Of a stretch of DNA of 44,390 nucleotides, positions 1 through 44,390 are shown in pieces; position 1 is the stretch's first letter, and every line of letters begins with the position of its first letter. The notes under the pieces are model-generated. The model ran no database searches and was not told where the DNA came from. It saw nothing but the letters and a program-made list of their open reading frames with translations. The stretch is from Escherichia phage 590B. The stretch is taken from the sequence record MW722821.1; one strand, given 5' to 3'. Made by a program: the position numbers and the translations under genes.

Positions 1-544
1 CCTGACGGCGGGGACTGTCTATTACGCCTATGACCGCAGGAAAAACAGCAGCCGCGAAACAATAAAACCAGGCGAGACTCTGTATATCGGGCAGGACTTT
101 AACGTAGGCCACATGGCTAGTACAGTTTACGTGCAACGTGGCAAAGTCTGGCATGCAGTCGCCGAGTTGGTGGATATGTTCGATACGCCCGATGTGGTGA
201 GAGCCGTAACAGAGCGCTGGAAAAGTAAGGGCCACTATATCGTTATGTACCCCGACGCAAGCGGTAAAAACCGTAAAAGTAACAACGCCAGCACATCTGA
301 TATTGCCCAGTTACAGCAGGCCGGCTTCGAAGTGCGCGCTAAATCGACAAACCCACCGGTTAAAGACCGCGTAGCGGCGATGAATAAGGCGCTTGAATCT
401 GGTATGGTCATGATTAATGAGCAGGCTTGCCCGGTTACCGCACGATGCCTGGAGCAACAGGCTTACGACAAGAACGGCGAACCGGATAAATCAGGCGGTG
501 TGGACCACCAGAATGATGGAACCACATACCCTATCGCGTATGAA
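1..544. repeat. 544-bp terminal direct repeat (exact copy of 43847-44390)
   Basis: Base-by-base identity of window start and end, checked at both ends of the interval. Confidence 0.85.
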
Positions 545-595
545 ATGCCGATTCGCAAACCAGTTATTAACGTCCCGGTGACTTTCGCACTTTAA
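1..595 (+). CDS. terL: terminase large subunit, C-terminal portion (continuation of the ORF starting at 43170)
   Basis: Frame open from base 1 to stop at 593-595; bases 1-544 identical to 43847-44390 and in frame with the 43170 ORF, whose N-terminus carries a Walker A-like GFGTGKS. Confidence 0.7.
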   Translation, partial: LTAGTVYYAYDRRKNSSRETIKPGETLYIGQDFNVGHMASTVYVQRGKVWHAVAELVDMFDTPDVVRAVTERWKSKGHYIVMYPDASGKNRKSNNASTSDIAQLQQAGFEVRAKSTNPPVKDRVAAMNKALESGMVMINEQACPVTARCLEQQAYDKNGEPDKSGGVDHQNDGTTYPIAYEMPIRKPVINVPVTFAL

Positions 596-607
596 GAGGA
601 TTATTCA

Positions 608-2089
608 ATGTTAACTATGAACGGTCAGAATCAGGGTGTTAAGACAAAACACCGGGAATGGCTGCATCACTTCGATAAATGGCAGAAGGTACGCCACGCT
701 CTTGAAGGTGACCTTATCCGCTATCTGCGCAACGTCGGGAAGAACGAGCCTGACCAGACCTACGCAGCACAGCGACAGGAAGAATACGAGAACGGCGCTA
801 TCTGCTACAATTTCACCAAACGCACGCTGGCGGGGATGACGGGGTCAGTGATGCGCAAAGACCCTGAGCAGATTATCCCGCCTGAACTTGAGTACCTGTT
901 GCACAACGCTGACGGTTCAGGTGTCGGGCTGTGGCAGCACGCGCAGGATACGCTGATGGAGATTAACTCGATAGGCCGTGGCGGGTTGCTGGTGGACGCC
1001 CCGGAAACAGCCGCAGCAACGGCGGCAGAGCAGAACGCGGGATTATTAAACCCGGTAATCGCATTCTATACCGCGGAGAACATTATCAACTGGAGACTCA
1101 CCCGCATCGGTTCAGTGAACCGCGTGACGATGGTTGTATTGCGTGAGGCATGGGAATACTCGGAACCAGGCGCTGAGTTTGAAACAAAATTCGGCGAGCA
1201 ATACCGCGTCCTTGACCTGATTGACGGTCGCTACCGCCAGCGCATCTACCGCTTCGATGCCGAAGGTGGTGCACAGGATGAAGTAATCGAAATCTTCCCG
1301 GAACTCGGCGAACAGTTGCGCGGTAAAATCCCGTTCACGTTCATTGGCGCAAGCAACAACGACGCCACTATAGACGATGCGCCTTTACTGCCGTTAGCTG
1401 AGCTAAATATAGGACACTTCAGAAATTCGGCCGATGTGGAAGAGGCCAGCTTTATAGTAGGTCAACCGACACTGTTCATTGCCCCCGGCGAGAACATGAG
1501 CATGGAGCAGTGGAAAGAAGCCAACCCACACGGCATACGCATGGGGTCGCGTTCAGGCCACAACATCGGCTCCGGCGGAAATGCGTTTCTGGTTCAGGCG
1601 GCGGAAACTAACCTCGCCAAACAGAATATGCTGGATAAAGAGAATCAGGCCATCCAGATTGGCGCGCAGCTTATCACCCCGACGCAGCAAATCACCGCGG
1701 AATCGGCCCGCCTGCAACGCGGCGCCGACACGTCAGTCATGGCAACAATAGCACGTAATGTAAGCATGGCGTATACCGATGCGTTGCGCTGGGTTGCGGG
1801 TATGCTTGGGCTTAGTGAAGATACTGAGATTGAGTTCAAGCTGAATATGGAATTCTTCCTGCAACCTATGACAGCTCAGGACCGTGCTCAGTGGATGGCG
1901 GATATTAACGCTGGCCTGCTACCCGCCACCGCTTACTATGCTGCGTTGCGCAAGGCAGGTGTGACTGACTGGACAGATGAGGACATTCAGAACGCTATTG
2001 AAGACGCACCTCTGCCGTTGGGTTCTGTTGCTCAGGTAGCGGGAGAGATTCCGCAGTCGGCGCAGCAACAGGACACCACTCAGCAGTAA
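608..2089 (+). CDS. portal protein
   Basis: 493-aa ORF directly after terminase; ATG 608 preceded by AAGAGGA; size, position and acidic C-terminus typical of portals. Family recalled, not searched. Confidence 0.65.
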   Translation: MLTMNGQNQGVKTKHREWLHHFDKWQKVRHALEGDLIRYLRNVGKNEPDQTYAAQRQEEYENGAICYNFTKRTLAGMTGSVMRKDPEQIIPPELEYLLHNADGSGVGLWQHAQDTLMEINSIGRGGLLVDAPETAAATAAEQNAGLLNPVIAFYTAENIINWRLTRIGSVNRVTMVVLREAWEYSEPGAEFETKFGEQYRVLDLIDGRYRQRIYRFDAEGGAQDEVIEIFPELGEQLRGKIPFTFIGASNNDATIDDAPLLPLAELNIGHFRNSADVEEASFIVGQPTLFIAPGENMSMEQWKEANPHGIRMGSRSGHNIGSGGNAFLVQAAETNLAKQNMLDKENQAIQIGAQLITPTQQITAESARLQRGADTSVMATIARNVSMAYTDALRWVAGMLGLSEDTEIEFKLNMEFFLQPMTAQDRAQWMADINAGLLPATAYYAALRKAGVTDWTDEDIQNAIEDAPLPLGSVAQVAGEIPQSAQQQDTTQQ

Positions 2090-2099
2090 GTTCACCTAT

Positions 2100-2120
2100 A
2101 GCCCCGAAAGGGGCTTTCTT
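2100..2120 (+). terminator. weak hairpin terminator / attenuator
   Basis: AGCCCC-GAAA-GGGGCT followed by TTCTT, between portal and head morphogenesis genes. Confidence 0.3.
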
Positions 2121-2158
2121 ATAGTATGCTATTAACTTTAGCGCCACAGGGTTGATCT

Positions 2159-3202
2159 ATGAGCTTACTTACATCCCTCATCAGCCATCAGATATGGCTG
2201 CAACGCACCGCATCCGGTGAGGTGAAAGACCTCACACCGTTCATTCAGGAGATGCGGGATGAAATCAAACGGCAGGTGCTGTTATTCGGCGACGACGGGC
2301 GAAGCACTGCGCGGCTGAATAAACTGTTACGGGACCTTGAAGAAGCACTGACAGGGATTACGGGCGACTGGCAGACAAAGCTGACAGACGACCTTAAGGA
2401 ACTGGCGGCGTACGAGGCTGAGTGGAACGTAAAGACACTGACCGCCAACGTAGACGCGGAATTTGTTACACCTACCGCTGAACAGGTGTGGGCTGCTGCC
2501 GAGTTTCAGCCATTATCGTTGAGTGACAAGCCCGTTGATTTCACTAAGCTGATGGACGGCTGGGGTGAAACGGAAGTAGCACGTCTTGTAACCGGCGTTA
2601 AGATGGGCTTTGTACAAGGCCAGACAACACGGCAGATTGTTAAGAATGTCGTAGGCGCGGGCGGGCTGGCTGACATCTCAGAACGTAACGCAGCTACAGT
2701 AATACGCACCGCGCTGTCTCACGTATCCAACGAAGCCCGCAACGAGACATACCGCCAGAACGACGACATCATCGAGAAATATGAATGGGTGTCTACGCTG
2801 GATAGCCGTACCAGCGCTATTTGCAGGGCCAGAGACGGAATGACGTGGGAAATCGGTAAAGGGCCGACACCCCCAGCCCATCCGAATTGTCGGTCGTGCA
2901 CGGCTCCGGTAATCAGTTCAGAGTTCGACTTCCTCGATAAAGGCGCAAAACGGGCGGCTAAGGGCGCTGACGGCGGCACTCAGGTAAGCGCGGACACAAC
3001 ATATTACGAGTTCCTGAAACAACAACCAGCATGGTTTCAGGACCAGGCGCTCGGCCCGGTGCGAGGTAAGATTTTCCGTAACAGCGGTATATCGCCGGAA
3101 GAGTTTCGCGTAATATCTGTAGATGGTTTCGGGAATCCGCTCACGCTTAAGCAGATGGCGGAACTCGATAAACGTGTTGCTGATTATCTGAAAGGGGAAT
3201 AA
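2159..3202 (+). CDS. head morphogenesis / minor head protein (SPP1 gp7 / Mu F-like)
   Basis: 347-aa ORF immediately after portal, the usual place for this family; stop overlaps next start (TAATG). Confidence 0.5.
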   Translation: MSLLTSLISHQIWLQRTASGEVKDLTPFIQEMRDEIKRQVLLFGDDGRSTARLNKLLRDLEEALTGITGDWQTKLTDDLKELAAYEAEWNVKTLTANVDAEFVTPTAEQVWAAAEFQPLSLSDKPVDFTKLMDGWGETEVARLVTGVKMGFVQGQTTRQIVKNVVGAGGLADISERNAATVIRTALSHVSNEARNETYRQNDDIIEKYEWVSTLDSRTSAICRARDGMTWEIGKGPTPPAHPNCRSCTAPVISSEFDFLDKGAKRAAKGADGGTQVSADTTYYEFLKQQPAWFQDQALGPVRGKIFRNSGISPEEFRVISVDGFGNPLTLKQMAELDKRVADYLKGE

Positions 3203-3663
3203 TGATGGGCTTTTTCAAAGTAACTGACGTACCGTCTCGTCGCGTAGTCCAGTACGCCCGCGTGTCTGGCTCTGGCGAGAACGTGGTATTTATTGAGGAC
3301 GAAAGTGTACTCGGTACACCGGTAGATGATATGCCGTTTGCAGATAAAACCGGTATTGCGTTGCCCGCCGCCGGTATGCTTTATGAAATTCCGTATCTGG
3401 CGGACGCTGGCGACGTGTATTTCTCTGCGCAACCGCAGGACGCTGAACTGGCGGGCGGCAGCGCAACCATCACTGTCGAGGTTAAGGCAGGCAAAGCGCC
3501 GTATTCTCTGACCTGGTACAAAGACGGTAAGGAAGTGGTGAATGCGCCTGAGGAGGCTCTGTCTCTGACGGTTAATGCGGTCGGCGAATACTTCGTTAAA
3601 GTTACTGATGCCGATGGAGTAGAGGCGGTAAGCAAAGCGGCGAAGGTTACTAAGCCAGAATGA
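3202..3663 (+). CDS. hypothetical head-module protein with C-terminal Ig-like domain
   Basis: C-terminal segment PYSLTWYKDGKEV...GEYFVKVTD resembles Ig-like (I-set/Big-type) domains of phage decoration proteins; followed by a hairpin terminator. Confidence 0.5.
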   Translation: MMGFFKVTDVPSRRVVQYARVSGSGENVVFIEDESVLGTPVDDMPFADKTGIALPAAGMLYEIPYLADAGDVYFSAQPQDAELAGGSATITVEVKAGKAPYSLTWYKDGKEVVNAPEEALSLTVNAVGEYFVKVTDADGVEAVSKAAKVTKPE

Positions 3664-3666
3664 TAA

Positions 3667-3693
3667 AAGGCCCCATTATGGGGCCTTAGTTTT
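3667..3693. terminator. bidirectional rho-independent terminator
   Basis: 8-bp GC stem AGGCCCCA/TGGGGCCT with T-runs on both strands, between convergent genes. Confidence 0.6.
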
Positions 3694-3896
3694 CAACGGA
3701 ATCTTGTGTTTAAATCCTGCTCATGGACAACCCTCAGAACAGTGTCATAATCCCCGTATCTTCCAGGTTCAAATATATCTAATGCCTTGTAAGCAGACAT
3801 TGCGTCAGGGAAAACCTGCAGAACCTTTTTAACCCGGCACAAGTCACCGTCGAACTCTTCATCGAACTCTTGAACTACTTCGCAAATTGCATACAT
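3693..3896 (-). CDS. hypothetical small acidic protein (opposite-strand moron)
   Basis: 67-aa ORF with perfect SD (AGGAGGTG), own sigma70-like promoter at 3921-3952 and bidirectional terminator at 3667-3693. Confidence 0.6.
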   Translation of the reverse strand: MYAICEVVQEFDEEFDGDLCRVKKVLQVFPDAMSAYKALDIFEPGRYGDYDTVLRVVHEQDLNTRFR

Positions 3897-3920
3897 TTTT
3901 CACCTCCTGTTTAAGTTAAC

Positions 3921-3952
3921 TGAATAGTACCCTATTATATTGGGGTGTGCAA
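3921..3952 (-). promoter_or_regulatory. sigma70-type promoter (TTGCAC-N17-TACTAT), family A
   Basis: -35 at 3947-3952 and -10 at 3924-3929 read on minus strand; 32-bp element identical to 13403-13434; 28 nt upstream of gene 3693-3896. Confidence 0.6.
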
Positions 3953-4225
3953 ACTATTTATTTACGTATTCCAGTTATTCCTCCGAATTGTAAATGTTGG
4001 AATAAACTATTCGAATAGTTGACTTTTCACTAAAAATATGATAAGCTCCACCTGAGCTTGTGAAGTATGAACAAGCGACCGCGGCGCGGGCAGGTAACGG
4101 AGCGGGACGTAAGTCCTGAGTGTAGTTACGCTGACGCGTTCGGAAGGGCCATACCCTATTGCTTGTGTAAAAAGTAACTGGTTTACTGAGATTACGCCGT
4201 TTCTATGTTTAAATGATAAGGACTA

Positions 4226-4252
4226 GCGCCCCGCTTTATGGCGGGGCTTTAC
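4226..4252 (+). terminator. rho-independent terminator
   Basis: GCCCCGC-TTTATG-GCGGGGC then TTTACTT; 20 nt upstream of i-spanin start. Confidence 0.5.
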
Positions 4253-4271
4253 TTATCGAGAAAGGGGAAAC

Positions 4272-4658
4272 ATGAATCTTAAAGCAACTGTCGTAGCAGG
4301 AGCATGTTTCATCATCCTGGTTTACGCACACGGCATCTACCAGTATCGCAGCGGATGGAACGAAGGCCGGGCTAATCTCGTTTCGCAGCAACAGCAGAAA
4401 GCACAGGCTGAGTTAGCGAAGAAAACACAACGGCAGCAGCAGGATGAATCGAAGGCCGCCGCCGCTGACAACGAAGGCAAGACGAAATCAGAGGTGATTA
4501 CCCGTGAAGTCGTTAAGTACATTAAAACGCCTGGTCGCAGCGTGTGCACTTTTGACCCTGAGCGCGTGCAGCTCAAGTCCCGCGCCGTCGCCAACGCCAA
4601 TTCCATCTCCGGATACGACGATGATGCAGCCGCCGTGCAAGCTGGCGCCACCAAGTAG
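4272..4658 (+). CDS. i-spanin (Rz-like inner-membrane spanin)
   Basis: N-terminal transmembrane helix followed by Gln/Ala/Lys-rich coiled-coil; contains an overlapping +1-frame lipoprotein gene (classic Rz/Rz1 arrangement). Confidence 0.65.
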   Translation: MNLKATVVAGACFIILVYAHGIYQYRSGWNEGRANLVSQQQQKAQAELAKKTQRQQQDESKAAAADNEGKTKSEVITREVVKYIKTPGRSVCTFDPERVQLKSRAVANANSISGYDDDAAAVQAGATK

Positions 4659-4767
4659 TGACGCGGACGAGGATTTAGCTATCGACGTTCAGAACGCCGA
4701 ATGCGTACGGCAACTGAGACTGAAAGTGTTCATGTTGCAGGATTACGTGAGGAATATTCTGGAATAG
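4504..4767 (+). CDS. o-spanin (Rz1-like outer-membrane lipoprotein)
   Basis: GTG start with GAGGTG SD; signal peptide ending in lipobox LTLSAC; proline-rich mature region; +1 frame overlapping the i-spanin 3' half and extending past its stop. Confidence 0.65.
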   Translation: MKSLSTLKRLVAACALLTLSACSSSPAPSPTPIPSPDTTMMQPPCKLAPPSSDADEDLAIDVQNAECVRQLRLKVFMLQDYVRNILE

Positions 4768-4849
4768 TTGCCTTGCATGTTGGAATAATTTATTCTTGAC
4801 ATGTAAATCCGGGTGGCCCGGATTCCAACGTCCAGGGGACATACTGACT

Positions 4850-5551
4850 ATGAATCGTTTTTTACGTTATCCGTTCCAGGAAGAAGCTGGAGCAGAAGAT
4901 AAAGCTGGTGGCGGTGACGCTCCTAAAATGTTCACCGCTGAAGAAGTTCAGGCGCTGATTGAGAAAGAAGTTGCCGGGCTTAAGGCCAATCAGGAAGCAT
5001 TGCTGGCGGAGAAGAAAGAAGCCGCCCGTAAAGCAAAAGAGGCCGAAGAAGAACGGCAGCGTGCGCACCAGGAGGCGTTAAAGGCCGCCGGTAAGATGGA
5101 CGAGTTTGAAAAGACGATTCGTAGCCAGTATGACCCGGTGTTAGCCGAGAAAGATGGCCGCATCTCCAGAATGGCAGAGCGCATCCTCGGCAGCGAACGT
5201 AAAGCGGTGCTAGGCTCTTTCGCGGGTGACTTTATTACCCCGGAAGCAGTGGACATCCTTGCGCCGTTCGTTAAGACTGAGTTCGAAGGTGATGATGTGG
5301 TTACTAAGTTTGTCGGCGCAGACGGTAACGTAATCACGACTGACCCGGAACAGTTCCGCAAATACCTGCGCGAACACAAGGCGTTTTCGCATTTGATCAA
5401 AGCAAATGCAGCTTCCGGCGGCGGGGCTTCCGGTAGCAAAGGCGGCGGGGCCGCACCAGCGTTTAAAGACATGAGTGAAGCAGAGCGTTTAGCCCTGTAT
5501 AAATCGAACCCTGCCGAATTTGAACGGCAACTTAAAGCCCTGAGGAAATAA
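4850..5551 (+). CDS. scaffolding protein
   Basis: Ala/Glu/Lys-rich predicted coiled-coil protein immediately upstream of the major capsid gene; ATG 4850 chosen over the track's upstream alternative start. Confidence 0.55.
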   Translation: MNRFLRYPFQEEAGAEDKAGGGDAPKMFTAEEVQALIEKEVAGLKANQEALLAEKKEAARKAKEAEEERQRAHQEALKAAGKMDEFEKTIRSQYDPVLAEKDGRISRMAERILGSERKAVLGSFAGDFITPEAVDILAPFVKTEFEGDDVVTKFVGADGNVITTDPEQFRKYLREHKAFSHLIKANAASGGGASGSKGGGAAPAFKDMSEAERLALYKSNPAEFERQLKALRK

Positions 5552-5553
5552 TA

Positions 5554-6603
5554 ATGGCAATTACCACTATCGGCGATATCGTAACTGGCAACATCCCGGT
5601 CCTGGCGTCTTATATGACCGAGGACCCGGTAGAAAAAACCGCGTTCTTCCAGTCTGGTATTCTGACCCCGACCCCGTACGCTGCCGAGATTGCCCGCGGC
5701 CCGTCCAACGTCGCTAATATTCCTTTCTGGAAAGCGATTGATACCTCTATCGAGCCGAACTACTCGAACGACGTATACCAGGACATCGCCACCCCGCGTA
5801 ACGTGCAGACCGGCGAGATGATGGCGCGCGTTGCGTACCTGAACGAAGGTTTCGGTCAGGCGGATTTGACCGTTGAACTGACCAGCCAGAACCCGCTGCA
5901 ATCCGTAGCGTCACGTCTGGATAACTTCTGGCAGCGTCAGGCACAACGCCGTCTGATTGCTACCGCGCTCGGGCTGTACAATGACAACGTAGCCGCTACC
6001 GACGCATACCACGAGCAGAATGACATGGTAATCGACGTGTCTGCTACTCTGGGCTTCGATGCGGGCGCGTTCATCGACGCTACCCAGACTATGGGCGATG
6101 CTCTGATGGGCAACGGCGGTGAAGTGCTGGGGGCTATCGCGATGCATAGCTTCGTTTATGCGCAGGCACGTAAGCAGCAGCTTATCGACTTCATCCGTGA
6201 CGCGGACAACAACACCATGTTCGCCACCTACCAGGGCTACCGCGTGATTGTTGACGACAGCATGACCGTAGTCGGCACTGGCCCGACCCGTAAGTTCATC
6301 TCCATCATCTTCGGCAACGGCGCTATCGGTTACGGTGAAGGTTCTCCGTCCAACCCGCTGGAATACGAGCGCGAAGCGTCCCGCGGCAACGGCGGCGGCG
6401 TTGAAACCCTGTGGACCCGTAAGACCTGGTTGCTACATCCGTTTGGTTACAGCTTCACCAGTGCAGTAATCACTGGCAACGGCACCGAGACTACCCCGCG
6501 CTCTGCTTCCTGGCAGGACCTGGCGAACGCCTCCAACTGGAACCGTGTGGTTGACCGCAAGCACGTACCGATTGCCTTCCTGGTAACTGGTGTCGGTGCT
6601 TAA
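5554..6603 (+). CDS. major capsid protein
   Basis: 349-aa ORF after scaffold gene with GAGGAAA SD; size and position typical of an HK97-fold capsid protein; followed by a strong terminator. Confidence 0.65.
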   Translation: MAITTIGDIVTGNIPVLASYMTEDPVEKTAFFQSGILTPTPYAAEIARGPSNVANIPFWKAIDTSIEPNYSNDVYQDIATPRNVQTGEMMARVAYLNEGFGQADLTVELTSQNPLQSVASRLDNFWQRQAQRRLIATALGLYNDNVAATDAYHEQNDMVIDVSATLGFDAGAFIDATQTMGDALMGNGGEVLGAIAMHSFVYAQARKQQLIDFIRDADNNTMFATYQGYRVIVDDSMTVVGTGPTRKFISIIFGNGAIGYGEGSPSNPLEYEREASRGNGGGVETLWTRKTWLLHPFGYSFTSAVITGNGTETTPRSASWQDLANASNWNRVVDRKHVPIAFLVTGVGA

Positions 6604-6617
6604 GGTTAAGCTATAAT

Positions 6618-6645
6618 CGAGAGGGACTTCGGTCCCTCTTTTCAT
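6618..6645 (+). terminator. rho-independent terminator after major capsid gene
   Basis: GAGGGAC-TTCG-GTCCCTC followed by TTTTCATTT. Confidence 0.6.
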
Positions 6646-6662
6646 TTACTAAGAGGTAAATT

Positions 6663-6962
6663 ATGGCTAAGACCGGAAAAGGCTTGCCGCGCAGCCTTCA
6701 GAATGTCGACTTCGGCGACTTTGATATCCCAGTCACGCCTGCTACTACCAGCGTAGTTGGTGGGGTTAAAAAGTCAGCTACTGTAGCTGCTCCCACGGCC
6801 ATTACTGCCGCTGCCGGAGTTCAGGCCGCCGCAGACCCGACTAAGGTAGAGTTTAATGCGCTTGTAGCGGAGTACAACAAACTTCGAACCGATGTTACCG
6901 CGCTGCGCACTACCGTAGCAAATCTGTTAACCGCGCTTAAAAACGCAGGAACTGTAAGCTAA
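6663..6962 (+). CDS. hypothetical head-module protein
   Basis: 99-aa Ala/Thr-rich ORF with AAGAGG SD between capsid gene and an Ig-like protein gene. Confidence 0.45.
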   Translation: MAKTGKGLPRSLQNVDFGDFDIPVTPATTSVVGGVKKSATVAAPTAITAAAGVQAAADPTKVEFNALVAEYNKLRTDVTALRTTVANLLTALKNAGTVS

Positions 6963-6974
6963 AGGAGCTTAAAA

Positions 6975-7328
6975 ATGGTTGATGTAATTAAACGTCGCAT
7001 TACTGGCGTCTCTGACGACTCCCCGGCCGATGGTCAGGTAGAAATCGACATGGCAGATATCTCACCAGCATCTTTTTCTACCCCACTCAATGCCACCACC
7101 ACTGTTAGTACACCCGCCGCATTGACGCTTACCGTTGAGGCAACTGGCGGGATGGCCCCTTATTCCTACCAGTGGTTCAAGGATAACAACGCCATTGCAG
7201 GCGCTACCTCAGCTACGTACACCAAAGCCACCACTGTCGCGTCTGTCGATTCAGGCACGTATAAAGTGGTTGTTCACGATGCATATGGTAATATTATCTC
7301 CAGCAGCACTGTAGCAACTGTGTCTTAA
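6975..7328 (+). CDS. Ig-like domain protein (possible capsid decoration)
   Basis: Motif PYSYQWFKDNNAI...GTYKVVVHD parallels the Ig-like segment of the 3202-3663 product; AAAGGAG SD. Confidence 0.5.
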   Translation: MVDVIKRRITGVSDDSPADGQVEIDMADISPASFSTPLNATTTVSTPAALTLTVEATGGMAPYSYQWFKDNNAIAGATSATYTKATTVASVDSGTYKVVVHDAYGNIISSSTVATVS

Positions 7329-7364
7329 TACAACGGCCCTTCGGGGCCGTAATAAGGAAAGGTC

Positions 7365-7544
7365 ATGGCAGATAATTATGTAATCCGCGAAAAGTACACC
7401 CACGTTGATGTTGTTGACGGTCAGGTGATGCCTGTTCGCGGTGCGGTAGAAGCGGAAGAACTGGTTGCAACACAACCGGACAACGAAGAAGCGCACAACA
7501 ACGGTGGTGGTACTAAGCGACGTCGCCGTAAGTCAGAGGAATAA
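7365..7544 (+). CDS. hypothetical small protein with basic C-terminus
   Basis: 59-aa ORF below the ORF-track cutoff; ATG 7365 preceded by AAGGAAAGG; C-terminus GGGTKRRRRKSEE; stop 4 nt before next gene. Confidence 0.4.
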   Translation: MADNYVIREKYTHVDVVDGQVMPVRGAVEAEELVATQPDNEEAHNNGGGTKRRRRKSEE

Positions 7545-7547
7545 TTT

Positions 7548-8060
7548 ATGCCGCTAATCGTGGAAGATGGGTCGATAGTACCTAACGCTGACAGTTACGT
7601 TAGTCTGGCTGACGCCCGCGCGTTAGCGGCTAATTATGGCCTGGAGCTACCGGAAGACGATACTGCCACCGAAGTAGCCTTGCGCAACGGCGCTACTTAT
7701 GTCGGGCTTGCAGAACCGCAGATGTGCGGCCGCCGTGTGTCCGCCGAGCAGTCCCTGGCGTACCCACGTACGGGAACAACACTAAACGGCTTCACCGTAG
7801 CTGATAATGTTATCCCACCGCAGTTAATCCGGGCGCAGGTAATCGCCGCTGTTACGTATGGAGCGGGCACTGATGTTCGGGCTAACTCCGATGGACGTTC
7901 CGTGCAGACCGAGCGTGTAGAGGGTGCGGTAACAGTTACCTACTTCAACAACGGCAACAGCGGGGCCACAACCGCGATTACCGCCGCTGACGACGCCTTA
8001 CGCCCGTTACTGTGTGGTGGTCTTAACAACGGCTTCTCATTTAATGTGTACCGGGGTTAA
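7548..8060 (+). CDS. head-tail connector / adaptor protein (putative)
   Basis: 170-aa ORF at the head-tail junction of the module; assignment by synteny. Confidence 0.4.
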   Translation: MPLIVEDGSIVPNADSYVSLADARALAANYGLELPEDDTATEVALRNGATYVGLAEPQMCGRRVSAEQSLAYPRTGTTLNGFTVADNVIPPQLIRAQVIAAVTYGAGTDVRANSDGRSVQTERVEGAVTVTYFNNGNSGATTAITAADDALRPLLCGGLNNGFSFNVYRG

Positions 8061-8062
8061 AA

Positions 8063-8677
8063 ATGGCGAAGACTAAATCAGAGATGTTTACTCTTATCGG
8101 CGCAAACCTCCCCGATAACACTACCGGGCTTATTACCCCAGCAGCGTTGCGCGAGGTAATGACACAGATGGCTGACTCACCTATTTACGCCACTCCAGGT
8201 GTTAAAGAGGTTGAAGTTCTCCGTGCCGCGTCTACGGTAACCCAAGCGCCTACCGCGGTAGATACGGCATTGCAGTTAACTTTCGGTGCAGCTCAGGGTA
8301 GTGCATCCGACCCGGTAATGATTAATGCTGCGGGGCTGGTTACATTCAACACCGCCGGTAACTACGCCGTTCGCATCAAGCTACAGGCAGGCCGCACAGG
8401 CGCCAGCGGAACGTCTATCCTGCTATCACGTATTTTAGTAAACGGCGCTCAGTACGGCTCACCAGCCGCCACGAAACTGGTAAGCGCGGACACCACAATC
8501 CCGATTGAATCTCGCGTTGTTATTAACCCAACAGCAGGCCTGACGTTTGCCGTTCAGATTATGTGGGATAGCGCCGGAAGCAACTTCGGCGGCATATACC
8601 CGCAAGCGGCTACCGTAACCGCATGGGGTACAGCACCATCCGCGCTACTGGTTATCTCGAGACTGGAGGCCGCCTGA
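8063..8677 (+). CDS. hypothetical structural protein
   Basis: 204-aa ORF in the neck region, tightly packed with neighbours. Confidence 0.45.
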   Translation: MAKTKSEMFTLIGANLPDNTTGLITPAALREVMTQMADSPIYATPGVKEVEVLRAASTVTQAPTAVDTALQLTFGAAQGSASDPVMINAAGLVTFNTAGNYAVRIKLQAGRTGASGTSILLSRILVNGAQYGSPAATKLVSADTTIPIESRVVINPTAGLTFAVQIMWDSAGSNFGGIYPQAATVTAWGTAPSALLVISRLEAA

Positions 8678-9036
8678 TGAGCACAGCTTTCAGCAAACGT
8701 ATGCAAGGCGTGGGCACGCGCCTGCTAACCAAATTTGGTAGCACGGTATCTCTGATTCGCGCCGGCTCGAAAGTATGGGATGAAGTTCTCGGCGAGTACG
8801 TCTGGTCCGCGGATGAAGTGTTGCCGTTGAAGGCCGTTCCGGTTCCTGTTAATGCGGGTCTGGTGAACGGTACGACGATTCAGGCCGGTGACGTGATTGT
8901 TAAAGCCGATTGCAGTGTCGTTCCGAAGATGGAAGACAAAGTGAAATTCGGCGGCGAGCAATGGTCTGTCGTAGCCATTGAGAAGAAGATGGTTAACGAT
9001 GGTGTCGTGGCATACTTTATTCAGGTGAGAAAATGA
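8677..9036 (+). CDS. head closure / head-tail joining protein (putative)
   Basis: ATG 8677 overlaps upstream stop (TGATG); 119 aa; neck position. Confidence 0.4.
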   Translation: MSTAFSKRMQGVGTRLLTKFGSTVSLIRAGSKVWDEVLGEYVWSADEVLPLKAVPVPVNAGLVNGTTIQAGDVIVKADCSVVPKMEDKVKFGGEQWSVVAIEKKMVNDGVVAYFIQVRK

Positions 9037-9533
9037 GTTTTGCGCTTGACGTCTCTAAGTTCGTAGAAAAGGCGAAGAAGAACCCCGAGAAGGTGATGCG
9101 TCAGGTGTCTATCAAGCTGTTTTCCGCTATTATAAAGGCGAGTCCGGTAGATACCGGTCGCTTTCGTATGAACTGGATGGCGTCTGGCGGCATTCCTGCT
9201 TCTGGTACGAGTCGCGGTACCGACCCCAGCGGGGCGAACGCGATAAGCGCTATGGTTTCTACGGTGTCGGGTTTACCCGACTGGAGCGAGTTCACCCTGA
9301 CAAATAACCTGCCGTATGCGGAAGTTATAGAGTTCGGGGGATATGCAACTGGCTTCCACGGCCCTAAGCGCCCTTCTAACTTAGGCTCTAAATTTGTTGG
9401 CCCATTGAGGCCGAAAGCGCCCAGCAGAACAACCACAGACGGGTATTCCCTTCAGGCCCCGCAAGGTGTTGTCAGGGTTAACGTTCAGCGGTTCAATAAA
9501 CTGCTGGAAGAAGAAGCGAGGAAGTATAAATAA
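9033..9533 (+). CDS. HK97 gp10-like neck / tail-component protein
   Basis: Motif PVDTGRFRMNW resembles the conserved core of the HK97 gp10 family; ATGA overlap with upstream gene. Confidence 0.5.
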   Translation: MSFALDVSKFVEKAKKNPEKVMRQVSIKLFSAIIKASPVDTGRFRMNWMASGGIPASGTSRGTDPSGANAISAMVSTVSGLPDWSEFTLTNNLPYAEVIEFGGYATGFHGPKRPSNLGSKFVGPLRPKAPSRTTTDGYSLQAPQGVVRVNVQRFNKLLEEEARKYK

Positions 9534-9946
9534 TGGGCTACTTTGAGGACTTAACAAAAGCGTTTGATGTGCCGCTGGTAGCCTTCGGAACCACCAACGG
9601 CATCAAGGTAGCGCTTGAAAACATCGACGCGCCGACGTCAACAGATACGCCGTATCTGGCGAGTTACATGCTACTGGCAGATACCGAGCAGGCGGATTTG
9701 TTCTTCACTGAGCAACGCTCTGGTATTTATCAGGTAGACATTAACTACGCATCGTTGAAAGGTAGCGCGCCAATCAATAAAATGGCAGACTTACTTAACA
9801 CGGCGTTTAAAGCAGGTAAGTCATTTTCGCGTAACGACATCTGCGCCGAGGTTCAATCGGTTAGCCTGGGGCCGCTGATTGTAGAAAACGGATGGGCCAA
9901 ACGGCCATTGTCAATTAACTTTATAGCATTCACCAAGAGGCTGTGA
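9533..9946 (+). CDS. tail completion / terminator protein (putative)
   Basis: 137-aa ORF directly upstream of major tail protein; TAATG overlap; synteny only. Confidence 0.4.
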   Translation: MGYFEDLTKAFDVPLVAFGTTNGIKVALENIDAPTSTDTPYLASYMLLADTEQADLFFTEQRSGIYQVDINYASLKGSAPINKMADLLNTAFKAGKSFSRNDICAEVQSVSLGPLIVENGWAKRPLSINFIAFTKRL

Positions 9947-9948
9947 AT

Positions 9949-11115
9949 ATGGCTACAACTCCTTTTAAGGGCGCGAATACCGCGCAATTCTATGCGGCGG
10001 AAACTACCCCTGGCGTAACACCGACTAACCCGGTATGGTCGCCGTTGCGTAACACTGGCGGTGTTCCTGCCGTAACCCGCGATGCGCTGACTTCCAACGA
10101 ACTAGACGGCAGCCGTGAAACTACATCCATCCGAACCGGTAACAAACAGGTTAGCGGGGAGTACGCCATCGAACTTAGCTCTCGTAGCCAGGATGATTTC
10201 CTTGCGGGAGCGATGACTTCTACGTGGCAAGCTGGGGTAGAGATTACTGGCGCCGAAATTACGGTCGCCCCAGCAGGTAAAACATTCACCCGCGCTGCCG
10301 GTAGCTTCCTTACTGACGGTGTAGAAGTTGGCGACCTGATTGCGTTCACCGACTTAACCGGCGACAACGCAAAACCGTTTATCGTGACCGCGGTTTCCGC
10401 TCTGGTAGTTACGGGCGCAGGTATTCAGCACACGCTGACAGCAGAGACAGTAACCACTGACGCAAAAACTGGCGACAAGCTGGAAACCGGTAACGCGTGT
10501 AAGACGTTCTCCATCCTGACGTGGTTCAAGGGCCAGTGTGATAACCCGGACGCGTACATGCTGACCAAAGGTGTGGAAATCTCTGGCTTTACCGTAGAGC
10601 AGGCGGTTAACGCCATGGTCACCGGCAGCTTCCCGTTCATCGGCCTGAGTCAGGAGATTCTTACCGCGCCGCCGTCTGGCTCTGATTTCTCTCAGGTTAC
10701 GTTCACCGATGAGCCGTTCTCGTCGGTAGATGTGTCGGTGTTCGATGGCTCCACGCCGTTGCGTTGCGATACTCTCACCATCACCAACGACAACGGAGCT
10801 TCCGCGCAGTTCGAACTCGGTAACAGTAGCGTGGCGTTCGTCGAACGTGGACGCGCAGCTAACACATTCTCTATCTCTGGCAAGCTGTACGACATGGCGA
10901 TGATTCAGAAGTTTATCAACGAGCAGCAGGTAGAGATTAACTCTATTCTGGCGGGGGTAAACGGGGCTATGTCTTTCAGTTTGAAACGCGCAGAGCTTAC
11001 AGCAGTAACACCAGAGATTGGCGGACCCGAGTCAATCACTCAGTCCATTGAGGGGCAGGCCACCGGCAACCAGTACCAGTCGTCTATCGTAATTCAACGT
11101 ATCACCTACGCATAA
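9949..11115 (+). CDS. major tail protein
   Basis: 389-aa Thr/Gly/Ser-rich ORF; ATG 9949 with AAGAGG SD 8 nt upstream (track start 9943 is GTG); followed by strong terminator. Confidence 0.55.
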   Translation: MATTPFKGANTAQFYAAETTPGVTPTNPVWSPLRNTGGVPAVTRDALTSNELDGSRETTSIRTGNKQVSGEYAIELSSRSQDDFLAGAMTSTWQAGVEITGAEITVAPAGKTFTRAAGSFLTDGVEVGDLIAFTDLTGDNAKPFIVTAVSALVVTGAGIQHTLTAETVTTDAKTGDKLETGNACKTFSILTWFKGQCDNPDAYMLTKGVEISGFTVEQAVNAMVTGSFPFIGLSQEILTAPPSGSDFSQVTFTDEPFSSVDVSVFDGSTPLRCDTLTITNDNGASAQFELGNSSVAFVERGRAANTFSISGKLYDMAMIQKFINEQQVEINSILAGVNGAMSFSLKRAELTAVTPEIGGPESITQSIEGQATGNQYQSSIVIQRITYA

Positions 11116-11118
11116 AAC

Positions 11119-11147
11119 TAAGGCCCCTTTCGGGGCCTTTTTCTTAC
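11119..11147. terminator. rho-independent terminator (bidirectional) after major tail gene
   Basis: AAGGCCCC-TTTC-GGGGCCTT followed by TTTTTCTT; also closes the minus-strand cassette. Confidence 0.65.
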
Positions 11148-11374
11148 TCATCAATATTGCTTCGGTATTCCCGTAACTTCTCCAGACTTTCAATTGCTTC
11201 CGCTAAGTCGGTTCCGGTGTCCTTGTGTCCGCGCAAGCCCATGCACAATAGCTTCTTCAATGCGTGCTGTAGCGCCGGGTCGCGTATATCGAAGGCGCGG
11301 AGCACATCATAAACGTCTACTGTCATAGTGCTGCCATGAGTGTTTGTCATTGTGCGGTTGTATTTTGAAGTCAT
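11144..11374 (-). CDS. hypothetical protein (last gene of opposite-strand cassette)
   Basis: 76-aa ORF; ATG 11374 with GGGGAG SD; ends at the bidirectional terminator. Confidence 0.5.
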   Translation of the reverse strand: MTSKYNRTMTNTHGSTMTVDVYDVLRAFDIRDPALQHALKKLLCMGLRGHKDTGTDLAEAIESLEKLREYRSNIDE

Positions 11375-11387
11375 AAATCAATCTCCC

Positions 11388-11858
11388 CTACTCATGGTTT
11401 TCATGGAAACCGTATTTACTCTCAGCGGCTTTACGCGCGGCAACCGCTACATCAAAATCATCGTAAAGCCCTAAATGCACTTGTTTGTAGTTAACTTTTA
11501 TAAACGCGCGCCACTTACCCGCGGCTTTGTGGAAACTTACACCTGTAGCCCCGGATTTATTTATCTTTCTCATAGTTTTATTTTTACTGTTCCCTGTATT
11601 GTCGGTGGCGCGTAGATTTTCTATTCTATTGTCTAGCCTGTTATGGTTTATGTGGTCTATTTGAATTTTCCTGTCTAAGTCACATTTATTATAAAGACAC
11701 CATGCTATGCGGTGGACATACACTGTTTTGCCACCCATACCGCAGCACAGATAGCCTCTTACACCAACCGTACCAACCTCAGCACCAGTAGATATCCTGG
11801 TAACCTGCCCAGTATCAGGGCAGTATTTAAATTGTTTTGAAACATCAAGGTACTTCAT
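11388..11858 (-). CDS. HNH homing endonuclease with AP2-like DNA-binding domain
   Basis: HNH core YVHRIAWCLY...IDHINHNRLDNRIENL followed by an AP2-like segment GVSFHKAAGKWRAFIKV...LGLYDDFDVAVAARKAA. Confidence 0.7.
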   Translation of the reverse strand: MKYLDVSKQFKYCPDTGQVTRISTGAEVGTVGVRGYLCCGMGGKTVYVHRIAWCLYNKCDLDRKIQIDHINHNRLDNRIENLRATDNTGNSKNKTMRKINKSGATGVSFHKAAGKWRAFIKVNYKQVHLGLYDDFDVAVAARKAAESKYGFHENHE

Positions 11859-12985
11859 CTTAGCATCTCCGGTGAGATTGAAAGCCTACCTACTTCCCCG
11901 AACTCTGAACTATAGGTTATGACGTTAGCGGACCTCTTAGACATCCACCCACCGCGGGAAGCATATGCATCTTTCGCCGCGAGAGTGCGATGTTGTTCCA
12001 CTACCATATTCCTACTTTCTACAATCTTTTGATGGTGGAGATGACCGACGTGTGCATAACTGTACTCGCTTTCGCCAAATGCTTTTCTGAACTTAGCTAT
12101 CATAATGGGTTCGACCACCTCAAACCGGCATTTATGCCCGTGTGTAAAGAACAACGTCGTTTTGCCGTGCTGCACCATCTTGTAAACATCCGGCGACGTA
12201 TCGACGAACACACGAGGCTCGTTGTCGTATAGCGTACTGAACATCTCAGCTAACCAAATCATTCCGCTTTCGTCGTGGTTCCCTTGCACGATAAGCAAGC
12301 GAACAGTTTTATGCTTAACAAGGGCCATATCGACAACACGGCGGACCATACGAATCATGTAGCGAACCAGTTTCTGGTAGCGCGTGTCCGCATCGAGAAC
12401 ATGACCACTTGCCGGGGTAACGGCGTCCAGACTATCGAAGTGTGCAAGGTCGCCAAGCAGGTTAATAACTCCTGTTCCTGCATCCGGTGCTTTCTGAAAC
12501 GCCGCGTCGAACCACCGAGAGAACAGGTCTTCTGCAATCTTCATGTCCCAGTCGTCGCCGCTCTCATCGGCCCATGCCAGCATACCGAGATGGAAATCAG
12601 ATACCGTGTAAAGATTGAGTAGTTTATCGTCACGTTTGGCTCGTGCCGGTTTAACAGGCGCAACGGGCGTAATCTCTGACTTCATGCCCTCTATTACGGC
12701 TTTCATCAATTCAACCTGACGTTCGGCATCAGCGTCGGTCTTAACCCATTGCAACTTAGTGTTGCCGAACTCGTCCACCAGGGACGACGTTCCTTTAATC
12801 TTGTAACCGTCTGGTACAAGGTGACTAACGTCGCGCCCGTGGCCTACGCCTTTCTTAGCCAGCTTCGCTTTACGGATACGAATAACTCGGTCTGAGATGC
12901 CGTATTTACGGGCGATATCGATATTCTTCATCCCGGCGTTCAATTCTTCCTGTAACTGTTCGTCGGTTATTTTCTTCTGGGCCAT
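11855..12985 (-). CDS. calcineurin-like metallophosphoesterase (Mre11/SbcD-like motifs) with N-terminal HTH domain
   Basis: Motifs SDFHLG (DxH), GDLAHFD, GNHDE, THGH, GHLHH in canonical order; N-terminal DIARKYGISDRVIRIRKAKL resembles an HTH; GAGGAAG SD; ATGA overlap with HNH gene. Confidence 0.65.
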   Translation of the reverse strand: MAQKKITDEQLQEELNAGMKNIDIARKYGISDRVIRIRKAKLAKKGVGHGRDVSHLVPDGYKIKGTSSLVDEFGNTKLQWVKTDADAERQVELMKAVIEGMKSEITPVAPVKPARAKRDDKLLNLYTVSDFHLGMLAWADESGDDWDMKIAEDLFSRWFDAAFQKAPDAGTGVINLLGDLAHFDSLDAVTPASGHVLDADTRYQKLVRYMIRMVRRVVDMALVKHKTVRLLIVQGNHDESGMIWLAEMFSTLYDNEPRVFVDTSPDVYKMVQHGKTTLFFTHGHKCRFEVVEPIMIAKFRKAFGESEYSYAHVGHLHHQKIVESRNMVVEQHRTLAAKDAYASRGGWMSKRSANVITYSSEFGEVGRLSISPEMLR

Positions 12986-13050
12986 GCTTACTTCCTCGTG
13001 TTTAGGATTTGTCCTATTTAACCACAGTGGATTCCTTTAAATAAAGGCGA

Positions 13051-13377
13051 CTATTTACTTTCCGCGCCTATCGCCCACCCGGTCATTACCATTTGCAGAC
13101 GGGTGGCTGTCAGTAGGCTATAGAAAGCATCTCCGTTTTTCTCTACCGAACGTATCACTGTGTAGGTTACGGCCTGCGGGGGTAGGCCCGATTTACCAAC
13201 CTCCACGGCGGCCTCACACTCGCGAACTGTAGAGTCCTTGAACGCCTTTACAATAGTAGGGTCGGCTTTCTCGAGCACACCAGAAGTCATAAGAACGGAT
13301 TCACTAAATACCTGTTCACACGGGACCCCAAAAGTAGCAAAAGACATAAACCCCAGAGCTAATACTAGTTTACGCAT
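13051..13377 (-). CDS. hypothetical secreted protein (signal peptide, no lipobox)
   Basis: N-terminal MRKLVLALGFMSFATFG hydrophobic signal-like segment; GAGGAA SD; own promoter at 13403-13434. Confidence 0.55.
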   Translation of the reverse strand: MRKLVLALGFMSFATFGVPCEQVFSESVLMTSGVLEKADPTIVKAFKDSTVRECEAAVEVGKSGLPPQAVTYTVIRSVEKNGDAFYSLLTATRLQMVMTGWAIGAESK

Positions 13378-13402
13378 AATTATTTCCTCAGTAAGTTACA
13401 TG

Positions 13403-13434
13403 TGAATAGTACCCTATTATATTGGGGTGTGCAA
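13403..13434 (-). promoter_or_regulatory. sigma70-type promoter (TTGCAC-N17-TACTAT), family A
   Basis: Identical 32-bp element to 3921-3952; upstream of gene 13051-13377. Confidence 0.6.
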
Positions 13435-13541
13435 GTAGTGTGCTAGAATAATTTTGCGCCTAGTGTCGCACACGAAAAGCGGGTGGTTCCCGTCTGGCGC
13501 GTCAACCTTAACCAGTAACCTCTTAACCAAAGGATTAAAGA

Positions 13542-13958
13542 ATGAAACTTTCTGATTTCTATTTTGCCGACCGCCACGCCGCCGGTACTAAAATGCCTAT
13601 CCTTCTGCCCAGTGGTAAAGATTCCGGTGAATGGTTGCAGGTCATCGGCCCCGATTGTGACGCTGGTGTTCGTGCGGGCCGTGCCTACACAACGGCAATT
13701 CGACGCCTTACGGAAGAACTTGCGCCATTAGATAAAGAGTGCGAGGCGCTGAATAACTGGGCGCGCTATAATGATGAGAAGGGCTGGCGGGTGATGGACC
13801 TGAACAAGCAGCTTGCCGTGGAAATCGTCACCGGTTGGTCATTCGACGAACCATTCAGCAAAGAGGCGCTTGCTAACCTGTTCGACCAGTACAGTGGGTT
13901 GGCAGAGGCCGTAGTTAAGCATCACACCGATAGCCGTGAGAAACTCTCGGAAAAGTAA
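13542..13958 (+). CDS. tail assembly chaperone (gpG-like, putative)
   Basis: 138-aa acidic ORF immediately upstream of the tape measure gene; AAAGGA SD; synteny-based. Confidence 0.45.
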   Translation: MKLSDFYFADRHAAGTKMPILLPSGKDSGEWLQVIGPDCDAGVRAGRAYTTAIRRLTEELAPLDKECEALNNWARYNDEKGWRVMDLNKQLAVEIVTGWSFDEPFSKEALANLFDQYSGLAEAVVKHHTDSREKLSEK

Positions 13959-14320
13959 AAGCGCTGTATGAATTTGCGCAATGGTGCTTTGTCGACCGCC
14001 ACAAACGTAAGCAATTCGACGACATCGCGGCGGGCCACCAGGCGGCTTTGATTGCAATGGGCGTGATTAAAGAACCGCAGATGAAAGAAGCGACGGGGCC
14101 GGAATGCCCCGTTTCTCTTATCGACGTGTTCGAGAAATACCGTGCCATTAAATTCCTACAGCGCGAAACAGATGATACTATCGTTATAATCCCGCGCGAT
14201 GCGCTCAAATGGCAAGATTTGGTAGCGTTTCGTGATGTCGCCGGTTACGGCATAAGTTTGTTCGAAGCCGAGGTTATCATGGGCTTAGACGGAATATTTG
14301 AGGGCAGAGAAGATGGCTGA
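13940..14320 (+). CDS. putative -1 frameshift extension of tail assembly chaperone (gpGT-like)
   Basis: The -1 frame is open from 13940 and overlaps the last 19 nt of the upstream ORF across an A-rich stretch CGGAAAAGTAAAAG; ends 14320 inside the tape measure start region. Slippery site not canonical. Confidence 0.35.
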   Translation, partial: ETLGKVKALYEFAQWCFVDRHKRKQFDDIAAGHQAALIAMGVIKEPQMKEATGPECPVSLIDVFEKYRAIKFLQRETDDTIVIIPRDALKWQDLVAFRDVAGYGISLFEAEVIMGLDGIFEGREDG

Positions 14321-16625
14321 TACGGCTTCCCTAATTGCCAGAGTAAAAACAGAAGGCGCTGATGTAGCCGCTAAACAGCTTGACGCTATGGCGGCATCCG
14401 CAGACCGTGCGGACACATCCGTAAACAAACTAACGCCGGATGTTAATAAAGTAAACTCCGCTACGTCTAAAGCGGCTTCTGACGGTTTCGCTAAATTCCG
14501 TAACGCCGCCGGGCAGGTAGGCTTCCAGGTGCAGGACATGGTCGTCCAGTTGCAGTCCGGCACGTCTGCATTCGTAGCAATCGGGCAACAAGGCTCTCAG
14601 CTTGCGGGTGCTTTCGGCCCTGGTGGCGCGGTGCTTGGGGCCGTAATTGCTCTTGCGTCAGCAATCGGTGGTGTCCTGTATAAATCGCTAACCGAAGCAG
14701 AAGGCAGTTCAAAAGACCTCGAAGCCGCACAGAAACAGTTAAAAGATACTTTCCAACAAACGGCATCTGGCTCCCTCGAACTGACAGACGGCCTTATCCA
14801 GCTTACCCAAATCAGCAGAGAAGCGGCGGAGACTCAGCTCGCTTTGGCTAAGGCTAACGCTGACCTTATCGCACAGCAAACAGCTAAAGCTGTTCGTGAG
14901 GACGCGGAATCATGGGAAACATGGAAAGCCTCCACAGCATCAGCTATTAGCCAGTATGATGCGCTGGTGTCTAAGGGTGCAGATGTAGGCGACACATTAG
15001 AAAAACTCGGCGGCACTTACGAGGGTAACATCGTAGGCGTAAACATGCTGGCGCAGAATATCGCGGAGCTTAGCAGTAAGTTCGGGGTTAACCGCGACCA
15101 GGCGCTGGAGATGATAGCGGCGCAGAGTGCGTTTAACAAAGAACCAACCGCGGAGAATGCCCGCCGCATCGCCGATGTGTTTACCGACTGGCTGGGTAAC
15201 ACAAAACAGCTGAACCCGGAGCTTATCCGCCTGACCGACAATGCCAACAAGAACGCCACGGCACTGGAGAACGCGGAGAAGTCGGCAAACGCGGCGGCGG
15301 AGGCCCAAAAGAATCTCGGCCGTAACGTCAACTCAACCACGCAGAGATTCCAGGAACAGAACGACGCCATCGTCAAAAACCAGCAAATTGCCATCTTAAG
15401 CGACCGTGAGCGCATCCGGGCGCAAGCTGAACTCGATAAACAGGCGTTCGCTAAACGTGAAGCTGTCACCAAAGAACAGATAGCCGCGTATAATGCCGCT
15501 CGCGACACGGAAGCTCAGCAAGACATCGCCCGCATTGACAAGACCGAGAAAGAGAAGGCAGACCGCGAGGCTAAATCGAACGAGGAACGGCTGGCGGCAC
15601 AAGCCAAACGCGAAGAAATGGCGGCTGAACGACAGAAAAAAGCGGCGGAAGATTTCCTGGCTACTGTCGACCGCACAACCGGAGATGAGATTTCGCGCAT
15701 TACCGCTGCGGAAGAACAGAAACTGGCGAAACTGGAGGAGTTCAACCGCGCCGGAACGATAAGCCAGCAGCAGTATGAAAACGCCAAAACTCAAATTATG
15801 CTCACAGCCGAGCAGGCCAGACAGGAAGAACTGGATAAGAAAAGAAAAGAGCAGCAGGAAAAGCAGCAGAAAGGCGAGGACTTCATGGCACAGATTATGG
15901 GTCAGAACGCTACTGAGCTTGAGCTTCTCGACATCCAGGAACAGCAGAAACTGGAGGTAGCGGATAAGTACCGTGAGCGGGGGCTTATTAGTGAGAAGCA
16001 GTACCAGGCGGCGCTTAACGCCATCAATGAGCAGTATGCTACGAAGCGTGCCGACGCAACGGCAACCGCCTTCGGTAACATGGCTTCAAACATCGGTTCG
16101 GCTTTGGGCGAGGCTTCTGGCGCGTATAAGGCATTCGCTATCGTACAGGCCACTATCGCCACGTACACCGCGGCTATCGAGGCGTACAAGTCCACAGCGG
16201 CTATCCCCGTAGTTGGTCCGTTCCTGGCTCCTGTAGCTGCCGCCGCTGCCGTTGGGGCGGGTATGGCGCAGATTTCCGCTATCAGGTCCGCACGTGAACA
16301 GGGCGGACAGTTATCAGCCGGGCAGGCTTCCACCATCGCTGAACGTGGTAAACCAGAAGTTATCATGCCCGCTGGTGCGTCACGTGTACGCACCGCACAG
16401 CAGATGAAAGAAATTATGGGGCAAAACGGGTCTTCTTCCGGCCCATCTAATGTTACCATTGTAAATAATACATCGAGTCAGATTGGCAACGTATCCACTG
16501 AGCAAGATGATGAAGGCCGTCTGCGTATCATCATAGAAGAGCAAGTTGCTGCATCTTTGCAGAACAGCAACAGTAAGATTAGCAAGGCCCGCAAGGCCAC
16601 AAGAAACGCGCCGGGGTTTAAATAA
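14313..16625 (+). CDS. tail tape measure protein
   Basis: 770-aa Ala/Gln/Glu/Lys-rich coiled-coil protein with hydrophobic Gly/Ala-rich segment near the C-terminus, downstream of chaperone genes. Confidence 0.75.
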   Translation: MADTASLIARVKTEGADVAAKQLDAMAASADRADTSVNKLTPDVNKVNSATSKAASDGFAKFRNAAGQVGFQVQDMVVQLQSGTSAFVAIGQQGSQLAGAFGPGGAVLGAVIALASAIGGVLYKSLTEAEGSSKDLEAAQKQLKDTFQQTASGSLELTDGLIQLTQISREAAETQLALAKANADLIAQQTAKAVREDAESWETWKASTASAISQYDALVSKGADVGDTLEKLGGTYEGNIVGVNMLAQNIAELSSKFGVNRDQALEMIAAQSAFNKEPTAENARRIADVFTDWLGNTKQLNPELIRLTDNANKNATALENAEKSANAAAEAQKNLGRNVNSTTQRFQEQNDAIVKNQQIAILSDRERIRAQAELDKQAFAKREAVTKEQIAAYNAARDTEAQQDIARIDKTEKEKADREAKSNEERLAAQAKREEMAAERQKKAAEDFLATVDRTTGDEISRITAAEEQKLAKLEEFNRAGTISQQQYENAKTQIMLTAEQARQEELDKKRKEQQEKQQKGEDFMAQIMGQNATELELLDIQEQQKLEVADKYRERGLISEKQYQAALNAINEQYATKRADATATAFGNMASNIGSALGEASGAYKAFAIVQATIATYTAAIEAYKSTAAIPVVGPFLAPVAAAAAVGAGMAQISAIRSAREQGGQLSAGQASTIAERGKPEVIMPAGASRVRTAQQMKEIMGQNGSSSGPSNVTIVNNTSSQIGNVSTEQDDEGRLRIIIEEQVAASLQNSNSKISKARKATRNAPGFK

Positions 16626-18025
16626 TGAGCGACTTATATTTCCCACGTAGCCTTAAGCCGGTGGTATCGAAAGGCTACTCAATGACCAGACGCAACAACG
16701 TCTGGAGTGTAGATTTAGCCGGTGGCGGAGTGCGTCAAGGCCGTGACACGTATTATGATGTGTTCCCAATAAGCGTAACCCTGATTACATCTGCACTAGG
16801 GCGACAGGCGTTCCTGTCGTTCCTTGAGAAAGTGGACGGCGGCGCGTCAAGTTTCTGGATGGCGCATGACTTCGGCATGGGTATTGAAGATTATCAGGTA
16901 ACCATCACGTCCACCATCGCGGAGTCCACCGAAGACGGCATTAACTGGACGATTACTTTCACGGCAACCGCCGAGAAATCCCCGTTCCAGGACCTCGAGA
17001 ACCAGTGTCTTGTCAATAATCTGCCGGATTTGTATGGTTGCTATGGTGACGGGCTGGGGTGTTTCCTTAAAGCCTACGGAACCGCGCAATCAACGTTTCC
17101 ACGAATCTGGAGTAATGAAGGCCCTGCCGGATATCCGCCGATTAACCTTCTGGCGTCGACTCTTGATAGCCGCATTGTGTATGAAGGGCCGCAGGTTTAT
17201 TACATCAACCGCAACGGCAATCTTGTGCAGTCCGCCACTAATGAATGGCCTCTTACGTTTATTGACGGAACTGCAGTTGGGCGTGTGCCGCCGGAAAAGG
17301 CTGCTACCAATGTGGTAGAACATTCTAACAACTTACTATCTACATCATTTTCACGTGCCAGAACAACAACCACGGCGAGTTCTTTGGCGTTATTCCAAGA
17401 AACTTATGCTGCTAAATTAACCGCAACGTCGGTATCAGGTAACCATTATATAAACAAGGCAGAGGCCCCAGAACAAGAAACAAGATACTCTATTAGTGCT
17501 ATTATAAAAGCAGATGAGTACCAGTCGGCAGCGGTAGCCATCGGCAACCGAGCCGCTTTAGATAATTTCCAGTATGCCTATGTTGACTTAGCCTCCGGCT
17601 ATTTGATATCAGGCGACACCTCAAGGTCGTTCGTAAGCAATCTTGGTGGTGGGTGGTATCACGTTTCAATGTCAGCGGACACTAACGACTCCGGCGGATT
17701 GATTTATTCGCAGATAAACATGTTGTCTCCGTCTAACTCCCTCACCTTCACAGGGGATGATGTCAGTGGGTTCATTATAGCCCTAATCCAGATGGAGCCT
17801 TCAGAGTTTGCCTCCTCCCCGATAGTGACCGAGGAGTCACCGGTAACTCGTCCAACGGCATCGGCAAAAGTAGCAATGAACGGCGCGACAAGCATCGACA
17901 TTACCTATTCCGACGGCTCTGTGGTAAACGTTCTGGCGGCAGATGATTACGCAACCATCCCGCAGGCTGATTCCGCGTGGGGTAGCAAGTACATCACTCG
18001 TATTGATTTTAATGTGGACGGTTAA
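16625..18025 (+). CDS. minor tail protein (distal tail protein-like, putative)
   Basis: 466-aa ORF directly after tape measure (ATG overlaps its stop); position typical of distal tail protein. Confidence 0.45.
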   Translation: MSDLYFPRSLKPVVSKGYSMTRRNNVWSVDLAGGGVRQGRDTYYDVFPISVTLITSALGRQAFLSFLEKVDGGASSFWMAHDFGMGIEDYQVTITSTIAESTEDGINWTITFTATAEKSPFQDLENQCLVNNLPDLYGCYGDGLGCFLKAYGTAQSTFPRIWSNEGPAGYPPINLLASTLDSRIVYEGPQVYYINRNGNLVQSATNEWPLTFIDGTAVGRVPPEKAATNVVEHSNNLLSTSFSRARTTTTASSLALFQETYAAKLTATSVSGNHYINKAEAPEQETRYSISAIIKADEYQSAAVAIGNRAALDNFQYAYVDLASGYLISGDTSRSFVSNLGGGWYHVSMSADTNDSGGLIYSQINMLSPSNSLTFTGDDVSGFIIALIQMEPSEFASSPIVTEESPVTRPTASAKVAMNGATSIDITYSDGSVVNVLAADDYATIPQADSAWGSKYITRIDFNVDG

Positions 18026-18028
18026 TTT

Positions 18029-18544
18029 ATGAGCCAGGAATCTGTAGAAGCCGCCTATCGCCGTAAGCTGGCCTCAAATCCCGACGGCGAGATGGACTAC
18101 ATCACGTTGCAAATCAGCCACCCGTTGTTGTCAAAGACGTACTATCTTGTTCGTGGGCTACAGGAACTCACGGCAACACTGGAGACAGGCGAAATTATCA
18201 CGTTCGAGCCAACCCCGATGGAGGCGTCGGGGGCGGCTAACAACAGTGATATGGACCAGACGACTACGTTTACTTTACCGGATATTCTCAATCAACTTGA
18301 CGATGAGATGGATAAAATCCCTATGAGTAACACCGAGTTGCCGAAGTTCGTCTTCCGTCGTTACGTCAGCACAGACCTGTCTTATCCGGCTGACGGTCCT
18401 GTCATGTATGAGTTGCAGGCCATCAACCAGGAGAAGGGCGAGTTCTCCGCGGATGTTGGTACACCTATGCTGAACCAGCGAAGCACTGGTATACTGATGA
18501 CACCTAAAGAGATACCGTTATTACGCGGCCTGTTGACCACATGA
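18029..18544 (+). CDS. minor tail protein (putative)
   Basis: 171-aa ORF in the tail-tip gene block; synteny only. Confidence 0.4.
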   Translation: MSQESVEAAYRRKLASNPDGEMDYITLQISHPLLSKTYYLVRGLQELTATLETGEIITFEPTPMEASGAANNSDMDQTTTFTLPDILNQLDDEMDKIPMSNTELPKFVFRRYVSTDLSYPADGPVMYELQAINQEKGEFSADVGTPMLNQRSTGILMTPKEIPLLRGLLTT

Positions 18545-18906
18545 ATATTAACGACTACACGGGCATACCTTACGACTTTCGCAAGCGCAATTGCTGGCAT
18601 CACGTTCGCATTGTACGGGCCGATGCCGGGTTAGAAACCCCGGCGTTCGACGTTACAAGCCCAACGGCGATTAACGAAGCGTTCGACGAAGGCCATCGTG
18701 ACACGAAGGGGCTTACAAAAATTGATAAGCCTGAAAACTTCTGTGCGGTTCTTATGGGGTATCGCCGTGGCGGTCGTATCGTGTGGCACGCGGGAGTTTA
18801 CTTCGACGGGATGGTGAGTCATTGCGAGCTTGCGTCCCGTCAGGTACGGCTTGACAGGCTGGCGGATCTCAGAGACACGTACACGGAGATTGAATTTTGG
18901 CGATAA
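18541..18906 (+). CDS. tail assembly protein (putative; Cys-His pair of uncertain significance)
   Basis: 121-aa ORF with ATGA overlap upstream; contains NCWHHV and later His residues; NlpC/P60-like assignment not verified. Confidence 0.35.
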   Translation: MNINDYTGIPYDFRKRNCWHHVRIVRADAGLETPAFDVTSPTAINEAFDEGHRDTKGLTKIDKPENFCAVLMGYRRGGRIVWHAGVYFDGMVSHCELASRQVRLDRLADLRDTYTEIEFWR

Positions 18907-21464
18907 TCCTGCACTACACGCGAAACGCTGATGGCGCTTTCAACCGTACAAAACACGTCGGGATGCCGATGGAGTTTGTCGTTAACCGTATCCCGGACGG
19001 CGTTCCGGTACGCGTCTATCTTGGCGAGATTGGTGATGATACTGATGTTACAGACGACTTCGACGCGCTCAAAGACGAGGACGCCGTGTACCACATTATT
19101 GAGGGCGCTGGCGGCGGCATTGGCGACGCCATCGGGAGTGTATTCAGTTTCATCCTTAAGCCAATCGCCAAATTGTTCGGGCTAAACACAGCGGCTAACG
19201 CTAATTATTCCGCTACCAACAATCAGGCTACGTCGCCTAACAACAGTCTCACCGACCGCTCAAACAAGCCACGACCTTATGAGCGTTCCTATGATATCTG
19301 CGGGACAGTGCAGACCATCCCCAATGACCTGATGCAGACATATAAGGTGTTTAATGCCGCGGGTGCGCTTATTGAATATGCGTACTATGACGCCGGTCGA
19401 GGGTATCTGCATATTGAGGAAGACGGTGTAACTGAGGCAGATACCCGAATCAGCGAGATAACTGGCTCGTCGGTGACGGTGTATTCTCCTTACACTTCGC
19501 CGAATAACACCAGCACACCACAATTGCATATCGGCGACCCTATAGACCAGAAATTGTACGTTACATTTAAAAACGCCGATGTCGATGGCGCTGTTCTTCC
19601 CGCCCCTAATGATATCGCTATAGACGTGCAGGACTACACTGTCCAGCGGCAGGGAACAACCGGCGTTGTAGTAGGCGATGACGCTGGTTTCGATGAGTTT
19701 TTGGCGGTCGGGGACCTGGCATACTTCGATAACGTATATGCAGATACAACCCCAGGGTCTTTGGGTAATGAGGTTAACCTGGACGGGAGGTACACGGTTC
19801 TTTCGGTTAGTGAAACCACCCTTATTGTGGACGTCAGTACAAATCAATCAGTATGGAACCAGCTAGGGGCGTCTGTGTGGTTTATAGGTGAAGAGGGTAA
19901 CCATCTTATAGGCCCGGCGGACACTTACGCGGCTTCTCTCTCTGAATGGGCGTACATCACCCGCGGTACTGTCGACCGTGTTGTAGCCAATGTCGCCGCC
20001 AGCAACGGCATGTATAAATACAACGGCGACTATAACCGCGCTTCAGTGACAGTGGAACTGCAATACCAGATGGTTGATGAGCTGAAACAGCCTGTAGGTG
20101 ATATATTTACTGTACAAGGAACCGTAACAGGCCGGAACACGGATTACACAGGTATTACTCTTTACGGAAGTTTACCAACTGCTTCCAGATTCCGCGCCCG
20201 TATGCGTCGTGTTTCCGACACCGATAAAGATTTTGAAGGTACTGTTAGTGATGAGGTTACTTTCACTAATCTGTACGGGCAGTCTCTGGACACAACCCCA
20301 CACTACGGCAACAGAACCACCGTACACTGCGCTCGTAAACAAACGCCACGTGCCGCGGAGGTGTCAGAACCGGAACTACGCATGATAGCAACCGAGATGT
20401 GTTACAAATACTTAGGTAACGGCGTATTCGATACGGTAATGACACCGAACACTCAGGCCGTGCAGTCGCTAATCAGGCTGGCGCGTGACCCTGTGGTGGG
20501 TAATCTGGAACTGACAACGGCAAATATGGACAAGTTACTTGCCGTGCAGGAAGAAATTGAGTCGTATTTTGGCAGTGAATTAGCCGGGCAGTTCTGCTAC
20601 ACGTTCGACGACTACGACACCACGATGCAGGACATCGTTCAGACTATAGCGGAAGCCGTGTTCTGTACTGCGTACCGTAAAGGTGCGGATATTATGCTGC
20701 GATTCGACCGTCCGGTTGCTGGGCCTGAGATGGTGTTCACCCACCGCAGCAAAACTACTGGTACAGAGAAATGGACGCGCACGTTCAACGATTCGACAAC
20801 CTATGATAGCCTGTCGTTCTCATACATCGACCCGGATACTAACGTACAGGAAACGATTTATATCCCGGAAGAACTCGGAGCAAACACCGAGGAATATGAA
20901 TCGAAGGGCGTACGTAACTATCAGCAGGCATATTGGCTGGCGTGGCGTCGCTACCAGCGCAACGCGTTAAGTAAAGTTGTCGTAGAGTTCGAAGCTACCG
21001 AAGAGGGGGCACTCGCTACACCGGGCGGCGTAATCAGCGTGGTTAAAGGCTCACGCATCGCGCCGCAGGATGGTTATGTTGTTGCCGTTAACGGGCTTAC
21101 GCTTACGCTGTCTCAGCCAGTTACGTTTACCCCCGGAGACGACCACTCCATCATCCTCAAGAAGCGCGATGGCTCTGTGCAGAGTATCTCGGTTATCAAA
21201 GGAAGCCACGACCGCGAGGTGATTATGCTCTCCGCGCCGGAAGAAGCAATCTACACGGGGAATAGCGCGCTAAAAACTGAGTTTTCATTCGGCAACGAAG
21301 CAAGGCATAATGCTCAGAAGATAGTTGTTTCTTCAATCGACCCGGGCGACGACCGCACGGTCAAGATTACTGGCTACAACTATGACGACGGATTCTATAA
21401 ATACGACGGCGTCGCGCCATACGGCAGCGGTTTCTCCGATGGATTCAGCAATGGTTTTAATTAA
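18897..21464 (+). CDS. tail tip / central tail fiber protein (gpJ-like, putative)
   Basis: 855-aa ORF between tail assembly genes and the tailspike; start ambiguous (TTG 18897 overlapping upstream stop, or ATG 18963). Confidence 0.5.
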   Translation: MAIILHYTRNADGAFNRTKHVGMPMEFVVNRIPDGVPVRVYLGEIGDDTDVTDDFDALKDEDAVYHIIEGAGGGIGDAIGSVFSFILKPIAKLFGLNTAANANYSATNNQATSPNNSLTDRSNKPRPYERSYDICGTVQTIPNDLMQTYKVFNAAGALIEYAYYDAGRGYLHIEEDGVTEADTRISEITGSSVTVYSPYTSPNNTSTPQLHIGDPIDQKLYVTFKNADVDGAVLPAPNDIAIDVQDYTVQRQGTTGVVVGDDAGFDEFLAVGDLAYFDNVYADTTPGSLGNEVNLDGRYTVLSVSETTLIVDVSTNQSVWNQLGASVWFIGEEGNHLIGPADTYAASLSEWAYITRGTVDRVVANVAASNGMYKYNGDYNRASVTVELQYQMVDELKQPVGDIFTVQGTVTGRNTDYTGITLYGSLPTASRFRARMRRVSDTDKDFEGTVSDEVTFTNLYGQSLDTTPHYGNRTTVHCARKQTPRAAEVSEPELRMIATEMCYKYLGNGVFDTVMTPNTQAVQSLIRLARDPVVGNLELTTANMDKLLAVQEEIESYFGSELAGQFCYTFDDYDTTMQDIVQTIAEAVFCTAYRKGADIMLRFDRPVAGPEMVFTHRSKTTGTEKWTRTFNDSTTYDSLSFSYIDPDTNVQETIYIPEELGANTEEYESKGVRNYQQAYWLAWRRYQRNALSKVVVEFEATEEGALATPGGVISVVKGSRIAPQDGYVVAVNGLTLTLSQPVTFTPGDDHSIILKKRDGSVQSISVIKGSHDREVIMLSAPEEAIYTGNSALKTEFSFGNEARHNAQKIVVSSIDPGDDRTVKITGYNYDDGFYKYDGVAPYGSGFSDGFSNGFN

Positions 21465-21476
21465 AGAGGACTCTAT

Positions 21477-23657
21477 ATGTCAAGCGTATGCGGTGACGTT
21501 TTAAGCCTGGCGGATTTACAGACCGCCAAGAAGCACCAGATTTTTGAAGCTGAGGTTATTACTGGTAAATCCGGTGGTGTTGCTACTGGTGCTGATATTG
21601 ATTACGCAACAAATCAGGTTACAGGGCAGACGCAGAAGACACTCCCCGCCGTGTTGCGCGACGCCGGGTTCAGACCTGCGTCTTTCACATTCGAAACAGG
21701 TGGGACTTTGGGCGTTAACGACGCTGACCTGGCGGTGTTGTGGCCAGGGCCATCAGGCGACGGCAACTATTATGCATGGAAGGGTGCTCTGCCAAAAACC
21801 ATCCCGGCATCTTCAACCCCGGCGTCTACGGGCGGAGTAGGCCAGACCGCATGGGTTGCCGTTAGTGAAGCTGCATTGCGCCGTGATTTGGCCCTAAGCA
21901 CTGGCGCAGGGTTAGTTGGGACAACATCCGGCAGGACCGTACAGGCAGAGTTTGACTACCGCAAGACTCAAGCAGCAAAAACAGAGATAAACATACTTGA
22001 CTACCTTCCAGCTAACGTGATCGCAGCTCTAAACGATGTTAACGCGTCAAAAGCACTAGGAAGCGTAAGGACATACATTGAGCAGGCTTTAGCGGCAGCA
22101 ACTAGCGAGAATATCGGTACTGGGGTTACTTTACGTTTCCCGGCTGGGTTCTTTTGGCTTGATTCTACTCTTAACCTTCCAAAAAGGACGCGTATTGTTG
22201 GGGTCTACCCAGAAACATACTTTATGGCTCTCCCTGACTTTACTGGCACTAACGTAATTGCCGGTTCCACAGGACCCGCTATAGTCGCTATTGATAACAC
22301 AGGACAAGACCCGTTTTATATTGAAGGTTTCCAGATAAACGCAGATGGTTCCCAGCCGAATGTGGTTGGGCTGCACATTGGCGGCTGCCGTAATTCCGTC
22401 GTCCGTCGGATATCTGTATCTGGAACCTTCGATGCTGCTGTTGTTATCCACCCTAAAAACGCAACATCTGGAGACGTGGAGAACCTGGAATTAAGCCACG
22501 TATGGACATTAGGCGGTGGGCTTGTGCTCAGGACTAATACAGATATCGACCGTGGAAATTTAACAGGCCTGTCATTCCGGGATTGTATGTTTTTCAGCAC
22601 AATCGACAACAACCCTTCATGGGCGACATCTGGCAACCCTAGTATCAGGTTCTCCTGCCATGTAGACCGACAGATTTTTGCATGTACATTCGACCGTGTA
22701 GGATGGGCGAGTCGCGCAACATACGCCATCTATTCAGAAAGCCTAGCCGGAAATAGTGCATCTGATGTCAAGGGCTTCCGCGATATTCATTTTACAGATT
22801 TCCACGGAGAAGCCCACAATGCCGATGGGTCATTAACAGCGGACTGTACTTTTGCCCTTCTTGCGAATATGCGTAACAGTACATTTACTAATATCCAACG
22901 CTCCGGCGCTGTGACTCGCGGCGGCATTATCATGGATGGGTGCGAATACGTAACATTCAACTCAGTATCATTTGCGGACCCTAATATCACAACAGGAACA
23001 ACGACACCTTGTTGCGTATACCAGAACTCCACCAACAGATTTAATAGATTTATTAACTGTGACTTAACAGATGCAACCGGGAGCATGTTTGATTTAGCCG
23101 GTTGGACCGTGTCATCCAGTGTAATGTATTATTTTAAGGGTCTTTTTTGGGACGATAGTGGGACAAGTACCTGGGAGAGTGAACAAATGTCTTCAAAACC
23201 ATTTGTTCTTTTTAAAAGGTCTGCGCTTAACGCCAATAACGGTTCTGCTTACCCGCAGGAATCAGGCGTAACTATGGCTACTTCTGGTGATAATCTACAG
23301 GTTACCTTTGCACGAGACGTTACCACAAAAACATTCACAATACCAATCACAACTACAAACGCGGTTTTCAACAATCACGACCGCGTTTATGTTCTTTTCC
23401 GTCATCAATTTACCAGTTATGGGACAAATACTGTCGTAAAAATAGGACTAGGAACCTCATATGTGACTATATCACCACAGACCGGTATCGATTATTTTGC
23501 AGCCATCAGTCTTGCCAGAAGCCAGGCAACTAGTTTTAATATCCAAGTTACCTATAGCGGCGCATCTGCAGACTGCGGCATATTAATCAGAGATTTAGTA
23601 ATTTCTGACAGGATGCCGTGGGTGCCAAACTTCACCAAATCCTTACTTTGCGATTAA
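21477..23657 (+). CDS. tailspike / receptor-binding protein (putative depolymerase)
   Basis: 726-aa ORF with AAGAGGA SD; last gene of the structural arm, followed by terminator; Gly/Thr/Asn-rich repetitive C-terminal body; enzymatic specificity not determinable here. Confidence 0.55.
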   Translation: MSSVCGDVLSLADLQTAKKHQIFEAEVITGKSGGVATGADIDYATNQVTGQTQKTLPAVLRDAGFRPASFTFETGGTLGVNDADLAVLWPGPSGDGNYYAWKGALPKTIPASSTPASTGGVGQTAWVAVSEAALRRDLALSTGAGLVGTTSGRTVQAEFDYRKTQAAKTEINILDYLPANVIAALNDVNASKALGSVRTYIEQALAAATSENIGTGVTLRFPAGFFWLDSTLNLPKRTRIVGVYPETYFMALPDFTGTNVIAGSTGPAIVAIDNTGQDPFYIEGFQINADGSQPNVVGLHIGGCRNSVVRRISVSGTFDAAVVIHPKNATSGDVENLELSHVWTLGGGLVLRTNTDIDRGNLTGLSFRDCMFFSTIDNNPSWATSGNPSIRFSCHVDRQIFACTFDRVGWASRATYAIYSESLAGNSASDVKGFRDIHFTDFHGEAHNADGSLTADCTFALLANMRNSTFTNIQRSGAVTRGGIIMDGCEYVTFNSVSFADPNITTGTTTPCCVYQNSTNRFNRFINCDLTDATGSMFDLAGWTVSSSVMYYFKGLFWDDSGTSTWESEQMSSKPFVLFKRSALNANNGSAYPQESGVTMATSGDNLQVTFARDVTTKTFTIPITTTNAVFNNHDRVYVLFRHQFTSYGTNTVVKIGLGTSYVTISPQTGIDYFAAISLARSQATSFNIQVTYSGASADCGILIRDLVISDRMPWVPNFTKSLLCD

Positions 23658-23661
23658 AACT

Positions 23662-23686
23662 AAGGCCCCAAACGGGGCCTTTTCTC
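23662..23686. terminator. convergent terminator between the two genome arms
   Basis: AGGCCCC-AAAC-GGGGCCT then TTTTCTC; sits between the tailspike stop and the minus-strand arm. Confidence 0.6.
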
Positions 23687-23823
23687 TACTCTTCTGATAA
23701 CTTCTCCAGCACAAACGCCAGTTGCGCATTAGCGGCGTCTCTTTGCTGCCGTAGGCGTAGAACCTCCTCTTCGAGTTCCTTGATACGTTTTTGCAATGCT
23801 GGAATCGGGGCTATGATGTTCAT
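23686..23823 (-). CDS. hypothetical small coiled-coil protein
   Basis: 45-aa ORF below track cutoff; its ATG overlaps the helicase stop (ATGA); ends at the convergent terminator. Confidence 0.35.
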   Translation of the reverse strand: MNIIAPIPALQKRIKELEEEVLRLRQQRDAANAQLAFVLEKLSEE

Positions 23824-25244
23824 TTCTTACCTCGTCTCTTCATGTAGTTAAGCAACTCTTCCTGTACCGATTTCTTCTCGTCCGTACGCGCCGCAACAAC
23901 CTCATCCAGCGTGTCTTTAGCAACGATGTGATAGAGGAACACCGGGCGCTCGTGGCCCGCCTGTTTCTGACGGACCGGGCCTATACGCTCGACAACCTGC
24001 AAATAGTGCTCAAGGTTCCAGCCTTGTGAGATGAATGCCAGATGATGTCCGCCGTCTTGTAAATTCAAACCATGCCCGGCTGACGCAGGGTGTACGCATA
24101 AGATTTCTATTTCGCCGCGGTTCCACGCTTCCATCTGCTTATTACCCCCGGCACCTTTGGCAAAGGCCTGTGCTTGTGGGAATCGCTTAAGGATGCGCTC
24201 CAGTTCGTGCTTGAACTGATAGGCCACCAGTAACGGTGCCCCCTGTAACTCCTCAACAATGGACTCGAGCGCATCAAGTTTCGTGTCGTGCACTTTCTCC
24301 CATTCTTTGGTTGATTCGCCATCTGGCCCCGATACATACACGGCACCGGAGGCAATCTGTAGGCACTTCGACGTCTTCGCCGCAGCGTTAGCCGCTTCAA
24401 CTTCTCCGCTTTCCAGTTCCGCGAATAACTTCTCCTCCATATCGATGTACGCCTGACGTGCTTTCTTCGGCAGGTCGATTTCAACCGGCACAATAATCGG
24501 CGCTTCACACCCGAACCACTCGGCGGCGTCAATCGTGAGACTAATGTCCTTCATCTTCTGGTGAATTTCATTATCCGCACCCGGGCGTGCGTGGTATTCA
24601 CGGGCCATCGCAGATTTCCCTTTCTGTACCGAGTTAAACCAGCGGTCGGTGAATGCTGTGTACGATGACCCCAGGCGCTCGCCTGCGTCGATAAACCAGT
24701 TCTGCCCCCACAAGTCCTTGAGGCCGTTTGGTGACGGCGTGCCAGTCAGGTTAATGAAACGCTTAACTTTGCCAAATGCCACTTTACTAAGCGCCTTTGC
24801 CCTCTTGCTGCCGCCTGAACGGCTGCGGAATGACTTCAGTTTCGTGCTTTCATCGGCAACGATAACGGTAAAAGGCCAGTCGTCTTTGCCGTAGTAGTCA
24901 ATAAGCCACTCGATAACTTCGTAGTTCGTGCACACCACGTTAGCATCTGACTCCAGCGCCGCGATGCGGCGCTTCTCTGAACCGGTCGCGTCTACGACAC
25001 GCAGACATGGGAAATTCCACTTAGTTTGTTCCGCCGGCCATGTGCCGGACGCAACGCGCAACGGGGCGAGGATTAACACGCGGTCCTCTTCTGTAAGCTG
25101 CCCGTTGCGGAACAGTCGGTTTAATGTCCACAGTACGCTGCCAGTCTTCCCGGCGCCCATGCTCGCCCAAATATTACAGCGATGGTGCCGCAACATGAAC
25201 GAAGTCATTAGCTTCTGGTATTCGCGCCTTTGAAACTTACTCAT
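23820..25244 (-). CDS. SNF2-family (superfamily 2) helicase
   Basis: Motifs MGAGKTGS (Walker A), VIVADESTKLK (DExx), LTGTPSPNG, and SAGHGLNLQ (SNF2 motif V-like). Confidence 0.75.
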   Translation of the reverse strand: MSKFQRREYQKLMTSFMLRHHRCNIWASMGAGKTGSVLWTLNRLFRNGQLTEEDRVLILAPLRVASGTWPAEQTKWNFPCLRVVDATGSEKRRIAALESDANVVCTNYEVIEWLIDYYGKDDWPFTVIVADESTKLKSFRSRSGGSKRAKALSKVAFGKVKRFINLTGTPSPNGLKDLWGQNWFIDAGERLGSSYTAFTDRWFNSVQKGKSAMAREYHARPGADNEIHQKMKDISLTIDAAEWFGCEAPIIVPVEIDLPKKARQAYIDMEEKLFAELESGEVEAANAAAKTSKCLQIASGAVYVSGPDGESTKEWEKVHDTKLDALESIVEELQGAPLLVAYQFKHELERILKRFPQAQAFAKGAGGNKQMEAWNRGEIEILCVHPASAGHGLNLQDGGHHLAFISQGWNLEHYLQVVERIGPVRQKQAGHERPVFLYHIVAKDTLDEVVAARTDEKKSVQEELLNYMKRRGKK

Positions 25245-26031
25245 TTACGGCCCCCATGAACGCCTTTATAAATTCAGCGGCTACTTGCGGGACGATAGCA
25301 TTGCCGTAACCGCGCAATCGTCCCACTCTGGCGGGTACCCCATTAGCCAGCGGGAATGTGCTGGGTTCAACTGGCCTGAATTTTCCATCCCGGCATCCGA
25401 GCCAGTCAGCATCTGACCAGAACCCGTTAGGCGGATTGGCTGTGTCAGAGATGCCTCTGTTTGCAGATTGTGGCCCCCGTTCCTGCCCTGATGGCCTGCT
25501 CCCGCCGAGTTGTTCGCACACGGTGTTGGCCAGTTGCTGCGCTCCGAAGAACAATCGATTCCTTTTGTGCGGTGCGCCGACGCTACAAGCTGGGAGTACG
25601 GCAAACCCGACGGCGTAGTCTTCTCTTTCCAGGTGAGTTTGTAAATCGCACATCCACGATTTTGCAATTGCTGCCGCAACCTGCTCCCCAAAGATGACTG
25701 GAGGGTGGCACTCGCTGATGAGGTCGAGGAGCACAGGTGCGAGGTGTCTCTGGTCGAACTGTCCGAGTTGCTTTCCTGCCGTGCTAAACGGTTGGCAAGG
25801 CGGACTTCCCGTCCATATAGGCGTATCTTCAGAAACTCCCGCAAGTCTGAGCGCGAGAGGCCAGCCGCCGATACCCGCGAAAAAATGACACTGGGTGAAC
25901 CCGTCAAGGTCTTCTGGCTTAACTTCGGTAATGCTTCTTTCATCTACAACTCCAAAAGGTATGTGACCCTGTTTTATCAACTCACGCAGCCACGCGGCTG
26001 CGCCTTTATCCCATTCATTGTAATAGTTCAT
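25237..26031 (-). CDS. DNA (cytosine-5) methyltransferase, orphan
   Basis: Motif I FFAGIGGW, motif [11 protein letters not shown], QxRxR-like HKRNRLF, C-terminal GNAIVP; no adjacent restriction endonuclease gene. Confidence 0.75.
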
Positions 26032-26219
26032 TTCGCCACCAGCACCAGCTCTTTACGCCCGAACGCCGTAACGTTACCCGTTACATCTTCGATAACCAGT
26101 TTACCGTTCGACTCGACGAACACCGTATCAACGGCAACAGGACGACGGGTCTTAACGTTGAAAATCATGTCGCCTGGTACGATGTCACGTGCTGGCTTGC
26201 GGTCATATTCGTGTTTCAT
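26028..26219 (-). CDS. hypothetical protein
   Basis: 63-aa ORF; ATG 26219 with AAGGA SD downstream of promoter at 26254-26282; stop overlaps methyltransferase start (ATGA). Confidence 0.45.
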   Translation of the reverse strand: MKHEYDRKPARDIVPGDMIFNVKTRRPVAVDTVFVESNGKLVIEDVTGNVTAFGRKELVLVAK

Positions 26220-26538
26220 TTCTAAATTCCTTATATTGTTGGGGTATGTGCTTACTATAATAGTCTGCTATTAGGGTGTCAATCTGTTTTATCGAACCAA
26301 CGACAAAAACATTTGCGCCACGTTTACGTATACGCTCGTGTTCCCGTAGCTGGTGCGGGTCTGGCTTAGTGTTTTCGTCTTTCTTCACCTCGACGAACCA
26401 GACGATGCCGCCGGGTAGAATTACCAGCAGGTCGGGGGCGCCGGAACGTCCTTCGTAGGAAAGTTTACGAACGAGGCCACCAATGGCCTCGAATCGGTCT
26501 TTTGCGTATTTCTGTATTTTGCCCTCAGGCGTACTCAT
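26203..26538 (-). CDS. VRR-NUC domain nuclease
   Basis: PD-(D/E)XK-type core GAPDLLVILPGGIVWFVEVKKDEN; ATG 26538 with GAGGGGTG SD (track start 26574 is an alternative codon). Confidence 0.65.
   Translation of the reverse strand: MSTPEGKIQKYAKDRFEAIGGLVRKLSYEGRSGAPDLLVILPGGIVWFVEVKKDENTKPDPHQLREHERIRKRGANVFVVGSIKQIDTLIADYYSKHIPQQYKEFRNETRI
26254..26282 (-). promoter_or_regulatory. sigma70-type promoter (TTGACA-N17-TATAGT), family B
   Basis: -35 26277-26282, -10 26254-26259 (minus strand); lies in the 3' end of the VRR-NUC gene, upstream of ORF 26028-26219. Confidence 0.5.
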
Positions 26539-26619
26539 CCACACACCCCTCACGTTTCGTATGCGCAATACCACAGCGCGGACAGATCCGGCGGTCTTCT
26601 TCGTAGAACCAGTAAATTT

Positions 26620-26751
26620 TCATTCCAGCACCCACAGATAAATTGTTACTAACATACCTAATACGGCAACCATCATGCCGTATTGACCCTCGTGACAGTA
26701 GACACCGGCGGCGAATCCCGCCAGTACCGCAATAATCAGTTTACTTGGCAT
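26620..26751 (-). CDS. possible 43-aa membrane micro-protein
   Basis: Unlisted ORF (MPSKLIIAVLAGFAAG...LVTIYLWVLE) with a hydrophobic helix; ATG 8 nt before the polymerase stop and stop overlapping a further 32-aa Cys-containing ORF (ATGA). Speculative. Confidence 0.25.
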   Translation of the reverse strand: MPSKLIIAVLAGFAAGVYCHEGQYGMMVAVLGMLVTIYLWVLE

Positions 26752-28924
26752 ATCGCTTCATCTCCGCACCTTCAGCTACAAGAGGGAACCCCTCCGCCCA
26801 TTCCGGCAATTCGCACATCAACCGCTCAAGCTCTGCTACATTGTATTCCGGTGAATCTGGTGTCTCGCAGATAATCTCATCGTGTACGTGAAGTACAATC
26901 GGGTAGCCGTTTGCTTCTACGTTCAGCAGGGCATTAGCCAGCAAATCACGGCACAATGCCTGAGTGCAGTTTTCCACCAGTTTACCCGAGTAGGTGTACT
27001 GGAACCCCCACTGACGGGTTAGCTGATTTTCGCCCTGGTACTTGATGCGTACGTTAGTAGACACTTTTCCATCTTCGTCTGTTTCTTTCGACACGCTTAA
27101 CCCGACGCCCGGATAAGACATAACGCGACCCGACGGCAACGTCATGCGCAACCACCAGCCGGCGACTTTGTTGCCGTTGTTGTCTGTCTCTACGTTGCGC
27201 GAAAACTTAACCCCCCTAGGCCCCGCGGTGAACTCTTTACCTGGATTGCGGATAGCGGCCATAGCTGCGTCTTCAATATCTCGCCAGAAAGCTACTGTTT
27301 CAGGGTGTGACTCTCGCCACATACGCTTGATAGCGTCACAGGTACGCCACACTTTCTTATCAAGAATATACGATGGTCGGTCATCCTTCTCCCCGGGTCG
27401 CGGCGGTCGCTTGGCTTCCTGAATACGTGCCCATTCATAGCCGCGTGCAGTAGCCGCCCAGATGTGGTCCGGGAAAGTACCGTCCATTGTTTTTGACATA
27501 TCAACAAGGTCAAGTCCGAGGTTCTTAGCAAACTGAACGAAAGCGCCAACACCACCAGCGTAGCCGAGGCCAAGCTCGCAGGCTTTACCAATCTGGCGCA
27601 AGTCTTTGCGTTCCTTCTTAATGTAATCCGGCTCCATGCCGAACATCTTACCCGCGGTTACACAGTAAATGTCCAGCCCGGCGCGGAACGTATCTAGCGC
27701 GGTTTCTTCGCCTGCCAGCCACGCAAGCCCCCGACCTTCAACGTTAGAGTAATCGGCGACGACAAACTTTTTTCCGGCTTCCGGGATAATGCAGCTACGC
27801 ACCGTCGATGCCGTTAGCTTAGCGACATCGAAACGGCGATGCGCGCGGCCCTTAAGTAACGCTGAAATACCTTTATCCAGTTCATCATCGTGATAGTACC
27901 CACGCGCGAGGTTCTGCGGCTGAAATCCTTTACCGGCAAATCGTAATGTACGCTTGGCTCCGCCGTACTGAATGCAACCACGACGGCGGTCGTCCGACGA
28001 GCGCCCTAACAGCAGCGGGTTATATTTCGTTGACGCTGTGGACGCGGCCCCGAGGCGCATTTCGATAATCGTGCGTGCGTCGTCCGGTAAATCATCATCC
28101 GCCAACAGGTCGTTAAGCGTAGACTTCTGCGCGTTGTGGATGCGGTGCGCTGGTGCAAGTTCACGCAGAATCGGCAGGAAGTCTTTACCAGTAAGCGAGC
28201 CGCCGTATTTGCGCTGTGCTTCTTCCTGTAGCTGGGCCTTGTGTTTTTCCACGGCTTCAATCGCGGCTTCCGCCAGCGTCACATCAACCTTAAACCCACG
28301 GTCGTTAATCAACTGGTCCAGTTCCAGTACACGGTCTTCGAACTCGGAGTTACCCCAACGCGGCAGCTTATGGAAGACTTCACGCATCGCAGTGATGTCG
28401 CTCACGGCGTACCTGATGAACATCGCCCACTCGTCAGGGTGAGTTTCTGCGGTGTAGCGGCGGATTTTGTAGTTCTTCGGCGTCGGTTTAGAGAAACGCT
28501 TAATCAGAGCCTTGCCGCGTTTATCTTTCGCGTTGTCTGCAGACACGCCCAGCACTTCGCACAGCGCATCAAGAGAACCCGGCAGCGCGTGACGGAACGC
28601 CCAAATCATAGTATCAATGGTGTTACTTACCGGAATATCAAAGTCCCAGCAGTGTTTCATGATTAGGCGATCGAAAAGTCCACCGTTGTGCCACACCATC
28701 TTGATGCGGCTGTTGGGCTTAACAAGGCGGCGCAGTGCGCGGTGCAAATCCCCCGGCATGTCGCTGCCGTCGGTGCAATCCCATACCTGCACAGGCTCTT
28801 CGTCAAAAGCATAGGTACAGATAAGCACTTCGGTTGACGGGTGCTCAGCGTAAGCGTAGGAACCTACTTTCTTCAAATCGATGTCGCTGTAGGTTTCAAA
28901 GTCTAAGTAAAGCAATGTGTTCAT
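26741..28924 (-). CDS. DNA polymerase, family A, with N-terminal 3'-5' exonuclease domain
   Basis: Exo motif LYLDFETYSD near N-terminus; pol motifs including HVHDEIICE; ATG 28924 overlaps upstream stop (ATGA); track start 28936 is GTG. Confidence 0.8.
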   Translation of the reverse strand: MNTLLYLDFETYSDIDLKKVGSYAYAEHPSTEVLICTYAFDEEPVQVWDCTDGSDMPGDLHRALRRLVKPNSRIKMVWHNGGLFDRLIMKHCWDFDIPVSNTIDTMIWAFRHALPGSLDALCEVLGVSADNAKDKRGKALIKRFSKPTPKNYKIRRYTAETHPDEWAMFIRYAVSDITAMREVFHKLPRWGNSEFEDRVLELDQLINDRGFKVDVTLAEAAIEAVEKHKAQLQEEAQRKYGGSLTGKDFLPILRELAPAHRIHNAQKSTLNDLLADDDLPDDARTIIEMRLGAASTASTKYNPLLLGRSSDDRRRGCIQYGGAKRTLRFAGKGFQPQNLARGYYHDDELDKGISALLKGRAHRRFDVAKLTASTVRSCIIPEAGKKFVVADYSNVEGRGLAWLAGEETALDTFRAGLDIYCVTAGKMFGMEPDYIKKERKDLRQIGKACELGLGYAGGVGAFVQFAKNLGLDLVDMSKTMDGTFPDHIWAATARGYEWARIQEAKRPPRPGEKDDRPSYILDKKVWRTCDAIKRMWRESHPETVAFWRDIEDAAMAAIRNPGKEFTAGPRGVKFSRNVETDNNGNKVAGWWLRMTLPSGRVMSYPGVGLSVSKETDEDGKVSTNVRIKYQGENQLTRQWGFQYTYSGKLVENCTQALCRDLLANALLNVEANGYPIVLHVHDEIICETPDSPEYNVAELERLMCELPEWAEGFPLVAEGAEMKRYAK

Positions 28925-29199
28925 AGTCTGTACCACGTCTGATAGTCTGCTTCTGTGAGATGGTCGTCGCGATCTTGTTTCTTGTTTTTACCGCGTTCTA
29001 TGATTTCTGCCCAAGTCCGGTCTGGGTCTGTGTCTTCTATTAAATGTTTATGCTCCTCGCATGCATAGTGTTTATACCAGTCTCGTACACCGTAAGCTGG
29101 AGGGTATTTAGTCATCCAAATTGCTCTAACTTTTTTACCTTCTGCCTTACAAAATTTGCAGTATGTGATGCGTCTGTATCTCTTAAGTTCCGCTGCCAT
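28921..29199 (-). CDS. hypothetical Cys/His-rich protein (possible zinc-binding)
   Basis: 92-aa ORF with CKFCK and CEEHKH pairs; first gene after a minus-strand terminator. Confidence 0.45.
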   Translation of the reverse strand: MAAELKRYRRITYCKFCKAEGKKVRAIWMTKYPPAYGVRDWYKHYACEEHKHLIEDTDPDRTWAEIIERGKNKKQDRDDHLTEADYQTWYRL

Positions 29200-29213
29200 T
29201 ATTTTCGACCCTT

Positions 29214-29240
29214 AGTAAAAAGGCCCAATGAAGGGCCTTA
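29214..29240 (-). terminator. rho-independent terminator (minus strand)
   Basis: GGGCCT/AGGCCC hairpin with TTTTTAC on the minus strand, after SSB-like gene. Confidence 0.55.
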
Positions 29241-29258
29241 GTTAAACAGATTCAGATA

Positions 29259-29888
29259 TTAACCACGGCGACGACGTTCGCGGCGCGGTGCTTCATCTTC
29301 TTCGTCGTCTTCCAGGTCATCGACGCTTGCAGCTACTTTAGAACCACCGAACGCTTTACCTTCGCCTACGTATTTAATCGCCAGCAGGTTAACGCCGAGG
29401 ACTTTATATTTCTGGCTGAACCAGATTTCTACGCTTACGTTAGCAACGCAGCCGCTGTAAACCTGTTCACCTTCAATCTGTTCACCGTCTACATTGAAGT
29501 CCTGCTCTACCTGAGTCTCGCCTTTTTTAGAGGTTACAATCAGCGGTTGTTTCTGTGCCTTCGCTTTGAAGTAGAAGCCTTCCGGGAAGTCTTCAAACGG
29601 ATTGTCGCGCTCGGCAATGTCTTTAATCGCGCATTTATCCATGTGCTTACCTTCACCGTAGTTGGACTTCATCCATTTCTCGGCAGCGGCTGCGCCTAAC
29701 GCTTCTTCAACTACAGCGTAAACGGTGTCGTAGAGTGCATCGATTTGAGCATGGTCAGACGGCAGGATGATAGTCGCGCTGTACTGGCCTTTAGTGATTG
29801 AGCCATCATCGTTTTCACGGTCTTTTTCGCGTTCGAATACGTTAACCCAGGCAGTGTTTACTTTACGCAGATTTAATTTCAGTCCCAT
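29259..29888 (-). CDS. single-stranded DNA-binding protein-like (putative)
   Basis: 209-aa ORF with acidic C-terminal tail DDLEDDEEDEAP typical of phage SSBs; own promoter at 29947-29975 and terminator at 29214-29240. Confidence 0.5.
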   Translation of the reverse strand: MGLKLNLRKVNTAWVNVFEREKDRENDDGSITKGQYSATIILPSDHAQIDALYDTVYAVVEEALGAAAAEKWMKSNYGEGKHMDKCAIKDIAERDNPFEDFPEGFYFKAKAQKQPLIVTSKKGETQVEQDFNVDGEQIEGEQVYSGCVANVSVEIWFSQKYKVLGVNLLAIKYVGEGKAFGGSKVAASVDDLEDDEEDEAPRRERRRRG

Positions 29889-29946
29889 TTGATTTCTCGC
29901 TTTTCAGTTTCAGTTTACTCCGGGATCTGCCCGGCCAGTGATTAGA

Positions 29947-29975
29947 ACTATAATAGCTAACTATTCATGTGTCAA
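29947..29975 (-). promoter_or_regulatory. sigma70-type promoter (TTGACA-N17-TATAGT), family B
   Basis: -35 29970-29975, -10 29947-29952; upstream of SSB-like gene. Confidence 0.55.
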
Positions 29976-30164
29976 ATAAAATTTTGCAATAGGGATTATG
30001 TTCTCGAAATTAAGCATATTGGCCGGTTCGAACTCATCCTCTACAGGGTAGTATCGCATCATGGTACCGTTCAAGAACGTGAACGATTCCGAGTGTAGAT
30101 ACCCATCCCAGTGCCATACCATCAAAAAATCTTTATCAGTCGGCATTTCATTTACTTGAATCAT
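29961..30164 (-). CDS. hypothetical protein
   Basis: 67-aa ORF from ATG 30164 with strong SD GAGGAGGA; ATGA overlap with upstream nuclease gene. Confidence 0.5.
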   Translation of the reverse strand: MIQVNEMPTDKDFLMVWHWDGYLHSESFTFLNGTMMRYYPVEDEFEPANMLNFENIIPIAKFYLTHE

Positions 30165-31402
30165 TCTAAATCCTCCTCTGTAACTTGATTCCACTCAGGA
30201 CGTTTGTCGTCTGCCGTTGCGACACATGGTGCGCCTGGCTTACGGGTAATGAAGTCTTTCAGTTCTTCTTCCGGTATGACTTTAACAGCTTCGGTAGGTG
30301 ACATGAGCACTTCTTTAGTCAGCTTGTCGCCGTAGAGTTCTGTTACTTTCTCCGCGTCTTTCCATGCACGATTACCCGGGCGGCCTTCAACCAACTTGTA
30401 ACCAGGAACTTTCTTACCTGAATGCAACGCGGCCGCCATAGCTTTCTCAACCTTGTCGATGTGCTGGCGCAACAGCGGCAACTTCTCATACTCAGCTACG
30501 AGTTGCTCCGGCGTCAGTTCCAGCACAAAGTCGTCTTCCAGTTCTTCCGCCAGTACAGAATTAACCGTCTTTGTACGCGCAGCGCATTGTTCAGAGAACC
30601 GGCACCACTGACAACCATCTACCGATGGCTTGAAGTCCGACGCTTTCAGGTTCTTCTTGCCGCGGAAATACGCATCAAGCGCTAACAGCGCGCGTTTCTG
30701 TGCGAACTTAGCGAACAGTTCCAGTCCTTCAACCGAGATGTCCCACTCTGTCGCGCCCCCAGCGTAAGGCTGGAAGATGACAAGACGAACGGTTGTTATG
30801 TTATAACGTCTCTTGAGTCGACGATAAACACCGAGAGCGTAAAGCATAAGCTGCTTGTTTTCTTTCGCTTCGACGCGATGCCGCCCGGTTTTCATGTCGC
30901 CGATAATGAGCATGTGCTCGTCGGTGTTTGCCAGTTCCTGGACAGCAACGAGGTCAGCGGTTCCGAACGTCTCAACGCCTTCATACCCCGGATGCAATAC
31001 CTCAGTAAGATTGACACGCATTTCCAGCTTGGCGTAAGTCGCTACGTCTATAATCGCTTTGCAGTAGTCGGTGTACTTGCGCACCTGCTCAATCATGTCC
31101 GCCGTAATCAGTACAGCACCTTTCATCGGGCTGATTAGCGCCTTAATCTGGCCTTTACCCTCGTCCAGCACGTAAGCGCCAACTTCACGCTCTAACGGCA
31201 GTGCAGTTCCGCGGATATAGGCGTTGAGATGGACCTCCGCTATGGTGTGGCACGCTGTACCTGTAACGGCGGCTTTACCTGACGTGTTGGGAATATCTTT
31301 CTCACAGGCCAGCGATGCGGCGCAGCTTAGCCACTTTTTAGCCCCTGACGGCGACAGCAGGGCGTGCACATCGTTATTGCCGCCGCGTTCTTTTAAAATC
31401 AT
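30161..31402 (-). CDS. PD-(D/E)XK exonuclease, Cas4/RecB-like with Cys cluster
   Basis: C-terminal CQWCRFSEQC plus N-terminal Cys (Cas4-like Fe-S pattern); IIGDMKTG nuclease-core-like segment; ATG 31402 with GGGAGG SD. Confidence 0.7.
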   Translation of the reverse strand: MILKERGGNNDVHALLSPSGAKKWLSCAASLACEKDIPNTSGKAAVTGTACHTIAEVHLNAYIRGTALPLEREVGAYVLDEGKGQIKALISPMKGAVLITADMIEQVRKYTDYCKAIIDVATYAKLEMRVNLTEVLHPGYEGVETFGTADLVAVQELANTDEHMLIIGDMKTGRHRVEAKENKQLMLYALGVYRRLKRRYNITTVRLVIFQPYAGGATEWDISVEGLELFAKFAQKRALLALDAYFRGKKNLKASDFKPSVDGCQWCRFSEQCAARTKTVNSVLAEELEDDFVLELTPEQLVAEYEKLPLLRQHIDKVEKAMAAALHSGKKVPGYKLVEGRPGNRAWKDAEKVTELYGDKLTKEVLMSPTEAVKVIPEEELKDFITRKPGAPCVATADDKRPEWNQVTEEDLE

Positions 31403-31671
31403 ACCCTGACCTCCCACTGGTCAATTAAATGTCGTGTCTTGTGGTCACAATGCATCGCCCAGCTATACATCGACTCGAAGACATAAAAGTCACTTTTAAC
31501 GAATGTCGTGCGCTTAATCTGCGACAGGTGACGGCCTATATCTTTCGGCTTCGGTACTTTGCCGAGGTAGGCCATCTCTTCCATCTGGTGCGCGCCGGAC
31601 GGCGCACGCAACAGCCACAACGCCTCTGTGTTATCCCGTCGGTCAATACCTCGGTAGAGTTGGTAAATCAT
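31399..31671 (-). CDS. hypothetical protein
   Basis: 90-aa ORF; AGAGGG SD; ATGA overlap with nuclease start. Confidence 0.5.
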   Translation of the reverse strand: MIYQLYRGIDRRDNTEALWLLRAPSGAHQMEEMAYLGKVPKPKDIGRHLSQIKRTTFVKSDFYVFESMYSWAMHCDHKTRHLIDQWEVRV

Positions 31672-31714
31672 ATTACGACCCTCTGTTAAAGCGGCCCGGA
31701 GGCCGCCAGATAAA

Positions 31715-32215
31715 TTATTCTTCTTCGAAATACTTGTTCTTAATCGCCGTCAGGCGTTTCAGGTATTCAGCCAGGTCTTCGTCTTTAATCGCGGCAATCT
31801 TCATTTTCTTACCGGTGAACTCCTCCAGCAGTTCATCGGAATCGTCGCACGCAGCATCGCTAGGACCTTCGTTAATTGCATCGTCGATAGCCTGAATCTG
31901 GTCACGAAGAGACTGGTAATCGACCTCTTCTTTCTCTTCTTCTGGTTCTGGAGTCGGCTCCTCTACTTTAGCTTTACGCGGCTTGCGTTTCGGCTTCTCT
32001 TCTTCTGCTGGTTTAGCGTCAACGATGTCTTCACCTTCAACCGGGATTTCTTTTGTTGCTTCTTCAGCGCACTCAGCTACCGCTTCTTTGGTGTACGATA
32101 CCGTCTCTACTTCCAGCGGCGTGGCAACCTGAACAACTTGTTTCGCACTGTTCGCGGCAATCAGTTCGTGCGCAACTACGAAACGTTCCAGTAATACTAA
32201 GAATTTCTCTAACAT
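31715..32215 (-). CDS. hypothetical highly acidic protein (Glu/Asp-rich with central basic patch)
   Basis: 166 aa, GAGGAG SD, own promoter at 32247-32275; composition EEEKPKRKPRKAKVEEPTPEPEEEKEE. Confidence 0.6.
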   Translation of the reverse strand: MLEKFLVLLERFVVAHELIAANSAKQVVQVATPLEVETVSYTKEAVAECAEEATKEIPVEGEDIVDAKPAEEEKPKRKPRKAKVEEPTPEPEEEKEEVDYQSLRDQIQAIDDAINEGPSDAACDDSDELLEEFTGKKMKIAAIKDEDLAEYLKRLTAIKNKYFEEE

Positions 32216-32246
32216 TTGTTTCTCTCCTCTCGTTTGGTATGGGCTA

Positions 32247-32275
32247 ACTATAATAGCGAACTATTCACATGTCAA
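32247..32275 (-). promoter_or_regulatory. sigma70-type promoter (TTGACA-N17-TATAGT), family B
   Basis: -35 32270-32275, -10 32247-32252; 21 of 23 spacer/-10 positions shared with the 29947 promoter; upstream of acidic-protein gene. Confidence 0.55.
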
Positions 32276-32299
32276 TGGGCTTTTCTAAAATAATTAATA

Positions 32300-32308
32300 T
32301 GGTACTAT
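32300..32308 (+). promoter_or_regulatory. extended -10 element (TGgTACTAT) for the Cro-like gene
   Basis: TG at 32300-32301 and TACTAT at 32303-32308, 31 nt upstream of ATG 32340; no good -35. Confidence 0.4.
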
Positions 32309-32339
32309 TCACATATCAACTGACTAAGGAGTAATTGAC

Positions 32340-32555
32340 ATGCAACCATCTGAACTAGGCATCCGTGTAGAACAACGCCGCAAAGAACTCGGCATCTCCC
32401 AGCGCCGTTTGGCGGCCCTGACCGGCGTTTCCCAGGGCGCGATTAACCAACTGGCACTTGGAGTAACTCAGGACGTCCGCCCGGCAACGCTGTTCAAACT
32501 GGCGGAAGTTCTGGAAGTAGACGCCAAGTGGCTGGCGTTAGGTGAAGGGGCTTAA
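32340..32555 (+). CDS. HTH XRE-family (Cro/CI-like) transcriptional regulator
   Basis: 71 aa; ELGISQRRLAALTGVSQGAINQL is a canonical XRE helix-turn-helix; TAAGGAG SD; lone plus-strand gene in the minus arm; terminator overlaps stop. Confidence 0.7.
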   Translation: MQPSELGIRVEQRRKELGISQRRLAALTGVSQGAINQLALGVTQDVRPATLFKLAEVLEVDAKWLALGEGA

Positions 32556-32570
32556 AGCCCCTTTCTTTTT
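32545..32570 (+). terminator. rho-independent terminator overlapping Cro-like stop codon
   Basis: AAGGGGC-TTAAA-GCCCCTT followed by TCTTTTT. Confidence 0.6.
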
Positions 32571-32572
32571 AC

Positions 32573-34795
32573 CTATTCCAAATCCTCCTCTGTCACCACC
32601 AGCATCTCATTTGGTTCGTATAGTGTCTTCGGCCTTAATCTATCCCCTATTCTTTCGGGTATACGATATGTTCTAGGTACTACTTCGCCGTTAGCATCGC
32701 AACCAAGCATTAGTTCTCCATCTTTCAACATTTTATCAAGATGGGTGTTAGTCACAGAGAAGTCACCGGAACGAGCCACTATCTGCTGCTGAGTAAAACC
32801 GCGACCTGTGTCATCTGACTGTTGCAGGTCTTCCAGTGCCGAAAGTATTGACTCCTTCCTTACTTCATCCCTGCCGCGTTTAACTTCTTCCTTTACTTTT
32901 TGCTTACCTTCTTTCGTCAACCCTTCTTCCCGCTCTTTCTCCTCGTCAGTTTTGAACGGCTCGAAACCCCACGGCATCAACACAAGCGCCTTGTGTGGTT
33001 CAGGAAGGTCCAGGTTTACGATTGTGCCGTATTCTTCTGTGCCCCCCAGGAACTCAACCGCACGGTACTCTTTCGGCGGCGGAGCTTCGCGGAACTGCAC
33101 AGACTCCAGCACCATGCCAACCGTTTTCTGTTGAGGACCGTGCTTAAATTTCGAGTGGTATACGTTTATTTGACGGTCGGTTGCACGTTCGATTGTCAGT
33201 TCCACGTCAACACCCGCATACAGCGCCCCACTGCCGCGTGCTTTCTTTCCACCCTTCGGCGTATGGTGGACAACGCCTACTGCGGCTTTAGTTGCATCGC
33301 GTACTTCTTTCAGAATGGCGATAACTTTACCCATGCCGATTGCTGTTGATGAACTGTTCTCGTCGAACTTATCAATCGTCAGTGCCAGGGTCTGGTTAAG
33401 GGTGTCGAACGCAACCATGCCAATTGGCTCGTCGCCAGCAGTTTCGCGCATTAACTTAATCAGGCTTTTAAGTTTGCCGACTTCGCCCATATCGATGACG
33501 TGTACATAATCTTTACCTTCCCCGCCATATTTAGCCGCTAGTGCATCAATACGGGTGCGTGTAGCTGCGCCACCCTCACCATCAATATAGAAATGGTGGC
33601 AACGCTGGGTATCCGCCCCCGCAAACCTGTACCCGGCGGCGCTGAGGTACATCATCCCCAGCGTATAGAACGATTTGTACGTGCCAGATTCCCCGACGAT
33701 ATCCCAGATACAATCCGACGGCATGTACCCCTCAACGACGAAATCAGCCTTTACCGGCTCCGGTAACTCGTCCTCCTCTGAGTCCTCGTCGTCTTCCAGG
33801 TCGTCGAGGCTGCAAGTTACTGGGTCCTCGTTCTCTGTGCGGTGTAGTTCTTCAATCTCTTCTTCCGGTAAATCAGGCAGAGCCGCACGAATGCTGTTAA
33901 TGCTGATAGGTTGCTTATCTATGTTAAGCTCGTCGGGTAGGCCACACATACGCAGGGCCAAATGCTGCCTACGGTTAAGCTCGGTGCAAGCGCCGTTGTT
34001 TGTATGCTGGCAGACAAAGCGCACTTCTTTACCGTCGAGCATTATGCTGGTGGAGCCCTTGCCTGTATGCAGATGTTCGTTAGGGCATGGCACTTCGTAC
34101 CCGCGCCCGGAAGATAAAGCGTCAAGGCCAAGCTCGGCTTCGCAGAAGTGTGCTATATCCGCGTTAAGCCCATGCTCATCAGCGGCAAGTGTTTTAGCCT
34201 CACGCTTACGCAACCCCATCTCTTCGGCTTTCTTGATGTACCGCTCAGCACGGATAACACGCCCTTCTGTAACCGTTATCTTCGACTCTTTATGCGGCAG
34301 GTAGATAAGGCGGTTGCCGTCTTCTGTGCAGTGGTCGCGCAACGCTTCGTCTATTTCTAACTCTGCACAAATAGCACGTTGCACCATCCACGCGTCGTTA
34401 GAGTTAAACGGCGTGCGAGCTGGAACCAGAACGCGGAAAGCGTAATCTCCATTTTTACATGCGTGCTGATGCGATGCCGTTGTGTGCAGAATATTGAAGA
34501 ACGGCGCGTTCTTGAATTTGCGTGTCAGGTCGCGGTACTGAGTACGGTTGAGATGGTCGAAATCGAACTTAACCACACTGTCTTCCAGGATAGCGTTTTT
34601 ACGGCGACCACCAACAGGCGCAATAGCTTTCTGTTTAATCTTGGCAGCGTCGTACTCTTCCTTAGTCCATGACGGGTCCACGGATAAACGCTTCGATGTA
34701 TCGCAGACATACTCGACAAACTGCTCCAGCGGCATTTCACGCGCTACAGGGTTTTTATCGAATGTGTTACGCAGCGTTGCAAAAACAATATTCAT
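32573..34795 (-). CDS. DNA primase/helicase (PrimPol-like N-terminal domain plus RecA/AAA-like ATPase domain)
   Basis: 740 aa; N-terminal primase-polymerase-like region, Cys/His cluster CPNEHLHTGKG...CQHTNNGAC, Walker A-like GESGTYKS, Lys/Glu-rich C-terminal extension. Confidence 0.65.
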   Translation of the reverse strand: MNIVFATLRNTFDKNPVAREMPLEQFVEYVCDTSKRLSVDPSWTKEEYDAAKIKQKAIAPVGGRRKNAILEDSVVKFDFDHLNRTQYRDLTRKFKNAPFFNILHTTASHQHACKNGDYAFRVLVPARTPFNSNDAWMVQRAICAELEIDEALRDHCTEDGNRLIYLPHKESKITVTEGRVIRAERYIKKAEEMGLRKREAKTLAADEHGLNADIAHFCEAELGLDALSSGRGYEVPCPNEHLHTGKGSTSIMLDGKEVRFVCQHTNNGACTELNRRQHLALRMCGLPDELNIDKQPISINSIRAALPDLPEEEIEELHRTENEDPVTCSLDDLEDDEDSEEDELPEPVKADFVVEGYMPSDCIWDIVGESGTYKSFYTLGMMYLSAAGYRFAGADTQRCHHFYIDGEGGAATRTRIDALAAKYGGEGKDYVHVIDMGEVGKLKSLIKLMRETAGDEPIGMVAFDTLNQTLALTIDKFDENSSSTAIGMGKVIAILKEVRDATKAAVGVVHHTPKGGKKARGSGALYAGVDVELTIERATDRQINVYHSKFKHGPQQKTVGMVLESVQFREAPPPKEYRAVEFLGGTEEYGTIVNLDLPEPHKALVLMPWGFEPFKTDEEKEREEGLTKEGKQKVKEEVKRGRDEVRKESILSALEDLQQSDDTGRGFTQQQIVARSGDFSVTNTHLDKMLKDGELMLGCDANGEVVPRTYRIPERIGDRLRPKTLYEPNEMLVVTEEDLE

Positions 34796-34920
34796 TTCTT
34801 TTTCTCCGCACGTTCTAAGGCTTCCTGCATACGGCGCATTGCGCGGTTCATCTTTACCGGCGCGAAGAAATCGGCGCCGTGTTTCTGTCGGCGCAGCTGT
34901 GGAACTATTAACTTCGTCAT
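34792..34920 (-). CDS. possible 42-aa basic protein
   Basis: Unlisted ORF with AAGGA SD; stop overlaps primase ATG (ATGA). Confidence 0.3.
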   Translation of the reverse strand: MTKLIVPQLRRQKHGADFFAPVKMNRAMRRMQEALERAEKKK

Positions 34921-34989
34921 TGTATAATCCTTGTGCTTACTTTGATGATTTGTGCTTTGGCCCCGACGTTCTTGCGTTGGGGTTTCTTT

Positions 34990-35280
34990 TTACCGTTTAG
35001 CCAACCCTTCCAGCAAATTTTTATACTCTTCAAAATATTCCTCGACCAAATCATCGCCGAAATAGAAGTCGATATACTCGAGATTATCTCTTACGTTAAG
35101 CGATGCCGACATGGTGCTTAGTTGGCGTAAGCTAATTAGCTTCATTTCTGTTTCTACGCAGAAAGGCCGGTAGGTATCAAGATGGCAAGAGATATTGAAG
35201 CATAAAGCGAACTCTCCGGCCACGGAGTGAACCATATACACTTCGTTTTCTGCTTTATTGTGGAAAATTACGCCTTTCAT
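34990..35280 (-). CDS. hypothetical protein
   Basis: 96-aa ORF, AAGGAG SD, ATGA overlap with upstream regulator gene. Confidence 0.5.
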   Translation of the reverse strand: MKGVIFHNKAENEVYMVHSVAGEFALCFNISCHLDTYRPFCVETEMKLISLRQLSTMSASLNVRDNLEYIDFYFGDDLVEEYFEEYKNLLEGLAKR

Positions 35281-35459
35281 TTCACGTTCTCCTTAATCCA
35301 TGCTTCGACTTTATTACGGTCAAATGTTCCCGGTAAACGGCGGCCCATAACCTTAATACAGCAGTCAGGGAATTTGCCGCTGCGCAACCAGTTATTAATG
35401 GTCTGACGTGTCACCCCGATACGCTCGGCTACCTCATTCTGTGTCATGTAATGTTGCAT
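35277..35459 (-). CDS. AlpA/Xis-like helix-turn-helix DNA-binding protein
   Basis: 60 aa from ATG 35459; MTQNEVAERIGVTRQTINNWLRSGKFP matches the AlpA-type HTH pattern; first gene of the minus-strand early operon. Confidence 0.55.
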   Translation of the reverse strand: MQHYMTQNEVAERIGVTRQTINNWLRSGKFPDCCIKVMGRRLPGTFDRNKVEAWIKENVK

Positions 35460-35490
35460 TTTTATATCCCCTGTTTGTTTAGTGAAACCG

Positions 35491-35519
35491 AGTATAGGAT
35501 AGCGGGAATGTAAAAGCAA
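35491..35519 (-). promoter_or_regulatory. sigma70-type promoter (TTGCTT-N17-TATACT) for minus-strand early operon
   Basis: -35 35514-35519, -10 35491-35496 on minus strand; about 30 nt upstream of ATG 35459. Confidence 0.45.
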
Positions 35520-35556
35520 CCAATCCCTGCAATATTTAATCTTTACAAAAAAGTTA

Positions 35557-35586
35557 TTGAAAGTTCTTGACACATGTTTGTATAAT
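35557..35586 (+). promoter_or_regulatory. sigma70-type promoter (TTGAAA-N18-TATAAT), divergent from 35491-35519
   Basis: Consensus -10 TATAAT at 35581-35586; would start a plus-strand transcript across a 350-bp ORF-free leader. Confidence 0.45.
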
Positions 35587-35785
35587 GGTTTTGGGACTTG
35601 TATATATTACGGAGTTGACGAACCCTCCCCGAGGGATTCGTCAACCCCTCCCAGACAGCTGAGATGCTTGCCTTGTGGTTTAAGGATAAGTGTATCTAAA
35701 TCTCATTTAAAGAAGTAACCCGCTGAAATATCTACTGTTTCTTAATGTGCCGTAGATTCGCAACCGTAAAAATGTAACGATTATT

Positions 35786-35810
35786 GGGCAGGCTTAAGGC
35801 CTGCCCTTTA
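35786..35810 (+). terminator. hairpin terminator / attenuator in early leader
   Basis: GGGCAGGC-TTAA-GCCTGCCC followed by TTTA (short U-tract). Confidence 0.4.
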
Positions 35811-35878
35811 GTTACCAAGTAATAAGAATAAAGGCACAACCCTACCTGAAGAATCACAACGGCAACGTAACTAATATC

Positions 35879-35907
35879 TTGCACACCCCAACATAATAGG
35901 ATACTAT
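35879..35907 (+). promoter_or_regulatory. sigma70-type promoter (TTGCAC-N17-TACTAT), family A
   Basis: -35 35879-35884, 17-bp spacer, -10 35902-35907; 30/32 identical to the 3921 element; about 30 nt upstream of first early gene. Confidence 0.6.
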
Positions 35908-35935
35908 TCACTTATCGAAACGAGACGGAGGAGTG

Positions 35936-36133
35936 ATGGTTATGTTTAAGAAGGGTCAGTTAGTAAAAACTATATACGGTAGCTTAGGTATTATTGAAAA
36001 GAAATCGACAGTGTATCGAAGTTCTTATGTCGTTAGCTTACTAAGGGAGCACGGGTTAAGTTCCGCGGCGTATTACCAAGAGTATGAAATGAAGCTCATC
36101 GGCAACAATTTTAAATTCAAAGGGGCGAAGTGA
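35936..36133 (+). CDS. hypothetical early protein
   Basis: First ORF after promoter 35879-35907; GGAGGA SD at 35927-35932; start could be 35933 (GTG), 35936 or 35942 (ATG). Confidence 0.45.
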   Translation: MVMFKKGQLVKTIYGSLGIIEKKSTVYRSSYVVSLLREHGLSSAAYYQEYEMKLIGNNFKFKGAK

Positions 36134-36426
36134 TGGAAGAATTACCTCAATGCGAACGCCAGTTCATTAGCGGGTTTATTCCCGTAAATAATTTCAACAT
36201 TTCTGAATTGCTGGAACTAAGAGAAAATGGCGCTTTGTGGGTGTGTAACGCCAGAGACGTAACAAAGGCCAGGGTATGGAACTTTAGCATACTGCGTCGC
36301 CCTAATAAGTCAGGTGCAGGTGTGGTAACGATGGACTTGCTACAGCGTAAGGGCAAATTGTTTATGAGAACGGCATCGAATCATGATGCTCGTGCCGACG
36401 ACTCTGAGGGAGGTTGCCGTCAATGA
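36133..36426 (+). CDS. hypothetical early protein
   Basis: 97-aa ORF, start overlapping upstream stop. Confidence 0.45.
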   Translation: MEELPQCERQFISGFIPVNNFNISELLELRENGALWVCNARDVTKARVWNFSILRRPNKSGAGVVTMDLLQRKGKLFMRTASNHDARADDSEGGCRQ

Positions 36427-36620
36427 GAATTCGAATAACTGATGTCGATTATGTGCTGCCGCCAGGGTATGGCGACCATTCTTTGCGCCACTTTGGAGTT
36501 TCGGTAGGCGATGAGTTTGAGGTTACGTCCAGTAATGATTACGGATGTACAGTCGAACATTGCGGAGAGGAACTGTACGTGCGTAGACGTGAATGTGAGG
36601 TTCTGGGGGCTAAGTTATGA
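36423..36620 (+). CDS. hypothetical early protein
   Basis: 65-aa ORF; ATGA overlap; GAGGGAGG upstream. Confidence 0.45.
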   Translation: MRIRITDVDYVLPPGYGDHSLRHFGVSVGDEFEVTSSNDYGCTVEHCGEELYVRRRECEVLGAKL

Positions 36621-36772
36621 GAGAAGCATTCGAACGGTGGGCCGTCGTCGAGGGTCTGCCGGTTAACAAGGGTTCGAAGAAAGAGTACCTGAACGTTAAG
36701 ACGCGTCTCGCATGGCGGGCGTGGAAAGCTGGTGTGCAATCCTTGATTGAAAGAGGTGTGAGGTATGGGTGA
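36617..36772 (+). CDS. hypothetical small protein
   Basis: 51-aa unlisted ORF; ATGA overlap upstream and 8-nt overlap downstream. Confidence 0.4.
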   Translation: MREAFERWAVVEGLPVNKGSKKEYLNVKTRLAWRAWKAGVQSLIERGVRYG

Positions 36773-36965
36773 GTGGATTAAGTGTAGTGAGATGCTGCCG
36801 GGTAATGGGTGTACGGATAAAGAGTTCCTGGTGTATGAAACGTTAAATAACGCAGTTCAACACGATTATTACATCGTTCCTGATGACGGGAGAAAGCCTT
36901 TCTGGAATCACTACGATAAGTACGTGACGCACTGGATGCCGTTACCCGAGCCGCCAGAAGTGTGA
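36765..36965 (+). CDS. DUF551-like protein
   Basis: C-terminal HWMPLPEPP resembles the W-x-P-x-P-x-PP signature of DUF551; AAGAGGTG SD; followed by terminator 36997-37035. Confidence 0.5.
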   Translation: MGEWIKCSEMLPGNGCTDKEFLVYETLNNAVQHDYYIVPDDGRKPFWNHYDKYVTHWMPLPEPPEV

Positions 36966-36996
36966 TGTTCAATAGTTTGGGATTTTACTGAGTGAC

Positions 36997-37035
36997 TTAC
37001 GCTGCTACACAGCAGCGTATCATTTTTCTCATTTT
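36997..37035 (+). terminator. rho-independent terminator after first early operon
   Basis: TACGCTGCT-ACACA-GCAGCGTA followed by TCATTTTTCTCATTTTT. Confidence 0.6.
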
Positions 37036-37112
37036 TGTTCTATTTCACCAAACGCAACAATCGAAGCGACTATTGCAGGAGATGCAACAATACAAACACC
37101 AATAAAATTTAC

Positions 37113-37141
37113 TTGCACACTAAGATAGAATAGGCTACTAT
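37113..37141 (+). promoter_or_regulatory. sigma70-type promoter (TTGCAC-N17-TACTAT), family A
   Basis: -35 37113-37118, -10 37136-37141; 32 nt upstream of ORF 37173. Confidence 0.55.
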
Positions 37142-37172
37142 TCATTTACACAAACTAGAGGAGAGACAGAGG

Positions 37173-37301
37173 ATGAAAGATTATAGCGAAGTGACTTTAG
37201 GCGAGTTGCAGGACGAGTATGAAGATATGCTCTACCCGTTCATCTGCGACGGAGATTACAACGGCGTCTATAACGGAGTGGGTGAAGAATATGAATACTA
37301 A
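37173..37301 (+). CDS. hypothetical 42-aa acidic protein
   Basis: Unlisted ORF 32 nt downstream of promoter 37113-37141 with GAGGAGAGA SD. Confidence 0.4.
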   Translation: MKDYSEVTLGELQDEYEDMLYPFICDGDYNGVYNGVGEEYEY

Positions 37302-37479
37302 AAACGAGCATTTGATTAAAGTTACCCCGGTATGGTCGGCGTGGGTTATCACCCCCGACGGAAAGCACGTACCGAAATTTGTGTTCACTGATGAGAAAGT
37401 TGCGCGTGAGTGGCTTCGTGCAGGCAAGAAAGGTGAACGCGGCGTCATGAAGGTTGGGTTAGTAGGAGACGTAGTATGA
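37291..37479 (+). CDS. hypothetical protein
   Basis: 62-aa ORF from ATG 37291 overlapping upstream ORF end. Confidence 0.45.
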   Translation: MNTKNEHLIKVTPVWSAWVITPDGKHVPKFVFTDEKVAREWLRAGKKGERGVMKVGLVGDVV

Positions 37480-37853
37480 GTAACAAAAACGAAGTATTCG
37501 AGTACCTGATTGACCAACTACGGCAGCAGGTAAATAAGAAAGATGTCACATCTTTCAATGTGTCTGTGCGGATATCCGACCTTGATGAGGTCAAGCAGGT
37601 AATTCACAACCTACAGCAGCATATCGCCGGTAAGGATGACGAAATACGGGCGCTGAAAGACAGTTTACGGCAGCAGGTAAATAACAGCCAGATGCACCTG
37701 GCGGCATCAGAAACGTTTTACTCGATGGAGGCGTGCCCGTCAGCGGCACGCGCCGCTGAGAACGCGCACTTTCTGTTTCAGGGTGACAAGCCCAACGATT
37801 CAGAGGTACGCGCTATCTGCTCACCTAAGCGACTTGGAAAACAGGAGAAATAA
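37476..37853 (+). CDS. hypothetical coiled-coil protein with internal repeat
   Basis: 125 aa; in-frame 18-bp exact direct repeat (37520-37537 and 37667-37684) encoding LRQQVN. Confidence 0.5.
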   Translation: MSNKNEVFEYLIDQLRQQVNKKDVTSFNVSVRISDLDEVKQVIHNLQQHIAGKDDEIRALKDSLRQQVNNSQMHLAASETFYSMEACPSAARAAENAHFLFQGDKPNDSEVRAICSPKRLGKQEK

Positions 37854-37854
37854 C

Positions 37855-38058
37855 ATGGTACAGAGATATTCTAAGTATGGGTCCGACAACCATTTCATTG
37901 ACCGCCACGGGAAGTGGGTTAAGTTTGAGGACTACCAGAATCTTGACCTAAAGCTGTTGGAAGTTGAAGCCGAGTTACAGAAATACAAGGACCAGTTCCT
38001 GGATTACGTCGAGTGCGCGAACTGTGGGTCAGTTACACATGTGGGAGGGGTGGAGTAA
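37855..38058 (+). CDS. hypothetical protein, MVQRY paralog 1
   Basis: 67 aa; N-terminus MVQRY and C-terminus ELQKYKDQ...YVECANCGSVTHVGGVE shared with next gene. Confidence 0.5.
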   Translation: MVQRYSKYGSDNHFIDRHGKWVKFEDYQNLDLKLLEVEAELQKYKDQFLDYVECANCGSVTHVGGVE

Positions 38059-38062
38059 TGGT
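37969..38062 (+). repeat. 94-bp direct repeat, copy 1 (3' end of MVQRY paralog 1)
   Basis: About 88% identical to 38238-38331, including the overlapping stop/start GGAGTAATGG vs GGAGTGATGG. Confidence 0.7.
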
Positions 38063-38327
38063 ACAGAGATATGAGGTAAAAGCGTGGGGCCTGCCAGAGC
38101 CTGAGATGGCTGAGTACGCATACGGCGATTATGTAGAGTACGACAGCTATAAGGAACTGGACGACTATTACCAGGAACGTCTAGCCGACGCCGACAAGGA
38201 AATAGAAGGGCTTGTGTCGAGACTGGCAGAAGTAAACGCCGAGCTACAGAAATACAAAGACCAGTACCCTGATTACGTCGAGTGCGCGAACTGCAGGTCA
38301 GTTACACATGTGGAGGGGGTGGAGTGA
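38058..38327 (+). CDS. hypothetical protein, MVQRY paralog 2
   Basis: 89 aa; same N- and C-terminal blocks as paralog 1; TAATG overlap. Confidence 0.5.
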   Translation: MVQRYEVKAWGLPEPEMAEYAYGDYVEYDSYKELDDYYQERLADADKEIEGLVSRLAEVNAELQKYKDQYPDYVECANCRSVTHVEGVE

Positions 38328-38331
38328 TGGT
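38238..38331 (+). repeat. 94-bp direct repeat, copy 2 (3' end of MVQRY paralog 2)
   Basis: See copy 1. Confidence 0.7.
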
Positions 38332-38578
38332 TATACGCTACGATTTAACAGAAGACTGCGCGAGTGGCGTGGTAGATATAACGCCTGTTCCGGACTCTCA
38401 TGAAGGGCGTTATGTAAGTTACGAAGACTACGCGAAACTCGAAGCCGAACTCAACGATATACTCGATATGTTAGTTAAGCTGGACAACGACCTGGGTTAC
38501 GGCGTAATACCGGACGAATATGCATACGATAGAGTAGGTGAGATTCTGGAGAAGTATCGCAATGAGCCTTGCAACTGA
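38327..38578 (+). CDS. hypothetical protein, MVIRY paralog 3 (diverged)
   Basis: 83 aa; starts MVIRY and shares Y-x-x-YEDY...AEL core with paralogs 1-2 but has a different C-terminus. Confidence 0.45.
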   Translation: MVIRYDLTEDCASGVVDITPVPDSHEGRYVSYEDYAKLEAELNDILDMLVKLDNDLGYGVIPDEYAYDRVGEILEKYRNEPCN

Positions 38579-38855
38579 CATCCTGAAACGAAGCGGCCTT
38601 GCGCCGCTGTCACCGAGAGCGAAGACACGTATACACAAGCGTCGCCGTAACGTGCTGTACCCAGAGATACAAGAACGGCGTAAAGCTATCCGCGCCTGTG
38701 GATTCCAGAACGGAAAGGCCGTGAATCTCGGTGAGTTTAAAACAAAGGAACGCGCAGCTATCGCGAACCGGCTATTTAATTACTGGAAATCGCTGGGGTA
38801 CGATGATATTCCGACGAAACCACAGAGACGACAATACATCTGGAGACATAAATGA
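38562..38855 (+). CDS. hypothetical basic protein
   Basis: 97-aa ORF from ATG 38562 overlapping the end of paralog 3. Confidence 0.45.
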   Translation: MSLATDILKRSGLAPLSPRAKTRIHKRRRNVLYPEIQERRKAIRACGFQNGKAVNLGEFKTKERAAIANRLFNYWKSLGYDDIPTKPQRRQYIWRHK

Positions 38856-39292
38856 CTACTATCGCGTTTGACGGAAAGACAATGGCCTGTGATACCCGTG
38901 TTGTGTGCGGGAGTAACTGTTACAACACAGACACAAAGATATACGAGAACGAATTTGTTGTTATTGGGGCGGCTGGCGATGCAGGGGTTGGTATCCTTTT
39001 AGTGGAGGACGATAGTATTTTAGTGCCTAAGCACTACGATTTTGATTTCTCTGCCTTGGTGTGGGTTAAAGACATCGAAACGTTGTGTAGGGTGGAGTTC
39101 TATAAATCTTGGGATTGTGCTCTTAGTTTGGTTATTCAGATTGCGGACAGCTTTTCCGCCGTTGGTTCAGGCGCCCCTTATGCCCTAGCGGCTATGGAAT
39201 GTGGGTATTCGGCGCAAGGTGGTGTAGCAGTTGCATCGAAGTTCGACCCTGACACCGGCGGCAAGATTATTACCAAACAACTATTAGGATAA
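38852..39292 (+). CDS. HslV-like N-terminal nucleophile (proteasome beta-type) peptidase homolog
   Basis: N-terminus MTTIAFDG matches HslV MTTIVSV (Thr nucleophile after Met removal); VIGAAGDAG and AVGSGAPYALAAM parallel HslV AGFAGGTADAF and AIGSGGPYAQAAA; 146 aa; comparison from memory of E. coli HslV. Confidence 0.55.
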   Translation: MTTIAFDGKTMACDTRVVCGSNCYNTDTKIYENEFVVIGAAGDAGVGILLVEDDSILVPKHYDFDFSALVWVKDIETLCRVEFYKSWDCALSLVIQIADSFSAVGSGAPYALAAMECGYSAQGGVAVASKFDPDTGGKIITKQLLG

Positions 39293-39351
39293 TTCCTAAC
39301 CGTGCTATCCTCCAGTTACTGCATACTTAATACGCACCTGGAGGATTCATC

Positions 39352-39660
39352 TTGGATAAATTTACTGAAACAGTGACTGGGTGGCTTCTGGCAGCCGCAC
39401 TAGCTGGTGGGGTAATCGGACTACGACAACATAAGTCCGCTATTTCCGGCCCTATCGACGGATTCTGCTTTATTGCAACTGGCTTCACTTGCGCCGTATT
39501 TGGCGCGCCTCTCGCCGCTCAATGGTTCGGTATTACCGGAGAGCGCGAGATAGCTGGCCTCGGATTCATCATCGCAATTCTCTGGATGCCCATCTATTCC
39601 CGTCTCTCCGGTATCGTCGCCGGAGAATACATCGCACGTCGAGGAGGCACAGATGAATGA
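39352..39660 (+). CDS. holin (putative)
   Basis: 102-aa protein with about three hydrophobic helices directly upstream of the endolysin; TTG start 6 nt after GGAGGA. Confidence 0.5.
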   Translation: MDKFTETVTGWLLAAALAGGVIGLRQHKSAISGPIDGFCFIATGFTCAVFGAPLAAQWFGITGEREIAGLGFIIAILWMPIYSRLSGIVAGEYIARRGGTDE

Positions 39661-39925
39661 ATTATTCTGGTTCGGCGGTATGCTGGCAATCGGAGGCACA
39701 TCGCTGTTTAATGTATATCACCCCAGCGTGGATGACGGGCTATTCGGGCGTGTGCTCTATATCCTGACTGCTATTGTCTGCGCCGCCGGATGTATTCACC
39801 TGTTGCAGGGCAGCATGTCACCAACGCTGCCTGAGACGTTAATTACATTAGTTGCGCTGCGTCAGATTCGCCAGGCGTGGCTGTCGTACGGAGGACATAA
39901 GCGTGTCTCGAAACATTTCAGATAA
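39653..39925 (+). CDS. second membrane protein of lysis cassette (holin/antiholin-like)
   Basis: 90 aa with two hydrophobic helices; GAGGAGG SD; overlaps holin stop and endolysin start. Confidence 0.45.
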   Translation: MNELFWFGGMLAIGGTSLFNVYHPSVDDGLFGRVLYILTAIVCAAGCIHLLQGSMSPTLPETLITLVALRQIRQAWLSYGGHKRVSKHFR

Positions 39926-40391
39926 TGGGTTGCATTTCACTGCCGCGTTCGAGGGGTTCCGCGGAACTGCGTATCGCGCTACGCCAAATGAGAAGTACCT
40001 GACTATTGGGTACGGTCATTATGGGCCAGACGTAACGCCAGGCAAGACCATCACCCCGGGACAAGGCCTCCTGTTACTGAATCGTGATATGGCTAAGGCC
40101 GTAGCTGCGGTTGACGCAGCGGCACACCATTCATTGACACAGGCACAGTTCGATGCAGTGTGCGACCTGGTATACAACGCAGGTGCTGGTGTGATTGCTG
40201 CTACTACCGGCACGGGTAAGGCACTGCGTTCTGGTGATATTGCAACGCTGCGGGCTAAGCTGACACTGTTCATCAACCAGAACGGCAGACCGTTACTTGG
40301 TCTGCGCCGCCGTACTGCCGGTCGTCTGGCGCTGTTCGACGGTAAACCGTGGCAAGAGGCAGAGGCTATCGGGCGCGCGGTGAAAGGTTGA
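39903..40391 (+). CDS. endolysin, lysozyme-like (GH24-type)
   Basis: FEGFRGTAYR...LTIGYGH matches the lysozyme/lambda R-type N-terminal signature; GTG start at 39903 with GGAGGA 7 nt upstream (no in-frame ATG near N-terminus). Confidence 0.65.
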   Translation: MSRNISDNGLHFTAAFEGFRGTAYRATPNEKYLTIGYGHYGPDVTPGKTITPGQGLLLLNRDMAKAVAAVDAAAHHSLTQAQFDAVCDLVYNAGAGVIAATTGTGKALRSGDIATLRAKLTLFINQNGRPLLGLRRRTAGRLALFDGKPWQEAEAIGRAVKG

Positions 40392-40456
40392 CACCTGAGA
40401 CTAATCCGACGATACTTAAATCACCTCCTGTTCCATACCTCTGCTCTCCAGTTTTA

Positions 40457-40488
40457 TCCCGGCCCTGACCCAGCCGGGATTTTTTTTA
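40457..40488 (+). terminator. rho-independent terminator after endolysin
   Basis: TCCCGGC-loop-GCCGGGA followed by a 9-T run. Confidence 0.7.
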
Positions 40489-40509
40489 TCTATTTTCTAC
40501 GATGACTAG

Positions 40510-40538
40510 TTGACTATTACCGTAGACCCTATTATATT
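40510..40538 (+). promoter_or_regulatory. sigma70-type promoter (TTGACT-N17-TATATT)
   Basis: Immediately after terminator 40457-40488 and 37 nt upstream of ORF 40575. Confidence 0.5.
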
Positions 40539-40574
40539 TACTCCATCGACAACGAGAACGGGGTAGAGAGAGAA

Positions 40575-40763
40575 ATGATGACTAAGATTAAGCATACCGA
40601 TAACTGGGGCGATTTCATGGAGATAGAGAAGTGCCGGGACGGGACATTACTTATAACTTGTACAGACGGAGATAGCGACGAATCGGTTAGTGTTAACGTG
40701 AGTATGGATGATTTTATGATTATTGTTGGGCAAGTGGCGTCTTTTTACGGAGATGATAAATGA
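40575..40763 (+). CDS. hypothetical protein
   Basis: 62-aa ORF, first gene after promoter 40510-40538. Confidence 0.45.
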   Translation: MMTKIKHTDNWGDFMEIEKCRDGTLLITCTDGDSDESVSVNVSMDDFMIIVGQVASFYGDDK

Positions 40764-40909
40764 AAATCACAGATACCGAAGCATTCAAAGACGCACAACT
40801 GATGGCGCGTATCGCCGTTAGTAACCTGAGCCGCAATATCCCTGCGGATGCGTTCTGGTTCGCTGCTATGCAGACACTGAAAGCAGCTTATGCAGGAGAG
40901 AAGAAATGA
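40760..40909 (+). CDS. hypothetical small protein
   Basis: 49-aa unlisted ORF with ATGA overlaps at both ends. Confidence 0.4.
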   Translation: MKITDTEAFKDAQLMARIAVSNLSRNIPADAFWFAAMQTLKAAYAGEKK

Positions 40910-41103
40910 AAGTTAAAGCCGCTAAAATTCTCTGGTTAGCCGCCCTTGACTATGTCACAGAGGGTAAAGTGTATGATGTATACAACCAGACAGCTACTGG
41001 TTTCGGTTATATAGACTCCGACGACGACTGCCATATTTTCATAGACTTTGGTAACGATGACGGTGATGGTTTCCACGGCGTTAAATGGGAGGTTGTAGAA
41101 TGA
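40906..41103 (+). CDS. hypothetical protein
   Basis: 65-aa ORF; ATGA-coupled. Confidence 0.45.
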   Translation: MKVKAAKILWLAALDYVTEGKVYDVYNQTATGFGYIDSDDDCHIFIDFGNDDGDGFHGVKWEVVE

Positions 41104-41261
41104 GCGAACAAGGTCAAGTAAGCCAACCATTACGAGTAGGCCGTAAGGTGAGTCACACCCCGTTCCCGACACGCGAGGAACTGATGAAACGTAACAGTTT
41201 CCCTGGGCCGGACAAGAACAAGTATCTCAACCGCATGTGGGGAGAGCGTAAAAATGACTGA
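41100..41261 (+). CDS. hypothetical small protein
   Basis: 53-aa unlisted ORF; ATGA overlap upstream. Confidence 0.4.
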   Translation: MSEQGQVSQPLRVGRKVSHTPFPTREELMKRNSFPGPDKNKYLNRMWGERKND

Positions 41262-41439
41262 CCGTGAATATGAAAAGATGATGGTAGAGGCCGTTAACGG
41301 CGGCGTAGACATTAGCCACGTGATGTGCGTCCTGAATAATAAAATCGCGGTAGCCGAGCAAATGGTGGAGTCGCTTTATGAGACGCGCCGCGAACTGATT
41401 AACCGCTTCAACCTGAACAAAGGTGACACCAATGCCTAA
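41254..41439 (+). CDS. hypothetical protein
   Basis: 61-aa ORF overlapping neighbours. Confidence 0.45.
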   Translation: MTDREYEKMMVEAVNGGVDISHVMCVLNNKIAVAEQMVESLYETRRELINRFNLNKGDTNA

Positions 41440-41731
41440 AATCACAATTGCATCGCTCGAGCGCCGTATTATGGTGCTTGAGTCGGAGAAACAGACGTTA
41501 GGCGGGCAACTGTCAATTAACGGTGAGTTTCAACTGGAGGCGTATAAAGAACTTCTAGAGGCGTTTAAAGAGCTACAAGCCATCGCGTCTGACATAGAAA
41601 ATATGATTGGATTGTTGCAATCCGGGGAGTGGGCCGAACACTGCACTAAATCGGCGTTAGGAAAACGGCTTGAGACGGAGATTACTGACATGCTGAGTTG
41701 TCTTGTTGAGGCGCCAGATGAGCGCGCCTGA
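41432..41731 (+). CDS. hypothetical coiled-coil protein
   Basis: 99 aa from ATG 41432. Confidence 0.45.
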   Translation: MPKITIASLERRIMVLESEKQTLGGQLSINGEFQLEAYKELLEAFKELQAIASDIENMIGLLQSGEWAEHCTKSALGKRLETEITDMLSCLVEAPDERA

Positions 41732-41987
41732 GCCGGTAGTTATCGATGGCGTCCTGTGGAAACCTTACTCGGTTAACCACGTCGACGCCGATGGGAAGAA
41801 GTTCAGTTTCTAAATTTTTGCGATTAGCCGCGAGCACGCTGCGTGTGTAGTAGACGATATACGAGAAACGGCGTGGCTTGGCGATGAGATAGTGGGGTGA
41901 GAGCATGAGTCTTGAGGTTGTTATAAGTCTGGTTGGTCTTAGTTACTTCATTGGGCTATTGGTCGGTTTTCTGTGGGGTAGATACTA

Positions 41988-42158
41988 ATGTTCAGCGACA
42001 TCAACGCAGCAATCGAAGAAGCAATCTGGCGCCGTTACAACGGCGAGCAACAGCGTCACTTCTGCCTGGTGCAACGTGGTAACATGGTCGCCGTGGTGCA
42101 GGACCGCGATAACAAATATCCGAATGCGATGTGGACAACGAGGAATTTCTTAGGATGA
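41988..42158 (+). CDS. possible 56-aa protein
   Basis: Unlisted ORF filling the gap before the next gene; weak SD. Confidence 0.3.
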   Translation: MFSDINAAIEEAIWRRYNGEQQRHFCLVQRGNMVAVVQDRDNKYPNAMWTTRNFLG

Positions 42159-42391
42159 TTACCAGCATTCCTAACCTGATTAAAGAATTTGGTACGATGG
42201 CGGAGACATGCCGACAAACCGGTATCAACGAAATGACGATTGCTAAGTACAGTAAAGACGTTGATTGTGAGCGCCACGTAATTTATAACAATCGTCTGAT
42301 GACGCACGTTAAGACTAGCCCGGTGTTATTCACGCGCCGTGGTATCACTAAAACTGAGCAACGTATTGCTAAAGAGGAGAGTGGAGAATGA
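42155..42391 (+). CDS. hypothetical small protein with HTH-like segment
   Basis: 78 aa; AETCRQTGINEMTIAKYSK resembles a helix-turn-helix; ATG overlaps upstream stop. Confidence 0.4.
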   Translation: MITSIPNLIKEFGTMAETCRQTGINEMTIAKYSKDVDCERHVIYNNRLMTHVKTSPVLFTRRGITKTEQRIAKEESGE

Positions 42392-42543
42392 AAAAGTTAA
42401 CTATCTACTGGAAAACAGGGGCTACGTCAGAACTCGATGTTTTCAGCGTAACGCAGTGTGAAAAGTTCTGGTATGCCGAAACATTCAACGGTGAAGTGAG
42501 AATACCAATCGCACTGGTAGACGGCGGCGATATAACAGAATAA
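42388..42543 (+). CDS. hypothetical small protein
   Basis: 51-aa unlisted ORF with AGAGGAGAG SD; followed by terminator 42553-42577. Confidence 0.4.
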   Translation: MKKLTIYWKTGATSELDVFSVTQCEKFWYAETFNGEVRIPIALVDGGDITE

Positions 42544-42552
42544 CCAACCCAC

Positions 42553-42577
42553 AAGCCCTCTACGGAGGGCTTTTCTG
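42553..42577 (+). terminator. rho-independent terminator upstream of terminase genes
   Basis: AGCCCTC-TACG-GAGGGC followed by TTTTCT. Confidence 0.6.
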
Positions 42578-42670
42578 TACATCCCGCCCAATCCCCTTAT
42601 ATAATCCATTTAGACGCGTAGGGCGCGTCTGGTGCGCTCTGATGGTCAGACGCATATGCAAGGGGATTCT

Positions 42671-43180
42671 ATGAAGCTGAAACTTAAGCAGCCATCGCCA
42701 GAGGTGGTACAAGCTGCACATGAAGAAGCTGTTAGCGCAAACCGTCGCCGTAAACGACCGCGCGGTAAACAGAGCCTTTATCAATCATCCCGTAATTCTG
42801 CGGCATTGTGGGACCCGGACTACTGTGACGCGTTAATCGAGTTCTTCGACCGCACGTCGTGGGAGCTTGTGCCAACGTCTAAGGGTGACGAACGCCCGCT
42901 GATTCAGGATAAACCACCGTCACTGGCCCGCTTCGCCTTACACATCGGAGTCACTATCCCGATTATTAAGCTTTGGCTGCGTGAGATTCCCGCATTTGCA
43001 GAAGCCTGGGAGACAGCACAGGCGCTGGAAGAGGCATACTTCACTGAAACGGGGGCCGCGGGCATCTCTGCTACGTTTGCTGCCGCGAAACTGGGCCTGA
43101 ATAAAACAGTTGTCGCCGAAGAAGTACGCGACGAGCCAATCAGCGAAGTAACAATTAAGGTGGTGTCCGGTGAACGTTAA
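42671..43180 (+). CDS. terS: terminase small subunit
   Basis: 169 aa directly upstream of terL; AAGGGG SD; basic N-terminus and predicted DNA-binding helix region. Confidence 0.55.
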   Translation: MKLKLKQPSPEVVQAAHEEAVSANRRRKRPRGKQSLYQSSRNSAALWDPDYCDALIEFFDRTSWELVPTSKGDERPLIQDKPPSLARFALHIGVTIPIIKLWLREIPAFAEAWETAQALEEAYFTETGAAGISATFAAAKLGLNKTVVAEEVRDEPISEVTIKVVSGER

Positions 43181-44390
43181 TATCACGGCAACGGAGCCGC
43201 AAGGCGCGTTTCTCGGTATGCATTGCAAGTTTCCGGCATTCGTAGCTGGCTTCGGTACGGGTAAATCCGAAGTTATGTGCAACTCTGCACTACTCGACAG
43301 CATGGAAGGTGGTAGCGATTCTATCATCGCCATGTATGAGCCGACTTATGACCTGGTGCGCCTCATCCTTGCACCGCGTATGGAAGAAAAGCTCACCGAC
43401 TGGGGTATCCGGTACAAATACAACAAGTCTGACAACATAATCTATACGTCTTCCGGACAATTTGGGGATTTTGTTCTGCGTACACTTGATAATCCAGCAC
43501 GAATCGTTGGCTACGAATCGTTTCGTGCGAAAATCGACGAGTTGGACACCCTTAACATGGAGCACGCCGAGCACGCGTGGAACAAAGTCATCGCCCGTAA
43601 CCGCCAGTTGCCGCGGACATATAAACCTATTACACCGAAACCTGCTAATACCGTTTCCGTGTTCACTACCCCGGAAGGATTCCGTTTCGTACATGACCGC
43701 TGGGTAGTCAAAAAGAATCCAGGCTACGAGATGATTCAGGCGTCCACCCTGTCTAACCCGTTCCTGCCAGAAGATTATGTGCAGTCGTTACGCGACACAT
43801 ACCCAGGTCAGTTGATTGACGCCTACATCAACGGCGAGTTCGTCAACCTGACGGCGGGGACTGTCTATTACGCCTATGACCGCAGGAAAAACAGCAGCCG
43901 CGAAACAATAAAACCAGGCGAGACTCTGTATATCGGGCAGGACTTTAACGTAGGCCACATGGCTAGTACAGTTTACGTGCAACGTGGCAAAGTCTGGCAT
44001 GCAGTCGCCGAGTTGGTGGATATGTTCGATACGCCCGATGTGGTGAGAGCCGTAACAGAGCGCTGGAAAAGTAAGGGCCACTATATCGTTATGTACCCCG
44101 ACGCAAGCGGTAAAAACCGTAAAAGTAACAACGCCAGCACATCTGATATTGCCCAGTTACAGCAGGCCGGCTTCGAAGTGCGCGCTAAATCGACAAACCC
44201 ACCGGTTAAAGACCGCGTAGCGGCGATGAATAAGGCGCTTGAATCTGGTATGGTCATGATTAATGAGCAGGCTTGCCCGGTTACCGCACGATGCCTGGAG
44301 CAACAGGCTTACGACAAGAACGGCGAACCGGATAAATCAGGCGGTGTGGACCACCAGAATGATGGAACCACATACCCTATCGCGTATGAA
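43170..44390 (+). CDS. terL: terminase large subunit (3' end truncated by window; continues as 1-595)
   Basis: GTG 43170 with AAGGTGG SD, overlapping terS stop; Walker A-like GFGTGKS; reading frame runs to window end. Confidence 0.7.
   Translation, partial: MNVNITATEPQGAFLGMHCKFPAFVAGFGTGKSEVMCNSALLDSMEGGSDSIIAMYEPTYDLVRLILAPRMEEKLTDWGIRYKYNKSDNIIYTSSGQFGDFVLRTLDNPARIVGYESFRAKIDELDTLNMEHAEHAWNKVIARNRQLPRTYKPITPKPANTVSVFTTPEGFRFVHDRWVVKKNPGYEMIQASTLSNPFLPEDYVQSLRDTYPGQLIDAYINGEFVNLTAGTVYYAYDRRKNSSRETIKPGETLYIGQDFNVGHMASTVYVQRGKVWHAVAELVDMFDTPDVVRAVTERWKSKGHYIVMYPDASGKNRKSNNASTSDIAQLQQAGFEVRAKSTNPPVKDRVAAMNKALESGMVMINEQACPVTARCLEQQAYDKNGEPDKSGGVDHQNDGTTYPIAYE
43847..44390. repeat. 544-bp terminal direct repeat (exact copy of 1-544)
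   Basis: See partner repeat. Confidence 0.85.

Follow-up and report, generated by a model that had tools for sequence, protein, structure and literature searches.

A probable PPH-family proteasome homologue encoded immediately upstream of the lysis genes of Escherichia phage 590B

The DNA analysed here, referred to as the window, is the whole 44,390-nucleotide stretch of sequence record MW722821.1, and it represents an essentially complete genome of a Kagunavirus-like siphophage of the subfamily Guernseyvirinae. The rightward ORF described in the first-pass annotation at 38852-39292, with a 146-aa product that starts MTTIAFDG, is borne out by reading of the sequence, as is its position directly upstream of the holin and endolysin genes; a 59-nt spacer is followed by two holin genes and an endolysin gene. 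The features of the locus are as follows.

38842..38846, plus strand: SD-like GGAGA, 5 nt 5' of the ATG, read from the sequence
38852..38855, plus strand: ATGA, in which the start codon overlaps the stop of the 97-aa gene just upstream (38562-38855, phrog_9632)
38852..39292, plus strand: gene for a probable PPH-family, proteasome-like Thr peptidase; ATG start, 146 aa plus stop
39307..39346, plus strand: intergenic hairpin of 9 bp, arms 39307-39315 and 39338-39346; RNA fold -21.7 kcal/mol, z -2.9
39352..39660, plus strand: holin 1, TTG start, a neighbour outside PPH function; phrog_2359, E 9e-30
39653..39925, plus strand: holin 2, a neighbour; phrog_2508, E 2e-33
39906..40391, plus strand: endolysin, lysozyme-type, a neighbour; Pfam Phage_lysozyme, E 8e-27

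The ATGA overlap suggests that translation of the gene may be coupled to that of the small-gene cluster upstream. Three consecutive small ORFs at 37783-38578 on the plus strand resemble tandem paralogues with partial phrog_29624 matches; two of them share nearly the same end, LQKYKDQ[FY]xDYVECANCxSVTHVxGVE, and all three probably start MV(Q/I)RY. Elsewhere in the window, at 11388-11858 on the minus strand, there is an HNH endonuclease gene with a weak AP2-domain match, which is probably a homing endonuclease and lies at the region that separates the tail genes in the near-identical phage Bas73; related phages have HNH genes at other sites, such as between holin and endolysin in SETP13.

That the ORF is a real gene and not a chance reading frame follows from the match of its product to PHROG 1040 ('peptidase HslV family') at E = 1.2e-33, from its presence in 297 phage records (tblastn), and from the 3871 cluster representatives recovered at E <= 1e-3 by an exhaustive profile search. 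Nearly all of these representatives are 135-160 aa long, with a median of 146 aa that is also the median among 213 distant relatives (less than 50% identity to the query), and an MTT start is found in 124 of the 150 top relatives in the profile search; relatives are also encoded in 375 IMG/VR stretches. The identical protein is present in GenBank as QVR48619.1, 'ATP-dependent protease [Escherichia phage 590B]', and Bas73_0068 of Escherichia phage GertrudWoker_Bas73, annotated as 'peptidase HslV family protein', is 100% identical to it. The 590B protein is an ordinary member of a published family, annotated in GenBank, and is no new kind of element.

Placement of the protein with HslV by sequence alone was rejected, the direct matches to Pfam, NCBIfam and PDB sequences being marginal and extending over no more than the N-terminus and GSG motif. 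The Pfam Proteasome family PF00227 gives 15.1 bits against a gathering cut-off of 22.4, with precomputed matches present in a few close relatives; the NCBIfam HslV equivalogs TIGR03692 and NF003964 give 11.6 bits against a threshold of 157.75 and 11.3 against 137; and searches of PDB sequences return BPH (5ovs) and then Thermotoga maritima HslV as best matches at E 0.02-0.1, with phmmer matches at E 0.1-1. An AlphaFold2 model, for which the input was a 94-sequence alignment of relatives from the profile search, has a pLDDT of 94.4 and a pTM of 0.89, and used as a Foldseek query against the PDB it finds 20S beta5 subunits and HslV at probability 1.0, which confirms, at the level of the predicted structure, an Ntn-hydrolase, proteasome-beta fold. 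The first-pass annotation had proposed profile searches and structure prediction as a check on its HslV-like protease, and had named an unrelated fold, or loss of the Thr, Lys and GSG positions on proper alignment with HslV, as grounds for abandoning it; AlphaFold2, Foldseek and hhalign agree on the Ntn-hydrolase fold, and all of these positions survive. What stands of that description is an N-terminal-Thr Ntn hydrolase of the proteasome/HslV superfamily. With 11 bits against the HslV thresholds of 137-158, the protein is no nearer to HslV than to BPH, is barely nearer to it than to 20S beta subunits, and is not an HslV orthologue.

The putative active site was located by hhalign comparison of the family profile with E. 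coli K-12 HslV, taken from NC_000913.3 (Prob 96%, E 3.8e-9). T2, D14, K29 and G42 pair with HslV Thr1, Asp17, Lys33 and Gly45, and G105-S106-G107 pair with the GSGG block that contains Ser124, such that each of these HslV positions, including the N-terminal Thr nucleophile, has a counterpart in the phage protein. The lysine reported near position 28 is K29 of the precursor, which becomes Lys28 once Met is removed, and the GSG block said to match HslV is AVGSGAPYALAAM at residues 103-115. Conservation is given below as counts among the 213 family members with less than 50% identity to the query.

38855..38857, plus strand: Thr2 codon, predicted N-terminal nucleophile (Thr1) after Met removal; T in 209/213, S in 2/213
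38891..38893, plus strand: Asp14 codon, equivalent of Asp17; D in 211/213, hhalign
38936..38938, plus strand: Lys29 codon, equivalent of Lys33; K in 207/213, hhalign
38975..38977, plus strand: Gly42 codon, equivalent of the oxyanion-hole Gly45/47; G in 211/213, hhalign
38978..39046, plus strand: residues 43-65, shortened segment in place of the H1-H2 pair of HslV and 20S beta; DSSP on the AlphaFold2 model
39164..39172, plus strand: Gly105-Ser106-Gly107 codons (GSG), equivalent of Ser129/Ser124; G in 213/213, S in 204/213 and T in 7/213, G in 213/213
39245..39256, plus strand: Asp132-Thr135 codons, putative equivalents of 20S beta Asp166/Ser169; D in 204/213, T/S/C in 213/213

The mapping of Asp132 and Thr135 to 20S numbering comes from motif comparison and is accordingly a tentative one. 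Conservation of the whole catalytic apparatus to this degree means that selection acts on the family as an enzyme. The term peptidase is used in a predictive sense, since BPH, the closest solved relative, binds epoxomicin and is inert on standard substrates (PMC5777263), and PPH is known from sequences and models.

The first-pass annotation was also right that the protein is about 30 residues shorter than bacterial HslV (146 aa, compared with 176 aa in E. coli), and the structural model accounts for most of the difference. From the oxyanion glycine to the next core strand there are 23 residues in the phage protein and 48 in E. coli HslV, and by DSSP this segment of the model contains a single six-residue helix (46-51) flanked by strands 36-42 and 66-72, with helices 108-116 and 121-131 (H3 and H4) intact; the shortfall thus consists mainly of H2 plus half of H1. 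What remains of the length difference lies in the first hairpin, which is shorter by 4 residues, and in the C-terminal tail, and a 7-residue insertion makes up for part of it (hhalign). H3 and H4 are the helices that make ring-to-ring contacts (PMC8665760), and the face that is lost is the side meeting the alpha ring or HslU. In HslV, the end of H2 bears Arg86, Arg89 and Lys90; mutation of these cripples HslV, and binding of HslU remodels the cluster (PMC5777263). The phage protein lacks the H1-H2 pair with this pore cluster, and the loss of the face formed by H2 and half of H1 therefore argues against recruitment of host HslU, one of the proposals of the first-pass annotation, at least in the canonical form of docking.

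These properties agree closely with the published description of PPH, and it is likely on that match that the 590B gene belongs to this family. PPH proteins have about 140 residues, are found in Caudovirales and prophage contexts, and form part of group I with BPH and HslV; they have neither a propeptide nor S12/H5, they and their relative RPC are the only families without H2, and group I homologues including PPH are thought to derive from HslV (PMC8665760). The PPH reference set includes WP_042125023.1 (Fuchs et al. 2021). The 590B protein is a single domain of 146 aa encoded by a tailed phage; it has the Thr1/Asp17/Lys33 and oxyanion Gly47 equivalents (hhalign, with 96-100% conservation); H2 is absent and H1, H3 and H4 are present by DSSP on the model; and it starts with M-T with no propeptide and ends without a C-terminal S12/H5, the last strand of the model being 139-143. 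A search of the literature on phage HslV-like and PPH proteins returned the 2021 bioinformatic description and no functional work, and the gene is not mentioned in the Kagunavirus transcriptome paper or the BASEL paper.

We agree with the earlier statement that the window encodes no HslU/ClpY-like ATPase: when its large non-structural ORFs were scanned with Pfam, the products recognised were limited to an SNF2 helicase, an AAA_25 helicase-primase, nucleases, an SSB and a methylase, and the annotation of Bas73 is in accord. An adjacent HslU gene, as in the hslVU operon, is absent from both the window and 65 distant viral loci, and no AAA+ unfoldase gene was seen beside the PPH genes in the flanks of these 65 loci. 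Nor did an all-vs-all BLAST of the neighbours, together with Pfam searches of 207 flanking ORFs, reveal a conserved partner or substrate gene beside the 65 distant PPH genes, the neighbours having been called by a crude greedy longest-ORF method by which small genes may be miscalled. A PADLOC scan found no matches to defence-system proteins.

The suggestion that the gene shares an operon with the lysis genes is unsupported and doubtful, given the ATGA overlap with the gene upstream, the hairpin or terminator before the holin gene, and the retention of the lysis cassette in a phage that lacks the gene. The intergenic hairpin is conserved in Kagunavirus loci, and its 3' arm contains the holin 1 SD sequence (GGAGGA, 39340-39345). 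The equivalent site in Jerseyviruses is unrelated in sequence but built in the same way, and a T-run follows its hairpin, as in a canonical intrinsic terminator, and the record of the Jerseyvirus Shelanagig annotates the hairpin as a terminator. We also note that the holin start is non-ATG in both genera, TTG in 590B and GTG in Jerseyviruses including Shelanagig. The hairpin at 39307-39346 could gate transcription of the holin gene, its translation, or both.

In the sibling Kagunavirus Bas72 the PPH ORF is cleanly absent and the same lysis cassette is kept. Identity to 590B in the aligned flanks is about 95% on the upstream side and 88% on the downstream side; no more than about 20 nt after the stop of the upstream gene come the same hairpin and lysis cassette. 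The segment that differs corresponds to 38854-39281 of 590B, compared with about 1490-1500 of the Bas72 locus, and the last codons are retained in Bas72 (GGATAA / AGATAA). The gene is present in about 32 of 114 Escherichia/Kagunavirus records, as against 258 of 268 Salmonella records. Its neighbours in the 65 distant viral loci are mixed, with terminase small subunit, terminase large subunit and portal genes often found downstream and helicases and genes of nucleotide or DNA metabolism upstream. Taken together, its absence from Bas72, its variable presence and its mixed neighbours indicate that the gene behaves as a dispensable accessory cassette at a module boundary, and its link to lysis looks positional only. 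A role as prohead protease was rejected, the gene being dispensable and about 5 kb from the head genes of a phage that has a scaffolding protein.

A scan of genome contigs with an alignment restricted to the pattern MTTIA[WF]DG gave 41 loci, many of them in Roseomonas and other Acetobacteraceae, and in the 20 of these that were compared the PPH gene alone is conserved, in a variable or prophage-like context. PPH-like genes with 33-40% identity are present in almost every sampled genome of Roseomonas, Falsiroseomonas and other Acetobacteraceae. Some members (P0184, P0190, P0232, P0279 and P0288) have C-terminal extensions of 40-60 residues, either Lys-rich or, in P0232, Cys-rich and zinc-ribbon-like, and these proteins may correspond to RPC, which Fuchs et al. 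report as related to PPH. The closest viral structure in BFVD, A0A1W6DWU9 (58% identity over 131 columns), is 263 aa long, about twice the usual length, and might represent a fusion protein or, in a related phage, an ORF that was called wrongly. The 12 short matches of the 2655-aa repeat protein P0283 to profile residues 7-32 are probably a compositional or repeat artefact.

We consider it likely that the gene encodes an accessory, catalytically active Thr peptidase of the PPH family that works independently of an unfoldase and is neither part of the lysis machinery nor an HslV orthologue. It would be expressed with the rightward cluster of small genes, of which it is the last, and be translationally coupled to the preceding gene through the ATGA overlap. 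Host Met-aminopeptidase would take off Met1 and expose the Thr nucleophile, no propeptide being present and the MTTI start being that of E. coli HslV. The protein is predicted to fold into an alpha-beta-beta-alpha sandwich with the Thr1/Asp17/Lys33/Gly47 equivalents plus those of Ser129 and Asp166, as indicated by the computed fold and the alignment, and may assemble through the ring contacts of the retained H3 and H4, leaving the outer face bare; since H2 and half of H1 are absent, this face could not carry an alpha-ring or HslU cap in the canonical manner. The product would most likely be a self-assembling, ATP-independent peptidase, as BPH appears to be, and what it cleaves in the cytoplasm of the infected cell is probably a peptide or else a specific, accessible protein of the host or the phage.

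Other explanations can be weighed against this accessory peptidase, and they differ chiefly in the partner or target that they assign to the enzyme. The phage protein could act as a surrogate for HslV, with rings that dock host HslU and steer ATP-dependent degradation to substrates chosen by the phage, and its MTTI N-terminus, the presumed derivation of group I homologues from HslV (PMC8665760) and the presence of HslU in both E. coli and Salmonella hosts are consistent with this. We nonetheless regard it as distinctly improbable, because the protein reaches 11 bits with the HslV equivalog models, whose cut-offs are 137-158, the missing H2 and half H1 bear the residues that HslV needs for activity and that HslU remodels, BPH is itself an HslV descendant that has lost HslU binding (PMC5777263), and an HslU-like gene lies beside PPH in none of the 65 viral loci. 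A decoy devoid of catalytic activity, which would titrate HslU or some other host factor and was also raised in the first-pass annotation, has the absence of a partner ATPase in its favour and nothing else; the equivalents of Thr1, Asp17, Lys33, Gly47, Ser129 and Asp166 are 96-100% kept in the 213 distant members, and since a decoy would not retain them so strictly, this reading is effectively excluded. The position before the lysis cassette would be explained if the peptidase processed a holin, an antiholin, the endolysin or a host factor that controls lysis, and so influenced lysis timing. The order PPH-holin-holin-endolysin is indeed common to Kagunavirus and Jerseyvirus, between which the PPH protein is 63% identical, and in about five loci outside the Guernseyvirinae an endolysin gene is no more than four genes away from that for PPH. 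However, the gene is missing from Bas72 and from most Escherichia Kagunavirus records, in which the holins and endolysin are the same, a hairpin or canonical terminator intervenes before the holin, most distant loci border terminase/portal or DNA-metabolism genes, lysozyme accounting for 1 of the 103 downstream and 1 of the 104 upstream neighbours, and the holins here are membrane proteins that would have no obvious requirement for processing; a link to lysis is thus disfavoured, and we think a role in its timing highly unlikely.

A sequence-specific protease or transpeptidase resembling connectase, which would be monomeric or a small oligomer and would act on one defined target and not as a compartmentalised bulk peptidase, is suggested by the finding that connectase, besides PPH and RPC, is the sole proteasome homologue without elements of the H1/H2 pair, and by the expectation of Fuchs et al. 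that novel quaternary structures will be found among these families (PMC8665760). Against this, the helical insertion between S3 and S4 that gives connectase its specificity is not seen in the AlphaFold2 model, the H3/H4 ring-contact helices are kept in the model, and the protein matches connectase far less well than it does BPH, HslV and 20S beta, so that we hold this to be very unlikely. Unlikely, in our view, is the broader combination of a stand-alone, unfoldase-independent Thr enzyme with an unseen quaternary structure that cleaves or ligates one defined host target, for example a stress, proteostasis or defence factor that the phage disables.

If this last reading is true, the spread of the gene as a mobile accessory cassette, present in Bas73 and absent from Bas72, would reflect host-specific selection. 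The public BASEL collection includes both Bas73, with its 100% identical protein, and Bas72, a clean natural null; both phages are lytic on E. coli K-12, and as a natural pair they are well suited to a first functional study of a viral proteasome homologue. Knowledge of what a minimal, capless proteasome does in infection would bear on how self-compartmentalising proteases can work without unfoldases, and on the reason for which thousands of phages encode such a protein.

With respect to known systems, PPH as described by Fuchs et al. is the closest, sharing with the 590B protein a size of 140-146 aa, occurrence in tailed phages and prophages of Proteobacteria, the catalytic Thr1/Asp17/Lys33/Gly47, the loss of H2, the absence of a propeptide and of S12/H5, and BPH and HslV as nearest relatives; comparison with the published description revealed no feature in which they differ. 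HslV (ClpQ) has in common with the phage protein the Ntn fold, an MTTI N-terminus exposed by Met removal, the catalytic residues and the GSG(G/A)PYA motif, but the phage protein, at 30 residues less, is without H2, half of H1 and the C-terminal tail and has a first hairpin reduced by 4 residues; it has no adjacent hslU, and where HslV reads 'GDICIYTN' it has 'D-x-x-T-G-G', the motif usual in 20S beta, BPH and PPH. The 20S proteasome beta subunits (PF00227, 15.1 bits against 22.4) differ in having a propeptide, an alpha-ring partner, H2 and H5. BPH (PDB 5ovs and 5ovu) has, like the phage protein, no propeptide, no known partner unfoldase and a descent in the HslV lineage, but is a chromosomally encoded protein of 185-200 aa with H1 and H2, a long acidic pore loop after H2 and heptameric double rings (PMC5777263), whereas the phage-borne protein is shorter and its model contains neither H2 nor the acidic pore loop.

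Follow-up and report, generated by a model that had tools for sequence, protein, structure and literature searches.

The ribosome-binding region of the first holin gene of Escherichia phage 590B lies in a hairpin that is supported as real, stable and conserved, and that contains the Shine-Dalgarno (SD) sequence of this gene. The hairpin is real and related to the terminators of sister phages, and as a putative brake on lysis it is fairly ordinary. Taken as a whole, the observations are best explained by a hairpin that silences transcripts reading in from upstream, combined with a nested promoter that makes a holin mRNA with a free SD. We put this reading forward tentatively, at slightly less than an even chance; repression by the hairpin in vivo and activity of the nested promoter are both inferred. 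The level of holin sets the time of host lysis. Phages of the genus Kagunavirus are widely isolated as candidates for therapy against K1 and uropathogenic E. coli, and their engineering benefits from a defined point at which the timing of lysis is controlled.

Lysis genes, their products and start codons

The window, i.e., the whole stretch of 44,390 nucleotides that was analysed, represents the genome of a Kagunavirus (K1G-like) coliphage of 43,846 bp; its last 544 bases are a repeat of the first 544 (wrap-around). The lysis genes are found in it together with the following neighbouring elements:

4228..4247, + strand, intrinsic terminator, 25 nt upstream of the i-spanin start
4272..4658, + strand, i-spanin (Rz-like), 128 aa, PHROG 2536 (E = 2e-56)
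4504..4767, + strand, o-spanin (Rz1-like), 87 aa, PHROG 1267 and 5672, overlapping the i-spanin gene
37113..37141, + strand, sigma70-type promoter TTGCAC-17-TACTAT by consensus match, overlapped by the palindrome GAATAGGCTACTATTC
38852..39292, + strand, upstream gene encoding an HslV-family peptidase, PHROG 1040 (E = 1.2e-33)
39352..39660, + strand, holin 1, 102 aa, TTG start, PHROG 2359 (E = 9e-30)
39653..39925, + strand, holin 2, a second holin-family membrane protein, 90 aa, PHROG 2508 (E = 1.9e-33)
39903..40391, + strand, soluble endolysin (GH24, T4-lysozyme-type), GTG start, PF00959 (E = 8e-27)
40458..40487, + strand, intrinsic terminator closing the lysis cassette, CCCGGC-9 nt-GCCGGG followed by A and T8
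40510-40538, promoter TTGACT-17-TATATT, the next one after the cassette terminator

The canonical Gram-negative set of holin, endolysin and spanin is present, with holin-family membrane proteins encoded beside a muralytic enzyme. The first-pass annotation had placed the lysis genes in two loci, with the spanins about 7.7 kb away between head genes, and this layout holds. With the genome taken as 43,846 bp, 7,727 bp separate the end of the endolysin gene from the start of the spanins, the spanins have Rz-like PHROG matches, and the pair is flanked by a Hoc-like head decoration gene on one side and by the scaffold and major capsid genes on the other. Neither the split lysis loci nor the TTG start of the holin is new, as both are present in published Kagunavirus annotations (PMC7203180; PMC11641727).

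Based on hydropathy, holin 1 has three hydrophobic stretches, and one to three are found in the holins of PHROG 2359 and 2508; no Pfam match was obtained for the holins. Holin 2 starts with ATG, has its own GGAGG and shares 8 nt with the end of holin 1. The endolysin gene is preceded by a GGAGGA SD at 39890-39895. Its product shows no hydrophobic stretch, signal anchor or membrane segment by hydropathy, and matches PDB entry 8hp8 (E = 5e-97) with an identical N-terminus, VSRNIS in that entry. The spanins form a two-component Rz/Rz1 pair of the overlapped type, with the o-spanin in another frame. The i-spanin has an N-terminal membrane segment (hydrophobic stretch at residues 1-24). The o-spanin gene (4504-4767) encodes MKSLSTLKRLVAACALLTLSAC, with a signal peptide and the lipobox LSAC, and reaches beyond the i-spanin stop. 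It starts at a GTG with the SD GAGGTGAT, and this GTG is kept in Bas73, the nearest annotated relative.

The non-ATG starts proposed in the first-pass annotation for the holin and the endolysin are both borne out by comparison with relatives. None of the ~60 relatives read (40 viral loci and ~21 metagenome contigs) deviates from the holin TTG (39352). Dhillonvirus has ATG and Jerseyvirus GTG as the homologous codon, which is placed by the motif M/V/L-D-(D)-K. The endolysin GTG is invariant, as is its GGAGG, in sequences with the same gene arrangement; a minority of relatives with an inserted gene have an ATG start one codon later, and the Jerseyvirus homologue has ATG at the same place. The TTG downstream of the endolysin GTG is CTG in several relatives. 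Non-ATG starts are used by 3/5 lysis genes, versus 5/76 other genes in Bas73 (Fisher p = 0.006). The annotation can be corrected as follows: the start codon of the holin is TTG; that of the endolysin is GTG 39903 and not the downstream TTG given for phage Golestan; and the o-spanin, with its start at GTG 4504, has a length of 87 aa, versus a 47-aa fragment in the Bas73 annotation.

The nearest sigma70-type promoter upstream on the lysis strand is the one at 37113..37141, and a scan identified no convincing + strand terminator between it and position 39300. Judged by its consensus match, this promoter is the likely source of the transcripts that read into the lysis cassette. A promoter-like match on the - strand (39689-39661) was discarded as apparently due to chance (7 matches found versus 5.4 expected). 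The lysis cassette behaves like a mosaic module with a sharp upstream boundary: the similarity of relatives falls steeply upstream of ~39282.

The hairpin over the holin SD

A perfect 9-bp inverted repeat with the GGAGGA SD inside its stem, as claimed in the earlier reading of this DNA, is indeed present upstream of holin 1. It begins 14 nt after the TAA stop codon (39290-39292) of the HslV-family gene and consists of three parts:

39307..39315, + strand, 5' arm of the hairpin, ATCCTCCAG, resembling an anti-SD sequence
39316..39337, + strand, loop, 22 nt, A/U-rich
39338..39346, + strand, 3' arm of the hairpin, CTGGAGGAT, containing the holin SD

The SD (GGAGGA, 39340-39345) is followed by a 6-nt spacer and the TTG at 39352. 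A stable stem of 9 bp, of which 5 are G-C pairs, thus includes the SD of the gene at 39307-39346. The hairpin has a folding energy of -14.2 kcal/mol, and the pair probabilities in the stem are 0.85-1.0 in contexts of up to 660 nt. Folding of the region, proposed earlier as a check, gave a stable stem with z-scores of -3.35 and -3.79. A bare 9-bp repeat is not unusual: the genome contains 10 perfect ones whose loops are <=30 nt long, versus 5.4 +/- 2.8 in shuffled sequences, which is not beyond chance. This one is considered real, and not a product of chance, because of its folding z-scores, its pair probabilities, the occlusion of the ribosome-binding site in Bas73 and its low diversity.

In Bas73, the holin ribosome-binding region is the third most occluded of 81 genes, as measured by opening cost. 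The holin ranked 12th of 58 in the window itself, where naive ORF starts were used; this ranking is diluted by false internal starts and was replaced by the one on the annotated gene set of Bas73. With a short 3' context, the computed cost of opening the SD is 12-14 kcal/mol on read-in transcripts versus 2.6-2.8 on transcripts starting at 39318. With a longer 3' context, alternative pairings lower the computed cost on read-in transcripts to 4-9 kcal/mol, and on the short transcripts they increase it to 3-5 kcal/mol for the SD core and up to 8 kcal/mol for the whole stretch from the SD to the start codon. The computed cost of SD exposure on read-in transcripts is context-dependent, ranging from 4 to 14 kcal/mol.

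Two further structures were dropped, as they are not conserved in relatives: an outer helix (GUG 39302-39304 / CAU 39348-39350) and a small hairpin across the upstream stop codon (39284-39299). An Rfam scan of the whole window returned no match, and a search of the genome for a trans-acting partner, complementary to the leader and loop, gave nothing above chance.

The sequence of the hairpin is strongly conserved within Kagunavirus. Among 40 distinct relatives, the 5' arm has a nucleotide diversity of 0.006, the 3' arm one of 0.0 and the loop one of 0.023. The 59-nt intergenic region has a diversity of 0.031, versus 0.35-0.42 at neighbouring third codon positions, and the hairpin is ~ten times more conserved than adjacent synonymous sites. 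In the same module, the holin coding sequence diverges by up to ~20% at the protein level, with a diversity of 0.35 at third positions. Variation in the hairpin amounts to three changes compatible with G.U, a single A.C mismatch and two loop variants by which the stem is extended. In all of the arm variants, A>G in L039 and C>T plus A>G in L116, pairing persists as G.U, on the sense strand only; in LSPA1 and L025, the stem is made longer by changes in the loop. The mismatch results from a T>C change in the 3' arm of a metagenome variant (L080).

Hairpins at the same site in related phages

Hairpins with different arm sequences were identified at the same site in the Jerseyvirus, Dhillonvirus, KW1E-like, L111, L116, L118 and L120 lineages, with z-scores of -3.9 to -6.7. 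In all of them, SD-like purines are located in the 3' arm, 5-11 nt ahead of the homologous start codon. RNAalifold on a cross-genus MAFFT alignment gave 0 pairs and the arms are not alignable column by column, so folds were made lineage by lineage. The SD is not sequestered in the FelixO1-like phages (L117, L119) and in L123, which limits the architecture to Guernseyvirinae, Dhillonvirus and the KW1E-like group. A metagenome scan returned only the same genera, plus one distant contig (L098).

The hairpins of Jerseyvirus (SETP3), Dhillonvirus (EP23) and the KW1E-like phages are canonical intrinsic terminators directly abutting the holin start. Holin and endolysin families are common to the window and to SETP3, EP23 and the KW1E_UTAR-like phages. 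The window hairpin occupies the same site as their terminators, which lie 5-8 nt before the M/V/L-D-(D)-K start with SD-like purines in the 3' arm, and a -10-like hexamer overlapping the 5' arm is common to the window, Jerseyvirus and Dhillonvirus. In comparison, the sister-genus hairpins have stems of 8-13 bp, loops of 6-7 nt and tracts of T5-T8, whereas in the window the stem is 9 bp and the loop 22 nt long, the tail reads TCATC, the SD (GGAGGA) is stronger and the start codon is TTG.

The classical terminator score, based on the formula of d'Aubenton-Carafa 1990, is +34 for EP23 and +38 for KW1E versus -32 for the window; accepted terminators scored alike range from +7 to +38. The scan calls the EP23 and KW1E hairpins terminators and leaves the window hairpin uncalled. 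ARNold also called no terminator at the holin hairpin of the near-identical phage Golestan (PMC7203180 Table S5). The loop of 22 nt is outside the 3-8 nt expected for the short loop of a Rho-independent terminator, and the tail TCATCTTGG, with a tail score T of 2.76, does not form the T-run of an intrinsic terminator. The T-tract is degenerate, with 5 T in 8 in the tail TTCATCTT. One relative (L116) combines arms of the Kagunavirus type with the tail TTTATTTT.

The stem had been proposed as a translational timer for lysis, and part of this claim stands: the stem contains the SD, is stable and is conserved. The hairpin is, however, homologous in position to the terminators of sister genera and carries a -10-like motif on its 5' arm. 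Because of this positional homology, a pure translational timer is not the sole reading and perhaps not the ancestral one.

A candidate promoter in the hairpin and possible modes of action

Given the conserved -10-like motif on the 5' arm, transcription of the holin mRNA proper may begin within the hairpin, which this mRNA would then escape. The elements of this putative promoter, as read from the sequence, are:

39284..39289, + strand, weak -35-like hexamer TTAGGA, 16 nt upstream of TATCCT
39303..39311, + strand, extended -10-like motif TGcTATCCT, overlapping the 5' arm

The predicted transcription start is at ~39317-39319, just beyond the 5' arm. Across about 7 lineages (14 sequences), no variation is seen at T(-12), A(-11) and T(-7), and 13/14 have G(-14), with flanks that differ. 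The background of GnTAnnnT is 0.004 per position, and the probability of a chance occurrence in a 9-position window is 0.036. In most lineages, the extended -10-like motif abuts or overlaps the 5' arm; the overlap of the -10 hexamer with the stem ranges from 0 to 5 nt, and in KW1E, TTGACC-17-TACTAT ends exactly at the stem. Polymorphic sites within Kagunavirus are the position 'n' and the spacer. The -35-like hexamer is TTAAGA in many relatives, and a TT-initial hexamer is found at the corresponding position in most lineages. The conserved block begins ~20 nt ahead of the TG, which is what a self-contained cassette would be expected to show.

By consensus, the window promoter is weak, with 4/6 matches in the -10 hexamer and 3/6 in the -35 hexamer. 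It has the TG at -15/-14 and the TAnnnT hexamer of an extended -10 sigma70 promoter, and its -35 hexamer is below consensus level. Extended -10 promoters can function without a -35 element. A consensus scan called no promoter at 39284..39311, nor elsewhere between 37.1 kb and the holin. Conservation of the hexamer could partly come from pairing, as five of its six bases are in the stem in Kagunavirus and Jerseyvirus. The literature on Kagunavirus, Jerseyvirus and Dhillonvirus yielded no transcription start or transcriptome data.

In the mechanism proposed here, transcripts from the upstream operon (promoter near 37.1 kb) would enter the lysis cassette and fold the hairpin. The 5' arm (AUCCUCCAG, an anti-SD mimic) would pair with the SD of holin 1, and the read-in transcripts would start holin-1 translation inefficiently. 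The window hairpin represents the local form of a hairpin conserved at this site in related siphoviruses; given its degenerate T-tract and 22-nt loop, SD masking is probably the remaining effect. The holin mRNA proper would originate from the weak extended -10 promoter TGcTATCCT (39303-39311) in the 5' half of the hairpin. Transcripts from ~39318 would not carry the anti-SD arm and would have a free SD; in the sister genera, they would escape termination. With this start, the 22-nt loop would be the 5' leader, and the TTG start codon would hold translation low, resulting in slow accumulation of holin. A more specific version, somewhat less likely than not, is a 45-bp element with three jobs. 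It would be the -10 region of a lysis promoter in DNA and would provide the anti-SD 5' arm on RNA of upstream origin only, which this arm would silence or, in the sister genera, terminate, with holin 1 made only by transcripts born in the hairpin. In the course of evolution, the family would have switched between termination (Jerseyvirus, Dhillonvirus) and translational masking (this Kagunavirus) as the means of blocking read-through. If this is true, the origin of a transcript decides its translation, and a promoter nested in a hairpin insulates a toxic gene from read-through yet expresses that gene.

In the model of the first-pass annotation, all holin mRNA is polycistronic and comes from upstream, the hairpin is present on each molecule, and hairpin and TTG together lower initiation and delay the triggering level, with no nested promoter. 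This constitutive control is an unlikely but serious alternative. It agrees with a stable and conserved hairpin that has the SD in its 3' arm, with the TTG invariant in all ~60 relatives read and with the lack of any tool-called promoter from 37.1 kb to the holin, and the 22-nt A/U-rich loop could act as a ribosome standby site. It also has a precedent in phage lambda, in which a stem-loop just 5' of the holin gene S controls ribosome access to the SD, and the rate of holin translation sets the lysis time (bioRxiv 10.1101/2025.05.14.654169). Without some form of relief, however, an SD covered by a hairpin of -14 to -21 kcal/mol, along with efficient terminators in the sister genera, would allow very little holin. 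This model leaves unexplained why T(-12), A(-11) and T(-7) do not vary, and G(-14) hardly varies, across lineages, outside or overlapping the stem, as well as the near-consensus promoter abutting the KW1E hairpin and the conserved loop sequence. A leaky intrinsic terminator or attenuator, stopping most transcription of the upstream operon so that the lysis genes are expressed from the read-through fraction, is improbable in the window. The 22-nt loop, the interrupted T-tract, the score of -32 against +7 to +38 for real terminators and the missing calls by the scan and by ARNold in Golestan (PMC7203180 Table S5) argue against it, despite the canonical terminators at the homologous position in SETP3, EP23 and KW1E, the TTTATTTT tail on Kagunavirus-type arms in L116, the 5 T in 8 of the window tail TTCATCTT and a second terminator just upstream of the spanin genes.

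Two other explanations leave no room for control by an RNA structure. The hairpin might have no regulatory role: it could be the remnant of an ancestral terminator in decay or match a purine-rich SD by chance, and its conservation would result from the recent recombinational spread of one lysis cassette. The ~five perfect 9-bp repeats expected by chance in the genome and the sharp upstream boundary of this mosaic module would fit, but the holin of the same module has diverged (third positions 0.35, protein up to ~20%) and yet the 59-nt intergenic region shows only 0.031, and the stem is kept or lengthened in divergent lineages; this explanation is very unlikely. Still more improbable is a DNA palindrome acting as the operator of a dimeric regulator. 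Its half-sites are perfect, with centres 31 bp apart (~three helical turns), and palindromic motifs are found at promoters of the phage. Nevertheless, the L039 and L116 variants break the DNA symmetry and keep G.U on the sense RNA, the arms are wholly different between genera with their complementarity kept, and the motif is unrelated to the TAATAGnnnnCTATTC palindrome of the phage.

Several known systems are close to the hairpin or to its putative promoter. The closest analogue is the stem-loop upstream of lambda S (sdi), which is likewise short and immediately 5' of a holin gene. Unlike in lambda S, the holins here belong to other families (PHROG 2359 and 2508, no Pfam match) and are not homologous, and the window stem is longer, more stable and homologous to terminators. 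The lambda loop splits initiation between Met1 and Met3 (antiholin and holin), whereas the window gene is without a dual-start motif: the N-terminus of holin 1 is M(TTG)-D-K-F-T-E-T-V, and the next in-frame start, a GTG at codon 8, has no SD.

In the lambda pR'/tR' region, a terminator is located between the late promoter and the lysis genes S, R and Rz, and its passage requires the Q antiterminator. The likeness consists in a terminator between promoter and lysis cassette, with lysis expression depending on passing it. The lambda tR' is far upstream of the S ribosome-binding region, whereas the window hairpin includes the SD itself. Unlike lambda with its Q, the window revealed no Q-like protein: PHROG scans of ten small ORFs gave unknown-function families only.

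In the recently described promoter-coupled terminators, one short DNA stretch terminates and initiates transcription for adjacent units; the -10 is just downstream of the T-tract, the stem-loop DNA is the -35, and the transcript ends ~10 bp upstream of the next start (Fletcher et al., bioRxiv 10.64898/2026.08.19.745784). A nested promoter, if true, would be a distinct arrangement, with the -10 upstream of the stem and the predicted start inside the hairpin. A layout with the -10 after the T-tract was rejected for the window, as the start codon comes directly after the hairpin. The E. coli galP1 promoter (TGcTATGGT) is of the extended -10 type. The putative window promoter (TGcTATCCT) resembles it in having TGn, then a TAnnnT hexamer with a poor -35; unlike in galP1, the motif overlaps the template of an RNA hairpin arm.

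Lysis genes and their transcription

The region matches the Kagunavirus (K1G-like, Guernseyvirinae) coliphages, the closest relative being Escherichia phage GertrudWoker_Bas73 (95% identity over 39200-40500). Positions 1-544 recur exactly at 43847-44390. The window thus wraps around, the genome is 43,846 bp long and genes near the ends (large terminase) span the junction. As the first-pass annotation had proposed, the lysis genes lie in two loci, a holin-endolysin cassette (39352-40391) and a spanin pair (4272-4767) among head genes, 7.7 kb beyond the endolysin (43,846 - 40,391 + 4,272 = 7,727). Both this split and the TTG start of the holin are already on record for the Kagunavirus phages Golestan and JSSK01 (PMC7203180, PMC11641727).

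Lysis genes and neighboring features of the window
37113-37141, +, nearest upstream same-strand promoter (TTGCAC-17-TACTAT), sigma70-like, putative
Gene upstream of holin 1, HslV-family peptidase
39303-39311, +, extended -10-like motif TGcTATCCT, putative (consensus and lineage conservation)
39352-39660, +, holin 1, PHROG 2359, three hydrophobic stretches (hydropathy)
39653-39925, +, holin 2, second holin-family protein, PHROG 2508
39903-40391, +, endolysin, PF00959, no hydrophobic stretches (hydropathy)
40458-40487, +, terminator ending the lysis cassette; next promoter at 40510
4272-4658, +, i-spanin, Rz-type, N-terminal membrane segment (hydropathy)
4504-4767, +, o-spanin, Rz1-type, gene overlapping that of the i-spanin, signal peptide and lipobox LSAC

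Sigma70-like promoters (TTGCAC-17-TACTAT or TTGACA-17-TATAGT) sharing the palindrome TAATAGnnnnCTATTC are found at about ten sites. The palindrome gives 22 strand-hits against 3.0 expected (2119, 3922, 13404, 26258, 29951, 32251, 32295, 35894, 37128 and 40504), and its sites correspond to the PHIRE "promoters" published for Golestan (PMC7203180). Being symmetrical, the palindrome may act as an operator bound by a phage regulator. Since a putative promoter lies at 37113-37141 and the terminator scan found no convincing terminator between it and the holin, read-in transcription of the cassette is expected. A device preventing holin production from such transcripts makes biological sense. The small-gene region upstream of the cassette also carries a 103-nt direct repeat (37960-38062 and 38229-38331, 87% identity). 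Elsewhere, two 40-nt GGCCCC...GGGGCC hairpin terminators (11113-11152 and 23655-23694, 83% identity), probably bidirectional, are located where plus- and minus-strand gene blocks meet.

The spanin pair is flanked by a Hoc-like head decoration gene and by the scaffold and major capsid genes, and from its sequence the module (3994-4802) has the look of a self-contained insert. Two copies of the 12-mer ATGTTGGAATAA, at 3994 and 4777, both have a TTGAC hexamer after them. The promoter-like TTGACT at 4021 precedes a leader of about 200 nt, which closes with a strong terminator (4228-4247) just 25 nt from the ATG of the i-spanin. This layout resembles the lambda pR'-tR' leader; PHROG scans of ten small ORFs gave no Q-like protein.

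A conserved hairpin over the holin ribosome-binding site

The perfect 9-bp inverted repeat described upstream of holin 1 is present at exactly the positions claimed (ATCCTCCAG, 39307-39315; CTGGAGGAT, 39338-39346). Its 3' arm indeed contains the Shine-Dalgarno (SD) sequence GGAGGA (39340-39345), followed by a 6-nt spacer and the TTG at 39352. The bare repeat does not exceed chance, as 10 perfect 9-bp repeats with loops no longer than 30 nt occur in the genome and shuffles give 5.4 ± 2.8, but its context argues otherwise. The hairpin has folding z-scores of -3.35 and -3.79 and, in isolation, an energy of -14.2 kcal/mol; its nine pairs form with probabilities of 0.85-1.0 in contexts of 53 to 660 nt. 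Bas73 shares this leader, and of its 81 annotated genes only two have a ribosome-binding region costlier to open than that of the holin (15.0 kcal/mol; mean 6.8, sd 3.1). Across 40 distinct Kagunavirus sequences, the arms have diversities of 0.006 and 0.0, the loop 0.023 and the whole 59-nt intergenic region 0.031, compared with 0.35 and 0.42 at third codon positions of the holin and the upstream gene. The hairpin is judged to be a genuine, conserved cis-regulatory element. In longer-context folds, holin 1 codons 9-14 (CUGGGUGGCUUCUGGC, 39377-39392) can pair with either the SD region or the 5' arm, so that calculated SD accessibility depends on context.

Among relatives, L039 has an A>G change in the 5' arm giving a G.U pair, the metagenome sequence L080 a T>C change of the partner base giving A.C, and L025 and LSPA1 have longer stems (10 and 13 bp) owing to loop changes. 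In L116, from a 67%-identical lineage, the 5' arm differs at two bases (C>U and A>G), both of which still pair as wobbles on the sense RNA only. Though few, these events favour a plus-strand RNA structure over a DNA palindrome. L116 (1430-1812), a metagenome contig of this intermediate lineage, encodes a single TTG-started holin (67% identical); its hairpin combines Kagunavirus-type arms with a loop of 9 nt and the tail TTTATTTT, retaining terminator features lost from the window.

Sister-lineage terminators and a candidate nested promoter

In other lineages, a hairpin with quite different arms lies immediately 5' of the first holin gene, with SD-like purines in its 3' arm.

Hairpins 5' of the first holin gene (5' arm / 3' arm; tail; start codon)
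This window (Kagunavirus): ATCCTCCAG / CTGGAGGAT; TCATC; TTG
Jerseyvirus SETP3: AATCTCCGAAGGT / ACTTTCGGAGATT; TTTTATT; GTG
Jersey-like L111 group: CTCCGTATGG / CTATACGGAG; T-run absent; ATG
L118, L120: GCCCCCGA / TCGGGGGT; not T-rich in L118, CCTTTTTG in L120; ATG
Dhillonvirus EP23: AGTCCCAGTGAG / CTTACTGGGACT; TTTTT; ATG
KW1E_UTAR: TCCCCGGA / TTCGGGGA; T8; ATG

Folds were significant in all those tested (SETP3, skrot, LSPA1, EP23 and KW1E; z-scores -3.9 to -6.7), and the terminator scan called the EP23 and KW1E hairpins as terminators. With a classical terminator discriminant, EP23 and KW1E score +34 and +38 and the window's own terminators +7 and +35; the window hairpin scores -32 and LSPA1 -16. 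On these comparisons, the window hairpin is a relative of a terminator in which the T-tract has been lost and a large loop, a strong SD and the TTG start have been acquired. SD sequestration is absent in the more distant homologues examined (FelixO1-like phages and L123), and this hairpin is missing from the promoters and terminators predicted for Golestan (PMC7203180).

Three lineages have a strong terminator directly against the holin start codon, so that no space is left for a promoter downstream of the terminator. In KW1E, TTGACC-17-TACTAT ends exactly at the stem start. A hexamer-anchored comparison of 14 sequences from about seven lineages showed T(-12), A(-11) and T(-7) to be invariant and G(-14) present in 13; variable sites are the flanks, the "n" position and positions 3-5 of the hexamer. 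The TG is found in the Kagunavirus, Jerseyvirus and Dhillonvirus lineages, and a hexamer beginning with TT lies 16-18 nt upstream in most lineages. The GnTAnnnT background in the window genome is 0.004 per position. Pairing alone does not explain the hexamer conservation, because the overlap with the stem is 0, 3 or 5 nt depending on the lineage. The putative window hexamers are weak (4/6 and 3/6 matches), and the promoter scan of the window called no promoter at this site.

Initiation 6-8 nt past the hexamer, at about 39318, would fall just beyond the 5' arm and yield a transcript without the anti-SD arm. For such a transcript, opening the SD costs 2.6-2.8 kcal/mol when the 3' context is short, versus 12-14 for read-in transcripts; the gap narrows in a longer 3' context, since the SD then has codons 11-14 as a further possible partner. 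Similarity among relatives starts about 20 nt upstream of the TG. A nested promoter, if real, would explain this onset and the conservation of the loop as a putative leader, and is a plausible source of translatable holin mRNA.

Of the translational timer first proposed, the conserved SD-covering hairpin stands, while the relation to sister-lineage terminators and the possible nested promoter offer other readings. Judged from sequence, the hairpin's most likely effect is to keep read-in transcripts from yielding holin. The nearest functional case is the stem-loop upstream of lambda S, which governs ribosome access to the SD (bioRxiv 10.1101/2025.05.14.654169). The window holin is unrelated and lacks the dual-start motif, making the element an analogue rather than a member of that system. 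The recently described promoter-coupled terminators (bioRxiv 10.64898/2026.08.19.745784) differ from the window element in geometry.

Start codons of the lysis genes

The proposed non-ATG starts held up. The holin TTG (39352), the earliest possible start in the ORF, is invariant in all of the about 60 relatives read, and at the homologous position Dhillonvirus has ATG (M-D-K) and Jerseyvirus GTG (V-D-D-K), so that this start is well supported. The endolysin GTG and its GGAGG are invariant in sequences with the same gene arrangement. The downstream TTG, where the Golestan annotation starts a 152-aa endolysin (PMC7203180), is CTG in several relatives. Inserted-gene variants begin at an ATG one codon later (MRNIS...), and Jerseyvirus has an ATG at the same place (MSNRNIS...). 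The solved structure of a close homologue matching end to end (PDB 8hp8, "Endolysin mtEC340M", E = 5e-97) has the N-terminus VSRNIS. These comparisons support the GTG start. Annotation of the endolysin start is inconsistent across relatives (39903-39930; L041 2074-2178), being TTG in Golestan and GTG or ATG elsewhere. In Bas73 and three viral contigs, holin 2 is separated from the endolysin by a small additional ORF.

The o-spanin has GTG 4504 as its sole possible start, with the SD GAGGTGAT and a product of 87 aa. Non-ATG starts are thus found in three of the five lysis genes versus 5 of 76 other Bas73 genes (Fisher p = 0.006). The o-spanin annotated in Bas73 is a 47-aa, ATG-initiated C-terminal fragment without the lipobox.
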